In this document: one piece after another, positions 1 to 64,000 of the stretch
How positions within the stretch are numbered: the stretch's first letter is position 1
Layout of the letters: each line of letters begins with the position of its first letter
Origin: Nitrospirota bacterium
Lineage (GTDB): Bacteria; Nitrospirota; UBA9217
Direction of reading: 5' to 3'
DNA length: 64,000 nt
NCBI GenBank assembly: GCA_963751455.1
Contig: CAVVUN010000002.1
Coordinates: 32,001-96,000, forward strand
Notes under the pieces: generated by a model
Told to the model about the DNA's origin: nothing
What the model saw: only the letters and a program-made list of their open reading frames with translations
Databases searched by the model: none
Program-made: the position numbers and the translations under genes

Positions 1-974
1 CGTTTGCTGAAGAATCCCGTGGCCCAGGTTCATGATATGGCCGTTCCTGTTTGCCGCCCGGTCGAGGATTTCCTTCGTGCGTTTCCGAATGAACTCCTTT
101 GAGCCGAAGAGCGAGATGGGATCGAGGTTTCCCTGGACTGCCTTGTCCTGTCCTACGCGCTTCCAGGCTGAATCGATATCACACCGCCAATCGAGACCGA
201 TGACGTCGCCGCCGCCCTCGGCAACCATTTCCAGCAGATGGGTTGCACCGTTCGCAAAGTGGATGAGCGGGACGCTTTTTTTGATGCCGGCTATTACATT
301 TTTCTGATGCGGCAGAACGAACTCACGGTAATCGCTGGGGCCGAGGGCGCCGACCCAGCAGTCAAAGAGCTGCACAACCTGTACACCCGCGTCGATTTGC
401 GCGTTCAAATAGTTGATGATGACGCCGGTAAGATGCTCCATCAGTTTATGCCATGTTTTTGGTTCCGCGAACATCATTGCCTTAGCGTGTTCGTAATTGC
501 GGGAACCGCCGCCCTCTATGATATAACTTGCGAGCGTAAAGGGAGCTCCTGAGAAGCCGATAAGCGGCACTTTACCGTTCAGTTCCTTGAGCGCGATGTT
601 GATCGCCTTCATGAGATAAGCGATCTGCGTTGAAGATTCTATCGGCTTCAGTTTCTGAACATCGGCCATGGTCCGGACGGGATTATGGATCACGGGGCCT
701 TCGCCCTTGGCGAATTCGAGGCCGATACCCATGGGCTCGAGCGGCAGCAGGATGTCGGCAAAGATGATGGCGGCATCGATCTCATAGCGCCGATGGGCTG
801 GATTGTGACTTCGGCCGCGAGCTCCGGGGTCTTGCACATCTCAAGAAAAGTATGCTTTGCCCGGATCTCGCGGTATTCCGGCAAATATCTCCCTGCCTGG
901 CGCATCATCCATACCGGGGTGCAGTCCACCGGCTCTCGCCTGCACGCCTTGATAAATCTGTCTGCTCTCGACAT
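1..974 (-). CDS. hemE: Uroporphyrinogen decarboxylase (runs off the left edge; apparent 1-nt frameshift near 790)
   Basis: N-terminus [15 protein letters not shown]; after the frameshift the reverse frame gives [33 protein letters not shown] and [10 protein letters not shown]. Confidence 0.93.
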
Positions 975-1080
975 CGGCTTCTCCTCACTGTCTTTATTAA
1001 TCTGGGCACTCTTAAAGGCCCAATAATAGTATTTTATCGGGTAAAACTCAAGGAAATTTTAGGTTTGCAGGCTAACCGGC

Positions 1081-1849
1081 TTATTCCTTCCGCCGGAACG
1101 ACATTGCCGCCAGAGTGAGCATAATGAAGGACACGGCGGTAATGACTGAAAGATCGAGAACCATGGAAAATTCAGGTCCGAGCGGAGGCGTGCTGTTCAG
1201 GAGCAGGACATGCTTGAACGCATCGACGCCGTAGGTGAGCGGATTAAGCTGGGTGAGCCGGCGGAGCGCAGGCGGCATCGACGTGACCGGGTACATGGCC
1301 CCTGACAGGAACAGCATCGGCATGACCAGGAAGTTCATGATGATGTTGAATCCGTCAAAGGACGTAAGCCGCGCGGCGATCAATATGCCCAGCGACGTGA
1401 TGCAGAACGAGACGAGGAGCGAGACGGCCACCACTTCGAAAAACTGTGCAATCGTCAGTTGGATGCCGAGAAAGGGGATAAGGAACAGGATGATGACTGC
1501 CTGGGCAACAGATATCAGCGTGCCGGAAACGGCTTTGCCGATCACGATGGAGAGGCGCGAAATGGGCGCTACCAGCATCTCTTTCATGAACCCGAATTCA
1601 CGGTCCCATACAATTGAGATCGACGAGAAGATGGATGAGAAGAGGATGGTCATGCCGATCATGCCGGGAAAGATAAACTGCAGGTAGGAAAATCCGACCT
1701 GGGGCCGGATCAGCGAGTTCATGCCGTTGCCGACGACGAACAGCCAGAGCACCGGCCGGGCGAGCGTGCCCGAGGAGGCGGCTCTTTTCGCGGAAGAATT
1801 TTTTGAACTCCCGCAGACAGATGACATAGATGGGCCGAAACTGGATCAT
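1081..1849 (-). CDS. ABC-2 type transporter permease (DrrB-like); frameshift near 1770
   Basis: MIQFRPIYVICLREFKKFFREK start joined to the frame with SIVWDREFGFMKEMLVAP, FLSGAMYP and NPLTYGVD. Confidence 0.85.
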
Positions 1850-2831
1850 CGCTGTGCCCTCCGGTGGCTTCGTACGAATTCCCGGGTTATATCCCGGTTG
1901 TTCTGGAGCCCTTCGTCCCTGATGGTCCTTCCGGTCAAGCCGGAGGAACACATCATTGAGAGTCGGTTTTTTGAGACTTACCGAGAGTGTTTTAACGGTC
2001 AGTCCGCGGATAAGCTTCGGAATGAATTCGTCGCCCTTTTCTGCTTCGATGCATAATCCGCCATTCTCGGTCCACGTCTTCATTCCGAACAACGACTGTA
2101 TCTCGTGCGCGGCACGTTTATTGTCCGCTGTCTCTACCGTTATGATATCGCCATGCACCATGTCTTTCAGGCGTTCGGGCGTATCGAGCGCAATGATCTT
2201 ACCGTTGTCGATAATGGCAATGCGGCCGCAATTTTCAGCCTCTTCCATATAGTGGGTCGTCATGAAGACCGTGATCCGCTCCGTTTTTCTGAGCGTATTG
2301 ATGAAGTCCCAGATCGTATTTCGCGTCTGGGGGTCAAGGCCGAGGGTCGGCTCGTCCAGGAACAGAACGCGGGGGTAGTGGAGCAGGCCCCGGGCGATCT
2401 CGAGCCGCCGCTTCATGCCGCCGGAAAAATTCTTGATAAGATCGTTTTTGCGGCTTTGCAGCTCGACGACCGCCAAGCATTTCGTTGATCCGCTTTTCGG
2501 TCAGTTTTCTTTCAAGGTTGTAGAGGTAGGCATGAAACTTCAGATTTTCGTACGCGGTCAGCCCGTTATCGAGTGTCGTATCCTGGAAGATGAGGCCGAT
2601 TGCCGCCCTTACCTGGTCGGGGTGCTTCGCGCAGTCATATCCCGCGATCTCAGCGCTTCCGCTGCTCGGTGAGAGGAGGGTACAGAGAATATTGATCGTC
2701 GTCGTCTTTCCCGCGCCGTTGGGGCCAAGAAAGCCGAATACTTCCCCCTCGTTGACGGAAAAGGAGATATCGTCAACGGCTTTCAGGGTCTTAAAGTGTT
2801 TTGAAAGATTTTGGACGTTAATGATAGTCAT
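1846..2831 (-). CDS. ABC transporter ATP-binding protein (DrrA-like); frameshifts near 2475 and 1935
   Basis: Walker A GPNGAGKTT in one frame; signature FSGGMKRRLEIARG and Walker B LFLDEPT in the next frame. Confidence 0.88.
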
Positions 2832-2841
2832 AAGATAAATG

Positions 2842-2948
2842 CCAAATTGCAAAATCCAAAGTTCAAATAATGTCAAATTTCAAAAAATGCAAACACTTGT
2901 GGCTATCTTGAACTTTGAGCTTTGCATTTTGAACTTTGCACTGAACTT
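2842..2948. repeat. Imperfect palindrome built of 7-nt units (caaaatg-like / ctttgca-like)
   Basis: caaattgcaaaatccaaagttcaaa ... ttgaactttgagctttgcattttgaactttgca. Confidence 0.7.
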
Positions 2949-4525
2949 TACCATTCCATCCTGTTCTTCGGCACATACCAGTCGATGAAGTTGTACATGA
3001 TTCCAAGCGGCGCAACTTCGATGCCCTTGAATCGTTTGTGCACGATCGGCAGGGCGTCGGGCACGTACAGGAAAGAGTAGGGTTGTTCCTCGGCGAGAAT
3101 CGCATGGATCCGGTAGTATATTTTCTTTCTCTTTTCGATATCGAAACTTCTTCGTCCCTCGACCAGCAGCCGGTCTACCTCGGCATTTTTATATCCTATG
3201 AAATTATATTCTCCCTTTCTGGTTTTGCTCGAATGCCAGATGTCATAGATATCCGGGTCCCGGCCCAGGCTCCATCCCAAAATCATTGCTTCAAAGGAGC
3301 GCTTATCGATCTGCTCGAGGAAGGCCTGCCACTCCATCACTCTGATATTGACGTCAATGCCGACGGCCTTCAGGTTCTGCTGGATGATCTCAGCGGAGCG
3401 GATACGCTCCGTGTTGCCCTGGTTGGTCAATATCGTGAAACGGAAAGGCCTTCCGTTTTTCTCCAGAAACCCGTCGCCATTGACATCCTTCCAGCCCTCT
3501 TCGGCCAGCATTCGCGCCGCTAGTCCGGGATTATAATCGTAGCTCTTTGCATTTGGATTATATGCCCATGAGACGTACGAGAACGGTCCGGTACAGGGTT
3601 TGCCGAGGCCGAGAAGGAGACCGTCTATGATATTTTGCCGGTTGATCGCATAGGAAAGGGCTTGCCGGACCGTTACCTTTTGAAAGAGAGGGTTCGTAAG
3701 ATTGTATCCCATATAGGTAAAGGCATTGGCCGGATAGCGTAATTTGTTATAGTTTTCCTTTATGCGGCGTGTTTCGCTTTTACGCAGATACTGCAAAGGG
3801 GTCAATCCCATCATGTCAACGCCGCCCGAGAGCAGCTCCTGGAACATGGTGGTGCTGTCGGGAATGATTCGGTATACGAACTGATCTATATTGGGTCGCC
3901 CTTCAAAAAAGTCAGCGTTCGCCTCGAGTACGATTTTCTGGCCGGCAATCCACTGCTTGAATTTGTATGGTCCGGTCCCGATGGGCCGGCGGTTGAAGGC
4001 GTCGGTATTGATATCCTTGCCGTCTAAAAGATGCTTCGGGATCATGCCTGCGGCCCAGCTTTCGAGCGCAGGCGAAAACGGCTCTTTATACGTTACCCTG
4101 AACGTGTATTTATCGAGTGCTTCCGCTTTTGCCACGTCCATGTAGGAGCTGCTGTACGGTGTTGCTACGTTCGGATCCATCAGTCGTTTATAGGTGAACA
4201 GGCAATCGTCTGCCGTAAATTCCACCCCGTCATGCCACTTCACCCCTTTGCGGATGAAAAAGGTTATTGTTTTGCCGCCGTTCGAAATCTGCCAACGCTC
4301 CGCCAGGTCGCCGACAATCTTGATGTCTTTGTCATATTTCACCAGGCCGCTGAATACCTGCTCATTGATCGTGCCCGAGGCGGAATCGTTAGCAATCACC
4401 GGGTTCAATCTTCGGGCGTCGCCGATCGAGCTTTCAACAAAGCTGTTCGGGTTTCGTTCGACCTTTTCGCCGCACGCAGAGAAAAGCAGGAAAAGCGGAA
4501 AGATGTAAAAGAAAATATTTTTCAT
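2948..4525 (-). CDS. Peptide ABC transporter substrate-binding lipoprotein (family 5, AppA/OppA-like)
   Basis: Lipobox FSAC; GDLAERW, KGVKWHDG, PIGTGPYKF and VRQALSYAINR motifs. Confidence 0.92.
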   Translation of the reverse strand: MKNIFFYIFPLFLLFSACGEKVERNPNSFVESSIGDARRLNPVIANDSASGTINEQVFSGLVKYDKDIKIVGDLAERWQISNGGKTITFFIRKGVKWHDGVEFTADDCLFTYKRLMDPNVATPYSSSYMDVAKAEALDKYTFRVTYKEPFSPALESWAAGMIPKHLLDGKDINTDAFNRRPIGTGPYKFKQWIAGQKIVLEANADFFEGRPNIDQFVYRIIPDSTTMFQELLSGGVDMMGLTPLQYLRKSETRRIKENYNKLRYPANAFTYMGYNLTNPLFQKVTVRQALSYAINRQNIIDGLLLGLGKPCTGPFSYVSWAYNPNAKSYDYNPGLAARMLAEEGWKDVNGDGFLEKNGRPFRFTILTNQGNTERIRSAEIIQQNLKAVGIDVNIRVMEWQAFLEQIDKRSFEAMILGWSLGRDPDIYDIWHSSKTRKGEYNFIGYKNAEVDRLLVEGRRSFDIEKRKKIYYRIHAILAEEQPYSFLYVPDALPIVHKRFKGIEVAPLGIMYNFIDWYVPKNRMEW

Positions 4526-4607
4526 GCGCCAATCATGAAGAATAAATTAGACTAAGATTCAATTTTTCAGATTTTATCCGTGCCCAAACAAGATCTGCAA
4601 AAAGAAA

Positions 4608-4628
4608 AGGGTAGGCAAGGCCTACCCA
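4608..4628. terminator. Intrinsic terminator after secG
   Basis: gggtaggc-aag-gcctaccc hairpin; the upstream A-run is the U-tract on the minus strand. Confidence 0.7.
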
Positions 4629-4654
4629 TTGTATAGCGGCAATCTCGCGGCCTG

Positions 4655-4999
4655 CTATTTCGCGGGTGCAGGCGAGGGAGCAGGTGCCGTCTGTCCCGGC
4701 GGTGCGAGAGGAACACCCGGCGCCGTCTGCTGAGGCTGCGGTTTTACGCCTTCCATGACGGAACTTCTCTTTGAAGAGGTGATCGCAAGTCCAAGAGAGG
4801 TCACCATGAAAAGAATCGCTGCTCCGGTCGTCAGTTTTGCAAGGAAACTAGCGGCACCTCGCGGCCCGAAGACCGTCTGTGATGCGCCGCCGAAGGCAGC
4901 GCCGATATCAGCGCCCTTGCCCTTCTGGAGAAGAACCATCGCTATCAGGATGGTCGAAACAATAACATGAAGCGAAATTAAAAAGTATCTCATTACCAA
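4655..4999 (-). CDS. secG: Preprotein translocase subunit SecG
   Basis: VLLQKGKGADIGAAFGGASQTVFG motif; lies downstream of tpiA. Confidence 0.95.
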   Translation of the reverse strand: MVMRYFLISLHVIVSTILIAMVLLQKGKGADIGAAFGGASQTVFGPRGAASFLAKLTTGAAILFMVTSLGLAITSSKRSSVMEGVKPQPQQTAPGVPLAPPGQTAPAPSPAPAK

Positions 5000-5103
5000 C
5001 TACCTCCGTTTATTTTGGTGAAAGAGTTAAAGTGTTACGTAGTGGAGTAATCGTCTAACCACTCGACGACGCAGCCATTCAACGCTTCTCCCGCTCTCCG
5101 CTC

Positions 5104-5865
5104 TTACTTAAAATTAACCAGCGCCGCAAAGGATTCCGGTTTGAGGCTCGCGCCTCCGACCAGGGCGCCATCGATGTCCGGCTTTGCCATCAGGCTCGAT
5201 ACGTTCTCCGGCGTTACGCTGCCGCCATACTGGATCCGGAGGCCTTCGGCGATTTCGTCATTGTAAAGCGACTTCACTTTCTGCCGAATCAGTGCATGCA
5301 CTTCATTGGCCTGCTCAGGAGTCGCTGTTTTTCCGGTGCCGATAGCCCAGACCGGCTCATACGCAATGACCACCTTCTTCATATCCTGGGAGACAACGTC
5401 CTTGAGTCCGCCGGTCACCTGCCGGTTTATGATCTCGTTCAGTTTTCCGGCTTCTCGCTCTGCCAGAGTCTCACCAACGCACATGATGGGCAGTAAACCC
5501 TTCTTGAGGGACTGCTTCACCTTCTTATTGACTGTTTCATCGGTTTCGCCAAAGAACTGGCGGCGTTCACTATGGCCGATAATAACATACTTGCAGCGTA
5601 AATCCAACAGCATATCAGCAGAAATCTCGCCGGTAAAGGCCCCCTTGTCTTCCCAGTGCATGTTCTGGGCCGAGAGCGAGATATTCGTCCCCCTGATCGT
5701 CTCTGAAACGGCTTCCAGCGACGTAAAGGGAGGGGCGAGTACTATTTCCCGGTCCTTTACAGACGAAACAAGCGGTATCAGGTTCGCGGCAAGGTCGCTT
5801 GCTTCAACGGTCGTTTTGTTCATCTTCCAGTTTCCTGCGATGATCGGCTTTCGTTTTGAGTTCAT
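5104..5865 (-). CDS. tpiA: Triosephosphate isomerase
   Basis: AGNWKMN, GHSERR, AYEPVWAIGTG and LVGGASL. Confidence 0.98.
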   Translation of the reverse strand: MNSKRKPIIAGNWKMNKTTVEASDLAANLIPLVSSVKDREIVLAPPFTSLEAVSETIRGTNISLSAQNMHWEDKGAFTGEISADMLLDLRCKYVIIGHSERRQFFGETDETVNKKVKQSLKKGLLPIMCVGETLAEREAGKLNEIINRQVTGGLKDVVSQDMKKVVIAYEPVWAIGTGKTATPEQANEVHALIRQKVKSLYNDEIAEGLRIQYGGSVTPENVSSLMAKPDIDGALVGGASLKPESFAALVNFK

Positions 5866-5955
5866 AATACCCTCTTTTATTTTAGGATGGACACGGATAA
5901 TTCATATATAACAAATTTATCTGTTATCTGTGTTCAGCTGTGTTTCAAAGAAGCC

Positions 5956-7149
5956 TTAATCTTTGTCATTCGTCAGCGCTGCCAGGCCGGGCAGTTCTTT
6001 TCCTTCCAGAAGTTCAAGCGAAGCTCCACCGCCCGTGGAGATAAACGTAATGCTGTCGGAAACACCCGCCCTATGCACGGCCACATCCGTGTCTCCGCCG
6101 CCCACGATGGTAGTCGCATAAGCGTCTGCAACCGCGCGGGCAATGGCAAACGTTCCACGCGAATAGGCGTCCTTCTCGAAGAGGCCCATGGGACCGTTCC
6201 AGATGATCGTCTTTGCGTCCTGTATCGCCTCTCCGAAAAGACGGACCGTGGCCGGGCCTATGTCGAGTCCCACCCAGCCTTTCGGGATTTCCTGCGAGGT
6301 TACGATCTTGGTCTCCGCACCATCGTTCGTGTTTTCGGCTACGACAAAGTCGACCGGCAGATAGAACTTGACGCCTTTATCCCGCGCGCCCTTTCTCAGG
6401 CGCTGGGCCATTTGCAGCATATCGTCTTCCACAAGGGAACTGCCGACTTCGCAGCCCTCCGCCTTGATGAAAGTAAAGGCCATGGCGCCGCCGACAATGA
6501 TCTTGTCTACCTTGTTTTGAAGGTTCTCGATGACGCCGATCTTGCCGGATACTTTGGCGCCGCCGAGGATTGCGACAAAGGGCCGGACCGGGTTCGCAAC
6601 TGTCTTCTGAAGGTATTCAATCTCCTTCTTCATCAGGAACCCGGCTGCCGCTAATTTCACGAACTTCGTAATGCCGTATGTCGAAGCATGTGCGCGATGA
6701 GCCGTACCGAACGCATCGTTTACATAAACATCGGTAAAGGCCGCGAGGGCTTTCGAAAAATTCTCGTCGTTTTTTTCTTCTTCAGGATGGAACCTGAGAT
6801 TTTCGAGAAGCAGAACATCTCCAGGCCGCATTCCGGCCACCATATGCTCCACATCGGGCCCGATGCAGTCCTTTGCGAACTTTACTTCTTTATTAAGAAG
6901 CCGGTTCAGGCGGAGCGCAACCGGAGCAAGGCTGTATTTCGGGCTCGGTTTGCCTTTGGGGCGGCCCAGATGAGATGCAAGGATGACCTTGGCTCCGGCG
7001 TCCAAGGCGTAATTTATCGTCGGCAGCGTTGAGCGGATCCGGCCGTCGTCGGTAATGTTGGAGTTTTCGTCAAGCGGCACATTGAAGTCAGCCCGGATGA
7101 AGACCCGCTTGCCTTTGAGATCCACTTTTTCGATTGTCTTCTTATCCAT
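5956..7149 (-). CDS. pgk: Phosphoglycerate kinase
   Basis: [28 protein letters not shown] and [10 protein letters not shown]. Confidence 0.98.
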
Positions 7150-7165
7150 GGTGCACCTCAAGGTG

Positions 7166-7281
7166 AAATTCGAAATCCTAATATCGAAATCCTAAACAAA
7201 TTCAAATATCGAAATTCAAAAATTTTTTTGATTTCGAATTTTGATATTATTTCGGATTTCGTGCTTCGAATTTCGAATTTG
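7166..7281. repeat. Long imperfect palindrome of 7-nt units (tcgaaat / atttcga) between gap and pgk
   Basis: aaattcgaaatcctaatatcgaaatcc ... ggatttcgtgcttcgaatttcgaattt. Confidence 0.8.
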
Positions 7282-7287
7282 CTGTCT

Positions 7288-8455
<1,168 letters not shown>

Positions 8456-8460
8456 ATCTT

Positions 8461-9787
8461 TTAATCCATTTTATGCATTACCAGCCCCGTAAGGAGCTTC
8501 GGATAGAAGTAGGTTGCCTTCTGGGGCATACGCTCGCCCGAGTCCGCAACTTCCTTGACTTCATTCACCTTCGTCGGATTCATATAGAAGGCAATATCGG
8601 CAGTACCGTCATGCACCCGCCTGTCGGCCTCGTCGGCATTTTTAATGTATTCAATATTCAATCCGAGCTTATGTGTTTCCATGCTGATCCCGAGTAGCTT
8701 GTCAATGATCAGATGATGGAGGATTGAGACGTCCAGTTTCCTGTAAGCAGGGGAATTGCCGGAAAGCAGCTTGTCCATGTCCGCTTCGTTTCTCAGGGTC
8801 AGCAAATAATAGCTGTGCTCTCCCTTGATCCGCATACCGAAAACATGGGCTTTGTCCGCCCGATGGGCCATGGTTTCCAGCACCGTAAGCAGATCCTTGT
8901 TCTCCGATTTTTTGTCAAAATCGATCCGCTCTATATCGAAATACCGGTTCAGATCGTCCTCGAAGCGGCCTGGTTCGAAATTGTTCAGGTTAAACAGCAC
9001 CCGGTGGGCGGGCATTATGGTTATCCCCGGGTCTTCCAATCGTGCCAAAAACATCGGTACGAAATTGAAGGGCTCGGTTCCGCCAACCGATCCTGAACTT
9101 TTTCGGCGCTCGTTCCGGTAATTGAGTGCCGTGTCATAGCGATGATGACCGTCCGCGATGAAAACAGTTTTATCCGCCATTGCATTGACTAAAGCGGCGA
9201 TATCCCGGTCTGTCCTTCAGGCTCCAGAGTCGGTGCAGGACGCCATCGTTGTTTTTTACCTCAAATTCAGGAACCCCTGTTTCCTTTTCGAGAATGCCGG
9301 ATATCCTGCTTTCCGGATCGGAAAAGAGTGAGAAGATCTGACTGAAACTCGCGCGGCACGCCCGCAGAAGATTCAAGCGGTCGGTCTTGGGACCGGAGAG
9401 GGTCGTCTCATGCGGCTTAATGATCCCGGATTCATAATCTTCAATCTTTACGAGCGAAATAAAACCGCGCAGTTTTTTTATTCTGCTACCTATGGAGTAC
9501 TCCATCTCGTAAATATAGATGGCAGGCTTCTCGCTCTGAAGCACTATCGCGGATTTATACCAGTCATTCAGGAGGGCAGCTGCACGGGTATACCGGTTGT
9601 CTTCCGGCGTATCCGCGGGACTCTCGAGTCCGTATTCAAGCCGGATGATGTTATAGGCGCTTTTTCTATAGAGTTCCTGCTGTTCTGAAGGAGATATGAT
9701 GTCATAAGGCGGGCATACGAGGCTGCTGATCTTGCCCGCTTTAGTTTTATTATATATTATTCCCTTGAACGGGGCTATAGTTGCCAT
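8461..9787 (-). CDS. DUF1015 family protein; frameshift near 9200
   Basis: PPYDIIS, PHETTL, FIADGHHRY and MPQKATYFYPK motifs spread across two ORFs. Confidence 0.88.
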
Positions 9788-10150
9788 TTCTCGATCCTTG
9801 ACGACGGGCAGTAAATGCTTTCAAAAGACTTCTTTTATAGCATAGCGCCCGTTTTATTGTCAACCCCGAAATAGACTTATTTATTCGATAGTATCCCGCT
9901 CAGGGCCGCGTTGCCTTGCGTAATCCCGCTCATTCCGGCCCAGGATTATTTTGCCGGGTTAACGGCTTGATGATTTTAATGTGCAAAAGCGAGTCGAACC
10001 CCGGAGAGCCTTAACGAGCGATATCATCAGGACCGCAGAGCAGGTATGTATCGCCCGATTGATAATTGATAAGGCGCTTCATATGAAGCAGTAAGGAGCG
10101 CCGCTGCCGGGGTTGACAATTTCAGGCCATTGTGCGATTATCCCTGCGCA

Positions 10151-11077
10151 ATGAGGATCATACGCGGAATAAAAAATCTGACCGAACGGTTTCCCAACCC
10201 AGTGCTTACGCTCGGCAACTTTGATGGAGTTCACCTGGGACATCAGACGATTTTCAAAATGGTTGTCGACCGTGCAAGGGAGACCGGTGGCACATCGATC
10301 GCGTTTACCTTCGAACCGCATCCTCTCAAGGTCCTCGCTCCGGAGAGATCGCCGCTTCTCCTGAACACTTTTCACGCCAAAATGAAGCTGCTGGAGGCGG
10401 CCGGCATCGATATCGTTATCTGCGCAAGTTTCACACGGGCTTTCGCCGATCAGAACCCGGACGAATTTGCCCGAGAGGTGCTTTATAAACTGATAGATGC
10501 CAAAGAGATTTACGTCGGATATGATTATGCATTCGGCAAGGACCGTGAAGGCAGCATCGAATCGCTGAAAAAAATGGGTCTTGCTTACGATTTCAGGGTC
10601 GGCGTTATTGAGCCGGTTCTCGTGAACGGGATGGTGGTTAGCAGTTCTTCTATCCGCGAGCTGGTTGCTACGGGAAGGGTTGAGGAAGCAGCCGTCCTGC
10701 TCGGCAGACGCTATACAATCGAAGGAGAAGTTGTTCACGGGGCAAACCGCGGTCATTCTCTCGGTTTCCCTACCGCAAATCTTAAAACTGTCAATGAACT
10801 GATACCGAGTTATGGGGTATATGCCGTCTACGGAGAGGTAGAGGGCAGGACAGTGAAGGGGGTCGCATCGATCGGAATCCGCCCCACCTTCGACAGCGGG
10901 CCCGTTTCGATTGAAGTATATCTTTTCGAGTTTGATGAAGATCTCTACGGAAAAGAGATGGAAATTGTTTTTGTAAAACGCCTTCGTGGAGAAGAGAAGT
11001 TTCAGAATGCCGAAGCGCTCATTCATCAGATCCGGAAAGATGTGCAGGATGCTCAAGAAGCGCTCAAAGCCTGCTGA
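10151..11077 (+). CDS. ribF: Bifunctional riboflavin kinase / FAD synthetase
   Basis: LGNFDGVHLGHQ, SSSSIR, GFPTAN and IGIRPTF. Confidence 0.96.
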   Translation: MRIIRGIKNLTERFPNPVLTLGNFDGVHLGHQTIFKMVVDRARETGGTSIAFTFEPHPLKVLAPERSPLLLNTFHAKMKLLEAAGIDIVICASFTRAFADQNPDEFAREVLYKLIDAKEIYVGYDYAFGKDREGSIESLKKMGLAYDFRVGVIEPVLVNGMVVSSSSIRELVATGRVEEAAVLLGRRYTIEGEVVHGANRGHSLGFPTANLKTVNELIPSYGVYAVYGEVEGRTVKGVASIGIRPTFDSGPVSIEVYLFEFDEDLYGKEMEIVFVKRLRGEEKFQNAEALIHQIRKDVQDAQEALKAC

Positions 11078-11147
11078 CAATGTTCAGTGGGCGGCGACAT
11101 TCCGATATCCAGGTCCATATTTTGTTTGTGTAAGGAGGTGACAATCA

Positions 11148-11216
11148 ATGGCTTGTGGAAAAAAATGCGGCACAGCGAAAAAGGCGGTCAAAAAGAAAAC
11201 GGCGAAGAAAAAATAG
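11148..11216 (+). CDS. 22-aa Lys/Ala-rich small basic protein MACGKKCGTAKKAVKKKTAKKK
   Basis: Perfect RBS taaggaggtg 7 nt upstream; terminator directly downstream. Confidence 0.7.
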   Translation: MACGKKCGTAKKAVKKKTAKKK

Positions 11217-11226
11217 CAGCGACATC

Positions 11227-11251
11227 GGCGGGTAGCTTACCCGCCTTTTTA
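11227..11251 (+). terminator. Intrinsic terminator
   Basis: ggcgggta-gct-tacccgcc followed by ttttt. Confidence 0.8.
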
Positions 11252-11463
11252 TTCATCTTCTACCTCGCTATCGTTCAGTTCTTTCCTTATGTTGTCTTAT
11301 CCTTAGGAACGGCACTATTAAATTGACTTTTGAAGAAGCGTGTGATAAAAAAATTCACTCCGCTATGCCAAACATTGAAGCCCGCAATAAAGCAAGAAGC
11401 GCGGCCAGGTCGTCTGGTTTTATAATTAGAACAGTTTAATGGCTGATTCTGACTGGATGTGGA

Positions 11464-12681
11464 ATGCTTTCAGCAAAACAACAACTTGATATTATAAAGC
11501 GCGGAGCTGTTGAGATCATCGTCGAGGCGGATCTGCTCAAGAAGCTCGAAAAGTCCGTTTCGACCGGGAAGCCGCTGCGTGTCAAGCTTGGCTTCGATCC
11601 AACCGCGCCAGATATCCACCTTGGCCATGCAGTGCCTCTAAACAAGGCCCGTCAGTTCCAGGACCTCGGTCATGAAGTCTTATTTCTGATCGGCGACTTT
11701 ACGGGTATGATCGGCGACCCGACGGGAAAGTCCGAGACCCGAAAACACCTTACGAAAGAGGAAGTCGCCGAAAACGCGAAAACCTATCAGGTGCAGATTT
11801 ACAAAATCCTCGATCGTGAGAAGACAACGATTGCGTTCAACAGCGAATGGATGGGGAAAATGTCCTCGTCCGATATGATACAACTCGCGGCAAAACACAC
11901 GGTCGCGCGCATGCTCGAGCGTGAGGACTTTAAAAAGCGGTATGAGTCCCAACTTCCCATCAGTATTCACGAATTTCTGTACCCGTTGATCCAGGGATAC
12001 GATTCTGTTGCATTGAGAGCGGATGTGGAGCTGGGCGGCACCGACCAGAAGTTCAATCTTCTTGTCGGCCGCGAGCTTCAGAAAGAATACGGCCAGGAGC
12101 CGCAATGCATCGTAATGATGCCGCTGCTTGAGGGCCTCGATGGCGTGAACAAAATGAGCAAAAGCCTCGGGAACTATATCGGCATCAATGAACCGGCCAA
12201 GGAGATTTTCGGGAAGGTTATGTCAATTAGTGATGACTTAATGATCAGGTTTTATGAATTAGTTAGCTCAGTGACACTTAACGGATTGGCCAACATCAAG
12301 GCAAGCATCAAGTCGGGGACTCTTCATCCAATGGAGGCGAAGAAAAGATTGGGCGTGGAGCTGGCGGACCGGTTTTGCGGGTCAGGCGAAGGACTGAAAG
12401 CACGGGCCGAGTTCGAGAAGGTCTTTAGTAAAAAAGACATGCCCGACGATATCCCCGTTGTTGAAATTGCATGGGAAGGCGAAAAGATGAAACTGGCGAA
12501 GATCATGCCGCTTGCCGGCGTCGCGAAAAGCAATTCCGATGCGCGGCGGCTGATCCAGCAGAATGCAGTCGAGATCGACCAGAAGCAGGTTAACGATGTG
12601 GATGCCGAGCTGGCTGCGCCGGGACCGTACATTCTTCGAGTGGGAAAGAAGCGGTTCGTCAGAGTCGTATCAAAGAAATAG
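11464..12681 (+). CDS. tyrS: Tyrosine--tRNA ligase
   Basis: [13 protein letters not shown] (HIGH), [18 protein letters not shown] and C-terminal S4 domain. Confidence 0.98.
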
Positions 12682-12710
12682 CTATTTTTTCCCACAAAAC
12701 AAGCAGCACA

Positions 12711-15188
12711 TTATTTTGCCTTGCTCACGGCTTGCGCGGCATAGGACAGCAGATCACCCAGCGCGGCGAAGAGCGTTTTTATCCTCTCCGTTTCCGGCAG
12801 CGGTATCTTTAAAAACGCCGAACCTGTCGTTTCGTCTTTGCCGATCATGGCTTGCAGGCGCTTTTCGGCCGGCTCGCCGGGCCGCGCCATCATATCCCCG
12901 AGACCGGCTAGGAACCGCGCGCCGCTCTGGAAAAGGTCGTTCAGCGAATCGCGTGTTTCTCCGTGGCCGTTTCCACCGGATCGTGCTGCTTTGGATCGTC
13001 CGGCACTCACCGCTTCTTGGCGCATTTCTTTTTCCGCCAGTTCATCTTCATGCCGTTTCTGCCGCTCGGCAGCCGGGTCCGGCTGGGGCATGTTTTGCGT
13101 CATCGTCTCGACGGTCTTCATCAGCGTATTGAGCTTCGACTCTCCGACCATGACCGTGTCCAGCCCTCCCTCGTCCAGCGCGCCGGCGAAGACCGACTTC
13201 TTGAATTTGAGCAGTTCAAGAATACGTTCTTCGATTGAGCCGGAGGTTACGAAGTTGATGACCTGTACAGGTTTCTTCTGGCCCATGCGGTGGACTCTGC
13301 CGATGCGCTGTTCGAGCACTGCGGGGTTCCAGGGAATGTCCACGTTGATCACGACCGAACCCGATTGCAGGTTGAGGCCGACTCCTCCGGCGTCGGTCGA
13401 AAGGAAGACGCTGCATTTCGGGTCTTCCCGGAAGTCCGTGATCAAATCCCTCCGCTTCTTCGACGGAATCCTGCCGTGCAGGTGAGTGTATCCGATTCCA
13501 TTTCGTTTCAGGATTTCCTCGACCAGCTCGGCCATGCGAAGCCACTGAGTGAAAACAACGACCTTTTCGCCGCCCTCAATGACCAGTTCCCGGAGAATGA
13601 TTTCGAGTTCCTCGATTTTCGGGCCGTGAATGTTTTTCTTGTCCACGAGATACGTATTGTCCGAAACCATGCGCATCATGTTGAGCGCCATCATGAGCCG
13701 CTTTTGGTCGGCATCGCTCAGGAATTTGTAGCGCCTCCACTTGGCCACGAGCCGGGCCACAAGCTCCCGGTACTCGTCGTGGATCGCGAACTGTTCCCGT
13801 GTCATGGGCACGAAGAAGTTCTTGTCTGTGCGCCCGGGGAGCTGCCGGAGGACTTCGTGTTTCATCCGCCGGATCAGGACGTCCTTGAGCGACTCCCGGA
13901 TGGACCGCAAATGCCGGTAGCCCTTGACCTTGCCGTCATTGTCAACGATGCGATGGTTGTGCACAAAACGGTAAAGAGGCCCGAGGTGGAGCCGGTCGAT
14001 GAACTCCATGATCGAATGCAGCTCTTCAATCCTGTTTTCGAGCGGCGTTCCGGTGAGCACCACGGCGAAGGTCGATTCAAGCCGCTTGACGGATTTCGCC
14101 GTCCGGGTGTTCCAGTTCTTGATCCGTTGCGCCTCGTCGAGGATGATCAGATCGGGAGACCACGCCTTGATATGGTCCAAGTCGCGGGATACGACCTCGT
14201 AGTTGATGACCTTGTAGAACGTTTCAGAACGGTACAGTCGCGCCCGCTCGGCGTTCATGCCCTCGACGACGGAGACGCTTTTGCCAGTGAATTTTTCGAT
14301 CTCTGTCCGCCATTGGTGCTTGAGCGATGTGGGCGTGACAATCAGCACTTTTTCGATATTGAACAGCCTGTGCATCAACTCCGAGGCGGCAAGAGCCTGA
14401 ATGGTTTTTCCGAGGCCCATGTCGTCGCCGATCAGGCAGCGGCCCGCCCGAACCGCGAACAGCGCGCCTTCTTTCTGATAGGGGTAAAGTTCGGTTTTCA
14501 GGAGACTGTGAAACGCCGAGCTCTGGATTCCGTGTTTCAGTACATCTCCGACGATTCGCATTCGGTGTTCCTCGTCCTGATGCTCCGCGACAAAGGCCAT
14601 GACATCATCATAGCAGCGCACTTCGTGACCGTCGAAGCGCCTGGCCGCGTCGGCAAATGCCAGGAAATCGGACATGCGCTCAGGTCTTAATACGCCCTTC
14701 CCGTCGAAATATTTCCGCGCGAGGTGGCTCAGTTCCGCGGGCGCAGCCACGCCGGGTTTGAACCGTATCTCCTTCTTCAAGCCATAGTGCAGGAACACCT
14801 CCGAATACTGCGGGGTGAAGCCCGCACGGAACGCCTTTTTCGCGCCCGGTTTCTTCTCCAGTTTTGCGAGAGTGAATTCGATATGCTTACAGGTGCCGAG
14901 GTTGTTGATGCTGAAATCCGGGCAGGAACAGTAATTCTCGCCCGCATCCTTGCCGCGGATGGCGAGCCTGTACGTTTTTCCCGAGACCGGATTTGTGAGC
15001 GAAAACTCGGAAAAGATCGGATGGTCGCCGTTGTTCCGGAGAATGAAACTCTGCTGCTCGCCGAACTGCTTTCTGAGCGCGCGCTGCCAGTCCTCAAGCG
15101 AGAGGTCGTCGGGCTTGTGCATGCGCGGGACCTTCAGTTTGATCGGTTTTGACTTCGTCCGTGAAGCGCGGCTGTTTATCATTATCAT
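12711..15188 (-). CDS. SNF2-family helicase/ATPase with N-terminal SWIM zinc finger
   Basis: CSCPDF...TCKH (SWIM); GDDMGLGKT, ILDEAQRIKN, LTGTPLEN, STDAGGVGLNLQ and EQRIGRVHRMGQ. Confidence 0.92.
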   Translation of the reverse strand: MIMINSRASRTKSKPIKLKVPRMHKPDDLSLEDWQRALRKQFGEQQSFILRNNGDHPIFSEFSLTNPVSGKTYRLAIRGKDAGENYCSCPDFSINNLGTCKHIEFTLAKLEKKPGAKKAFRAGFTPQYSEVFLHYGLKKEIRFKPGVAAPAELSHLARKYFDGKGVLRPERMSDFLAFADAARRFDGHEVRCYDDVMAFVAEHQDEEHRMRIVGDVLKHGIQSSAFHSLLKTELYPYQKEGALFAVRAGRCLIGDDMGLGKTIQALAASELMHRLFNIEKVLIVTPTSLKHQWRTEIEKFTGKSVSVVEGMNAERARLYRSETFYKVINYEVVSRDLDHIKAWSPDLIILDEAQRIKNWNTRTAKSVKRLESTFAVVLTGTPLENRIEELHSIMEFIDRLHLGPLYRFVHNHRIVDNDGKVKGYRHLRSIRESLKDVLIRRMKHEVLRQLPGRTDKNFFVPMTREQFAIHDEYRELVARLVAKWRRYKFLSDADQKRLMMALNMMRMVSDNTYLVDKKNIHGPKIEELEIILRELVIEGGEKVVVFTQWLRMAELVEEILKRNGIGYTHLHGRIPSKKRRDLITDFREDPKCSVFLSTDAGGVGLNLQSGSVVINVDIPWNPAVLEQRIGRVHRMGQKKPVQVINFVTSGSIEERILELLKFKKSVFAGALDEGGLDTVMVGESKLNTLMKTVETMTQNMPQPDPAAERQKRHEDELAEKEMRQEAVSAGRSKAARSGGNGHGETRDSLNDLFQSGARFLAGLGDMMARPGEPAEKRLQAMIGKDETTGSAFLKIPLPETERIKTLFAALGDLLSYAAQAVSKAK

Positions 15189-15343
15189 GGCATCTGCTCC
15201 TTTGCTTTCTGCATCAATTAGAATGGCCGAAATATAGCAAAAGCGCCGACTGGAGACAAGAGGAAAAACCTTTGACTCGATCTCGCATATTACGTACTAT
15301 GGGCGTCGTAAGGGGTAGTTTTAAGATTCGTGAGGGTTGACGC

Positions 15344-18292
15344 ATGAGTGGAGAGGACACGTCCGCGAGCGAACAGCAGGAAAAGTATCTGGCTTTACTG
15401 GCCGAGAACGGCAGATTGAGGGAAGAAATTAAGGTGCTGAAAGCCCGACTGGGCGATGAGGTGTCCTTCGTTTTGCCGGATTCGATTTCCAGGAATGCGA
15501 ACGGAGCGGATGCGGCAAGTTTCAGGCAGACAGCGGAGACGCTCTTCCCTCCGGAGATCAACAGCAGGTCGGACGTCGGCGACAAGATCAGGTTGTTTAT
15601 GTCGCTGTTCAAGGGGCGGGACGATGTTTACGCCAGGCGTTGGGAAAACAAGAAGAAAGGGACCTCCGGTTATTCACCCTGCTGCTTTAATGAATGGGAG
15701 AGGGGATTTTGCTCGAAACCAAAGGGCAAGTGTTCGGATTGCCGCCATAAAGCATACGCGCCCTTTGATGAAAAGGCGGTTGAAGATCATTTACGGGGGA
15801 ACATCGTCGCCGGCGTATACCCGATGCTCCCTGATGAAACGTGCCGGTTTCTTGCGATTGACCTGGATGACGGGGACTGGCGCAAAGACGCGGCGGCTTT
15901 GCGGGAGACGGCGTCCGAATACGCCATACCTCTTGCGGTCGAGCGCTCCCGCTCGGGCAATGGCGCCCATGCCTGGATCTTTTTTGAGGCGCCGCTGGCC
16001 GCCGTACTGGCAAGGAAATTCGGCACGGCCCTGCTTACCCGAACCATGAGCAAGCGGCATGAGATTACGTTCAAATCGTATGACAGATTTTTCCCCAATC
16101 AGGACACTATGCCCACGGGCGGATTTGGAAACCTGATTGCGATTCCTTTGCAAAAAGAGGCCAGGACCGCCCGAAACAGTGAATTCATCGATGAGTATTT
16201 TGAACCCTATGCCGATCAGTGGACGTATCTGGGCGCAATCCGAAAACTCTCCGAGAAAGAGATAGGTTCGCTCACGGCAACGCTGTGTCACGGAAATGAA
16301 CTCGGCGTTCTGAAAATCGACGAAGAAGATCCGCAAAAACCCTGGGAAACGGTCGCAGTCGGATTGTCGGCGTCGGATTTCCCGCGCTCGATCGAGATCG
16401 TGAAAGCGAATATGTTGTATATCCCCAAAGCGGGGATATCCCAACGGGGATTGAACCGGATCAAACGACTGGCGGCCTTTAGAAACCCGGAGTACTACAA
16501 GGCCCAGGCGATGCGGTTCCCGACGTATGACAAACCGCGAGTTATCTGTTGCGCTGATGTGACCGCTGAATATCTCTGTTTGCCGAGGGGGTGCCAGGAG
16601 GAACTGAAGGAGTTGTTGTCCGAACAGGGTTTGGAAATGACCTGGGTAGACAAGACCAATTGCGGCAAGAGGATTGATGTCGAATTCAAGGGAGTTCTGC
16701 GGGAAGAACAGATGTTTGCCCTGGAAAAACTCCTCGTCCATGATACCGGGCTGCTCGCCGGCACAACCGCCTTCGGAAAGACAGTGGTCGCGATCGGGCT
16801 TATCGCCGAAAGAAAAGTCAATACTCTTATGATTGTGAATCGGGCCGGCCTGATCAGCCAATGGCGGAAACGGTTGCAGGAATTCCTGACCATCAATGAA
16901 ACAGCGCCGCCGGAGACGGACACGAAAGGAAAAAGGCGCAAAAAAGGGAAGAGTATCATTGGTCAAATGGGACAAGGGAAGCAGGCGCTGAGCGGCATCA
17001 TCGATATCGCCCTTATGCAGTCATTGAACAGGATGGGCGAGGTCAGGGAGTGCGTGAAAAATTATGGGATGATCATTGTCGATGAATGCCATCATGTGGC
17101 GGCCTTCAGCTTTGAGACGATCCTGAAAAACGCAAGCGCCCGATATGTGTATGGTCTGACCGCCACGCCCGCCAGAAAAGATGGACACCATCCGATAATA
17201 TTCATGCAGTGCGGACCGGTTCGGTTCCGTGATGATGCCAGGAAGCAAGCGGAAAAAAGGCCGTTTGATCATTTCGTGATCCCGAGATTCACTCCGTTCC
17301 GGCCCCCGCTGGACAGCGAAGAGAAGGAGCTTTCGATCCAGGCTCTTTATGCCGAGGTCGCGGTCAATGAATTACGGAATCAAATCATCATCGATGACGT
17401 GGTAAAGAGCCATGAGAAGGGGCGAAACTGCCTTGTATTGACGGAACGGACCGCGCATGTGGACTATCTCGCCGGCAAGCTGAGAGAAAAAATCCCGGAC
17501 GCTCTCTCTCTTGTGGGGAGCATGGGAGCAAAGGAGACAGGCGAGGTCCTGAACCGAATCGCCGCTACTCCGGCAGACCGTCAATTGACCCTGATCGCGA
17601 CCGGGAGGTACATCGGAGAGGGCTTTGACGAACCACGTCTGGATACGCTCTTTCTGACCATGCCGATCTCATGGAAAGGGACGCTGCAACAGTATGCGGG
17701 CCGGCTGCACCGTCTTTTTGAACACAAGAATGAGGTGCAAATCTATGATTACGTGGATATTCATGTAAGGATGCTGGAGAAGATGTATCAGAGACGCCTG
17801 AACGGCTATGCTGCAATCGGGTATAAAATTAAGGCTGGAACGATCGAAACAGATTCGATCGATATCATCTTCGACAAGAGCAGCTTCCTGCCGGTCTACG
17901 GCAATGATATCAACGCGGCGAAACGGGAGGTCGTGATCGTAAGCCCCTTCGTCACCCGGAGGCGCACCCTCCGCATGTTGCCGCTGCTCGAAGGGGCGAT
18001 GAAAAATGGAGTGAGAACGATCGTCGTGACCAGACGGCCGGAAGATTTCAAGGAAAAGGACGCCGCCGCATTGCGGGAAACCCTGAATTTGCTCAACAAC
18101 GCCGGAGTGAGCGTCGTATTCCGTTCAAATATCCACCAGAAATTCGCCGTGATCGACCAAAGGATCGTCTGGTACGGCAGTATCAATCTGATGAGCTACG
18201 GCGAAGCGGAAGAAAGCATAATGCGCCTCGAAAGCCCGAATATTGCAAATGAACTGATCAAAGTCGCGGAGCGGACCACGGGGAGTTGTTGA
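15344..18292 (+). CDS. AEP primase-like (TOTE-type) N-terminus + SF2 DExH helicase + C-terminal PLD-like domain
   Basis: LFKGRDDVYA..GVYPML..FLAIDLD..ERSRSGNGAHAW; GTTAFGKT, DECHH, TATP, QYAGRLHR; HQKFAVID...GSIN (HKD). Confidence 0.85.
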   Translation: MSGEDTSASEQQEKYLALLAENGRLREEIKVLKARLGDEVSFVLPDSISRNANGADAASFRQTAETLFPPEINSRSDVGDKIRLFMSLFKGRDDVYARRWENKKKGTSGYSPCCFNEWERGFCSKPKGKCSDCRHKAYAPFDEKAVEDHLRGNIVAGVYPMLPDETCRFLAIDLDDGDWRKDAAALRETASEYAIPLAVERSRSGNGAHAWIFFEAPLAAVLARKFGTALLTRTMSKRHEITFKSYDRFFPNQDTMPTGGFGNLIAIPLQKEARTARNSEFIDEYFEPYADQWTYLGAIRKLSEKEIGSLTATLCHGNELGVLKIDEEDPQKPWETVAVGLSASDFPRSIEIVKANMLYIPKAGISQRGLNRIKRLAAFRNPEYYKAQAMRFPTYDKPRVICCADVTAEYLCLPRGCQEELKELLSEQGLEMTWVDKTNCGKRIDVEFKGVLREEQMFALEKLLVHDTGLLAGTTAFGKTVVAIGLIAERKVNTLMIVNRAGLISQWRKRLQEFLTINETAPPETDTKGKRRKKGKSIIGQMGQGKQALSGIIDIALMQSLNRMGEVRECVKNYGMIIVDECHHVAAFSFETILKNASARYVYGLTATPARKDGHHPIIFMQCGPVRFRDDARKQAEKRPFDHFVIPRFTPFRPPLDSEEKELSIQALYAEVAVNELRNQIIIDDVVKSHEKGRNCLVLTERTAHVDYLAGKLREKIPDALSLVGSMGAKETGEVLNRIAATPADRQLTLIATGRYIGEGFDEPRLDTLFLTMPISWKGTLQQYAGRLHRLFEHKNEVQIYDYVDIHVRMLEKMYQRRLNGYAAIGYKIKAGTIETDSIDIIFDKSSFLPVYGNDINAAKREVVIVSPFVTRRRTLRMLPLLEGAMKNGVRTIVVTRRPEDFKEKDAAALRETLNLLNNAGVSVVFRSNIHQKFAVIDQRIVWYGSINLMSYGEAEESIMRLESPNIANELIKVAERTTGSC

Positions 18293-18562
18293 AGCCGGTT
18301 CAATCCAAACCGTCATGGCCGCTTTAACATTAAAAGGGAGGGAAATAACGATGAAGAAGAGTATTGTGTAGGTTTTGGTCTTGGAACAACGACATAGCGT
18401 TTCGTAAGGGTAATACCTAAAAAGTAGAAATTAGGACATCAGGAAAAAACGGCGCGATAAGACGATTTTAAGCGTAAATAAGCCCTCTTGACACTGTTCT
18501 CTAAAAGAGGGAACATATAATTGAGGGGGAAATAGAAAAAAATAAGTAAAAATAAAAAAGTC

Positions 18563-18597
18563 TTGACACAGAAAATCGCTTGTGTTACATTGCGCCC
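18563..18597 (+). promoter_or_regulatory. rrn P1-like sigma70 promoter
   Basis: TTGACA-17 nt-TACATT with upstream A-rich UP element and GC-rich discriminator gcgccc. Confidence 0.7.
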
Positions 18598-18692
18598 TCG
18601 TTCGGCGGTAAACCTCGGGCAAAACCTCGAAGTTCCTAAATACCAAACCGATCTTTTAATTTAAGAACAAAAAGTTAAAGAGAATATTTTTC

Positions 18693-18721
18693 TTGACAAA
18701 GTAATACAGATTTGTTAATAT
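18693..18721 (+). promoter_or_regulatory. rrn P2-like sigma70 promoter
   Basis: TTGACA-17 nt-TAATAT; boxA-like tggtctttgaaaact at about 18748. Confidence 0.65.
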
Positions 18722-18869
18722 CAATATTCTGCGAGGATGCAGGAGCATGGTCTTTGAAAACTAAATAGGTGCATTGCTTCCAAGGACTTCACCAGGTCTT
18801 TGGAAGTGGCGGGTTTTGAGTAACACAAACAGTCAAGTTACCTTGAGTAACATTGCATAGGATCAGATT

Positions 18870-20442
<1,573 letters not shown>

Positions 20443-20655
20443 GAATCAGAGATTGCTTCGGTGACTCTCATCTTAGGTCGTTCGCCAGCACCTATTTAGT
20501 TTTGAAGGACCATGAGTAAGCACAAATTCGAAGTGTTAATTTCGAAATCCGAATCTTGGGATTTAGAGTTTAGAGCTTTCGGATTTAGCCGCTCAGGGCT
20601 ATAGGCATGGGCTCGGAGCTTTACCCCCGGGAAAAGTCCTGAGCCTGTTAAAAAC

Positions 20656-20732
<77 letters not shown>

Positions 20733-20796
20733 ACTAATAACAAATGGCTAAATCGGATTTCAACAATTCTAAATTTAAACCGTTCTGAATTTATCA

Positions 20797-20872
20797 GGGG
20801 CTGTAGCTCAGCTGGGAGAGCACCTGCTTTGCAAGCAGGGGGTCAGCGGTTCGATCCCGCTCAGCTCCACCA
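20797..20872 (+). tRNA. tRNA-Ala(TGC)
   Basis: ggggctgtagctcag...ttTGCaa...ttcga...ctccacca. Confidence 0.97.
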
Positions 20873-21044
20873 TAATTATAATTCAATATTCAAGATTTAA
20901 TATTCACGAGGAATATTGAATGTTGAGTTTTGAATTCCCGAGCGAAGTTGCTCGGGATTGTTCTTTGACAACTGAATAGCAAGAGTACAAGTAAAGCTGA
21001 GGCAAACTCAAGAAAAAGCCAAATTTGCCAGAAGCAAATTTGGT

Positions 21045-24044
<3,000 letters not shown>

Positions 24045-24167
24045 ACTAATTTTTTGCTTCTGACAAATTCGGCTTTTAAAGTACTCTTGCATATTCAGTG
24101 TTGAAGTAAAACGCAGAGCGCATGCGCAAAGCGGTTTAACTTTAAGTAGTTCTTGTAATTAAAGGTT

Positions 24168-24286
<119 letters not shown>

Positions 24287-24292
24287 TATTTT

Positions 24293-24326
24293 AAGCCCAT
24301 TATCGAAAGATAATGGGCTTTTTTTT
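24293..24326 (+). terminator. rrn terminator
   Basis: aagcccattatc-gaaa-gataatgggctt followed by a T-run. Confidence 0.9.
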
Positions 24327-24405
24327 GCACTCGACGCTTTGCCTATTATCGCTTGCATCTTCAATGCGGTATGGTATCATTAAATCCGTTCACTCCCGGT
24401 AAACC

Positions 24406-24873
24406 ATGGCTGATAATAAAACCAATACCTCTGTTGCCACGAATCGAAAAGCCTATCACGATTATTTTATTGAAGAGAATATCGAGGCCGGAATTGTGCT
24501 TCAGGGCACTGAAGTAAAATCTCTTCGACTAGGTCTTGCCAATCTGACGGACAGCTATGCCATAGTCAAGAACAACGAACTGTTCCTGTTCAATGCGAAC
24601 ATCAGCCCGTATCCGCACGGCAATATCATGAACCACGAACCGCTCAGAACGCGCAAACTGCTGCTTCATCGGGAAGAGATCAAAAGGCTTATCGGCAAAA
24701 TGACGCATAAGGGGTATACTCTTATCCCGCTGAAGATATATTTCGTCCGGGGAAAAGCAAAGGTACTGATCGGCCTCGCAAAAGGTAAAAAGGCCTATGA
24801 TAAGCGCGAGACGATCAAGGAAAAAGAATCGAAGCGCGAAGTCGAGAGAACCGTGAAGGAACGAAGCCGCTAA
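24406..24873 (+). CDS. smpB: SsrA-binding protein SmpB
   Basis: [29 protein letters not shown] and [12 protein letters not shown]. Confidence 0.97.
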
Positions 24874-25001
24874 AAAGTAACACCCACCCCTCTTGTCATT
24901 CCATTTGTTACAATCTAAATAATAAGCGGTAATTAGCCGATTCAGACCGGCTGATCGCAGTATCCATTACTCTCTCGATTTTTGACATCAAGGAGGTAAC
25001 T

Positions 25002-25808
25002 ATGAGAAGATTACTGTTTATTATCATTGCCGCGGCTTATGTCATAACCGTGACTGCCCTTACCCCGGTTCAGGCAAAAGTAGTCGGGAAAGCCGTTGAG
25101 TATGCCGCTCACGGCACCACGATGAAAGGATATCTTGCATATGACGATAAAGTCACGAGCAAGCGTCCCGGCATCCTGGTTGTGCATGAGTGGTGGGGTT
25201 TAAACGAGTATGTGCGAAAGCGTGCCGACATGCTTGCAGAACTCGGCTATACCGCTCTGGCCCTGGATATGTACGGAGATGGCAAGACTGCAGCACATCC
25301 GGATGATGCAGGGAAGTTTTCAGCCGAGCTCATGAAGAATTTCGATGTTGCAAAGGCACGGTTTCTGGCAGCAGAGGAGTTTTTGAAAAAGCAGCCGGCA
25401 GTCGATTCCGGCCGGATTGCTGCGGTCGGATATTGCTTTGGAGGCGGAGTGGCTCTCAATATGGCCGCACAAGGGGCCGACTTGAAGGGCGTTGTCAGCT
25501 TCCATGGAGCCCTGGCGCTGGTCCAGGCGCCAAAGCCCGGAGATGTAAAGGCAAAAATCCTTGTTCTCCATGGAGGCGCTGATAAATTCGCGTCACCCGA
25601 GCAAATTGAATCATTCAAGAACTCAATGAAGACTGCCGGGGCCGATTACAGGTTCATCGTCTACCCTGGTGCGATGCATGCGTTTACAAATCCGGAGGCA
25701 ACCGCAAACGGCAAAAAATTCAATATCCCGCTTGCATACAATGAAAAGGCAGATAAAGAATCGTGGGAGGTGATGAAGAAGTTTTTGCAGGAAATCTTTA
25801 GGAAATGA
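25002..25808 (+). CDS. Secreted dienelactone hydrolase family protein
   Basis: Signal peptide; HEWWG, GYCFGG and HAFTNP. Confidence 0.9.
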   Translation: MRRLLFIIIAAAYVITVTALTPVQAKVVGKAVEYAAHGTTMKGYLAYDDKVTSKRPGILVVHEWWGLNEYVRKRADMLAELGYTALALDMYGDGKTAAHPDDAGKFSAELMKNFDVAKARFLAAEEFLKKQPAVDSGRIAAVGYCFGGGVALNMAAQGADLKGVVSFHGALALVQAPKPGDVKAKILVLHGGADKFASPEQIESFKNSMKTAGADYRFIVYPGAMHAFTNPEATANGKKFNIPLAYNEKADKESWEVMKKFLQEIFRK

Positions 25809-25992
25809 CCGTATGGTCCGCAGGGGCGCAGCCCTGTCTGTGCCCCTGTTTAAACATCACTTTTTTGTTTCCTCGCCCGCAGCTTTTTGATATCATATTC
25901 CCACGGCAAGAAAAACAACACGGCACCCCGATCAAACCTTCGAGGGCAGGATTAACGTCTTCCACCAGAGTGAAGGAAGATTTTTATTCTCA

Positions 25993-26697
25993 ATGACATT
26001 ACCAGAGATTCAAAATAAATTACGCAGGCTTTCGAGCAAAGAGAAGGCCAAAATCCTGCAAGGTTTCTTCAAGACAGGACCCGGTCAGTACGGTGAAGGG
26101 GATATATTTCTCGGGATTACCGTTCCCCTGCTCCGTCAACTCGCGAAGGAATGCCGGGACACTCGCATTATCGACGCGGTGAAACTGCTGAGGTCCTCTA
26201 TCCACGAAGAACGGCTTCTAGCTCTTTTTCTTCTCATGCAGCTGTACGTTAAGGGCAACGAAATCGTAAAGAAAAAAATCTATTTGCTTTACCTCAGGAA
26301 CACGAGGTACATCAACAACTGGGACCTGATCGATTTGTCGGCTCCGACTATTATTGGAAATTATCTTGTTGATAAACCTCGGGACCTGCTCTTTGAGCTG
26401 GCTCAATCGAACGATATATGGAAACGAAGAATCAGCATTCTGGCAACATTTGCCTTTATTAAAGAGAACGATTATAAAGACGCCCTCGGGATTTCCCGGA
26501 TTCTTCTCAATGACGAGCACGACCTCATCCAGAAAGCCGTCGGTTGGATGCTTCGTGAGGTGGGCAAACGCGACTTGGCGGCCGAGGAAAGATTTCTTGT
26601 GCGGCATTACAGGACAATGCCACGCACCATGTTACGCTATGCGATAGAGCGGTTTCCCGAGACGAAAAGAAAAAGCTATTTGAATGGAACTATGTAA
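25993..26697 (+). CDS. DNA alkylation repair protein (AlkD-like HEAT repeat)
   Basis: FFKTGPGQYGEGD, NNWDLID, IQKAVGWMLRE and PRTMLRYAIE. Confidence 0.9.
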   Translation: MTLPEIQNKLRRLSSKEKAKILQGFFKTGPGQYGEGDIFLGITVPLLRQLAKECRDTRIIDAVKLLRSSIHEERLLALFLLMQLYVKGNEIVKKKIYLLYLRNTRYINNWDLIDLSAPTIIGNYLVDKPRDLLFELAQSNDIWKRRISILATFAFIKENDYKDALGISRILLNDEHDLIQKAVGWMLREVGKRDLAAEERFLVRHYRTMPRTMLRYAIERFPETKRKSYLNGTM

Positions 26698-26738
26698 TCA
26701 GATCTGCGGGTTTTTTTGATGGGACCTGACCACCTGCA

Positions 26739-28091
26739 TCATTCTCTTGCTAAAAACTCCTGAACAAACAGCGGTTCCGATTCGATCACATCACGGAATA
26801 TCGCGACTATCCGGGGAGCGAACTGCTTGCCGGAAAATCGGGTAAGCTCCCGGAGAGCTTCTTCATGAGAAAACGGCTTTTTGTAGGGACGCGCCGAGGT
26901 CATGGCGTCAAAGGCATCAGCCACAGCTATTATTGCCGCGTGAAGCGGAATGTCTTCTCCTCGAAGCCCGTCGGGATAGCCTTCTCCGTTGAACCACTCA
27001 TGGTGATGTCTCACGCCCGGGATGTATTTCTGAAGTGAAGAGGCCCTGCTCAGAATAGCCGCACCGAATTCGCTATGGTTTGCGATTTCATCGCGTTCCA
27101 GCGGGTCCAGAGGACCTTCCTTCAGCAGAAGGTAATCGGGCATCTTTAGCTTTCCGACATCATGGAAAAGACTTGCCAATTCCAGATCTTCAAGCTCTGA
27201 GCCGGCAAGCCCCATTGCTTTACCGATTTTTAATGATAATTTTGAGACCCGCGTTGAATGGCCGAGAGTATACGGATCGCGTGCGTCGATTGCCGCGGCA
27301 AGCACTTTTACTGTCGAGCGATAGGCTTCTTCCAGCTCTCTTGCAGAATCCGTAAGCCTCGTCTGCTGCTGTGTAATCAATTCCGCCATCTGGTTGAAGC
27401 TGGCCGTCAAATGTCCGAGTTCATCGTGCGCGTAAATTCTCAGCCGAGAACTTTTGCCTCTTTTGAGTTCCCGTACGCCGAGGGAAAGTTCTTTGATCGG
27501 CCGGGTCACAAAGGAGGACAGCACAATAATACAACCAATGCCGAGCATTATAACGATCACGAATCCCGCAATGATTCTTTTGCGCGTTTCCGCCCTCGCC
27601 CTGAGCAAGGCCGACTTATTCATGCCGATGACGAATAAGCCTACCTGCTTTTTATTGAAGATCATCGGCGTAACAATTTCAAAACGATCTGCTTCATTCT
27701 TTACTTCATAGATATGAGTCCCGTCCCCTGCTTTCTGGATAGTTTTGCCCGGGGACGGAGTAAATCTACCGCCGGTATTTGTCATATTGCTATGCGCAAT
27801 TATGTTCATGCCGGAATCCGTGACTATCACGTACTCCACATCCTCATTTGCCGCCTTGACCTTCGAAACAATATTGATCATTCCGAGTAAATCACCCGAA
27901 AGAATGCTATACGGGGCCAAAGCTGCCGTGCTCTTGCTGAGCGACTCTGCACGCTTTATGACTTCGTCCATAATATACCGGTTCACGGTATTTACCGTCA
28001 GGACAGTGAAAATAGATGCAGTGACCAAAAGCAGAATGGTAATGAAGAGAGCAATTTTAAATTTAAGTTTACCGAAAATATGTTTTATCAT
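26739..28091 (-). CDS. Membrane HAMP + HD-GYP c-di-GMP phosphodiesterase
   Basis: Two TM segments, HAMP (DELGHLTASFNQM), DPYTLGHS, HDVGK and HHHEWFNGEGYPDG. Confidence 0.9.
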   Translation of the reverse strand: MIKHIFGKLKFKIALFITILLLVTASIFTVLTVNTVNRYIMDEVIKRAESLSKSTAALAPYSILSGDLLGMINIVSKVKAANEDVEYVIVTDSGMNIIAHSNMTNTGGRFTPSPGKTIQKAGDGTHIYEVKNEADRFEIVTPMIFNKKQVGLFVIGMNKSALLRARAETRKRIIAGFVIVIMLGIGCIIVLSSFVTRPIKELSLGVRELKRGKSSRLRIYAHDELGHLTASFNQMAELITQQQTRLTDSARELEEAYRSTVKVLAAAIDARDPYTLGHSTRVSKLSLKIGKAMGLAGSELEDLELASLFHDVGKLKMPDYLLLKEGPLDPLERDEIANHSEFGAAILSRASSLQKYIPGVRHHHEWFNGEGYPDGLRGEDIPLHAAIIAVADAFDAMTSARPYKKPFSHEEALRELTRFSGKQFAPRIVAIFRDVIESEPLFVQEFLARE

Positions 28092-28346
28092 TATAACTTT
28101 TTTATCACAAGATTCCGATACAGTCAAATTGGTTTTATAGAAGACAAGCCGTAATGTGTTATTTTAGCGCTAAAATGAAAGTTAATGCTATTTTCTTTTG
28201 CGATATAACGAAACGCAGGAAAAATCGGGCAAATCATAAATTCGCTGTAAAAGCTGAATTTATAGGCTTGATAATTACGCAAAAATATGCTGTAATAACC
28301 CACACTGGGTAATAATTGTGAAGCGCGAAACGAAGAGGGAGGGGCG

Positions 28347-28784
28347 ATGGGAACAGGAAACCAGGTTGTTGCGCGGTTCAATGACGGGAGAGTGGTCAAA
28401 GGGTACACCAATGGGTTCTCGTCGGAGTCGAAAACTATTATGGTTCAGGAAGTAAAGAGCGGCAATGTCGTTGATATTCCCGTTGCCGAGCTCAAGGCCC
28501 TTTATTTCATTAAGTCTTTTGACGGCGACGAGGAACGCCGTGAGAGAAAGGCTTTCGGCATTAATGCGAATACCGGCCGTAAAGTTTATATCAAGTTTAA
28601 CGACAGGGAGTCATTGGTGGGTTTTATCGAAGGGGAAATTCCATGGTCTAAAGGGTTTTTTCTTTCGAAGGAGCGAAGTAAAGCAAATGGTTTTTTCGTG
28701 GTTCCTGCCGACAGTAACTCTAACAATGACAAAGTGTTTGTTGTCGGGAGTTCGATAAAGGATGTTACCGTAATGGTGAAATAG
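28347..28784 (+). CDS. Conserved hypothetical protein with internal duplication (DUF6982-like)
   Basis: RBS ggagg; VVARFNDGRVVKGY is echoed by VYIKFNDRESLVGF. Confidence 0.65.
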   Translation: MGTGNQVVARFNDGRVVKGYTNGFSSESKTIMVQEVKSGNVVDIPVAELKALYFIKSFDGDEERRERKAFGINANTGRKVYIKFNDRESLVGFIEGEIPWSKGFFLSKERSKANGFFVVPADSNSNNDKVFVVGSSIKDVTVMVK

Positions 28785-28863
28785 AGGAGCTGATTTCCGA
28801 ACGTGGAATCAATCCCCGATCCGAAGAGCAACAAGAAAGCAAAAAGGTTGTGTCCGCGACTTT

Positions 28864-29355
28864 TCAGCCGCTGGTCCCGGTTGGCTCACTCCGCGGAGTC
28901 CGCTGGAGAGGTTGGTCTTGAGAAGGGGCTTTTTGAGACTGCTGAGTTGAACCGGGCTCAGTTTCGGAAGCGGGAGGAACCGGAGCCTGTTTGTCCGTTT
29001 CAACAGGTTCCACGGGTTTATACCGGCTCGGCGTGAAATTGGGGTTCAACTCATATGCTTCATTGAAGCTTTCCATCGACTTTTTCCTGCTTTCGGCGTC
29101 ATCATTCTTCCTGCCTTTCATATAGTAAGCGTATCCCAGATAATAGTAGCCTTCGGCGTCCGGATTGATAGAAACAGCTTCCTCCAACTCGGAAATTGCA
29201 GGCTCATATTTTTTTTCTTTCAGAAGATCTATCCCTTTCTCGATATGCTTTGTCGAGGCTTCCGTATCAAAGAGGGGTTCTTGAGCGGACGCAGACTGAA
29301 TCCCGGCGGTAATTATCGCTATGAAAACCAGCGTGACCATTATGCTGCGCATCAT
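28864..29355 (-). CDS. Secreted TPR-containing protein
   Basis: Signal peptide; TPR pattern AISELEEAVSINPDAEGYYYLGYAY; Pro/Gln-rich tail; RBS aaggagg. Confidence 0.8.
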   Translation of the reverse strand: MMRSIMVTLVFIAIITAGIQSASAQEPLFDTEASTKHIEKGIDLLKEKKYEPAISELEEAVSINPDAEGYYYLGYAYYMKGRKNDDAESRKKSMESFNEAYELNPNFTPSRYKPVEPVETDKQAPVPPASETEPGSTQQSQKAPSQDQPLQRTPRSEPTGTSG

Positions 29356-29544
29356 CTCCTCCTTAAACGCCTTAAATTACTGTAACAATATCACAGCCAT
29401 TCGCAGGAAGTCAACAATATGTGATCCTTACTTTTTTTGCCTTGACAGGATTCCGCTCCGTGCAGTACTATAAAGCACTTTTTTTACCGGGCGATAAAGC
29501 CTGTACTGGACAATTTATCAGCTGAGATTTTGAGAGGAGTCAAT

Positions 29545-29748
29545 ATGCCGTTCTATGAATATGTCTGCGAGGCGTGCGGCAAGGATTTCGTGCTCTTGCA
29601 GTCCATGACTCATAAAGTGGAAGAAACAGTCTGTCCCTATTGCAGCGAGAAGAAGGCAAAAAAAATGCTTTCCAGGTTCTCATCGCCCGGAGCTGACCAT
29701 TCGAGCTGCGGAACAAGCGGGGCTTCCTGGGGCGGCGGGGGCGGCTGA
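29545..29748 (+). CDS. FmdB-family zinc ribbon protein
   Basis: MPFYEYVCEACG...CPYC; Gly-rich tail; RBS aggag. Confidence 0.85.
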   Translation: MPFYEYVCEACGKDFVLLQSMTHKVEETVCPYCSEKKAKKMLSRFSSPGADHSSCGTSGASWGGGGG

Positions 29749-29785
29749 AGCATTTAAAAAAACCGCCGTGAGCGGGGAGAAAAGC

Positions 29786-29820
29786 CAGCCTGAGAGTCCT
29801 TCGATTCTCAGGCTTTTTTG
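29786..29820 (+). terminator. Intrinsic terminator
   Basis: agcctgagagtc-cttc-gattctcaggct followed by ttttt. Confidence 0.75.
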
Positions 29821-29956
29821 TGCAACATCAAAAGTAAGCGCCAAATAACTATTGTACGCAGCAAGCACTGGTAAACACTGGGTGCGAGTACTTGGTTCCG
29901 GTCTCGCCTGGTACGTAAACGCCGGGCGCGGACCGAGATATTTTTTTGTATAAATT

Positions 29957-30877
29957 ATGGAATCCGCCATTTCTCTGAAAACCTTTCTTAATCCGCGGTA
30001 CTGGTACGCATGGCCGGTGCTGGGGTCCATGATGCTGCTGAGCTGGATGCCGCGCTCCGTCCTGTGGGTGCTGGGGAGTGCGATCGGCTGGCTCTTCTAC
30101 TGGCTGCCCTCCCCTGCGTGCCGTATCGCGGCCAGGAACATCGAGCTTTGCTTTCAAGATCGTGCTCCGAGTGAGCGGCGCAGCATGGTACAAGCCCATT
30201 TTCGACTTTGCGGCTTTGCCGTTCTCTGTCTCGGCGTCGGCTGGTGGGCGCCGAAATGGCGCATTAAGCGTTTCATCAAGCTCCACAACTCCCACTATGT
30301 GCACGACGCATATGCACGAGGCAAGAACGTGATACTGCTTGCGCCGCATTTTATCGCGCTGGACATCGGCGGAATACGCACATCGATCGAGAAGACTGTC
30401 GTAACCCTGTACCGGAAAGCTAGAAATCCGCTTATCGAATATATGTTTCAAAGACGCACGCGATTTGGCGCAGTTACTATAGAGCGCTTGGCAAGCCTCA
30501 AGCCGATCATTCGGCATATCCGGGAGGGCATGCCGTTTTACTATCTACCCGATCAGGACATGGGGGAGCGCGCAAGCGTGTTCGTTCCTTTCTTCGGAAT
30601 ACCGACGGCGACCGTGATGGCTCTCAGCCGGATCGCTCAGATCACGAACGCCGAGGTCGTTCCCTGTATTACCCGCCTCATGCCCAAAGGGCGGGGGATC
30701 GAAGTCACATTGCATCCCGCGCTGGAAAATTTCCCGACTGACGACCCTGAGGCCGATGCCCGGCGGATGAATGAGGAAATCGAGAAATGGGTGCGCGAAA
30801 TGCCCGAACAATACATGTGGTCCTACCGCCGTTTCAAGACCAGGCCGAACAACGAGCCGTCCCTGTACGGGAAATAG
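29957..30877 (+). CDS. Lipid A biosynthesis acyltransferase (LpxL/HtrB family)
   Basis: PHFIALD (HxxxxD), YLPDQD, FVPFFG and PEQYMWSYRRFKTRP. Confidence 0.9.
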   Translation: MESAISLKTFLNPRYWYAWPVLGSMMLLSWMPRSVLWVLGSAIGWLFYWLPSPACRIAARNIELCFQDRAPSERRSMVQAHFRLCGFAVLCLGVGWWAPKWRIKRFIKLHNSHYVHDAYARGKNVILLAPHFIALDIGGIRTSIEKTVVTLYRKARNPLIEYMFQRRTRFGAVTIERLASLKPIIRHIREGMPFYYLPDQDMGERASVFVPFFGIPTATVMALSRIAQITNAEVVPCITRLMPKGRGIEVTLHPALENFPTDDPEADARRMNEEIEKWVREMPEQYMWSYRRFKTRPNNEPSLYGK

Positions 30878-30933
30878 TTGGGATTGCCCGGCAGAGTCCG
30901 GATGATAAAACGGACAAATAAATCTAAAAGGAA

Positions 30934-31080
30934 TTGGGACGCGGAAAAATCGGGAAACGCTGATAAGGCAGCAAAGCATCGCCTGACAAGACTGGATTCT
31001 GCCTTCGCAGGAATGACGTTTTTGAGTAAATTAGACTCTCGTATTTTAATCCGTGTCATCTGCGTTTATCTGCGTCCAAA
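30934..31080. repeat. Palindromic intergenic element (9-nt unit family), copy 1
   Basis: ttgggacgcggaaaaatcgggaaacgctgataagg ... atccgtgtcatctgcgtttatctgcgtccaa; internal hairpin attctgccttcgcaggaat. Confidence 0.75.
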
Positions 31081-31101
31081 GGGGCCTTATTACATAGCCA
31101 C

Positions 31102-31824
31102 ATGCAGACCTGGAACCTCATCGATACGGGCTTTAATACCGGCGCTTACAACATGGCATTTGATGAAGATCTGCTGACCCGCGCCCAGGCACGGGAAAGC
31201 GTGCCTGTGCTCCGGCTTTACGGATGGAGCCCGGCGGCGGTCTCTCTCGGCAGGTTCCAGAAAATTGAGGAAGCGGTCAACGTTACGGCCTGCAAAGAAC
31301 TCGGCGTCGATATTGTGAAGCGTGTTACCGGAGGACGGGCAGTGCTTCATCGGGATGAACTGACGTACAGTATTATCGCGAGGACCGATAACACGCTCTT
31401 TCCGAACAGCATCCTGGAAACATACAAGCTTATCGCACGCGGCATGCTCGCGGGCTTCGGCAATCTCGGAATCCGCGCTGAGATGGTTTCGCGTGGAGGA
31501 AGGAACGCACATCTCGTAAAAGGAAACTCGGACGATGCTGCGTGCTTTTCCTCGCCATCCTGGTACGAGATCCTTGTCGCGGGGAAAAAGATCGCCGGAA
31601 GCGCGCAGCGGAGAATACCGGGCGCCTTTCTTCAACACGGCTCGATACTGATCCAATATGATCGCTCGCTCGAGTCCAGAATCATCCGGAGTCGATGCAC
31701 CAATGACGTCGTTACGTGCATCCGGCGGGAGACGGGGAGGGATATTTCGCTTGACTGCGTTAAACAAGCATTTGTCAAAGGTTTTTCAGACGCCCTGGAT
31801 ATTCGTTTCAGCTCGCGGAATTAA
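31102..31824 (+). CDS. Lipoate-protein ligase A / LipM-like octanoyltransferase
   Basis: NMAFDE, RVTGGRAVLH, KKIAGSAQRR and LQHGSI. Confidence 0.9.
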   Translation: MQTWNLIDTGFNTGAYNMAFDEDLLTRAQARESVPVLRLYGWSPAAVSLGRFQKIEEAVNVTACKELGVDIVKRVTGGRAVLHRDELTYSIIARTDNTLFPNSILETYKLIARGMLAGFGNLGIRAEMVSRGGRNAHLVKGNSDDAACFSSPSWYEILVAGKKIAGSAQRRIPGAFLQHGSILIQYDRSLESRIIRSRCTNDVVTCIRRETGRDISLDCVKQAFVKGFSDALDIRFSSRN

Positions 31825-31991
31825 CTAAAACATTAAAGCCTGCATCTTCCGGCTCTGTTATAATAACCTATAAGAACCTTCATCGTTCATCATGAATCTT
31901 GTCACAAACTGCGCTCGAATAAGCTTCGCATTCTTAAGAACCGGGATGCTCTGTCGCCTCAGGACGGAGTTGGGAGAACTTCAATATTTCC

Positions 31992-34655
31992 ATGACAAAA
32001 AACGAAACTACAGCAAGGCATACTGCCGTTTATCTCAAAGATTACCGACCCCCCGACTACCGTATCGATACGGTGATGCTTCAGATCGAACTCGACGAGA
32101 CGAGGACAATTGTCAAGTCCGTCCTTTCAGTCGCGTGCAGCCATGAGCAATGCCAGGAGATACCCCCGCTTGTTCTCAACGGCAGGAATCTGGTGCTCAG
32201 GTCGATCGTGCTCGACGGGCAGCGTTTGACCGAACGCGACTATAAGCGCGACGGCGAATCGCTCTCGATCCTTCCGGTGCCCCATCGGTTTGTTCTCGAG
32301 ATCGAGACCGAGATCAATCCCCGGGACAATACGGAACTCTCGGGCCTCTACCTCTCGAAGGGCAATTTCTGCACGCAGTGCGAGGCCGAAGGTTTCCGCA
32401 AGATAACCTATTACCCGGACCGGCCCGATGTCATGTCCATATTTTTCACGACGATCATTGCGGACAAATCCAAATATCCGGTCCTCCTCTCCAACGGCAA
32501 CCTGATCGACTCGGGGGAGCTTAAGAACAACCGCCATTTCGCCAAATGGCACGACCCTTTCCCGAAACCCGCGTATCTGTTCGCTCTGGTTGCCGGTGAT
32601 TTTGCACGTATCAGCGATACGTTTACGACAATGTCCGGGAGGAAGGTGGATGTTCATATTTACGTTCAGCATCACAACAGCGACAAATGCGAATATGCCG
32701 TGGCATCGCTCAAACGCGCGATGAAGTGGGACGAGGAGAATTACGGCAGGGAATACGATCTGGATGTGTTCATGATCGTCGCCGTGGACGACTTCAACAT
32801 GGGCGCAATGGAGAACAAGGGGCTGAACGTTTTCAACTCGAAATACGTCCTGGCCCGGCCGGATACGGCCACGGACGCGGATTTCCAGGGCATCATGGGC
32901 GTTGTCGGGCATGAATATTTCCACAACTGGTCCGGAGACCGCGTAACCTGCAGGGACTGGTTCCAACTCTCGCTCAAGGAAGGTTTCACCGTCTTTCGGG
33001 ACCAGCAGTTCATGGAGGACATGACGTCGCGGGGAGTGAAGCGGATCAGCGACGTGAACATTCTTCGCACGCATCAGTTTCGCGAGGACGGCGGACCGAT
33101 GGCGCATCCCGTGAGACCGGAATCGTATATCGAGATCAATAATTTCTACACGCTTACGGTCTATAATAAAGGCGCCGAGGTGATACGCATGCTTCATACA
33201 ATCCTCGGACCCGAGCGGTTCCGCAAGGGCACGGACCTCTACTTTTCGCGCCACGATCACCAGGCTGTCACGACGGATGATTTCGTACAAGCGATGCAGG
33301 ATGCGAATCAGGCCGACCTCGCACAGTTCAAGCTCTGGTATTCACAGGCGGGGACTCCCTTACTGCGGTTGACCCGGACATACGATCGGAAGACGAAAAC
33401 ATATACCTTGACAATCAGGCAGAAATGCCCACCCACGCCGGGCCAGCCGGACAAGAAGCCGATGCATATACCGGTCGCGGTCGGACTGCTCGGGAAAGAC
33501 GGGAAGGACATGGCCTTAAAACTCGAGGGGGAGACGGAAGGACGCAGTGACGCGGGGACGAAAATACTTCAGTTGAGGGAACCGGAAGAAACGTTTGTGT
33601 TCACCGATATACCGGAAGAACCGGTCCCGTCAGTGCTGAGGCATTTTTCGGCTCCTGTAAAGGTCAGCCTTGACCTCTCGCGCGAAGAGCTGCTCTTTCT
33701 CATGGCAAACGACAGCGACGAATTCAATCGCTGGGACGCAGGACAGCAACTCGCGGTCAAAATCCTCCTGGAACTGATACGCGACCATCAACGAAAAAAG
33801 AAGCTTGAACTCGACCCTTCATTCATCAGCTCCTTCAACCGAATACTCGAGAGCAAACTGGCTGACAAGGCCTTCCAGGCGTACGCGCTGTCACTCCCGT
33901 CCGAGTCTTATCTGGCTGATTTCCTGGACGTGGTCGATCCGGCCTCGGTTCACGAGGCCCGGCGTTTCATGCAGCGAATGCTCGCTTCCGAGCTCAAGCA
34001 GACGTTCCTGGCCGTGTATTACACAAATCAGGAAAGCGGACCCTTCCGCCTGGACCAGGAAGCAATCGGACGACGAAGTCTCAAGAACATCTGTCTGGCC
34101 TATCTTATGGAACTCGACGAGCCCGGCATCAGGAAACTCTGCATCGAGCAATACCGGTCAACGATCAATATGACGGATGTGACGGCAAGCCTCGTGAACA
34201 TCGCAAACGTCGATTGCCCGGAGCGCAAAGAGCTGCTTGCGGAATTTTACCGGAAATGGGAAAACGATCCGCTTGTTCTCGACAAGTGGTTTTCCATCCA
34301 GGCCACATCGCGACTGCCCGATACCCTGAATACCGTGCAACAGCTGATGCACCATCCGGCCTTCAATTTAAAAAACCCGAACAAGGTCCGGGCGCTTATC
34401 GGCGCTTTTGCTCAGGGTAACCCCCTCCGCTTCCACGACCCCTCGGGCGCGGGATATTCCTTTCTCGCGGACCAGGTCCTTGCTCTGGATCCGTTAAACC
34501 CGCAGATCGCGGCCCGGCTCGTCACAGCCTTCATATTGTGGAAACGATACGACGAAAAAAGAAAAGCACTGATGAAGGCACAGCTCGAGCGAATTCTCCA
34601 CACACCGAAAATATCGAAGGACGTACATGAAATTGCTTTTAAAAGTCTGACGTAA
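31992..34655 (+). CDS. pepN: Aminopeptidase N (M1 family)
   Basis: TQCEAEGFR, GAMENKGLN and HEYFHNW..LKEG zinc motif. Confidence 0.97.
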   Translation: MTKNETTARHTAVYLKDYRPPDYRIDTVMLQIELDETRTIVKSVLSVACSHEQCQEIPPLVLNGRNLVLRSIVLDGQRLTERDYKRDGESLSILPVPHRFVLEIETEINPRDNTELSGLYLSKGNFCTQCEAEGFRKITYYPDRPDVMSIFFTTIIADKSKYPVLLSNGNLIDSGELKNNRHFAKWHDPFPKPAYLFALVAGDFARISDTFTTMSGRKVDVHIYVQHHNSDKCEYAVASLKRAMKWDEENYGREYDLDVFMIVAVDDFNMGAMENKGLNVFNSKYVLARPDTATDADFQGIMGVVGHEYFHNWSGDRVTCRDWFQLSLKEGFTVFRDQQFMEDMTSRGVKRISDVNILRTHQFREDGGPMAHPVRPESYIEINNFYTLTVYNKGAEVIRMLHTILGPERFRKGTDLYFSRHDHQAVTTDDFVQAMQDANQADLAQFKLWYSQAGTPLLRLTRTYDRKTKTYTLTIRQKCPPTPGQPDKKPMHIPVAVGLLGKDGKDMALKLEGETEGRSDAGTKILQLREPEETFVFTDIPEEPVPSVLRHFSAPVKVSLDLSREELLFLMANDSDEFNRWDAGQQLAVKILLELIRDHQRKKKLELDPSFISSFNRILESKLADKAFQAYALSLPSESYLADFLDVVDPASVHEARRFMQRMLASELKQTFLAVYYTNQESGPFRLDQEAIGRRSLKNICLAYLMELDEPGIRKLCIEQYRSTINMTDVTASLVNIANVDCPERKELLAEFYRKWENDPLVLDKWFSIQATSRLPDTLNTVQQLMHHPAFNLKNPNKVRALIGAFAQGNPLRFHDPSGAGYSFLADQVLALDPLNPQIAARLVTAFILWKRYDEKRKALMKAQLERILHTPKISKDVHEIAFKSLT

Positions 34656-34832
34656 ATCCGCAGGTCTTGCAAGCATGAGGATGCAATACGCCGTATGCTC
34701 TTGCCAAATTGAGCGTTCCTTCCGTTCATTGCGCTTCAGTTCAACCATCATGCCGGTAAAGTGATCGTGATCACAGTTTTTTATCGTCCGGAGAGCTATT
34801 TTCGATCATCAAGATAGCTCGAGGATATAAAG

Positions 34833-35249
34833 ATGAAAACCATTCTCGCCGTCGATGACAATGCCTTTATTCTCCAGATGATCTCTCTGTATTTCGCCGA
34901 ATGCGTGCCGGATTGTACTGTCCTTACTGCCGGCAACGGCAAACAGGCGCTTGAAATAATCCAGTCGGTTCCGGTCGACTTTATCATGACCGATCTGGAT
35001 ATGCCGGTCATGAACGGATATCAGCTTATAGAGGTCATAAAAAGAAAGATGCCGAGCATGCCGATTTTCGCGATGACGGGATATCGTTCCACTGAGGTTG
35101 CAGAAAGGGTTCGCATGCTTGGCGCAGCTGTTTGCTTGCAAAAACCATTCAATTTTGAGGACGTTCTTCAGAAGATATCGTCCGTTATGGAGGAGGCGCG
35201 TTCCAAACCTGCATTGACGATGCCTCCCCTGCAGCCGATTGCTTCCTGA
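34833..35249 (+). CDS. Single-domain response regulator
   Basis: ILAVDD, TDLDMPVMNG, MTG and QKPF. Confidence 0.9.
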   Translation: MKTILAVDDNAFILQMISLYFAECVPDCTVLTAGNGKQALEIIQSVPVDFIMTDLDMPVMNGYQLIEVIKRKMPSMPIFAMTGYRSTEVAERVRMLGAAVCLQKPFNFEDVLQKISSVMEEARSKPALTMPPLQPIAS

Positions 35250-35362
35250 GTCTTCCGCCTGTCGAAACTGTTACCGCTCGCCTTGGGTCCGTTTTCCGGC
35301 CTTCGGTTTCCCTTTGAAATTTTTGTTGTAATGACCCGCATTTTGGAATAAAGTGTAAAACC

Positions 35363-36397
35363 ATGTCGGATCAGGGTATTGAATATAAGGTACGAGTACT
35401 TGCGCTGGCAGGGCTCATGCTTTTTGTGTGGCTCGTTCTTGCCATGGTCTATACCGGACGGTTCTTCCCGCCATTTGAGCAGCTGGAGTTCCGACTAATG
35501 CCCTGGAAGGCGTCCATCCCTGTAGAGGCCGGTCTCGGAGAACGCCTTTCCATCATGCAGTCTCAGCTCGAAGCGTCAAACAGGGTTTCCCATTACGCCT
35601 TCATCACAATGATCGTCTGCTTCACTGCTTTCGTTATATACCTTTCCGTAGTGTACCAGCAAAAACAGAGACGGGTGCGCGAGAACATTTTCCTTGTGCT
35701 GAAGAACCAGGAAATAGCGCGGAGAAATGAATTCATTCGCTATATATCGGCTACGATAGGGCATGAATTCAAAAACAACCTCGGAAGGATAAAGCGCAGG
35801 ATTGATCTTCTTCCCACTCTGCCGGAAGACGCCAGAGAGCGCATCGATGATAACCTGGATAAGCTGTTCGCCGACATAGAAATATTTAAAAAAATCTCGG
35901 ACAAGCGCGAAGCGGGACTGGTCGAGTTTAAGAATATCGACATAACTTCGCTGCTTGGCGATGTTACGGCCCAGTACGGGGACCTTGCCGAAATAGTATT
36001 CGAGGACAATGCCTCGGTGCCGATGATCTACGCCGCGCAGCCGCTGCTCAGGACCGTATTCGAAAATTTAATCGACAACTCGATCAAGTATAAGAAACCC
36101 GGTGCGGCCCGTGCGCGGGTATCGATTTCCTGCGCAATGGACCGGGACGCCGGGAGGCAGTATGTCACGGTTTCGCTGCGCGACCAGGGAGTCGGGATGG
36201 ATGAGCAGCAAGCTGACATCTGCTTTTATAAAGGGAGGACTACGGGCGAGGGGTGGGGACAGGGACTCTATTATGCCAAATATGTTATAGGGCTCCACGC
36301 CGGGAAAATCAGGATCGGCAAGGAATATACGGCGCCCGGAATCGGGACGGAAATAATCCTGAAATTTCCATTCGTGCAGGAGACGCCGGATGTTTAA
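35363..36397 (+). CDS. Membrane sensor histidine kinase
   Basis: Two TM segments; H-box GHEFKNNL, N-box ENLIDNSIKY, G1 DQGVGM and G2 GWGQGLY. Confidence 0.88.
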   Translation: MSDQGIEYKVRVLALAGLMLFVWLVLAMVYTGRFFPPFEQLEFRLMPWKASIPVEAGLGERLSIMQSQLEASNRVSHYAFITMIVCFTAFVIYLSVVYQQKQRRVRENIFLVLKNQEIARRNEFIRYISATIGHEFKNNLGRIKRRIDLLPTLPEDARERIDDNLDKLFADIEIFKKISDKREAGLVEFKNIDITSLLGDVTAQYGDLAEIVFEDNASVPMIYAAQPLLRTVFENLIDNSIKYKKPGAARARVSISCAMDRDAGRQYVTVSLRDQGVGMDEQQADICFYKGRTTGEGWGQGLYYAKYVIGLHAGKIRIGKEYTAPGIGTEIILKFPFVQETPDV

Positions 36398-37280
36398 GGT
36401 GCTGATTGCCGACGACGACTTCGAGGACCGGGAACTGCTGAAGCTCGAGATCCAGCGTGCATTGAACGGGAAAGACGATGACCTCCGTTTTTCCGAGGCG
36501 GTAAGCGTCAAGGAAGCGTTCAAAATCCTGACAAGCGGTGTTTTCGACCTGATGACCCTCGACATAGAATTCGACCGGCTGAATGAAGGGATCGACGCCC
36601 TCCCCGAACTGTTTGAAACGCATCCGACCTTAAACATCATCGTCATCAGCGGCAAGCTTGACAAACACGAAGTGTCCGAACGACTCTTCCGTTTTACGAA
36701 GGACAATGTTTTGAAGGGCAAGCGGTGGGCCAGGCATTTCGACGTGCTGGACAAAAAAGACAACAAGACCGACGCTATCCGGCGCGCCTTCGACTTCGCG
36801 AACACGCAGAGGGAGGGCGTGGACGGAGTGCGCGAGCTCTTTCTTCTCGCCGAATCGTACCTTGAAAAGAACATGCTGGATAAATGCCTCGAAGTCTATC
36901 AGAAGATACAGCGCCTGGCGCCCGGTGAGATCGAGTCCGGGGAGAACATCGGCATCGTCAGGGGCGACGTATCGGCAGAGCAGGCCCTGGAATACTACCG
37001 GACCGGAGAAAAGGTAGTGGCTTCGCTTCTTCTCGGTTATTATCTGGAAAAGCGGCTGAAGTCGTTCACGGCAACGGTGCTCGGCCGGACCTTTCCGCTG
37101 CTTTCCGAAAACCTGAAAGAGATGGAGCAGACCGGAGCGATCAGCCCATTTAAAAAAGGCCTGTTCAGCGACCTGCTCGGACTCCGGAACAAGGCCATTC
37201 ATCATCCGACCGGGTTATCAGAAGGTGATTTTAAAACCGCCATTAAAAAAAGCGGTCTTCTGGAGGAAAACACTCCATGA
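36390..37280 (+). CDS. Response regulator: receiver + TPR-like helix pair + HEPN/DUF4145-like C-terminal domain
   Basis: VLIADDD, TLDIE, VISG; C-terminus ASLLLGYYLEKRL...LLGLRNKAIH (RxxxxH). Confidence 0.72.
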   Translation: MFKVLIADDDFEDRELLKLEIQRALNGKDDDLRFSEAVSVKEAFKILTSGVFDLMTLDIEFDRLNEGIDALPELFETHPTLNIIVISGKLDKHEVSERLFRFTKDNVLKGKRWARHFDVLDKKDNKTDAIRRAFDFANTQREGVDGVRELFLLAESYLEKNMLDKCLEVYQKIQRLAPGEIESGENIGIVRGDVSAEQALEYYRTGEKVVASLLLGYYLEKRLKSFTATVLGRTFPLLSENLKEMEQTGAISPFKKGLFSDLLGLRNKAIHHPTGLSEGDFKTAIKKSGLLEENTP

Positions 37281-37927
37281 ACGAGAGGTCAGTCTGGCAT
37301 TATCTTCCGCCGCCCGGTCCGCTCCTGAGTCTGCTGCTCATCGGCATGGTGCTCCTGAGCGGACTCCTTTATTACCGCGCGGTAAAGATCCAGCGGTTCC
37401 TCGAGCCGGCCCTTGCTCTCTCGCAGCCCCGGAACGAATTTACGAACAGCATCGGTAAGACCTTCGAAAAAGAGTTCGGCCCAAAAACACCCAGCGGCCT
37501 GAGGCTCAAATCAAGTTCGATCCTTGTGGAAAAATCGCTCCTGTATTCGGGAGGCCTCATACTGAACCTGTCGGCTCGGGACGAAATGCAGAAGCTTGCG
37601 CGTATTTTCCTGACGTTGATGAAAGACGAGAAAACGAGATCGGAAATCAGCCTCGTCCTGATCATCGCCCGTTTTCCTTCCTATGGCGGCGCAAGGGGCG
37701 GCCACAACATGGAGCGCATCGAAGCGCAGCGCATGATGGGGCTCATCCAGGACGCTCTCTTTCAAGAGCAGCCCGAACTCGGAGTGCGCTATCCTCATTA
37801 TTTTGCGGCTGTCGCTCAGGCCACGAGCCCGCACGAACCGAACAGGAACAGCGTCGAGTTCCGAATCGTTCCATCCGAATTTCTGCACATAGAGGTGCTT
37901 GAGAGGTTACAGAAGTACTCTTATTGA
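37277..37927 (+). CDS. Single-TM membrane protein with degenerate MotB/OmpA-like C-terminal domain
   Basis: N-terminal TM helix; SLLYSGGLILNLSARDEMQKLA..LVLIIARF..HNMER..PNRNSVEFRI follows the OmpA-C layout; ATGA overlap with upstream gene. Confidence 0.55.
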   Translation: MNERSVWHYLPPPGPLLSLLLIGMVLLSGLLYYRAVKIQRFLEPALALSQPRNEFTNSIGKTFEKEFGPKTPSGLRLKSSSILVEKSLLYSGGLILNLSARDEMQKLARIFLTLMKDEKTRSEISLVLIIARFPSYGGARGGHNMERIEAQRMMGLIQDALFQEQPELGVRYPHYFAAVAQATSPHEPNRNSVEFRIVPSEFLHIEVLERLQKYSY

Positions 37928-38046
37928 CCCTTCGTTCCTTCTTTTTTTCTAATAATCCCACGACCCCGTTGTAAAAAATGAGTTCAATTCGTAATCTAAT
38001 ATCTTGTAATAATTATAAATATAAGGCAATTAAGCGGCGTTTTGTG

Positions 38047-38075
38047 TTGACAAAGAGCGCATCCGGAGATACATT
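38047..38075 (+). promoter_or_regulatory. sigma70-type promoter upstream of the rhodanese gene
   Basis: TTGACA-17 nt-TACATT. Confidence 0.55.
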
Positions 38076-38196
38076 TATTGTGTTAGAATATACTTAAGTA
38101 TTAATATCTGCGTCGCGATGAGCTTCAAATAATAAACTAAGGGAAAGGGGGTATCGTAAGCGTCTGTGGATTCAAAATTAATCCAAGGAGGCAAAA

Positions 38197-39786
38197 ATGA
38201 ATTTTAGCAATCAGCAAAAGCAGTGGAAAAGCTTAGCATGGCGGTTCTTGACAGTTTCAATGCTTCTCATCCTCACCATCCTCTTTGTAAGCGGCTGTTC
38301 AGATAATGATGATAACGGCACGCCGGCCACTTCGCTAGTGTCAATCAGTATCACTCCTTTAAACCCGAGCATTGTCGGCGGAACAAAAAAGTTTACGGCA
38401 ACGGGTACTTATTCCGACAACACCACACAGGACCTGAGCGCAACTGCCACATGGAGTTCCTCGAATACGAGCGTTGCGACGATCAGCAAGGGATTTGCCA
38501 CAGTGATCTCCGCCGGAACAACAACCATTACTGCGACCAGTGGATCTATTTCGAACGCGACAAGTCTTACGGTTACTGCGGAGAGCTCTGGTCTGACTTC
38601 TTTGATTACGACCACCGCCCTGCATGACATGATAGTAAGCGGGGTCGTAAATACTACAGGAACGAACCGTGTAGTGATCCTTGACATCACGACTGCGACA
38701 ACATATTCTGCAGGCCATATCTCCGGCGCACTTTATTGTAGCGGCACCGGAAGCATTATGGAGACACGTAAGGAAGGGCCGGCTAAAGATATTAATATGG
38801 TTCCAACCGGCGCCACGGTGGATGCGTTCATTCAGAAATATGGAATAGACGGGAACACTACCATTGTCTTGACGAGCGGCGATACCACCGAGGTTCAAGC
38901 TAAAGCGGCATCAGCAATGCTCAATGTGACAAGGACGTACTTCACATTGAGATACTGGGGCTTCCCCAAGGAAAAGCTCAAGGTCGTTGATGGACTTAAT
39001 TTTGCTTACAAAGCGTATCATTCTGGATATTGGATAACAGGCCCGACGTCGCCCACAGTTACACCATCCACCTATAGCGTAAAAAATAACGCTTCGCTTC
39101 GGACAGATCTCAGATCTTCGTTCAGTGATATGATCGCGGCGGCAGAAGCGGGCACTGACGCAATTATTGACATGAGAAGCGCATCCACGGCCGGATCGTA
39201 CGCAGGCGTAAAGGGCTCAACGGCAGGAGCGTTTAGCCCGGGTTCAGACTATACCGTTTTCGAGGGCCGTGTAAAGGGCGCACAAGCCATGGATTACAAG
39301 ACCGAACTTCTCGATTCATCTCTGCACTATCGTTTCCTGGCTAGCAATACGCTTGCCACTAAGTTTGGTAATTTAGGCTCGTCTTCCACAAAGCGCACCC
39401 ATGTTTACTGAAGGACCGGAGTGATCGCCAGTTCGGCGTTCTTCGTTCTTGATGGTATATTGGGTTGGCCGGTTTCGGATTATGATGGATCGTGGAGCCA
39501 GTGGGGACAGATGTCGAATTCAAGTGGAAACGGCGGGAAACTCACTTCCAATACGTGGGCCACAGACATGTCGACCCGCAGTGAAAATATAATTTACACT
39601 TTTCCCACCTTTTCAGTGGAACTGCTTACAGTCGATGGCACGGCCTGTTCAGGCAGCCTGCTTCCTGACGGCAATTCAACATACACTCCAACAGGCTGTG
39701 AGACTTCATATCCGCCCGACTCAACTTCGGCTTCAGGAAACCAGATCGAAGAAGAGGATGCAGCCTACTGTAACACAAAGCTGTGA
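38197..39786 (+). CDS. Probable selenocysteine-containing tandem rhodanese lipoprotein with Ig-like (Big_2) domain, ExtH-like, 529 aa
   Basis: Lipobox VSGC; Big_2 (ATWSSSNTSVATI); rhodanese GHISGA, YFTLRYWG; in-frame TGA at 39409 gives THVY-U-RTG followed by YDGSWSQWG. Confidence 0.85.
39412..39450 (+). promoter_or_regulatory. Putative bacterial SECIS hairpin
   Basis: Directly 3' of the TGA: agga/ttct, cgga/ttcg and ga/tc pairings; apical cgcc-agttc-ggcg with G in the loop. Confidence 0.7.
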
Positions 39787-39806
39787 GATATTGTTCCAAG
39801 GATCGG

Positions 39807-39843
39807 AAAGGGCTTAGAGGAAAACCTCTAAGCCCTTTTTTTT
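39807..39843 (+). terminator. Intrinsic terminator
   Basis: aaagggcttagagg-aaaa-cctctaagcccttt followed by a T-run. Confidence 0.9.
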
Positions 39844-40100
39844 GAGAGGCGTGCGCGTATATTTAAATAATATTCCCTTCCTTGTTGCGTCCTTTGCAGT
39901 ATATAAAGATACTCATCCTTTCTTCCCATTTACCTTTTATATTCGCAGTGCTACAGTTTTAATTATAAAAGGGGCAGAGAATTTCACAAGTTTTCAGATT
40001 CGGTAACAGTATGCCTTATTCGTGAGGAGAGAGAGCAAGCCTCAAGCTCAAGCTTTTTTGGAGCGGAGGTACCCACGGAGGAAAAGGAAGGAGGACAGAT

Positions 40101-40956
40101 ATGAGAAAAATTATCAGCAGCGTGGTCATGCTCACCTTTGCCGTAATGTTTATTTTCGGCGTCTGTCGCAGCATACGGACAGGAGACGTTATCAGGCGGA
40201 GGTTTCCGGCCTCTTCAGCATGATAGATGAACTATTGATACCACAGCCATAGGCGTTTCAGGGGAATATTTTTTCCAGCCCGTTAACACCCGAGACCATC
40301 CCTACAGAGAGGCGGCATTCCTGGAGCGTATCGGAAGCGGCATCCTGACCTTACAGAACATCGACATAGACACATGTAGGAGACGGGCCGCGGTTTGGCG
40401 TCGGCCTAAATTATGCAAAGCCCGGCTTTCCTTTTGTTTTCAGAGCCGATTATTCAGATCGGATATAGATCTTGATTCGGGAGGCAGCACGAAGGACAAC
40501 GACATTCGTCTCAGGGCCGGCAATTACTTTATGGACGGTCTTCTTGCCGGTGTAGAGTATAACAATGTGAAGACGGAAATAACCGGTTTATCGGATATAA
40601 CTGATACGGGTTACGGTGTCTTTGCAAAATATGTTGGAGACATGATGGGCAGAACCATCGGGTTGAATGGAAGCATTGGAACCGGCAAGCGCGATACCGG
40701 CAGCGCGACACTTGATAACATGAACGTTGCCGTGGCAGGCGACTACTTCTTTAACAGGGCGCTGAGCGCCGGACTCGGTCTTGCAGTCAGTACAGGGGAC
40801 GATAAAGCGAACGAAGGAACAACCTGGGCAGCGAGAGGCGATTACTTTTTTACACCACGCTATTCAGTCAGAGTAAGCTACTCCATGTTCAGCGCCGATA
40901 ATTCCGGTTTTGAAGATGAAAACGCGCTGGATGCGGTCTTGGCAGCACGGTTCTAA
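40101..40956 (+). pseudogene. Outer-membrane beta-barrel porin (Porin_7-like), several frameshifts (pseudogene or assembly error)
   Basis: RBS ggagg; signal peptide MRKIISSVVML; fragments YQAEVSG and EYFFQPVNTRDHPYREAAFLER; C-terminal ...LAARF. Confidence 0.7.
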
Positions 40957-40980
40957 CCGGACTCTAGAGTACCGGAAATG

Positions 40981-41020
40981 AAAGCCGTTAGAGGTGCATC
41001 TCTAACGGCTTTTCTTTTTT
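40981..41020 (+). terminator. Intrinsic terminator
   Basis: aaagccgttagag-gtgcat-ctctaacggcttt followed by a T-run. Confidence 0.88.
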
Positions 41021-41318
41021 AAAACCGTTCTTCGGAAAATTGGGGTGTCTTCGCTCAACCTCGGATAGATTTGGAGAAATCATCGCGCAGCTCTTGGCAT
41101 TTAATAATTTTGCATTTTTCAATTTGCAATATGCATTTTGCAATAAGTTTTCCAAACAACCAGTTTGTCGCTCATATCCGCCCCACTTTTCTCCCCATTT
41201 TTTTGTTGCAATTATTTACAACATACTGTACAGTTGCCATGGTTTCTAATAAGGGCTCATCGAGCGAGATCGGCATCTTTGGATCCTGTCAGAATAAAAC
41301 ATATTCAGGAGGGATCGG

Positions 41319-41516
41319 ATGAACTGCTGGGAATTAAAAAAATGTTTGCAAGCTACATATGAAGCTTGCCCTGCGTATCCGGACCGCGGGCTGGACTGCT
41401 GGAAAGTTACCGGAACGAAATGCGAGAAGGGCACAATAGAAAAGGCTACGAGTCTTGAAAAAATCGCACACTGCCGCACCTGCGATTTTTACCAGCAGTA
41501 CGCGCACAAATTCTAA
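41319..41516 (+). CDS. Two-CW domain Cys-rich small protein
   Basis: MNCWELKKC..CPAY..CWKVTGTKC..CRTCDFY; RBS aggagg. Confidence 0.8.
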   Translation: MNCWELKKCLQATYEACPAYPDRGLDCWKVTGTKCEKGTIEKATSLEKIAHCRTCDFYQQYAHKF

Positions 41517-41956
41517 GAGCCCCATTAAAAAATATTCAACTGTTTTTGCGAATCCCGAGTTACTTCAGGATAAACTGCGCGAAGTAATCCAGTTTTCACA
41601 AAAATAGAAAATCAAAAACATGTTTCGCCTCTCGACGCATACCCCAAAAATTCTCCTCCAAATCTTCTCCGGACTTCTTGCTATTTAAAGAATCTTATAG
41701 TAGGCTCTGTTTGAACGGGGCCAATCACCCGGTAAAGATTAAACCTCTCTCATCTCCTCCCCGTGCATGTCCAGATTTGGTAATACCCGAAACTGGATAT
41801 TAGTGGTTTCCAAACAGCTATTCCATGAACTGCATATTAGTCAATTTGTAAAATTAAGAAATACATATACTTGCCTGATCTATAGGCTCGGTAGAAATAA
41901 ATTCGCATTACGTCGGGCCGTCCGTAGAATAACTTGTTAATATGTGGAGGCACTGA

Positions 41957-42448
41957 ATGTTCGGCCTATCAAAAAAAGAGCAAGCATCCGAAAAACTCCA
42001 ATGCGGTACCAAGTCCATTTTAAAAAGTGGGTTCTTCTCTGCTCAATATGCTGAAGACTATGGACTTAACGAGCAAGCATCGGCTTGGCTATACACAGAA
42101 GCATTAGCTCACCAGATATATGTTCTGATAGCTATTTTTAATAATACCTTCGGAAAGAAGTACGAATGGGCTACCCCTCAGTTCATGATAAAGGCGATTA
42201 ATGAAGCCATTGTAGATTATGAAATCCAGGAAGGTTCAACGCCAGGCTCTATAAGCTCATTCATCTTCCGACGTTGCGCAGAAATGGATGCCTTGTCACC
42301 GCAAGATCGGGTCGCCGGAGAGCACTTTCGGCAATCGGCCAGTAAAGTCGCTGAATTCGATTCGCAAGCAGACCGAGCCGCTATTGCAGATAGGCTTAGC
42401 ATCGTAGCCAAGCAATATTTCGATAATGCCATAAATATGTTCAAGTAA
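41957..42448 (+). CDS. Hypothetical protein (cassette-type)
   Basis: ORF with RBS ggagg, shortly after GTTAATA. Confidence 0.7.
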   Translation: MFGLSKKEQASEKLQCGTKSILKSGFFSAQYAEDYGLNEQASAWLYTEALAHQIYVLIAIFNNTFGKKYEWATPQFMIKAINEAIVDYEIQEGSTPGSISSFIFRRCAEMDALSPQDRVAGEHFRQSASKVAEFDSQADRAAIADRLSIVAKQYFDNAINMFK

Positions 42449-42517
42449 AAAACAAGCGTAAGCCACTTCTTGTTGGTGACACACGATGTCACCTGTCCTC
42501 ATTATGAGGTTAATAAG

Positions 42518-43210
42518 ATGACATTACCTTTGACAGAGACCATCGACTGCCCTCTTTGTGGTGCAGCAATACCCTTTAGTTCATATCAGAGTGTCAATGT
42601 CACCAACGATCCGGAGCTGAAGGATAGGCTTCTCCAAAGACAGCTGAATCGTTACCGGTGCCGCAATTGCGGCCGTGAAGGTGAGGTCATCCATGACTGC
42701 CTCTACCACGATATGAAATCTAAAACACTGATCTGGCTTAAGCTACCGGACGATGGTATGAACTTGGCTATCGATTCCTCTGCTAACGTATTCATTGGGT
42801 TAACCGAAGACTATCGTTTTCGGCTGGTCGGGTCACTGGACGAATTAATAGAGAAAGTAAAAATTTTCGATGACGGCTACGATGATATTACTATGGCGAT
42901 CTTCACGTTCATGATAAGCGTTGGAAAGCATATCGACACCACTAAGCGTTTATTTTACTACCGTACGCGTAATCCATTTATAGGTAAAAAACAAATTGAA
43001 TTCGTCGAGGTCAACAGTGACGGCTTGCATTTTTACCGATATCCACTACAGCCAATATTCACAAATGCAGCCACCTTCGGACCACAGATTCGTCAATACA
43101 TCACGCGGCGTGGTCACTGGCTGCATGTTAATCCGAGCGTTATCACTAAAGCCTTGGAACAGGCTGGCTTAATACGTCGAGTACTTTTAGAAACAGATAG
43201 CTTAGAGTAG
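42518..43210 (+). CDS. CpXC domain protein
   Basis: CPLCG..SVNVTNDPELKDRLL..CRNCG..LYHD. Confidence 0.8.
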   Translation: MTLPLTETIDCPLCGAAIPFSSYQSVNVTNDPELKDRLLQRQLNRYRCRNCGREGEVIHDCLYHDMKSKTLIWLKLPDDGMNLAIDSSANVFIGLTEDYRFRLVGSLDELIEKVKIFDDGYDDITMAIFTFMISVGKHIDTTKRLFYYRTRNPFIGKKQIEFVEVNSDGLHFYRYPLQPIFTNAATFGPQIRQYITRRGHWLHVNPSVITKALEQAGLIRRVLLETDSLE

Positions 43211-43250
43211 GGGTAGGTCGGGTAGAGCAAAGCGAAACCCGATGCTGTGA

Positions 43251-43310
43251 TTTCAACATGCGCGTCCACATCGACTCGCCAAAGATCGGCGAGTGACGCG
43301 CGTGTTTAGT
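43251..43310 (+). other. attC recombination site
   Basis: TTTCAAC-atgcgcgtc-cacatcgactcgcc aaagatc ggcgagt-gacgcgcgt-GTTTAGT; 60-bp imperfect palindrome. Confidence 0.75.
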
Positions 43311-43413
43311 CATCAAAAATAATAATGCCAATTCCCGAATCACAACAATTGAACGATGGGTTGGTTAGAGACAACCTCACTGGTCCTTTTGAGTTTGTCA
43401 CCAAGGATATCGA

Positions 43414-43881
43414 TTGCTGAATGTTTTCGTAGATGCTGACGCATGCCCTGTAAAACAAGAGGTCTACCGGGTTGCAGCCAGGTATCATATAGGTGTCACC
43501 TTGGTTGCCAACTCCTGGATGCGCGTGCCCACAGAGGATGGAATCGTACTTCAAGTTGTCGGCAATGGGTTAGATGAGGCCGATAACTGGGTTGCTGCCA
43601 ATGTCACTCCCCACGACATCGTGATCACGGCTGATATTCTTCTAGCGAGCCGATGCATCAAGGCTGGTGCGCACACAATCGGCCCAACGGGGAAGGCCTT
43701 CACCGAGGAAAACATCGGAGATGCTGTCGCAACTCGTAACCTGCTTGCAGAGCTGCGTGGGAACGGCGAGATCACGGGGGGGCCGGCTCCCTTCTCCAAG
43801 CGCGACAGGTCAAGTTTTTTGCAGAAACTGGACCAGGTGATTCAGATGGTTCGGCGCGAATATCCCAGCAAAGTCGGTTAG
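43414..43881 (+). CDS. YaiI/YqxD (UPF0178) family protein
   Basis: FVDADACPVK, DIVITADILLA and GGPAPFSKRDRSSF. Confidence 0.92.
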   Translation: MLNVFVDADACPVKQEVYRVAARYHIGVTLVANSWMRVPTEDGIVLQVVGNGLDEADNWVAANVTPHDIVITADILLASRCIKAGAHTIGPTGKAFTEENIGDAVATRNLLAELRGNGEITGGPAPFSKRDRSSFLQKLDQVIQMVRREYPSKVG

Positions 43882-43976
43882 CGGTGTGCCGGGGATCACG
43901 CTCAAATCCCTTTGCCAACTTTATTTTATGTTACCGTAAGTCGTTCCGATAATAACTTGTTGATCCAGACAAAGAC

Positions 43977-44981
43977 ATGCATAAAATACCAATAATGCAT
44001 AACCGCGAATCGGATGTTGACAGTATCCTTCGCAGGCAACTTTCCAAAGAAGGCTTCCGCATATTACCTAAGGTTCGCGTCGCAGACGTCATTGCAAAGG
44101 ATGCAAGCGATAAATTATCACAGAGGGAATTTGACTATTACACGAGATCGCACTTCGATTTTCTCGTAACGCGGAACAATATGCCCGTCTTTGCAGTCGA
44201 ATTTGATGGCGCACATCACTTTGTTGACGATCGCAGCATCGAGAACGACGTTATCAAAAACAGGCTCTGCAAAGAGGCTGGTTTACCTCTCCTACGTATC
44301 ACATCAACCGAGGTTGAGGAGAATGACAGAATTACTTTGCTAGATTATATGTTGATGCGCTACGTGTCTTGGGGAAAGGAATATCCCAAGATAATCGAAG
44401 AAATCAAAGAAATTGCTGGCTCTCTCTCGCCCGATAGTGACCCTGCAGATTTTGCAATCGATCTTGATCCTGCATTCCACTTCGACCTAAAACACCCGTT
44501 CCCACCCCGTGATCGGATATTGGAGCGTCTCTGGAGAAATCATAAAATCGCATGGACTATGACAAGATCTGACAGGCAACGCAATGCGGAATATCTGTGT
44601 GACATTGTATATGGTCGGTCGGGCCAACTGAAGAATGATCAATTTCACACCTGTACAAGATGCGCGATATTATGGCAGAGGTCTGGAAAGCCTGATGCTC
44701 CACTCCAATCTGAGGAAGTTACGGTAAGCTTACGTTCGTGGTTGCCTCTTCTTACTGAGGTGCCAGCCCCAGATGTTTGGAATTTCAAAGACAAGAACGG
44801 CAATGCCATAGATCCGACTAAATTACTTGAGCAGTTCAAGTCACGCATTGCATCCATGTGGTTTCCTGACCTGCCTGGACTTAGCGCGTGGGATATTACT
44901 GAAAATTACAGCGAGTATCTAGGATTTCGCGCGATAGAACGCTGGGCAAGAAAAAATAATATCAACGGTTGGCTTCAATAA
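43977..44981 (+). CDS. DUF2726 domain protein (Vsr / PD-(D/E)XK-like nuclease fold) with C-terminal extension
   Basis: PKVRVADVI, HFDFLV, AVEFDGAHH and KNRLCKEAGLPLLRI. Confidence 0.78.
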   Translation: MHKIPIMHNRESDVDSILRRQLSKEGFRILPKVRVADVIAKDASDKLSQREFDYYTRSHFDFLVTRNNMPVFAVEFDGAHHFVDDRSIENDVIKNRLCKEAGLPLLRITSTEVEENDRITLLDYMLMRYVSWGKEYPKIIEEIKEIAGSLSPDSDPADFAIDLDPAFHFDLKHPFPPRDRILERLWRNHKIAWTMTRSDRQRNAEYLCDIVYGRSGQLKNDQFHTCTRCAILWQRSGKPDAPLQSEEVTVSLRSWLPLLTEVPAPDVWNFKDKNGNAIDPTKLLEQFKSRIASMWFPDLPGLSAWDITENYSEYLGFRAIERWARKNNINGWLQ

Positions 44982-45039
44982 GGCTCGAGCAACATTCGAT
45001 AAACATTTTGCTACGAGTAAGGGAATTTAAGGCTAACGC

Positions 45040-45729
45040 ATGGAGATTGACATTAAGAAACTTTTGGCTCCCCGGATAAAAAAGCATTGTTTATCATTAT
45101 ATCAGTCCGGGGAATACAAACATGCATCACGAGAAGCAATGGTTCAGGTCGAGCTGGCGCTGCGCGAAAGGGGCCGCTTGGGCTCAGAGTCTTTCGGTAA
45201 AGGTTTAATTCAGCGGCTATTCAAAGGTCATCAGGGTGTCCTTCTCAGGGTACCTTTAGGTGACGATTTGCAAGAAGTGGCGCAGAAATACTTTGAAGGT
45301 GTCTTCTCATACTACAGAAACTATACAGCACACGATGGTGCTCGTATTGATGAGCTGTCCTCGCTCAGAATCTTGGTTGTCGCGTCAGAACTTTTAGAAA
45401 TGCTGAATGCATCCGCACTCACTATTTCAGATCGAGGAGGAATCGAAGGGATAGTTCGGCTAGTGAATTGCGGAACCTCACAGAGGCTTTTGGAACTATT
45501 GCGCCTGCTTGACGGCTATTGGATGCCAGAACTTACTTATGATGGGTTATTCGAAGATCTTTATAAGAGTGGGTTCAACGATGATCATCTTGAATCAATT
45601 ATAGAAATCGGATTAATCGAAATGAGCAAATTTACCGGCGAGGACCCGTGGAACGAGAAACCCGAAACTATGGAACGTTTTAATCTAACTGAGCTTGGTC
45701 GTCAAGTCTTAAAAAATATGAGTTCATAA
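45040..45729 (+). CDS. TIGR02391 (Ymh-like HEPN) family protein
   Basis: CLSLYQSGEYKHASREAMVQVE..GKGLIQRLF..FEGVFSYYRNYTAH. Confidence 0.75.
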   Translation: MEIDIKKLLAPRIKKHCLSLYQSGEYKHASREAMVQVELALRERGRLGSESFGKGLIQRLFKGHQGVLLRVPLGDDLQEVAQKYFEGVFSYYRNYTAHDGARIDELSSLRILVVASELLEMLNASALTISDRGGIEGIVRLVNCGTSQRLLELLRLLDGYWMPELTYDGLFEDLYKSGFNDDHLESIIEIGLIEMSKFTGEDPWNEKPETMERFNLTELGRQVLKNMSS

Positions 45730-45740
45730 ACTCGAAGTGA

Positions 45741-45797
45741 TCTCAACCAGGCGGTCAACATCGACTCGCCTTGCGGCGAGTTACCGCCGCGTTAGAT
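45741..45797 (+). other. attC recombination site
   Basis: TCTCAAC-caggcggtcaacatcgactcgcc ttgc ggcgagttaccgccgc-GTTAGAT. Confidence 0.85.
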
Positions 45798-45802
45798 TGA
45801 AA

Positions 45803-47662
45803 ATGAAAAAACTACTCAGCGAAACGCATCCGGAACTCAAAAAAGAATGGCATCCTACCGTAAATAGTAATTTTCGGTATGAAGATGCTTTTACCAGGTC
45901 GCATCGTGTTGTTTGGTGGATTTGTAAGAAAAATCCTAGCCACACATGGCAAGCAAAAATCATAAACCGTTCTATAAAAGGATATGGCTGTCTTTATTGT
46001 GCTGGGCGATTAGTCTCTCCAGAAAGATCATTAGCTGCTTTGTATCCCGAAGTAGCTGCAGAATGGCACCCCGCAAAAAATGAAAATCTGTCACCTGATA
46101 AGGTTGCTCCATTCAGTAATAAAAAAGCCTGGTGGAAATGCAAGTCTGGCCATGAATGGCATTCTTCGATTCAACATAGAACTAAAGAGCATACGAGATG
46201 CAAGCAATGTCGTATTGCCGAACGCTCTCTCATAAATACCCATCCAGATATTGCAAACGAGTGGCATCCGACAAAAAACTTGTCTTTGACGGTAAATGAT
46301 GTTACCCACGGAATGAGCAAGACTGTTTGGTGGAAATGTCGAGAAGGTCATGTGTGGCAGGCTAAAGTTTCGAGTCGTGCTGATGATAAAACGGGGTGTC
46401 TGAAATGTAACATAGCATCACGCAAAAACAAAAGCCGATATGTACCAATAACTGAGGCAATGCCAGAGTTAGCCAAGCAATGGCATCCGACCAAGAATCT
46501 TCCTCTGATGCCAAATCAAGTATTGCCAGGTTCTTCTAAGATGATCTGGTGGATTTGCCCACGGAATGCTGTGCATGTCTGGCATGCCTCCGCAAATAAT
46601 AGAAGAAAAGGGCGTGGTTGTCCATACTGTAGCAGACGGCCAAGCTTTGCGGAAAGATTTCCTGATTTGGCGAAAGAATGGCACCCAACAAAGAACGGTG
46701 ATCTGAAGCCGACAGATGTTTTATCCGGAAGCGCTCGGCGGGTTTGGTGGCGCTGTTTAAAAGATCCAACATATGAGTGGCAATCTACGGTAACTAATAG
46801 AACTCATAGCAAAGGGCGTCAAAAAATATGCCCTCATTGTTCAGGATATGCTGTTACGGAAAAAACAAATCTCGCAATTAACCATCCGCTAATTGCAAAG
46901 GAATGGCACCCGACAAAAAATTCGGGGTTGACCCCTAGTCAAGTAACTAGAGCAAGCGCTAAAAAAGTGTGGTGGGTATGCAGTATAAACCCTGAACATG
47001 AATGGTTAGCCCAAATTAAAAACCGAACGATTCTGGGAACTGGCTGTCCAATCTGTGAGGGTGAAAACAAAATTAAAAGAGTTTATGAGGCTCTATATGC
47101 ATCTGCGCAAGACAATTATGATTTTTTAAAGACATTTACAAAAGAGCTTTCGAATATAAGGCGACTGTTGAAGCATAGGTTGCTAAATGACTTATACGTT
47201 AAGCAACCGGTATTAAGAATGATATATGCTGCTGCAATAACAGCGATGGAAACCTATTTATGCGATGCTTTCTTTCACAAGGTAACAACAAATGATCTCC
47301 TAATCGAAAAATTTCTAAAGTCAGTACCGGAATTTAAAGAGCGAAAATATGCAGTAACAGATATTCTTGATTGGAAAAATCAGATACACAAAAAAGTGAG
47401 TGAATATCTTTTAGATATTGTCTGGCATAACTTAGCGCGGGTTCAGATACTTTACGAAAATGTGCTTGAAATTAAATTTCCGGACAGGATTGATCATATT
47501 CATCGTGGGATTGCGATTCGTCATGATATTGTCCATCGAAATGGCAGGACAAAGACAGGCAAATTCCATGGCTTGAAAGTACTTGAAATCGAGATACTCC
47601 TTAAATCACTTGAAGACTTCATTACCGATATTGACAAGCAATTAAAATCTATCGCGCGATAA
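45803..47662 (+). CDS. Six tandem zinc-ribbon (DUF4379-like) repeats fused to a C-terminal HEPN domain
   Basis: Six P..A.EWHP.KN...WW.C...H.W......R.....C..C units; ITAMETYLCDAF and IRHDIVHRNG (RxxxxH). Confidence 0.82.
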   Translation: MKKLLSETHPELKKEWHPTVNSNFRYEDAFTRSHRVVWWICKKNPSHTWQAKIINRSIKGYGCLYCAGRLVSPERSLAALYPEVAAEWHPAKNENLSPDKVAPFSNKKAWWKCKSGHEWHSSIQHRTKEHTRCKQCRIAERSLINTHPDIANEWHPTKNLSLTVNDVTHGMSKTVWWKCREGHVWQAKVSSRADDKTGCLKCNIASRKNKSRYVPITEAMPELAKQWHPTKNLPLMPNQVLPGSSKMIWWICPRNAVHVWHASANNRRKGRGCPYCSRRPSFAERFPDLAKEWHPTKNGDLKPTDVLSGSARRVWWRCLKDPTYEWQSTVTNRTHSKGRQKICPHCSGYAVTEKTNLAINHPLIAKEWHPTKNSGLTPSQVTRASAKKVWWVCSINPEHEWLAQIKNRTILGTGCPICEGENKIKRVYEALYASAQDNYDFLKTFTKELSNIRRLLKHRLLNDLYVKQPVLRMIYAAAITAMETYLCDAFFHKVTTNDLLIEKFLKSVPEFKERKYAVTDILDWKNQIHKKVSEYLLDIVWHNLARVQILYENVLEIKFPDRIDHIHRGIAIRHDIVHRNGRTKTGKFHGLKVLEIEILLKSLEDFITDIDKQLKSIAR

Positions 47663-47702
47663 TCTAAATGACAATTCCAGAACAACTATACAAAAAGATC
47701 GG

Positions 47703-47761
47703 TTCTAACCTGCGCCTCGACAGCGACGCGCCAAAGGCGGCGCGTCAGGCGCGCGTTCAAA
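47703..47761 (+). other. attC recombination site
   Basis: TTCTAAC-ctgcgcctcgacagcgacgcgcc aaaggc ggcgcgtcaggcgcgc-GTTCAAA. Confidence 0.8.
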
Positions 47762-47784
47762 CTGTAAAATTAAGGAAAAAAACC

Positions 47785-48243
47785 ATGAACTCGAGTCTGA
47801 TCGTTCATGCTGCGGTTTTCGCGCTCTTACTTGGGGGAACCGCCTGCGCCGGCGGTCTTCGCGACTTCTCGAGCGACGGGTGCAGCTTGTTTCCGGACGG
47901 CACTGTCAAAGACCGCAAGTTGTGGTGCGAGTGCTGCTTTGTCCACGATATCGCTTATTGGCAGGGCGGAACGAAGGACGAGAAAAAACAGGCTGACAGG
48001 ATCCTGCGCGACTGCGTTTACGAGAAGACCGGGAACAAGTCTCTTGCAGACACAATGTATGAAGCGGTCAGTTTGGGCGGCCAGCCGGTCTTCCCCACAT
48101 GGTATCGCTGGGGATACGGATGGAAATACGGGAGGGCATTTGAATCGCTGACGGAGCAGGAACAACAGCAGGTGCGGGAGAGGCTTGGTGCTTACTATCA
48201 GGCACATCCTTCAGAATACTGCGGACTGCCCATTAAAAAGTGA
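47785..48243 (+). CDS. Secreted protein with phospholipase A2-like CCxxHDxxY motif
   Basis: Signal peptide; FSSDGCSLFPDG, CCFVHDIAYWQGG and ADRILRDCV. Confidence 0.65.
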   Translation: MNSSLIVHAAVFALLLGGTACAGGLRDFSSDGCSLFPDGTVKDRKLWCECCFVHDIAYWQGGTKDEKKQADRILRDCVYEKTGNKSLADTMYEAVSLGGQPVFPTWYRWGYGWKYGRAFESLTEQEQQQVRERLGAYYQAHPSEYCGLPIKK

Positions 48244-48252
48244 CGAACAAAG

Positions 48253-48397
48253 AATATTGATGCATTCGTAAGAAGTCAGAAAATACCCAATTTCGTCATA
48301 CCGGCGAACGCCGGTATCCAGTCTTTTCAATAAGTTCGATAACCACTGGACCCCGGTTTTCACCGGGGAGACGACTTTTTACGAGATCATCAATATT
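48253..48397. mobile_element. MITE-like element with 25-bp terminal inverted repeats
   Basis: aatattgatgcattcgtaagaagtc versus gactttttacgagatcatcaatatt (21/25); internal hairpins ataccggcgaacgccggtat and ccccggttttcaccgggg. Confidence 0.7.
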
Positions 48398-48537
48398 GCC
48401 GCAAAAATGCGCAAGAAGCGCAAGAAAACCGTAAGAGAGTTTTGATTTTGAATTCCTTTGCGTATTATGCGCATTTGTGGCAAAAAAGCGTTTACTGTTT
48501 GCTTGGGGTCAAAAACATTCTGCAGGAGGTTTATAGT

Positions 48538-49041
48538 ATGCAATTCAAGGAAATAAAACCGGAGCTTCTGACCGATAATCCGTTCAAGCTGATCGGGTCG
48601 GACTGGATGCTGATAACCGCGGGAACGCCGCAGTCCTTCAACACCATGACCGCCAGCTGGGGAGGGATGGGGATCCTGTGGGAGAGGAAGGTCTGTTTCT
48701 GCTTTATAAGGCCGACCCGGCATACCTACGAATTCATGGAGCGGTCCGCCGATTTCACGCTCTCGTTTTTCGAGGAGCGCTATCGCGATGCCCTGCTGTT
48801 TTGCGGCAGCCATTCCGGCAGGGACACTGATAAAGTAAAGGAATCAGGGCTGACGCCTATAAACGAAAACGGGTTTACATATTTCGAAGAGGCGAGAATC
48901 GTACTCGCCTCCAGAAAACTCTACTACCAGGACATTAGCCCTGCCCGGTTTCTGGATCCGGGCATCGAGCGTATGTATCCGCTGAAGGACTACCACAGAA
49001 TGTTTATCGGCGAGATCGTCAAGTGTATGATAAAACAATAA
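48538..49041 (+). CDS. Flavin reductase family protein
   Basis: WMLITAG, NTMTASWGG, IRPTRHT, GSHSGRDTDK and YHRMFIGEI. Confidence 0.9.
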   Translation: MQFKEIKPELLTDNPFKLIGSDWMLITAGTPQSFNTMTASWGGMGILWERKVCFCFIRPTRHTYEFMERSADFTLSFFEERYRDALLFCGSHSGRDTDKVKESGLTPINENGFTYFEEARIVLASRKLYYQDISPARFLDPGIERMYPLKDYHRMFIGEIVKCMIKQ

Positions 49042-49124
49042 CCCTGTTGGAATTTCTCCAACAGGGTATTGCCAACAGTGCTCTTATAATTTTTCATTTT
49101 GCAATTTGCAATTATCTAGTTGCT

Positions 49125-49676
49125 CTACCCTTTATGTTTCCCGTTTCCGTGGCCTCTTCCACGGCCACGGTCATCGCCTCCCTGATCGCCTCTTCCGCGT
49201 TTCCCACCATGCCCATGATCGTCCCTGCCGTATTTCTCACTTTTCCCGCGTCCCGCGTTATCCCAGTACCGCTCTCTTTCCCAGCTCTGCCAGTTTTTCT
49301 TGACATGACCATACGGCATACGTTCGTGCCCAGGGGACATGCGGCGGTATCCGTGCGGTACATCCACTATTGCGCGGGGCACACTTCTCGGGCCCACTGT
49401 GCGCCATGGTCCGTTATAGCCGTTCGCGATGTACCAGCCGCCTCGGTGCGAGCGATACCATGATCCGCGGAAAAAGAAAACATCGATGCTTGCGTCAGGA
49501 GGGTAATAGACATAAGTGCCGGGTATTACAATAAGGCCGGGCGGCGCCGGAAAGACGAATCCCGGAAGGGGAATATTGATATTGACACTGACTTCGGCCT
49601 TGCCTGACCCTGGTAAGAGAAATCCGAACAGCACGAGCAACGCTAAACCGAGTTTTTTTAAAAATTGATTTTTCAT
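49125..49676 (-). CDS. Secreted protein with aromatic/Pro-rich beta region and Gly/Arg/His-rich tail
   Basis: Signal peptide; VSVNINIP, GSWYRSHRGGWY..YNGPW; RBS aggagg. Confidence 0.75.
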   Translation of the reverse strand: MKNQFLKKLGLALLVLFGFLLPGSGKAEVSVNINIPLPGFVFPAPPGLIVIPGTYVYYPPDASIDVFFFRGSWYRSHRGGWYIANGYNGPWRTVGPRSVPRAIVDVPHGYRRMSPGHERMPYGHVKKNWQSWERERYWDNAGRGKSEKYGRDDHGHGGKRGRGDQGGDDRGRGRGHGNGKHKG

Positions 49677-49960
49677 GGCTATCTGCCTCCTCGCAAATCT
49701 TCTATATCTTCTGACACCGCTAATTGATTTTCGATTAAATCCCTACAAAATTATTACACGTTTTATGCTCAATTGCAAATCGATGCTGCGCTGAATCGAT
49801 TAGTCTTCCATTTTATCCTTCCAAAGTAGTATATTATAGGGAAAAAGACATAAAGAATGTGATTTGGCTCACTGAAACTAATGATTTACCCGGGTAATGT
49901 TACCAAGGTTTCATCAACCATGAAAGTACTCTCAATTAAATCAGAAGTGAGGTATTCACG

Positions 49961-50596
49961 ATGGTGAAAGGAATAATCGGTTTTATTCTCGTTATGATGA
50001 TCGGTGTGACTATATTCGCAGCTGAAGATAGAGTGAATATGGCGAGCATCGATAAAAATACGGGTCTTGAAATAATGAAGACCGTATTGCCTGAGGTAAT
50101 CGAAAAAATAGAGTACTATGAAATCAACGGACAGAGTGAAAGAGAATTGCGCCGCCAGATGAGAGAGAATGGGACCAAATGGGACGATGGGAAAACATAC
50201 GATTCCGTCACGAGCTGGCATATCAGGTGGGATTACGACTATAACTGCACGACTGAAGGCTGTACCCCGGATTCCTTCAAAGCAAGCGTATATGTAACAT
50301 TCCGTTATCCGAAATGGGTGAACACGGACGGCGCGCCTCAGCCCCTGGTGGCCAAATGGGATGGATACATCAAGAACCTGATTACTCACGAGAACGGACA
50401 TCGCGACATGGCGGTGGAAGCGACTGCGGATCTTCAGCGGTCGGTTGCTGAATTACGGCCTGCGCCCAGCCGCTATGCACTGGACCGCGAAATAGAGGCA
50501 TTGGCACGGCAGCGGACGGCCAAACTGAACGCTGATTCAAGGCATTACGATGCGGTTACCGTCCACGGTACGACACAGGGCGCGGTTTTTCCCTGA
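49961..50596 (+). CDS. DUF922 predicted Zn-dependent protease
   Basis: YYEING, HENGH and YDAVTVHGTTQGA. Confidence 0.85.
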   Translation: MVKGIIGFILVMMIGVTIFAAEDRVNMASIDKNTGLEIMKTVLPEVIEKIEYYEINGQSERELRRQMRENGTKWDDGKTYDSVTSWHIRWDYDYNCTTEGCTPDSFKASVYVTFRYPKWVNTDGAPQPLVAKWDGYIKNLITHENGHRDMAVEATADLQRSVAELRPAPSRYALDREIEALARQRTAKLNADSRHYDAVTVHGTTQGAVFP

Positions 50597-50626
50597 CCGC
50601 GTTATAATGAATTGACATTTTCAAGC

Positions 50627-50653
50627 AGGCCGTCGTTTACGACGGCCTTTTTT
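50627..50653. terminator. Terminator between convergent genes
   Basis: aggccgtcgt-tt-acgacggcct followed by ttttt. Confidence 0.8.
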
Positions 50654-50678
50654 GTTGCCGCTTTCTGGTCTATTTCTG

Positions 50679-51995
50679 TCAGGTAGTAATCCAGTTCAAT
50701 GGACGAGGAGCGCTTATTTCCGGGGTCCGGTTCCCCTCGCGGTCGTATCGCGGGATTGCCTCGCGGAGGGGCAGGCATATGACGAATGACACGCCGCCGG
50801 TCGCAATATTGTTCTCGGCCCTTATCGCGCCCCCGTGCTGTTCGACCAGCCCTTTTGAAATTGCGAGGCCCAAGCCGGTGCCGTGCGATTTTGTCGTAAA
50901 GAAGGGCTGGAAAACCTTGTCAAGAATATCCTCTTTGATTCCGGGACCTGTATCACTCAAGGTAATATTCAGACATCGCAGAGATTGATCGGCATCCGTA
51001 CGGAAGCGGATGACGCCCCCGGACGGCATTGCATCCGCAGAATTCAGGATCAGGTTCATGAATACCTGTTGAAGCTGAAGAGGGTCCGCCATGGTTGTCG
51101 GTACCTTGACGAAATCGCGAATAACTGATATCGAGGGACGCGCGGTCAAGAGCGGATGATGGAGCGCAAGGTTGATTGTCGAATCCAGCACCTCGTTTAT
51201 GTTCACCGGCATAAATTGCGGCTTCGGCGGCCGGGCGAAATTGAGTATGCTTTTCAAGAGCGTATCGATCCGCTTTATCTGTTCGCTTGCCTGGAGAAGG
51301 ATCTCGCGGCCTTCAGACGAAAGGGAAGAATCGCAGCACAGGAAATCGATCGATGCCTTGATCCCGGCAAGCGGATTTTTGATCTCGTGTGCCATTCCGC
51401 CGGCCATCTCTCCCAGAACCACCAGTTGTTCCGCCCATTGCATCTTGAGGTTGTCTTTCCCGAGGGACTCCACGACGGCGTTGAAGGATGACGCTACTTC
51501 GGCCAACTCGTCGCTCAGCCCGGTGATGCGGTGCCTCAGGTCTCCGCTCTTTATCCGACGGGCCCCCTTTACCAGCTTGTCGATCGGCCTGATGAATCCG
51601 TAAAGAAGGTACATTGACAGAGCAAGGGCCGCGACAGGCACGAGCCCCAATAGAATGTACACCTTCGTTTTTGTACGTCCCATCTCTGCAAGCGCATCCT
51701 GAGTGCTCTCCACCGGTTCTTTATTCCCGACAGCATACCGGTCCTTTTCAATTTCCGGTACAAGCGTCTGTGTGAGGACAAGTGTAGGCTCAAACGCGGC
51801 CTGGGCATCTCCGATAACCGGCTGAAGAGTGCGAATCCTGTTCACCAGATGCTCTTTCCAGGATTCAGGCTGCTGATTTCTCAACAAACTGCCCATTTTA
51901 TTTGTCGTGACTTCTATTGCAATTATCGCGAAGAAGGCGAGCAGAAACACCGTCACGGAAAACAGGGCCATGCTGAGTATTAATTTTTTTTTCAT
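50679..51995 (-). CDS. HAMP-domain sensor histidine kinase (NtrB/AtoS-like)
   Basis: AHEIKNPL, NLILNSADA, DTGPGI and PFFTTKSHGTGLGL. Confidence 0.92.
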   Translation of the reverse strand: MKKKLILSMALFSVTVFLLAFFAIIAIEVTTNKMGSLLRNQQPESWKEHLVNRIRTLQPVIGDAQAAFEPTLVLTQTLVPEIEKDRYAVGNKEPVESTQDALAEMGRTKTKVYILLGLVPVAALALSMYLLYGFIRPIDKLVKGARRIKSGDLRHRITGLSDELAEVASSFNAVVESLGKDNLKMQWAEQLVVLGEMAGGMAHEIKNPLAGIKASIDFLCCDSSLSSEGREILLQASEQIKRIDTLLKSILNFARPPKPQFMPVNINEVLDSTINLALHHPLLTARPSISVIRDFVKVPTTMADPLQLQQVFMNLILNSADAMPSGGVIRFRTDADQSLRCLNITLSDTGPGIKEDILDKVFQPFFTTKSHGTGLGLAISKGLVEQHGGAIRAENNIATGGVSFVICLPLREAIPRYDREGNRTPEISAPRPLNWITT

Positions 51996-52261
51996 ACGCG
52001 GATTTCCCGGAATCAGTTTATCTCGAATGCATTAGTATTAAGAGTGGCAGGAGGGATATAAACAGCTTCTGATACTAAGATAGCTCGCTATAACACTGCT
52101 GTCAACAATCATAAGGATTAGTAATGATGGAAGCAATGCGTGCTTTTTATCCGAAGAACCGACGTTCCGCTCTTTTGTGCAAAAAAAAGTTTTTTGTTGT
52201 TTTCATCGCATATTGATGATAAAATAAACACAAAGTTGCAAGGCTTCAACCGGAGAGGTAA

Positions 52262-53110
52262 ATGTCTGCGACTATCTTAAAAATTACGATTCAATTCTGC
52301 TTTATCTCCTTCGCACTGTTTTCACTCGTCCTCTTCAGTCCGTTGTCAGCCGATTCTGCGGAGTATCTTACCGCGAGCGGCTGTTCAGTCAGCAATGTCG
52401 GATATTTGACCGAGCTCGCAAAAGAATATGAGCGGCGTGCCGGCGTTAAAGTGTTCATCAGAGGCGGCGGCAGCATCGTCGGGATCGAGGACCTGCACAG
52501 CGGTAAAGTCGACTTTGCGGCAGCGTGCAGACAAAAAAGTTCGGGAGACCCGGAGGATGTGATCTTCGTGCAGGTTGCATGGGACGCCCTCGTCTTCATC
52601 GTCCATCCCTCAAACCCGGTAAAAAATATTATGCTGGACAGTGTACGGGCAATATACCGCGGAGGAATAACCAACTGGAGCCAGCTGAACGGACCGGACA
52701 TCGCGATAAAAATTTATATTTCGCGCACCAAGAGCGGCCTCTCAGGAGTTGAAGCTTCTACGAAAGAGCTGGTTCTCCAGGGAAAGGACCCGGTCGAAAC
52801 AGAGAATATGCTGTTCCTGGCGTCGACAGGCATCGTTGAGCAGATGGTGGAGGAGACGGCGGACGGATTTGCCACATCAGGGTTTATCAGCGCACGCAAA
52901 CGCAAAGTAAAGATGTTAAAGGTAAACGGGGTTGCCCCGACAAATAGAGCCATTATCGATAACCGCTATCCGCTGAAACGTCCGTTGTTCATTGTTCTGC
53001 CGAAAAATGCCAAGCCCGAGGTTAAAAAATTCGTTGATTTTGTTTTGAGCAAGGAAGGCCAACGCTTCATTAAATCTCTCCAAGTCGTCGCGCTTGGGGA
53101 GGTACAATGA
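52262..53110 (+). CDS. PstS-like periplasmic substrate-binding protein
   Basis: Signal peptide; GGGSIVGI, VAWDALVFIVHPSNPV, ITNWSQLNG and YPLKRPLF. Confidence 0.82.
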   Translation: MSATILKITIQFCFISFALFSLVLFSPLSADSAEYLTASGCSVSNVGYLTELAKEYERRAGVKVFIRGGGSIVGIEDLHSGKVDFAAACRQKSSGDPEDVIFVQVAWDALVFIVHPSNPVKNIMLDSVRAIYRGGITNWSQLNGPDIAIKIYISRTKSGLSGVEASTKELVLQGKDPVETENMLFLASTGIVEQMVEETADGFATSGFISARKRKVKMLKVNGVAPTNRAIIDNRYPLKRPLFIVLPKNAKPEVKKFVDFVLSKEGQRFIKSLQVVALGEVQ

Positions 53111-55329
53111 AGGGTTCTCTTCAGATGAGAGTTTCGGTTTTCATTACCCTCATTATCCTCTTGATCAGCACGATCAGCACCTACCTCTTTATCTCGGTAC
53201 ACAGCAAAAGCAAGGAGCAGGGCCTGGAGGTCCGCGGAACCGCTCTCGCGTATGCGCTTGCCAAGGCCGCAGAAGAAGGCCTCGTCAAGGAAGATCTTAA
53301 TCTCATCAAGAAATCATCATATATCGTTCAGGCGCCTGACGTCACGCTGGCCCAGGTCTATTCGAATATCTGGGCGGCCCTCGATGCATATCCCATTACC
53401 AATATAAAAGAGCCGCCGCATCCGGAGGCGGTCAAGCATTTTCAAAATCAGTATTCTTCGTTCAGGATCAGGACCCCTGGGTCTTCCGGTTATGATTTTT
53501 ATTATCCTATCTTCTTTAAGGCTTTTGAGGATTCTTCACCTGCCATTATCGGCTTCGTTCGCATTACCCTGTCGTCCGGATCGGTACAGAAAGAAATAAG
53601 AAAGATCGTCATTATCAATATTATTGTTTCGATCGCCATGACGTTTCTCGCAATTCTTGCGCTCAACATGCTGATGCATCGCCTTGTGATAAACCCGGTC
53701 ATGGCCCTCCATCGCTCGATTGCGCGGTTTAAGAGCGGCGCGGCCGATGGAACTGTGATTATCCCTGCACAATCGACCGGCGAGATACGCGAGCTTTCAC
53801 TGGAATTCGACCGGATGTGCAAAACAGTCCGGGAAGACGAAAAGAAATTGATCGAATCGGACAGGCGCATACGCTCGCTCTTCGACCGTGTCGAGCATGC
53901 TATTTTCAGGATCGATACGCACGGCACGATCGTCGAAGCCAACAGCAGGTTCAGTCTCATGTTCGGCAGTGTGAGCGGCCTTTGCGATATCATTATCGGT
54001 GATATCAGCGCGGATACCTGCCTCACAAAAGCTGCGTCGGGCAAGGCGCTGCATATTGAAGACAAAGCAGTCGCTCATGACGGAGAGGAAATGATCATTT
54101 CACTTTCCCTGTATCCGGAGTATGCCGCAGCCGGCGGAATAACCGGTTTTGACGGGTATATCATCGATATAACCGAAAAAAAGCGGATGGAAGAGCGGCT
54201 CATGAGGTCCCAAAAGCTCGAAGCAGTCGGCACCCTTGCCGCGGGCATGGCGCACGACTTCAACAACATCCTGACGGCAATTCTCGGTTATTCCGGCATC
54301 ATGATCAAGGCATTGAAAGACGACGACGCCTTTTACAAGCCGGTGAGTATCATTCACGATGCCGCAAAAAGAGGGGCGGAACTCGGAAAGAAGATCCTTA
54401 CCATCACCCGCAAGGAGAAAATATCTGCGAAGCAGGTAAATATCAACGAAATCATCCTGACCGCTGTCGACCTTCTCAGGAGAAGCATTCCGAAAAATAT
54501 TGAAATCGTGACGAAGCTGCGGGAAGCACTGCCGCTCACCGTCGCCGATCCGTCTCAATTGCAGCAGGTGATACTGAACCTGGTGGTTAATGCGCGGGAT
54601 GCGATGCCTGACGGCGGGAAGGTGACGCTGGAGACAACGGTCGTGGCTCCGGGAAACGGTTTTGCGAACAACCCGCACACGCCCGCGCAGGAATATATAA
54701 AGATGTCCGTGTCGGACACCGGCGAAGGAATTGACGCGGACACCCAGTCAAAAATATTCGATCCTTTCTTTACCACGAAGGAGGTCGGTAAAGGAACGGG
54801 GCTCGGTCTTTACATCGTTCATTCCGTCATCAGCAATCATGGAGGCTATATTAACGTCTACAGCGAACCGCGGAAGGGAACACAGTTCAATCTCTATCTG
54901 CCGCTGGCAAAGAGTACGGTTACAGAAGGGACCTTCGTGGAAGTCGACATCGCCGGAACCGAGACGATTCTCGTGATCGACGACGAACCCCATGTCAGGG
55001 ACCTCTGTAACGACATGCTGACATCGCTCGGATACAGAGTCCTCGTTGCAGGAAGCGGCAATGCCGGTATCAGTCTTTATCGCGAAAAGAAATCCGAAAT
55101 ATCGCTGGTTATTCTGGACATGATCATGCCGAGAAAGGGAGGAAACGAAGTGTTTGCCGCCCTCAAGACAATAAACAATCAAGTGAAGATCCTCCTTTAT
55201 TCGGGATACAGTCATAATAATTACGCAGGCATCAGCGAACTTCTTGAGCAGGGCGCATCCGGATTTATACAGAAGCCTTTCTCACTTCAGGACATCGGCA
55301 TAGCAATACGAAATGCTCTTGGACATTAG
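53107..55329 (+). CDS. Hybrid sensor kinase (HAMP-PAS-HisKA-HATPase-REC)
   Basis: AHDFNNILT, NLVVNARDAM, PFFTTKEVGKGTGLGL; C-terminal receiver LDMIMP..QKPF. Confidence 0.93.
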   Translation: MKGSLQMRVSVFITLIILLISTISTYLFISVHSKSKEQGLEVRGTALAYALAKAAEEGLVKEDLNLIKKSSYIVQAPDVTLAQVYSNIWAALDAYPITNIKEPPHPEAVKHFQNQYSSFRIRTPGSSGYDFYYPIFFKAFEDSSPAIIGFVRITLSSGSVQKEIRKIVIINIIVSIAMTFLAILALNMLMHRLVINPVMALHRSIARFKSGAADGTVIIPAQSTGEIRELSLEFDRMCKTVREDEKKLIESDRRIRSLFDRVEHAIFRIDTHGTIVEANSRFSLMFGSVSGLCDIIIGDISADTCLTKAASGKALHIEDKAVAHDGEEMIISLSLYPEYAAAGGITGFDGYIIDITEKKRMEERLMRSQKLEAVGTLAAGMAHDFNNILTAILGYSGIMIKALKDDDAFYKPVSIIHDAAKRGAELGKKILTITRKEKISAKQVNINEIILTAVDLLRRSIPKNIEIVTKLREALPLTVADPSQLQQVILNLVVNARDAMPDGGKVTLETTVVAPGNGFANNPHTPAQEYIKMSVSDTGEGIDADTQSKIFDPFFTTKEVGKGTGLGLYIVHSVISNHGGYINVYSEPRKGTQFNLYLPLAKSTVTEGTFVEVDIAGTETILVIDDEPHVRDLCNDMLTSLGYRVLVAGSGNAGISLYREKKSEISLVILDMIMPRKGGNEVFAALKTINNQVKILLYSGYSHNNYAGISELLEQGASGFIQKPFSLQDIGIAIRNALGH

Positions 55330-55554
55330 TGTTTAAAAATACCGCCGGACATTCCAATTCGATTCAGCGATTCAGAGCCCTTTCCCCATTCTCGATGGCT
55401 GTGCACCCCCGACTAATACTTTCTTCTAATTGACATTCATATTTTGTGTTGTTTAATTGAATCATATTGTTTAAGCGCGACTCTGACTATGTTAATCGGA
55501 GTCATAAGCCGTCCGACCGCCGGTGCGATGCCAAAGAAGGAGCCGGAGGATACC

Positions 55555-56364
55555 ATGCCGAAAATCGATGTAGGTAAAAACATACATGCTTTTGTTGAAG
55601 ATTGGGGCGCCGGCAAACAGATAGTGTTTGTCCATGGGTGGCCGTTCAACCACAGGATGTTCGAATATCAAATGACGGCGCTGGCTTTACGCGACTTTCG
55701 TGTAATCGGCATAGATTTGCCCGGTTTCGGCGCCTCAGATAAGCCGTGGGCCGGGAACGATTATGATACCTGGGCAAACGATGTGGGTAAGATTATGAAC
55801 GGGCTTGCACTGCGGGACGTGACGCTGGCCGGTTTCTCGATCGGCGGCGCAATAGTTGCGCACCGTCTGGCACGTTTCAGGGACACCCGCGTTTCGAAAC
55901 TTTCGCTGCTATCGGCCCCGCTGCCGACCGCATGGCTTGGGCAGGAGGACAAAAATATTGTCGACGGCTATATCGAAGGTCTTATCAGCGATAGATATAA
56001 GTTTATCCACGAGTTTATTCAGAAGATGCCGAACAAGACGGCGAGCCGGGAATTTATCGAGTCTCTTTTGTCGATGGGGAGGCAAGCTTCGCTTCGGGCC
56101 TGTTTGCGCGGTCTCGAGGAGATGCGGGACAGAAATCTTCAAGCGGAAATGGGAAATATTCGCATACCAACCAGGATTTTCCACGGAGTAAAAGATTCGA
56201 TTGTTCCTTTCGGGCTTGCAGAGCAGCAGAAACGCCTCATCCGGGAAGCAACGCTCGTGCCTTTTGAGAACAGCGGCCATGCGCTTTTCTGGGATGAAAA
56301 GGACAAGCTGGTGAACGAAATAGCAAAATTCGCCGATGAAAAACAGGCGAGGGTTGCTGCGTAA
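55555..56364 (+). CDS. Alpha/beta hydrolase (non-heme haloperoxidase/arylesterase-like)
   Basis: FVHGWP, GFGASDKP, GFSIGG nucleophile elbow, HGVKD and SGHAL. Confidence 0.9.
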   Translation: MPKIDVGKNIHAFVEDWGAGKQIVFVHGWPFNHRMFEYQMTALALRDFRVIGIDLPGFGASDKPWAGNDYDTWANDVGKIMNGLALRDVTLAGFSIGGAIVAHRLARFRDTRVSKLSLLSAPLPTAWLGQEDKNIVDGYIEGLISDRYKFIHEFIQKMPNKTASREFIESLLSMGRQASLRACLRGLEEMRDRNLQAEMGNIRIPTRIFHGVKDSIVPFGLAEQQKRLIREATLVPFENSGHALFWDEKDKLVNEIAKFADEKQARVAA

Positions 56365-56384
56365 AGTGCGGTTCATACTCTTCA

Positions 56385-56585
56385 AAAAAGTGTGAAGCGC
56401 ACGTGGTGAGCACCGGCGTAACGATGGGCAATCCCGCGACTTGGCATCCCCCGGCTCCGCCGGGGGTGGAAAGCGCTTACTCGCACTTGCGAGTCGCGTA
56501 AGCGCGAGTAAGCAGTCCCGGGAGGTCGCGTTGTTCAAGGGAGCCTCCGGCTCCTGGCCGGAGGGGGGGCTCCACTATTTTATTC
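56385..56585 (+). ncRNA. Candidate structured non-coding RNA (unassigned)
   Basis: Closing stem cgcgactt/aggtcgcg encloses two GC-rich hairpins; final hairpin followed by a T-rich tract. Confidence 0.4.
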
Positions 56586-56916
56586 TATTCCCTCGATACC
56601 TCCCGCCGTTTTCAACCGGATGAAGGGCGGGTCCTCTTCGGAGAATTTCAAAAGCCTGTCGTCCCCGTCCTCGTTTTCTCCCATTAAAGACTGAATGAAT
56701 TGATGCGATTGAAGCAACGTTCACTGATGATAAATGATGACGGAGTGCCCCGCCTTGACACTCAAAAAAAAACCGGATACTCTTGAAATAGAAATAGTTC
56801 TTACAGGCAATGAGACTATATCGCCTTCCGAATCGCATCTGATTTGACGCATCCAATCCCGTGGCTAAGGCAAACATACCGGAATTGGATGTTATCATTT
56901 CTTCAAGGAGGAACCC

Positions 56917-57405
56917 ATGGTAAAAGATCCGGTATGCAAGGTTGATGTTGACGAGAGGAGCACCGCCTGGTCAAGCACCTATCGGAACAAAACCTATTAC
57001 TTCAGCTCGGAGCAATGCAAGGCCGATTTTGACAGAAACCCGGAAAACTACAGTACTATTACCGGGACGCGTATTGCAAGCAGGGCCCGGTCGCAAATAG
57101 GATCGATGATTACAGAGCGCAAGGACAAGACCGCTGAGCGGATAGTGGTCCTGTCCGATGCCCTGCACGGCGCTGCACAGCGTTTCCGCGAGCAGAACCA
57201 GGCCGCACCCGCGCGCTATGCGGACAGGGCGGCAGAAAAAGTGCAAATGCTTTCCGACTATTTGCGTCGCAAAGACGCGGAGCAGCTCATTAACGAGACG
57301 GAAGATTTTATCAGACAGCACCCGGGTCTTGTAATTGGAAGCGCATTGCTGGCGGGTTTTCTTACGGCGCGTTTCCTCAAAAGTTCGAGATCCGTATCGA
57401 CGTAA
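56917..57405 (+). CDS. YHS domain fused to ElaB/DUF883-like C-terminal membrane anchor
   Basis: KDPVC..TYYFSSEQCKADFDRNPE; C-terminus FIRQHPGLVIGSALLAGFLTARFLK. Confidence 0.75.
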   Translation: MVKDPVCKVDVDERSTAWSSTYRNKTYYFSSEQCKADFDRNPENYSTITGTRIASRARSQIGSMITERKDKTAERIVVLSDALHGAAQRFREQNQAAPARYADRAAEKVQMLSDYLRRKDAEQLINETEDFIRQHPGLVIGSALLAGFLTARFLKSSRSVST

Positions 57406-57420
57406 AGAATGTGGAGGTAT

Positions 57421-57822
57421 ATGGTTATGAATCACGTACATCTAAAAGAAGATAGATCACTCCCTGAACTTTTCTCCGACCTTTCCGGCGAAATGCAAAG
57501 ATTGATCAGGGACGAACTGGCCCTGGTAAAAAGTGAGGTATCCCACAAGATATCCAAAGGGATTAAAGACATTTCCTTTCTTGTAATCGGCGGCGCGGTA
57601 ATATACGCGGGCCTGCTCGCAGTGATCGCAGCGGGTATATTTCTTCTCGGCACCGCGATAGCGTTGTGGCTTTCAGCGCTCATCATAGGCATACTCGTTC
57701 TCGGAATAGGGTATTTCATGGTGCAAAAGGGGCGGACCGAGCTTAAACAAACCGATTTTACTCCGGAAAGGACGGTTCGAAGTTTGAAGGAGGACAAAGA
57801 ATGGATGAAAAAAAGGACATAA
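57421..57822 (+). CDS. Phage holin family (YqjE / Phage_holin_3_6-like) membrane protein
   Basis: SLPELFSDL..LIRDELALVKSE, two TM segments and PERTVRSLKEDKEW. Confidence 0.82.
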   Translation: MVMNHVHLKEDRSLPELFSDLSGEMQRLIRDELALVKSEVSHKISKGIKDISFLVIGGAVIYAGLLAVIAAGIFLLGTAIALWLSALIIGILVLGIGYFMVQKGRTELKQTDFTPERTVRSLKEDKEWMKKRT

Positions 57823-58541
57823 CGACAGACATTCCTCCCGAACAGATTGAGGCGGATATAGCGCGGACCAGAAGGGAGATAACCGGAACAGTCGGTGCAA
57901 TCAGGGAGCGAATTTCCCCCGGGCATTTGAAAGGTCAGGCGAAATATAAAGTCCGCGAATCCACAGTCGGGAGGGCGAAGGAAGCGGCGTCAAGAATAAG
58001 CCGGAGGGCAAAAGAAACCGGCACGCAGATTGCGGATACCGTAAGACGGGACCCGGTGCCGCTTGCACTCGTCGGTGTCGGCATGGCCTGGTGGATGATC
58101 AACCGGTCCCGGCACAACGGAAGCCGTATTTCTGAAAGAACGGCTGCGCTCAGGAATAAAACCGGAGAGCTATCCGGCAAAGTTCAGGAGAAGGCCGGCG
58201 AGTTCACGCGGCAGGCGAGAGAGCGAAGCGGGGCACTGGCTGAGAAGGCGAAGTACGCGGCTGGAAGATACCGCAGGGTCGCGCAGGACAAGGCGCTGGA
58301 CGCAAAGAACATTTTTCAGCAAACCGCCCACGATAACCCGTTCACGATTACCGCCGCAGCGTTTGCACTTGGCGCGGTGTTCGGCCTCATAATTCCGGAA
58401 ACCGGAAGAGAACAGGAAGTAATGGGCAGCGCAAGCGGAACCGTGCTCGGCAAGGCCAGGGAAACAGCGCAGGAGACGCTGCATAAGGCGCAACATGCAG
58501 CGGAAAAAGCAATTGAGACGGCAAAGGAAGAATTTAAATAA
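57801..58541 (+). CDS. DUF3618 domain protein
   Basis: PEQIEADIARTRREITGTVGAIRERISP; NP..AAFALGAVFGLIIPET.RE. Confidence 0.8.
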   Translation: MDEKKDITTDIPPEQIEADIARTRREITGTVGAIRERISPGHLKGQAKYKVRESTVGRAKEAASRISRRAKETGTQIADTVRRDPVPLALVGVGMAWWMINRSRHNGSRISERTAALRNKTGELSGKVQEKAGEFTRQARERSGALAEKAKYAAGRYRRVAQDKALDAKNIFQQTAHDNPFTITAAAFALGAVFGLIIPETGREQEVMGSASGTVLGKARETAQETLHKAQHAAEKAIETAKEEFK

Positions 58542-58617
58542 AAGAATCCTGAACCCGGGAAGCGGCGCTGAGTTCGCATCAGCGCCGATTTTTCGATGGA
58601 GGATCCGAGGAGGTTAT

Positions 58618-59071
58618 ATGGATAACGCCGACATTGTCAAGAAATTAAGAGCTCTTTGCCAGCTCGATATCGACGCCATGCATGCGTACATGCAGGCAAA
58701 AAGACCATATCGAGCAGAACGACATAAAAAACACTATTCTGAACTTTCAGGCGGACCATGGAAGGCATGTGCAGGACCTGTCTGAAATGATCAAGGTCTA
58801 TGGAGAAAAACCGCCGGAGTTCTCAAGGGACTTCAAGGGGTTCCTGCTGGAGGCGTTTGCAAGCGTGAGGAGCCTGACCGGAACAAAGGGAGCTCTGAAG
58901 GCGCTGAAGAGCGGGGAAAAAATGACGAACAAGCAGTATGCGGAGGCGGTTCCGTCGGATTTCCCGGCTGACGTAATGACGCTGCTCAGCAGGAATTTCG
59001 AAGATGAAAAGCGCCACCTCGACTACATCGAACACGCGCTGAATGTGCGCGCATGGGAAAAAGCGGCGTAA
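58618..59071 (+). CDS. Ferritin-like (DUF2383/PA2169-type) protein; frameshift near 58697
   Basis: RBS ggagg; LCQLDIDAMHAY then DHGRHV, SGEKMTN and EDEKRHL. Confidence 0.75.
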
Positions 59072-59200
59072 CTTTTTACGCCGCTTTACTTTTTGGCATC
59101 GGCTCGGCATGCGTACACTTGTGTAAAGCGGCTCCGAAAAACGTATCTGCGAGGAATGGTAAATCCATAGAAGAATGATGAATAAGCCTAAAAAAAGCAT

Positions 59201-59347
59201 TTGGGACGCAGAAAAATCGGATAAACGCAGATAAGGTCGGATAAAAAAACGTTCTTGTATCGTAAAAGCAGTCACCCTGCGGGTGAATTTTTTTCTCTAA
59301 AAATTCTTTTGTTTGATCTGCGGTTATCTGCGTTCATCTGCGCCCAA
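59201..59347. repeat. Palindromic intergenic element (9-nt unit family), copy 2
   Basis: ttgggacgcagaaaaatcggataaacgcagataagg ... atctgcggttatctgcgttcatctgcgcccaa. Confidence 0.78.
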
Positions 59348-60486
59348 CTGCCGTTTTCAGGATAAGAGATCCAGCGGCTCCGTAGGCGGACGTCCTCCCG
59401 GCTTCAAGGCTCCGTTCCTTTAGCAGATACAATATTTTTTCGGGCTCAGCAATATCTTCATGATCTTCCCTGGATGACAACAGGCACGGTTTCCGACCCG
59501 TTCCATGCCCCCCATGAATGTTTCTCACTGAATAGTTTCCTCGAATCCGGGAAGAATGGCACGAAAGAAAGCGTTCTCGAACAGGTTTCCGATCAGCTGC
59601 CATGTCCCGATCTGAGGATTCTCCAGCTTGCCTGATATTGTGGTCTCGGTTGCCGCCTCTTTTCTCAGGCGGTTTTCGAATAACTCGGCGATACCTCCGA
59701 CGATCCCTTCGCATACGGGTCCAGCAGAAAATCGGCACCCCCCCGTATTGTCAGTTTTCCCGATTCCAGGAAAACCGCCTCAATCAGAAGGTCCGAAGGA
59801 TACTCCCGGTCGCGAGACCGGATATTCTTGATATTCCGGGCAATGATTTTTATATCGCGTACCTTGAACGGTTTGGACAGCCCTTCGGGAACATAGGTCA
59901 ATTCACCGTCTGTGATCTTGAGTTGATTTATTGTCAGAGGGTATACCGCCTGGAGCGCATCCTGCCATGATTCCTTCTCAATCGGCGCTTCGGTCATTTG
60001 ACCTTTCAGGTGCTTAGGATCGATGTGGAGTACAGGCTTGACGATTTTGACATCACCTACGAGATGAAAAGTCAGAAGCTCCAGCCAGCGTATGCTTGCA
60101 TGCAGTCTGCGGACATCGGCTACCGGAGGATCCGGATGCGGTTTCTGAGATAGTACAAGATTTTCGAGATCAAGAGACATTCTAAGAGGGTGAAGCGACA
60201 GGCTGTTTATCCGGACGGTATATCCGGTCAAACGCCGGTTCATTTCCGCTTCAATATAGCTGCGCACCGGCTCCCTGGAGTAGTAGGCGGCTGCTTCAAT
60301 TCCGATAACAAGGGAGAGGAATATTGCCAGTATCCATACCAGATGTTTTTTTTCATATGCCGGTATCCAGAAAGAATTAAGCTGATCAGGAAGTCGTGCG
60401 TCTCCACCGGTTGTTACACGCGAAGCAAAATTAAAACAGAACATAAGTACCCTTTCTTCCAGATAGAGGCGATCCCTGAGCGCCAT
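59334..60486 (-). CDS. DUF748/AsmA-like protein, frameshifted near 59700 (possibly truncated)
   Basis: TM segment then MNRRLTGYTVRI..LHPL..SWQDALQAVYPLTINQLKITDGELTY. Confidence 0.65.
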
Positions 60487-60537
60487 CTCTGTCCTGAAAT
60501 AAAGGCGGCGATAATGATTAATTATATCACTCGTTGA

Positions 60538-61545
60538 TCAGGTCCCGTCCCGGGCAGCCGATGCTTCCACATAATCCTCCCTGTTTACGACCCCGACCAC
60601 CCGCTCTCCCTTCAGGAACCGTTTTACATTTTGCACTGCCAGACCGGTTGCCTCTTCCTTCATCCCGGGGACCATCCCCGAATTATGCGGGGATCCAAGA
60701 ACATTTGACAATGAAAAGAACGGGTAGTTCGTTCTGAACTCCCCGAACGTGTATGGCTCGATCCACCAGGTATCAATGCCTGCCCTGAAGTCGGGGTGGC
60801 CGGCCAAATGCGCGTACAGATCCGATTCGACGATGATATCTCCCCTGGCTACATTGATGAGTAGGGCTTCCGGCTTCATCCATTGGAGCTGCTGTTTTCC
60901 GATAAGCTGCCGCGTGGCCCGGGTGAGCGGTATACAAAGGACGACGATGTCGGACATGGACAGGACCTTTTGAAGATCATCAAGTTTTCCGATAAATTCC
61001 ACAGGCTCTTCAGTCCTGCCGCTCCTGTTTAAAGCGTGGATCCTGACACCAAGCGGCCGCATAAGACGCGCGACAGCTCGACCGATTCCGCCGAACCCGA
61101 TGATCCCGCACAGAGAGCCATGAAGCCGGCGGTTAAGCCGCGACGCGTCAAATTCTCCGCGGGCCATTTTATGGTGTTCAGGCAGGAGGTTTTTAGCAAG
61201 CGCAAGCGTCATGGCGAGGACATGCTCGGCAATCGGTTTCGCATATACACCGACGTTGCTTGCGATGACGATTTCCGCCGGAAGTCGGGCAAAGGGCATT
61301 TGGTCTGCGCCCGCGCTCAGGAGCTGAATAAGGCGCACGTTTCGGAGAAGATTGAATTCTTCAGGGTGGAGTTCCGCTGAAAGGTACCAGGACAAAAGAA
61401 CTTCGGCCTGAGCGAGGGTCTTTTCCCGCTGGCCGGAGGACATGCCCGCCAGAAACGAAACACTGATCCCTTCGAACAGGTGCCGGATATGTTCCTTCTG
61501 TTTCTCTCCCACGCTGAAGGTTATGAGTATGTGATTGTCATCCAT
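60538..61545 (-). CDS. D-isomer specific 2-hydroxyacid dehydrogenase
   Basis: IAEHVL, GIIGFGGIG, LINVARG and GSPHNSG. Confidence 0.92.
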   Translation of the reverse strand: MDDNHILITFSVGEKQKEHIRHLFEGISVSFLAGMSSGQREKTLAQAEVLLSWYLSAELHPEEFNLLRNVRLIQLLSAGADQMPFARLPAEIVIASNVGVYAKPIAEHVLAMTLALAKNLLPEHHKMARGEFDASRLNRRLHGSLCGIIGFGGIGRAVARLMRPLGVRIHALNRSGRTEEPVEFIGKLDDLQKVLSMSDIVVLCIPLTRATRQLIGKQQLQWMKPEALLINVARGDIIVESDLYAHLAGHPDFRAGIDTWWIEPYTFGEFRTNYPFFSLSNVLGSPHNSGMVPGMKEEATGLAVQNVKRFLKGERVVGVVNREDYVEASAARDGT

Positions 61546-61750
61546 GCGCCCTTTACCGCGTCAGACAATTTTTCCACTGTAAAAACTTTTTTCCATGGAT
61601 TATTTTAATTATAATGGACAACCGATCGCCGGGAGGTGTTCAAACTTTGCCCTTGTGGAGGCATGCGGAAATACGGGAAAAAGCCGATGTCCTCGTATTA
61701 CTTTTGGTTTCTTTTCTTTACATTCGTTTGGTGATATGTTAAAAATTCTC

Positions 61751-64000
61751 ATGAATTTAAGAGGTTTTCTGGCCGTGGTCGTGTGCGTTTTCGTTTTTTC
61801 AGCACCGGCACGTTCCTATCCTTCCTCCTTCGGAGGTCTTCCCATAACCCGGATAGTAATCCAGGACGATTACGGCAAGGTCCTGGACGATCCGGAAGAG
61901 GTCACCTCTGTAATCGCGGTCATGCCGGGCGATGTATTTTCGCCGGCCGCCATCAGTGACAGCATCACCTACCTTTACCTCAAGCGCATCTTCAGTGATA
62001 TACGCGTGGACGGGATCCCCGATAACGACGGTGTCAAGCTCGTGTTTACGCTCACCCCGCTGAAGATAGTTGCGGGCATCGCGGTCAGAGGCAATCACGT
62101 CCTGTCAACATCCAGAATACATGGCGCACTTGCAGGCATAGAAGGCAAAGAAGTGCGGGACGATAAGTTCCCGGATTACCGCGCAGCGATCGTGATGCTG
62201 TACGAGTCCGAGGGATATTACGGCACAACGGTCGATTTCTCCACGGCAAAAACGGCCCTACCGCACAGAGTGGTTCTCCAGGTTGAAATCCGCGAGCCGG
62301 AACCGACCATGATCGCGGCCATTTCGTTTTCGGGCAATACCCGGTTCACCGACAGGCAACTGCGAAATGTAATGAAGAACAGGGTCGGGAAGCCCCTCAG
62401 GAGCGATCTGCTCCTTGATACGGACATGGCCTCGATCCTGGACGTGTACCGGGAGGCCGGGCACGCTGCAGCGAAACCGGGGCATGTGGATATCCGGTTC
62501 CAGGACGGGAAGGCGTATGTCAGCATTATCGGGAACGAAGGGCCAAGAGTGGATGTCCGGTTTTCGGGAAACCGCGCGTTCAGTGATACGGATCTTCGGA
62601 AACAGCTCCTTATCTGGTCGGAACACGATGTATCGGACGGCATACTTGAGAGCAGCGTGGACAGGATAAGAAACCTGTATAAGGATGATGGGTATGCCGA
62701 CGTGAAAGTTTCGGTAAAAAAGACGGATTCCGGGACCGGCACGCTCGATCTCTTTTTCGAAGTTCAGGAGGGGCCGCGGATCATAGTCAAAACAATAGAG
62801 ATACGGGGCAATGCTTTTTTTTCTGAAAAACAGGTCAGGGAACAGCTGTCTCTCAAAGAGTCGGGCTGGTTCCGATCGAGCCCTTACCGGGAGGATCTCC
62901 TGGATAAAGACATTGACTATATCGAAGACCGGTACGCAGAGGCGGGTTATGTCAATGCCGCCATCACGAAGAAGGTGGCTATCGCCGGCAGCGGTTCAAA
63001 AGCAACAGTTGTAATAGAGATCGCCGAGGGACCGCAGGCCAGAGTTGGTCAAGTAGGCTTCGACGGAAACACCGCTTTTACCGAACCGGAGCTGCTTGCC
63101 ATGGTCGCTTTGAAGCCCGGTGCGCCCTATAACGAACGGCTCCTGGAGGAGGACCGTTACCGGATTCTGTCAGCTTACTCCAACAAGGGTTTTCTGTACG
63201 CCCGGGTGGATGTTGAGAAGAAACAGCTTGAGGACACAGCGGACGTTAAATATAAAATAGCTGAAGACCGGCAGGTGAGGATCGGGAGGATCGTTCTTCG
63301 CGGCAACGAGCGCACAAAGGAAAAAGTGATCATGCGCGAAGTTCTCCTGCAATGCCGGCGACCCCTATGACTACGCGAAAATCCTCGGAAGCCAGCAGCG
63401 CATATACCGGCTTGGCTACTTCGGAGAGGCGAAATTTGAGCCGGTGCATGGCGCGGAAAAGGAATATGTAAAGGACATGCTCTTGTCGGTTGAGGAACGG
63501 CCCGCAGGTGCGGTGGAGCTCTCGTTCGGATACGGCGATTTCGACCGCGCCCGCGGCTCTCTTGAAGTATCCTACCGCAATCTCTGGCGCAGCGCGGAAT
63601 ACGCAAGCATCAGGGTCGAAGAAAGCAATATTTTAAAAAGGGGCTCGTTTAATTATCGCCAGCCCCGGGTTTTCGGCCATCGTACGGAAGGCAGGTTCGG
63701 TCTTGAATGGTCCGATTCAAAGCGGCTGAACCAGGAATCGCGCGAGATATACTATCATACGAGAAAGACGACGACCTCGTACGGGCTGGAGAAAACGTAC
63801 GACAGGCTCAAAGCTTCGTTGACGTATCAGTTCGAAAACGTCGAAAACTATAACATAGCCTGCACCGACTCAAAATTACTCCGGAGGACCAGGACCGTGT
63901 TCAGGGTAAGCAGTCTCACTCCGGCGCTCCTCTGGGACCTCAGGGACGACATTTTCAACCCCCGGAAGGGTTCGCTCCACGGCATTGCCCTGAAGGAAGC
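61751..64000 (+). CDS. Omp85/BamA-family outer membrane protein with many POTRA domains (frameshifts near 63350 and 63860-63900; runs off the right edge)
   Basis: Signal peptide; repeated I.F.GN..F...L...Y...GY POTRA units; second frame IYRLGYF..VEERPAG..GYG. Confidence 0.85.

Follow-up and report, generated by a model that had tools for sequence, protein, structure and literature searches.

A conserved Nitrospirota operon pairing a histidine kinase with a predicted HEPN RNase response regulator and a ZorB-like membrane protein

The known outputs of response regulators are DNA binding, RNA binding, protein contacts and small-molecule enzymes. The operon described here contains genes for a membrane histidine kinase, a response regulator and a membrane protein (gene 3), and it can be compared with several known systems. 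Ire1 and RNase L are kinase-fused KEN-type HEPN RNases that, according to the passages of PMC3710099 on these proteins, share with it a kinase signal linked to the membrane and passed to an RNase, here a predicted one, of the HEPN type with an R-x4-H site; Ire1 is eukaryotic and has a fused Ser/Thr kinase, whereas here there is a bacterial His-Asp phosphorelay with a separate kinase and a putative RNase fused to a receiver. Csm6/Csx1 (CARF-HEPN) and DS-11 (CBS-HEPN; described in sections of PMC13092281) have, like our regulator, an N-terminal switch, a helical linker and a C-terminal HEPN domain. The top whole-chain Foldseek match of the regulator is Csm6. The switch of Csm6/Csx1 is a nucleotide sensor and that of the regulator a phospho-receiver; identity with Csm6/Csx1 was ruled out because of this N-terminus and because no cas family was found, at the thresholds used, among 104 flanking open reading frames (ORFs).

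PorX, as presented in the relevant parts of PMC9757075, is likewise a response regulator with a nucleic-acid-cleaving output related to a defence protein and with phosphorylation-linked dimerization. It differs in being an orphan regulator of REC-helical bundle-PglZ architecture, in which PglZ is a metal phosphodiesterase of unrelated fold acting on short oligonucleotides. ZorB of Zorya shares with gene 3 a single linker-less membrane helix, an OmpA-C-like domain and a C-terminal helix, and has peptidoglycan-binding N..L...R residues (sections of PMC11946911 on ZorB); gene 3 lacks the membrane Asp, the N..LS..R residues, ZorA and ZorC/D/E, and its partners are the kinase and the regulator. Membrane-associated DUF4145 HEPN proteins are predicted to carry out stimulus-dependent RNA degradation with a similar HEPN domain. 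In the portion of PMC3710099 devoted to them, the HEPN domain is attached to a membrane helix and a receiver is found only as its replacement; neither a receiver-HEPN fusion nor a cognate kinase is described. In the openly available main-text literature that we searched, we found no regulator that joins a receiver to HEPN and has its own kinase; none is described in the available text of PMC3710099, PMC8195603, PMC11090510, PMC13092281, PMC5847659, PMC11946911, PMC11229360 or PMC12839542, and an Additional file of PMC3710099 could list one.

We analyzed a 64,000-nucleotide stretch of a Nitrospirota genome (the window), in which three overlapping genes had been proposed to form a two-component system ending in a HEPN-like RNase (the original prediction; Table 1). 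The overlaps, read directly from the sequence, are 8 nt between kinase and regulator and ATGA between regulator and gene 3, and they suggest that the three genes are translationally coupled. The G+C content of the operon (0.52-0.54) agrees with that of the window, and each gene is present in one copy in its own genome. Pfam recognized HATPase_c in the kinase, Response_reg with a weak TPR and a weak DUF4145 match in the regulator, and nothing in gene 3. Three outcomes had been named in advance as counting against the prediction, namely absence of a HEPN fold, lack of conservation of the Arg and His, and lack of co-conservation of gene 3; all were tested and none was observed. The operon is real, conserved in Nitrospirota and apparently undescribed.

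Table 1. Features of the operon (positions in the window)
Feature	Position	Strand	Basis
Predicted sigma70-type promoter	35326..35354	+	-35-like box 35326-35331, 17-nt spacer, -10-like box 35349-35354
Membrane histidine kinase, 344 aa	35363..36397	+	hydrophobic segments, H box, HATPase_c
Response regulator, 296 aa	36390..37280	+	
Receiver domain, aa 1-140	36390..36809	+	Pfam Response_reg E 7e-9; receiver folds
Extended alpha4-beta5 segment of receiver, aa 88-124	36651..36761	+	19/37 positions invariant in 81 distinct homologues
TPR-like helical linker, aa 141-195	36810..36974	+	TPR_2/TPR_6 matches
HEPN (DUF4145-like) domain, aa 196-296	36975..37280	+	fold match, motif conservation, Pfam
ZorB/MotB-fold membrane protein (gene 3), 216 aa	37277..37927	+	fold and profile matches

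The kinase has hydrophobic segments at about aa 10-31 and 76-98 that enclose a predicted periplasmic loop of about 45 aa; the second is followed by a helical linker, the H box (H134, codon 35762-35764) and HATPase_c (Pfam E 4e-15). Its H, N and G boxes are intact, as had been stated: H134, N235/N239 of the N box, D274-G276-G278 of G1 and G299/G301 of G2 are conserved, and H134, N239, D274, G276, G278, G299 and G301 are invariant in 66/66 sequences. In the receiver, D8, the phospho-acceptor D58 (36561-36563), S87 and K122 are present in all 81 distinct homologues and D9 in 76 of them. Judged by these residues, the pair is a two-component system of a class I kinase and a receiver, and the fixed adjacency of the two genes suggests phosphotransfer from kinase to regulator. 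The most conserved stretch of the regulator is the alpha4-beta5 segment, whose invariant residues include K109, K111, R112, W113, R115, H116 and F117; we predict that it is an RNA-binding or dimer surface. Positions 104-113 have pLDDT <50 in the monomer model. The expected TPR-like helices follow the receiver: TPR_2 in the window protein falls below the gathering score (E 7e-4), and TPR_2 and TPR_6 were found in 47/48 and 48/48 members, respectively, at E up to 1. The claim that the regulator has no helix-turn-helix output domain also held, the only such match being HTH_60 at E 0.07 in 3/32 members, which we took as noise.

HEPN RNases are characterized by R-x4-6-H with a polar residue after the Arg and an upstream Ex3[KR] (section of PMC3710099 on the signature). 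The regulator has this signature, with an Ex3K motif at E220 (37047-37049), within the string LLLGYYLEKRL, and R-N-x3-H at R266-H271 (37185-37202), within LLGLRNKAIH. The glutamate and the RxxxxH pattern noted in the original prediction are invariant: E220, R266 and H271 occur in 120/120 of the closest homologues, in 80/80 genome loci and, where covered, in 71/71, 76/76 and 76/76 metagenome loci, respectively; the homologue, genome and metagenome sets overlap. Among the 81 distinct homologues, all three residues are present in 81, N267 in 80 and K/R224 in 77. Nine of the 101 positions of the domain are invariant, and E220, R266 and H271 are the sole polar ones.

The structure of the regulator was predicted as a whole protein, and comparison of the predicted model found the four-helix HEPN fold in the C-terminal domain, as a fold search had been expected to do. 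The matches include Csm6 and LsoA, and the best structural match is AF0298. DUF4145 scored E 0.1 in the window protein (15.4 bits for the domain vs a gathering cut-off of 23.1) and was found in 21/32 members at E up to 0.1, the best at 3e-5. A sequence-profile search of the PDB with the C-terminal domain gave no HEPN match, and a search of a viral fold library gave no match at E up to 0.001. Among longer proteins with the HEPN domain, the best 120 of 328 all belong to the same regulator family or are fragments. Atlas matches to a DUF4145 cluster (0.83), OmpA (0.89) and MotB (0.85) were treated as leads only. Counting together the explanations below in which the domain cleaves RNA, it is probably an active RNase.

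Gene 3 has one hydrophobic segment (aa 14-33; 37316-37375) that continues without a linker as a single helix to aa 67, as in ZorB, and is followed by an OmpA-C-like domain and a C-terminal helix. The single membrane helix and OmpA-C/MotB-type fold claimed for it are borne out, and the predicted fold is of the OmpA-C/MotB/ZorB type. Its preference for ZorB comes from the Foldseek ranking, in which ranks 1-5 are ZorB chains (E 1e-8 to 1e-5), and from profile-profile comparisons, in which the probability was 82% to 30 ZorB and 0.6% and 0.7% to smaller controls of 17 flagellar MotB and 9 OmpA-family domains, one intended MotB subset being empty; two ZorB subsets taken alone gave 9% and 0.7%. The PADLOC ZorB profile matched 15/66 members of gene 3; the same profile matches 398/401 phylum genomes and was therefore left out of the evidence as unspecific. 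A PDB sequence-profile search with gene 3 found no OmpA or ZorB. The residues already reported as missing are missing almost throughout the family, with GH[TAS][DS]-type motifs in 1/66 members, LS..R[AST] in 2/66 and N..LS..R in 0/66, and an Asp or Glu at aa 10-35 is present in 2/66 (0/34 in another member set). Among the ZorB controls, by comparison, the membrane DLM, GHT-type and N..LS..R-type patterns each occur in 30/30. The invariant residues of gene 3 are concentrated at the membrane edge, and its topology prediction is ambiguous. A flagellar MotB was ruled out by the profile comparison and by the absence of MotB_plug and OmpA Pfam matches in 34 members; the operon's own genome also gave no MotB_plug match. 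A ZorA remnant in the membrane region of the kinase was likewise ruled out, the probability being 0.1% against 28 ZorA segments (an earlier comparison had used 3).

We found 650 homologues of the regulator at E up to 0.001, the named ones being from Nitrospirota; among 1.84 billion representatives, the regulator makes up a single cluster at 50% identity, fragments aside. The titles of the 80 GTDB loci listed name Nitrospirota groups, apart from five that were deposited as 'bacterium' or 'Betaproteobacteria'. In 301 genomes of the phylum, the regulator (E under 1e-30) was found in 44, gene 3 in 43 and the kinase in 42, all within the same 44. The three-gene order proved stable when surveyed from either end. 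Starting from the regulator, gene 3 adjoins in 78/80 loci and the kinase in 76/80, and the six exceptions are two wider gaps, three contig edges and one locus truly without gene 3 (L086:4364-6284, where an intact kinase-regulator pair is followed by an unrelated ORF). Starting from gene 3, the regulator adjoins in 73/73 and the kinase is in place in 53/53 metagenome loci, counting those of 80 with enough upstream DNA. The genome and metagenome sets overlap, and kin among them are not independent.

The operon is probably vertically kept in Nitrospirota. Across families, conservation of the regulator is close to that of GatB (0.651 vs 0.671, 144 pairs), and within the family it is lower (0.770 vs 0.854; rho 0.27, 52/2000 permutations), using the 30 genomes with both sequences out of 41 searched. 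The split into families is seen in both the regulator and the GatB tree (FastTree, midpoint root), as are several of the genus groups, and two second copies of the regulator are placed outside their own family's clade. Some genomes have two or three divergent operon copies (L029/L043 in G033; L006/L040 in G164; L070, L093, L094). One regulator copy has two frameshifts (L133:1603-2492, G242), and another matches aa 1-206 only, with no gene 3 behind it (L134:1940-2557, G197, which has a full regulator and gene 3 on another contig); either may reflect decay or assembly error. In genome G000, the matches to DnaB fall on separate contigs (C4:3-767 and C14:62546-63139) and PheT is unmatched at 1e-30; this assembly is thus not free of gaps, its completeness figure notwithstanding.

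The flanks vary by locus and are mostly housekeeping genes (104 ORFs from 19 loci). PADLOC at 1e-25 matched five of these ORFs: two SMC proteins, a subtilase, a DEAD helicase and one HmaC-like ATPase. No copy of the operon was found in plasmids or in viral contigs. A HEPN-MNT toxin-antitoxin pair, which would call for a minimal nucleotidyltransferase antitoxin next to the HEPN gene, was ruled out, since the regulator shares its operon with a kinase and a membrane protein and the flanks vary. A stand-alone receiver protein is encoded just upstream (34833-35249, + strand; Response_reg E 9e-24); in related loci neither this gene nor pepN nor the rhodanese gene on the downstream side keeps its place next to the operon, and all three were rejected as parts of it. 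The downstream Ig-like/rhodanese gene (38197-39786, + strand) has an in-frame TGA at 39409-39411, within HVY*RTG, at what we take to be the rhodanese active-site position; past the TGA the frame stays open as far as 39786 and contains a rhodanese-type signature, YDGSW. Two tRNA-SeC genes are present in the genome, and the hairpin that follows the TGA does not exceed shuffled sequences in stability (z 0.28). The likely product is a selenocysteine rhodanese.

A separate promoter and a leaderless mRNA are likely for the operon: of 64 distinct regions upstream of the kinase, 53 have a -10-like hexamer at 4-8 nt from the start codon and 4 have an SD-like motif. In the window, the -10-like box ends 8 nt before the start codon, a Shine-Dalgarno sequence is absent, and the promoter scores below threshold in a consensus scan. 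Shuffled controls gave a mean of 8.25 and a maximum of 18 regions with the hexamer (1000 shuffles), and the own-genome background was 134/2160 long ORFs.

An envelope signal is likely turned directly into RNA cleavage, given a sensor kinase, a regulator ending in a predicted HEPN domain and a predicted motor-dead ZorB relative. Our tentatively preferred explanation is domesticated envelope-stress signalling in Nitrospirota, in which the kinase would phosphorylate D58 and so activate the putative HEPN endoribonuclease, gene 3 serving the kinase as an envelope-sensing accessory. The sequences show intact kinase and receiver chemistry and a fixed gene order, and the predicted HEPN fold has a complete, selectively conserved active site. 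Phosphorylation would dimerize the receiver and bring two R-x4-H motifs together, by analogy with known receivers, PorX and Csm6; the invariant basic-aromatic insert of the receiver may pick the RNA substrate or form the dimer face. Narrow cleavage, of tRNA, an rRNA site or a set of mRNAs, would slow translation or reshape expression under envelope stress rather than kill. As gene 3 has presumably lost proton conduction and has no rotor, it may signal the state of the envelope to the kinase by way of a conserved juxtamembrane stalk and the C-terminal helix.

An anti-phage role is somewhat unlikely in our estimate. A ZorB-derived protein would sense envelope damage during infection, the kinase would replace the ZorA rotor and tail, and a phosphorylated, toxic HEPN RNase would cause dormancy or abortive infection. 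The ZorB preference of gene 3 in both comparisons, its linker-less helix (as ZorB is described in part of PMC11946911), Csm6 and LsoA among the HEPN matches and the patchy presence of the operon are consistent with such a role, as are real ZorAB pairs in other Nitrospirota lineages (L165-L194), where 5/5 upstream ORFs tested match ZorA profiles. Zorya itself was ruled out, the gene upstream of gene 3 being the regulator in 73/73 loci rather than ZorA or MotA, and the membrane Asp and N..LS..R being absent. Of the original prediction of a phosphorylation-gated RNase or toxin linked to envelope sensing, the HEPN fold, the invariant catalytic residues and phospho-Asp, the strict linkage and the ZorB-like gene 3 are supported as predictions, for an RNase whose activity and gating are putative; the toxin or Zorya-like defence aspect is weakened by the lack of a ZorA/MotA partner and of a membrane Asp, the core-gene rate of evolution, the housekeeping neighbours and the absence of plasmid or viral copies.

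The other explanations are less probable still. If the C-terminal domain had the HEPN fold but, as in MtlR, bound RNA or protein and did not cleave, the protein would be a post-transcriptional regulator rather than an enzyme. Non-catalytic HEPN domains exist and AF0298, the best structural match, is without the canonical His (both from portions of PMC3710099), and conservation in the regulator peaks in the receiver insert rather than the HEPN domain; but inactive families typically lose such residues (same portions), and here E220, R266 and H271 are the only invariant polar residues of the domain, which makes this improbable. It is quite improbable that kinase and RNase regulator form the working pair and gene 3 is a co-transcribed membrane anchor or regulated output, its domain possibly cytoplasmic. 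The intact pair without gene 3 in L086, the absent peptidoglycan motifs and the ambiguous topology would fit, but every gene 3 with enough DNA upstream for the test (73/73) had the regulator beside it, and its invariant residues gather at the membrane edge. Least probable of all is a receiver switched by a nucleotide ligand at the basic-aromatic insert, by CARF-like logic, with phosphorylation secondary. An invariant K/R/W/H/F patch, the architectural parallel to Csm6 and the proposal of receivers as cyclic-oligoadenylate sensors (Cam2, in part of PMC11229360) point that way; yet the canonical phosphorylation residues are all retained, the neighbouring gene is consistently that of an intact kinase, and Cam2 was proposed precisely because it has no kinase.

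We describe the operon as a two-component system whose output is predicted to be an RNase. A phosphorylation-gated endoribonuclease, if true, would add a direct route from envelope signal to RNA decay, one anticipated only in general terms by Anantharaman et al. 2013. It would also mean that a ZorB-type sensor has been reused without its rotor, and that a small switchable RNase of 296 aa exists that a kinase could control. We consider it possible, with more reserve than for the signalling scheme itself, that the operon represents Ire1-like logic built from a Zorya remnant, in which a motor-dead ZorB would act through a histidine kinase on an Asp-phosphorylated, substrate-specific HEPN RNase; this would be the first class of response regulators with an endoribonuclease output, and its leaderless mRNA might be translatable during the response.
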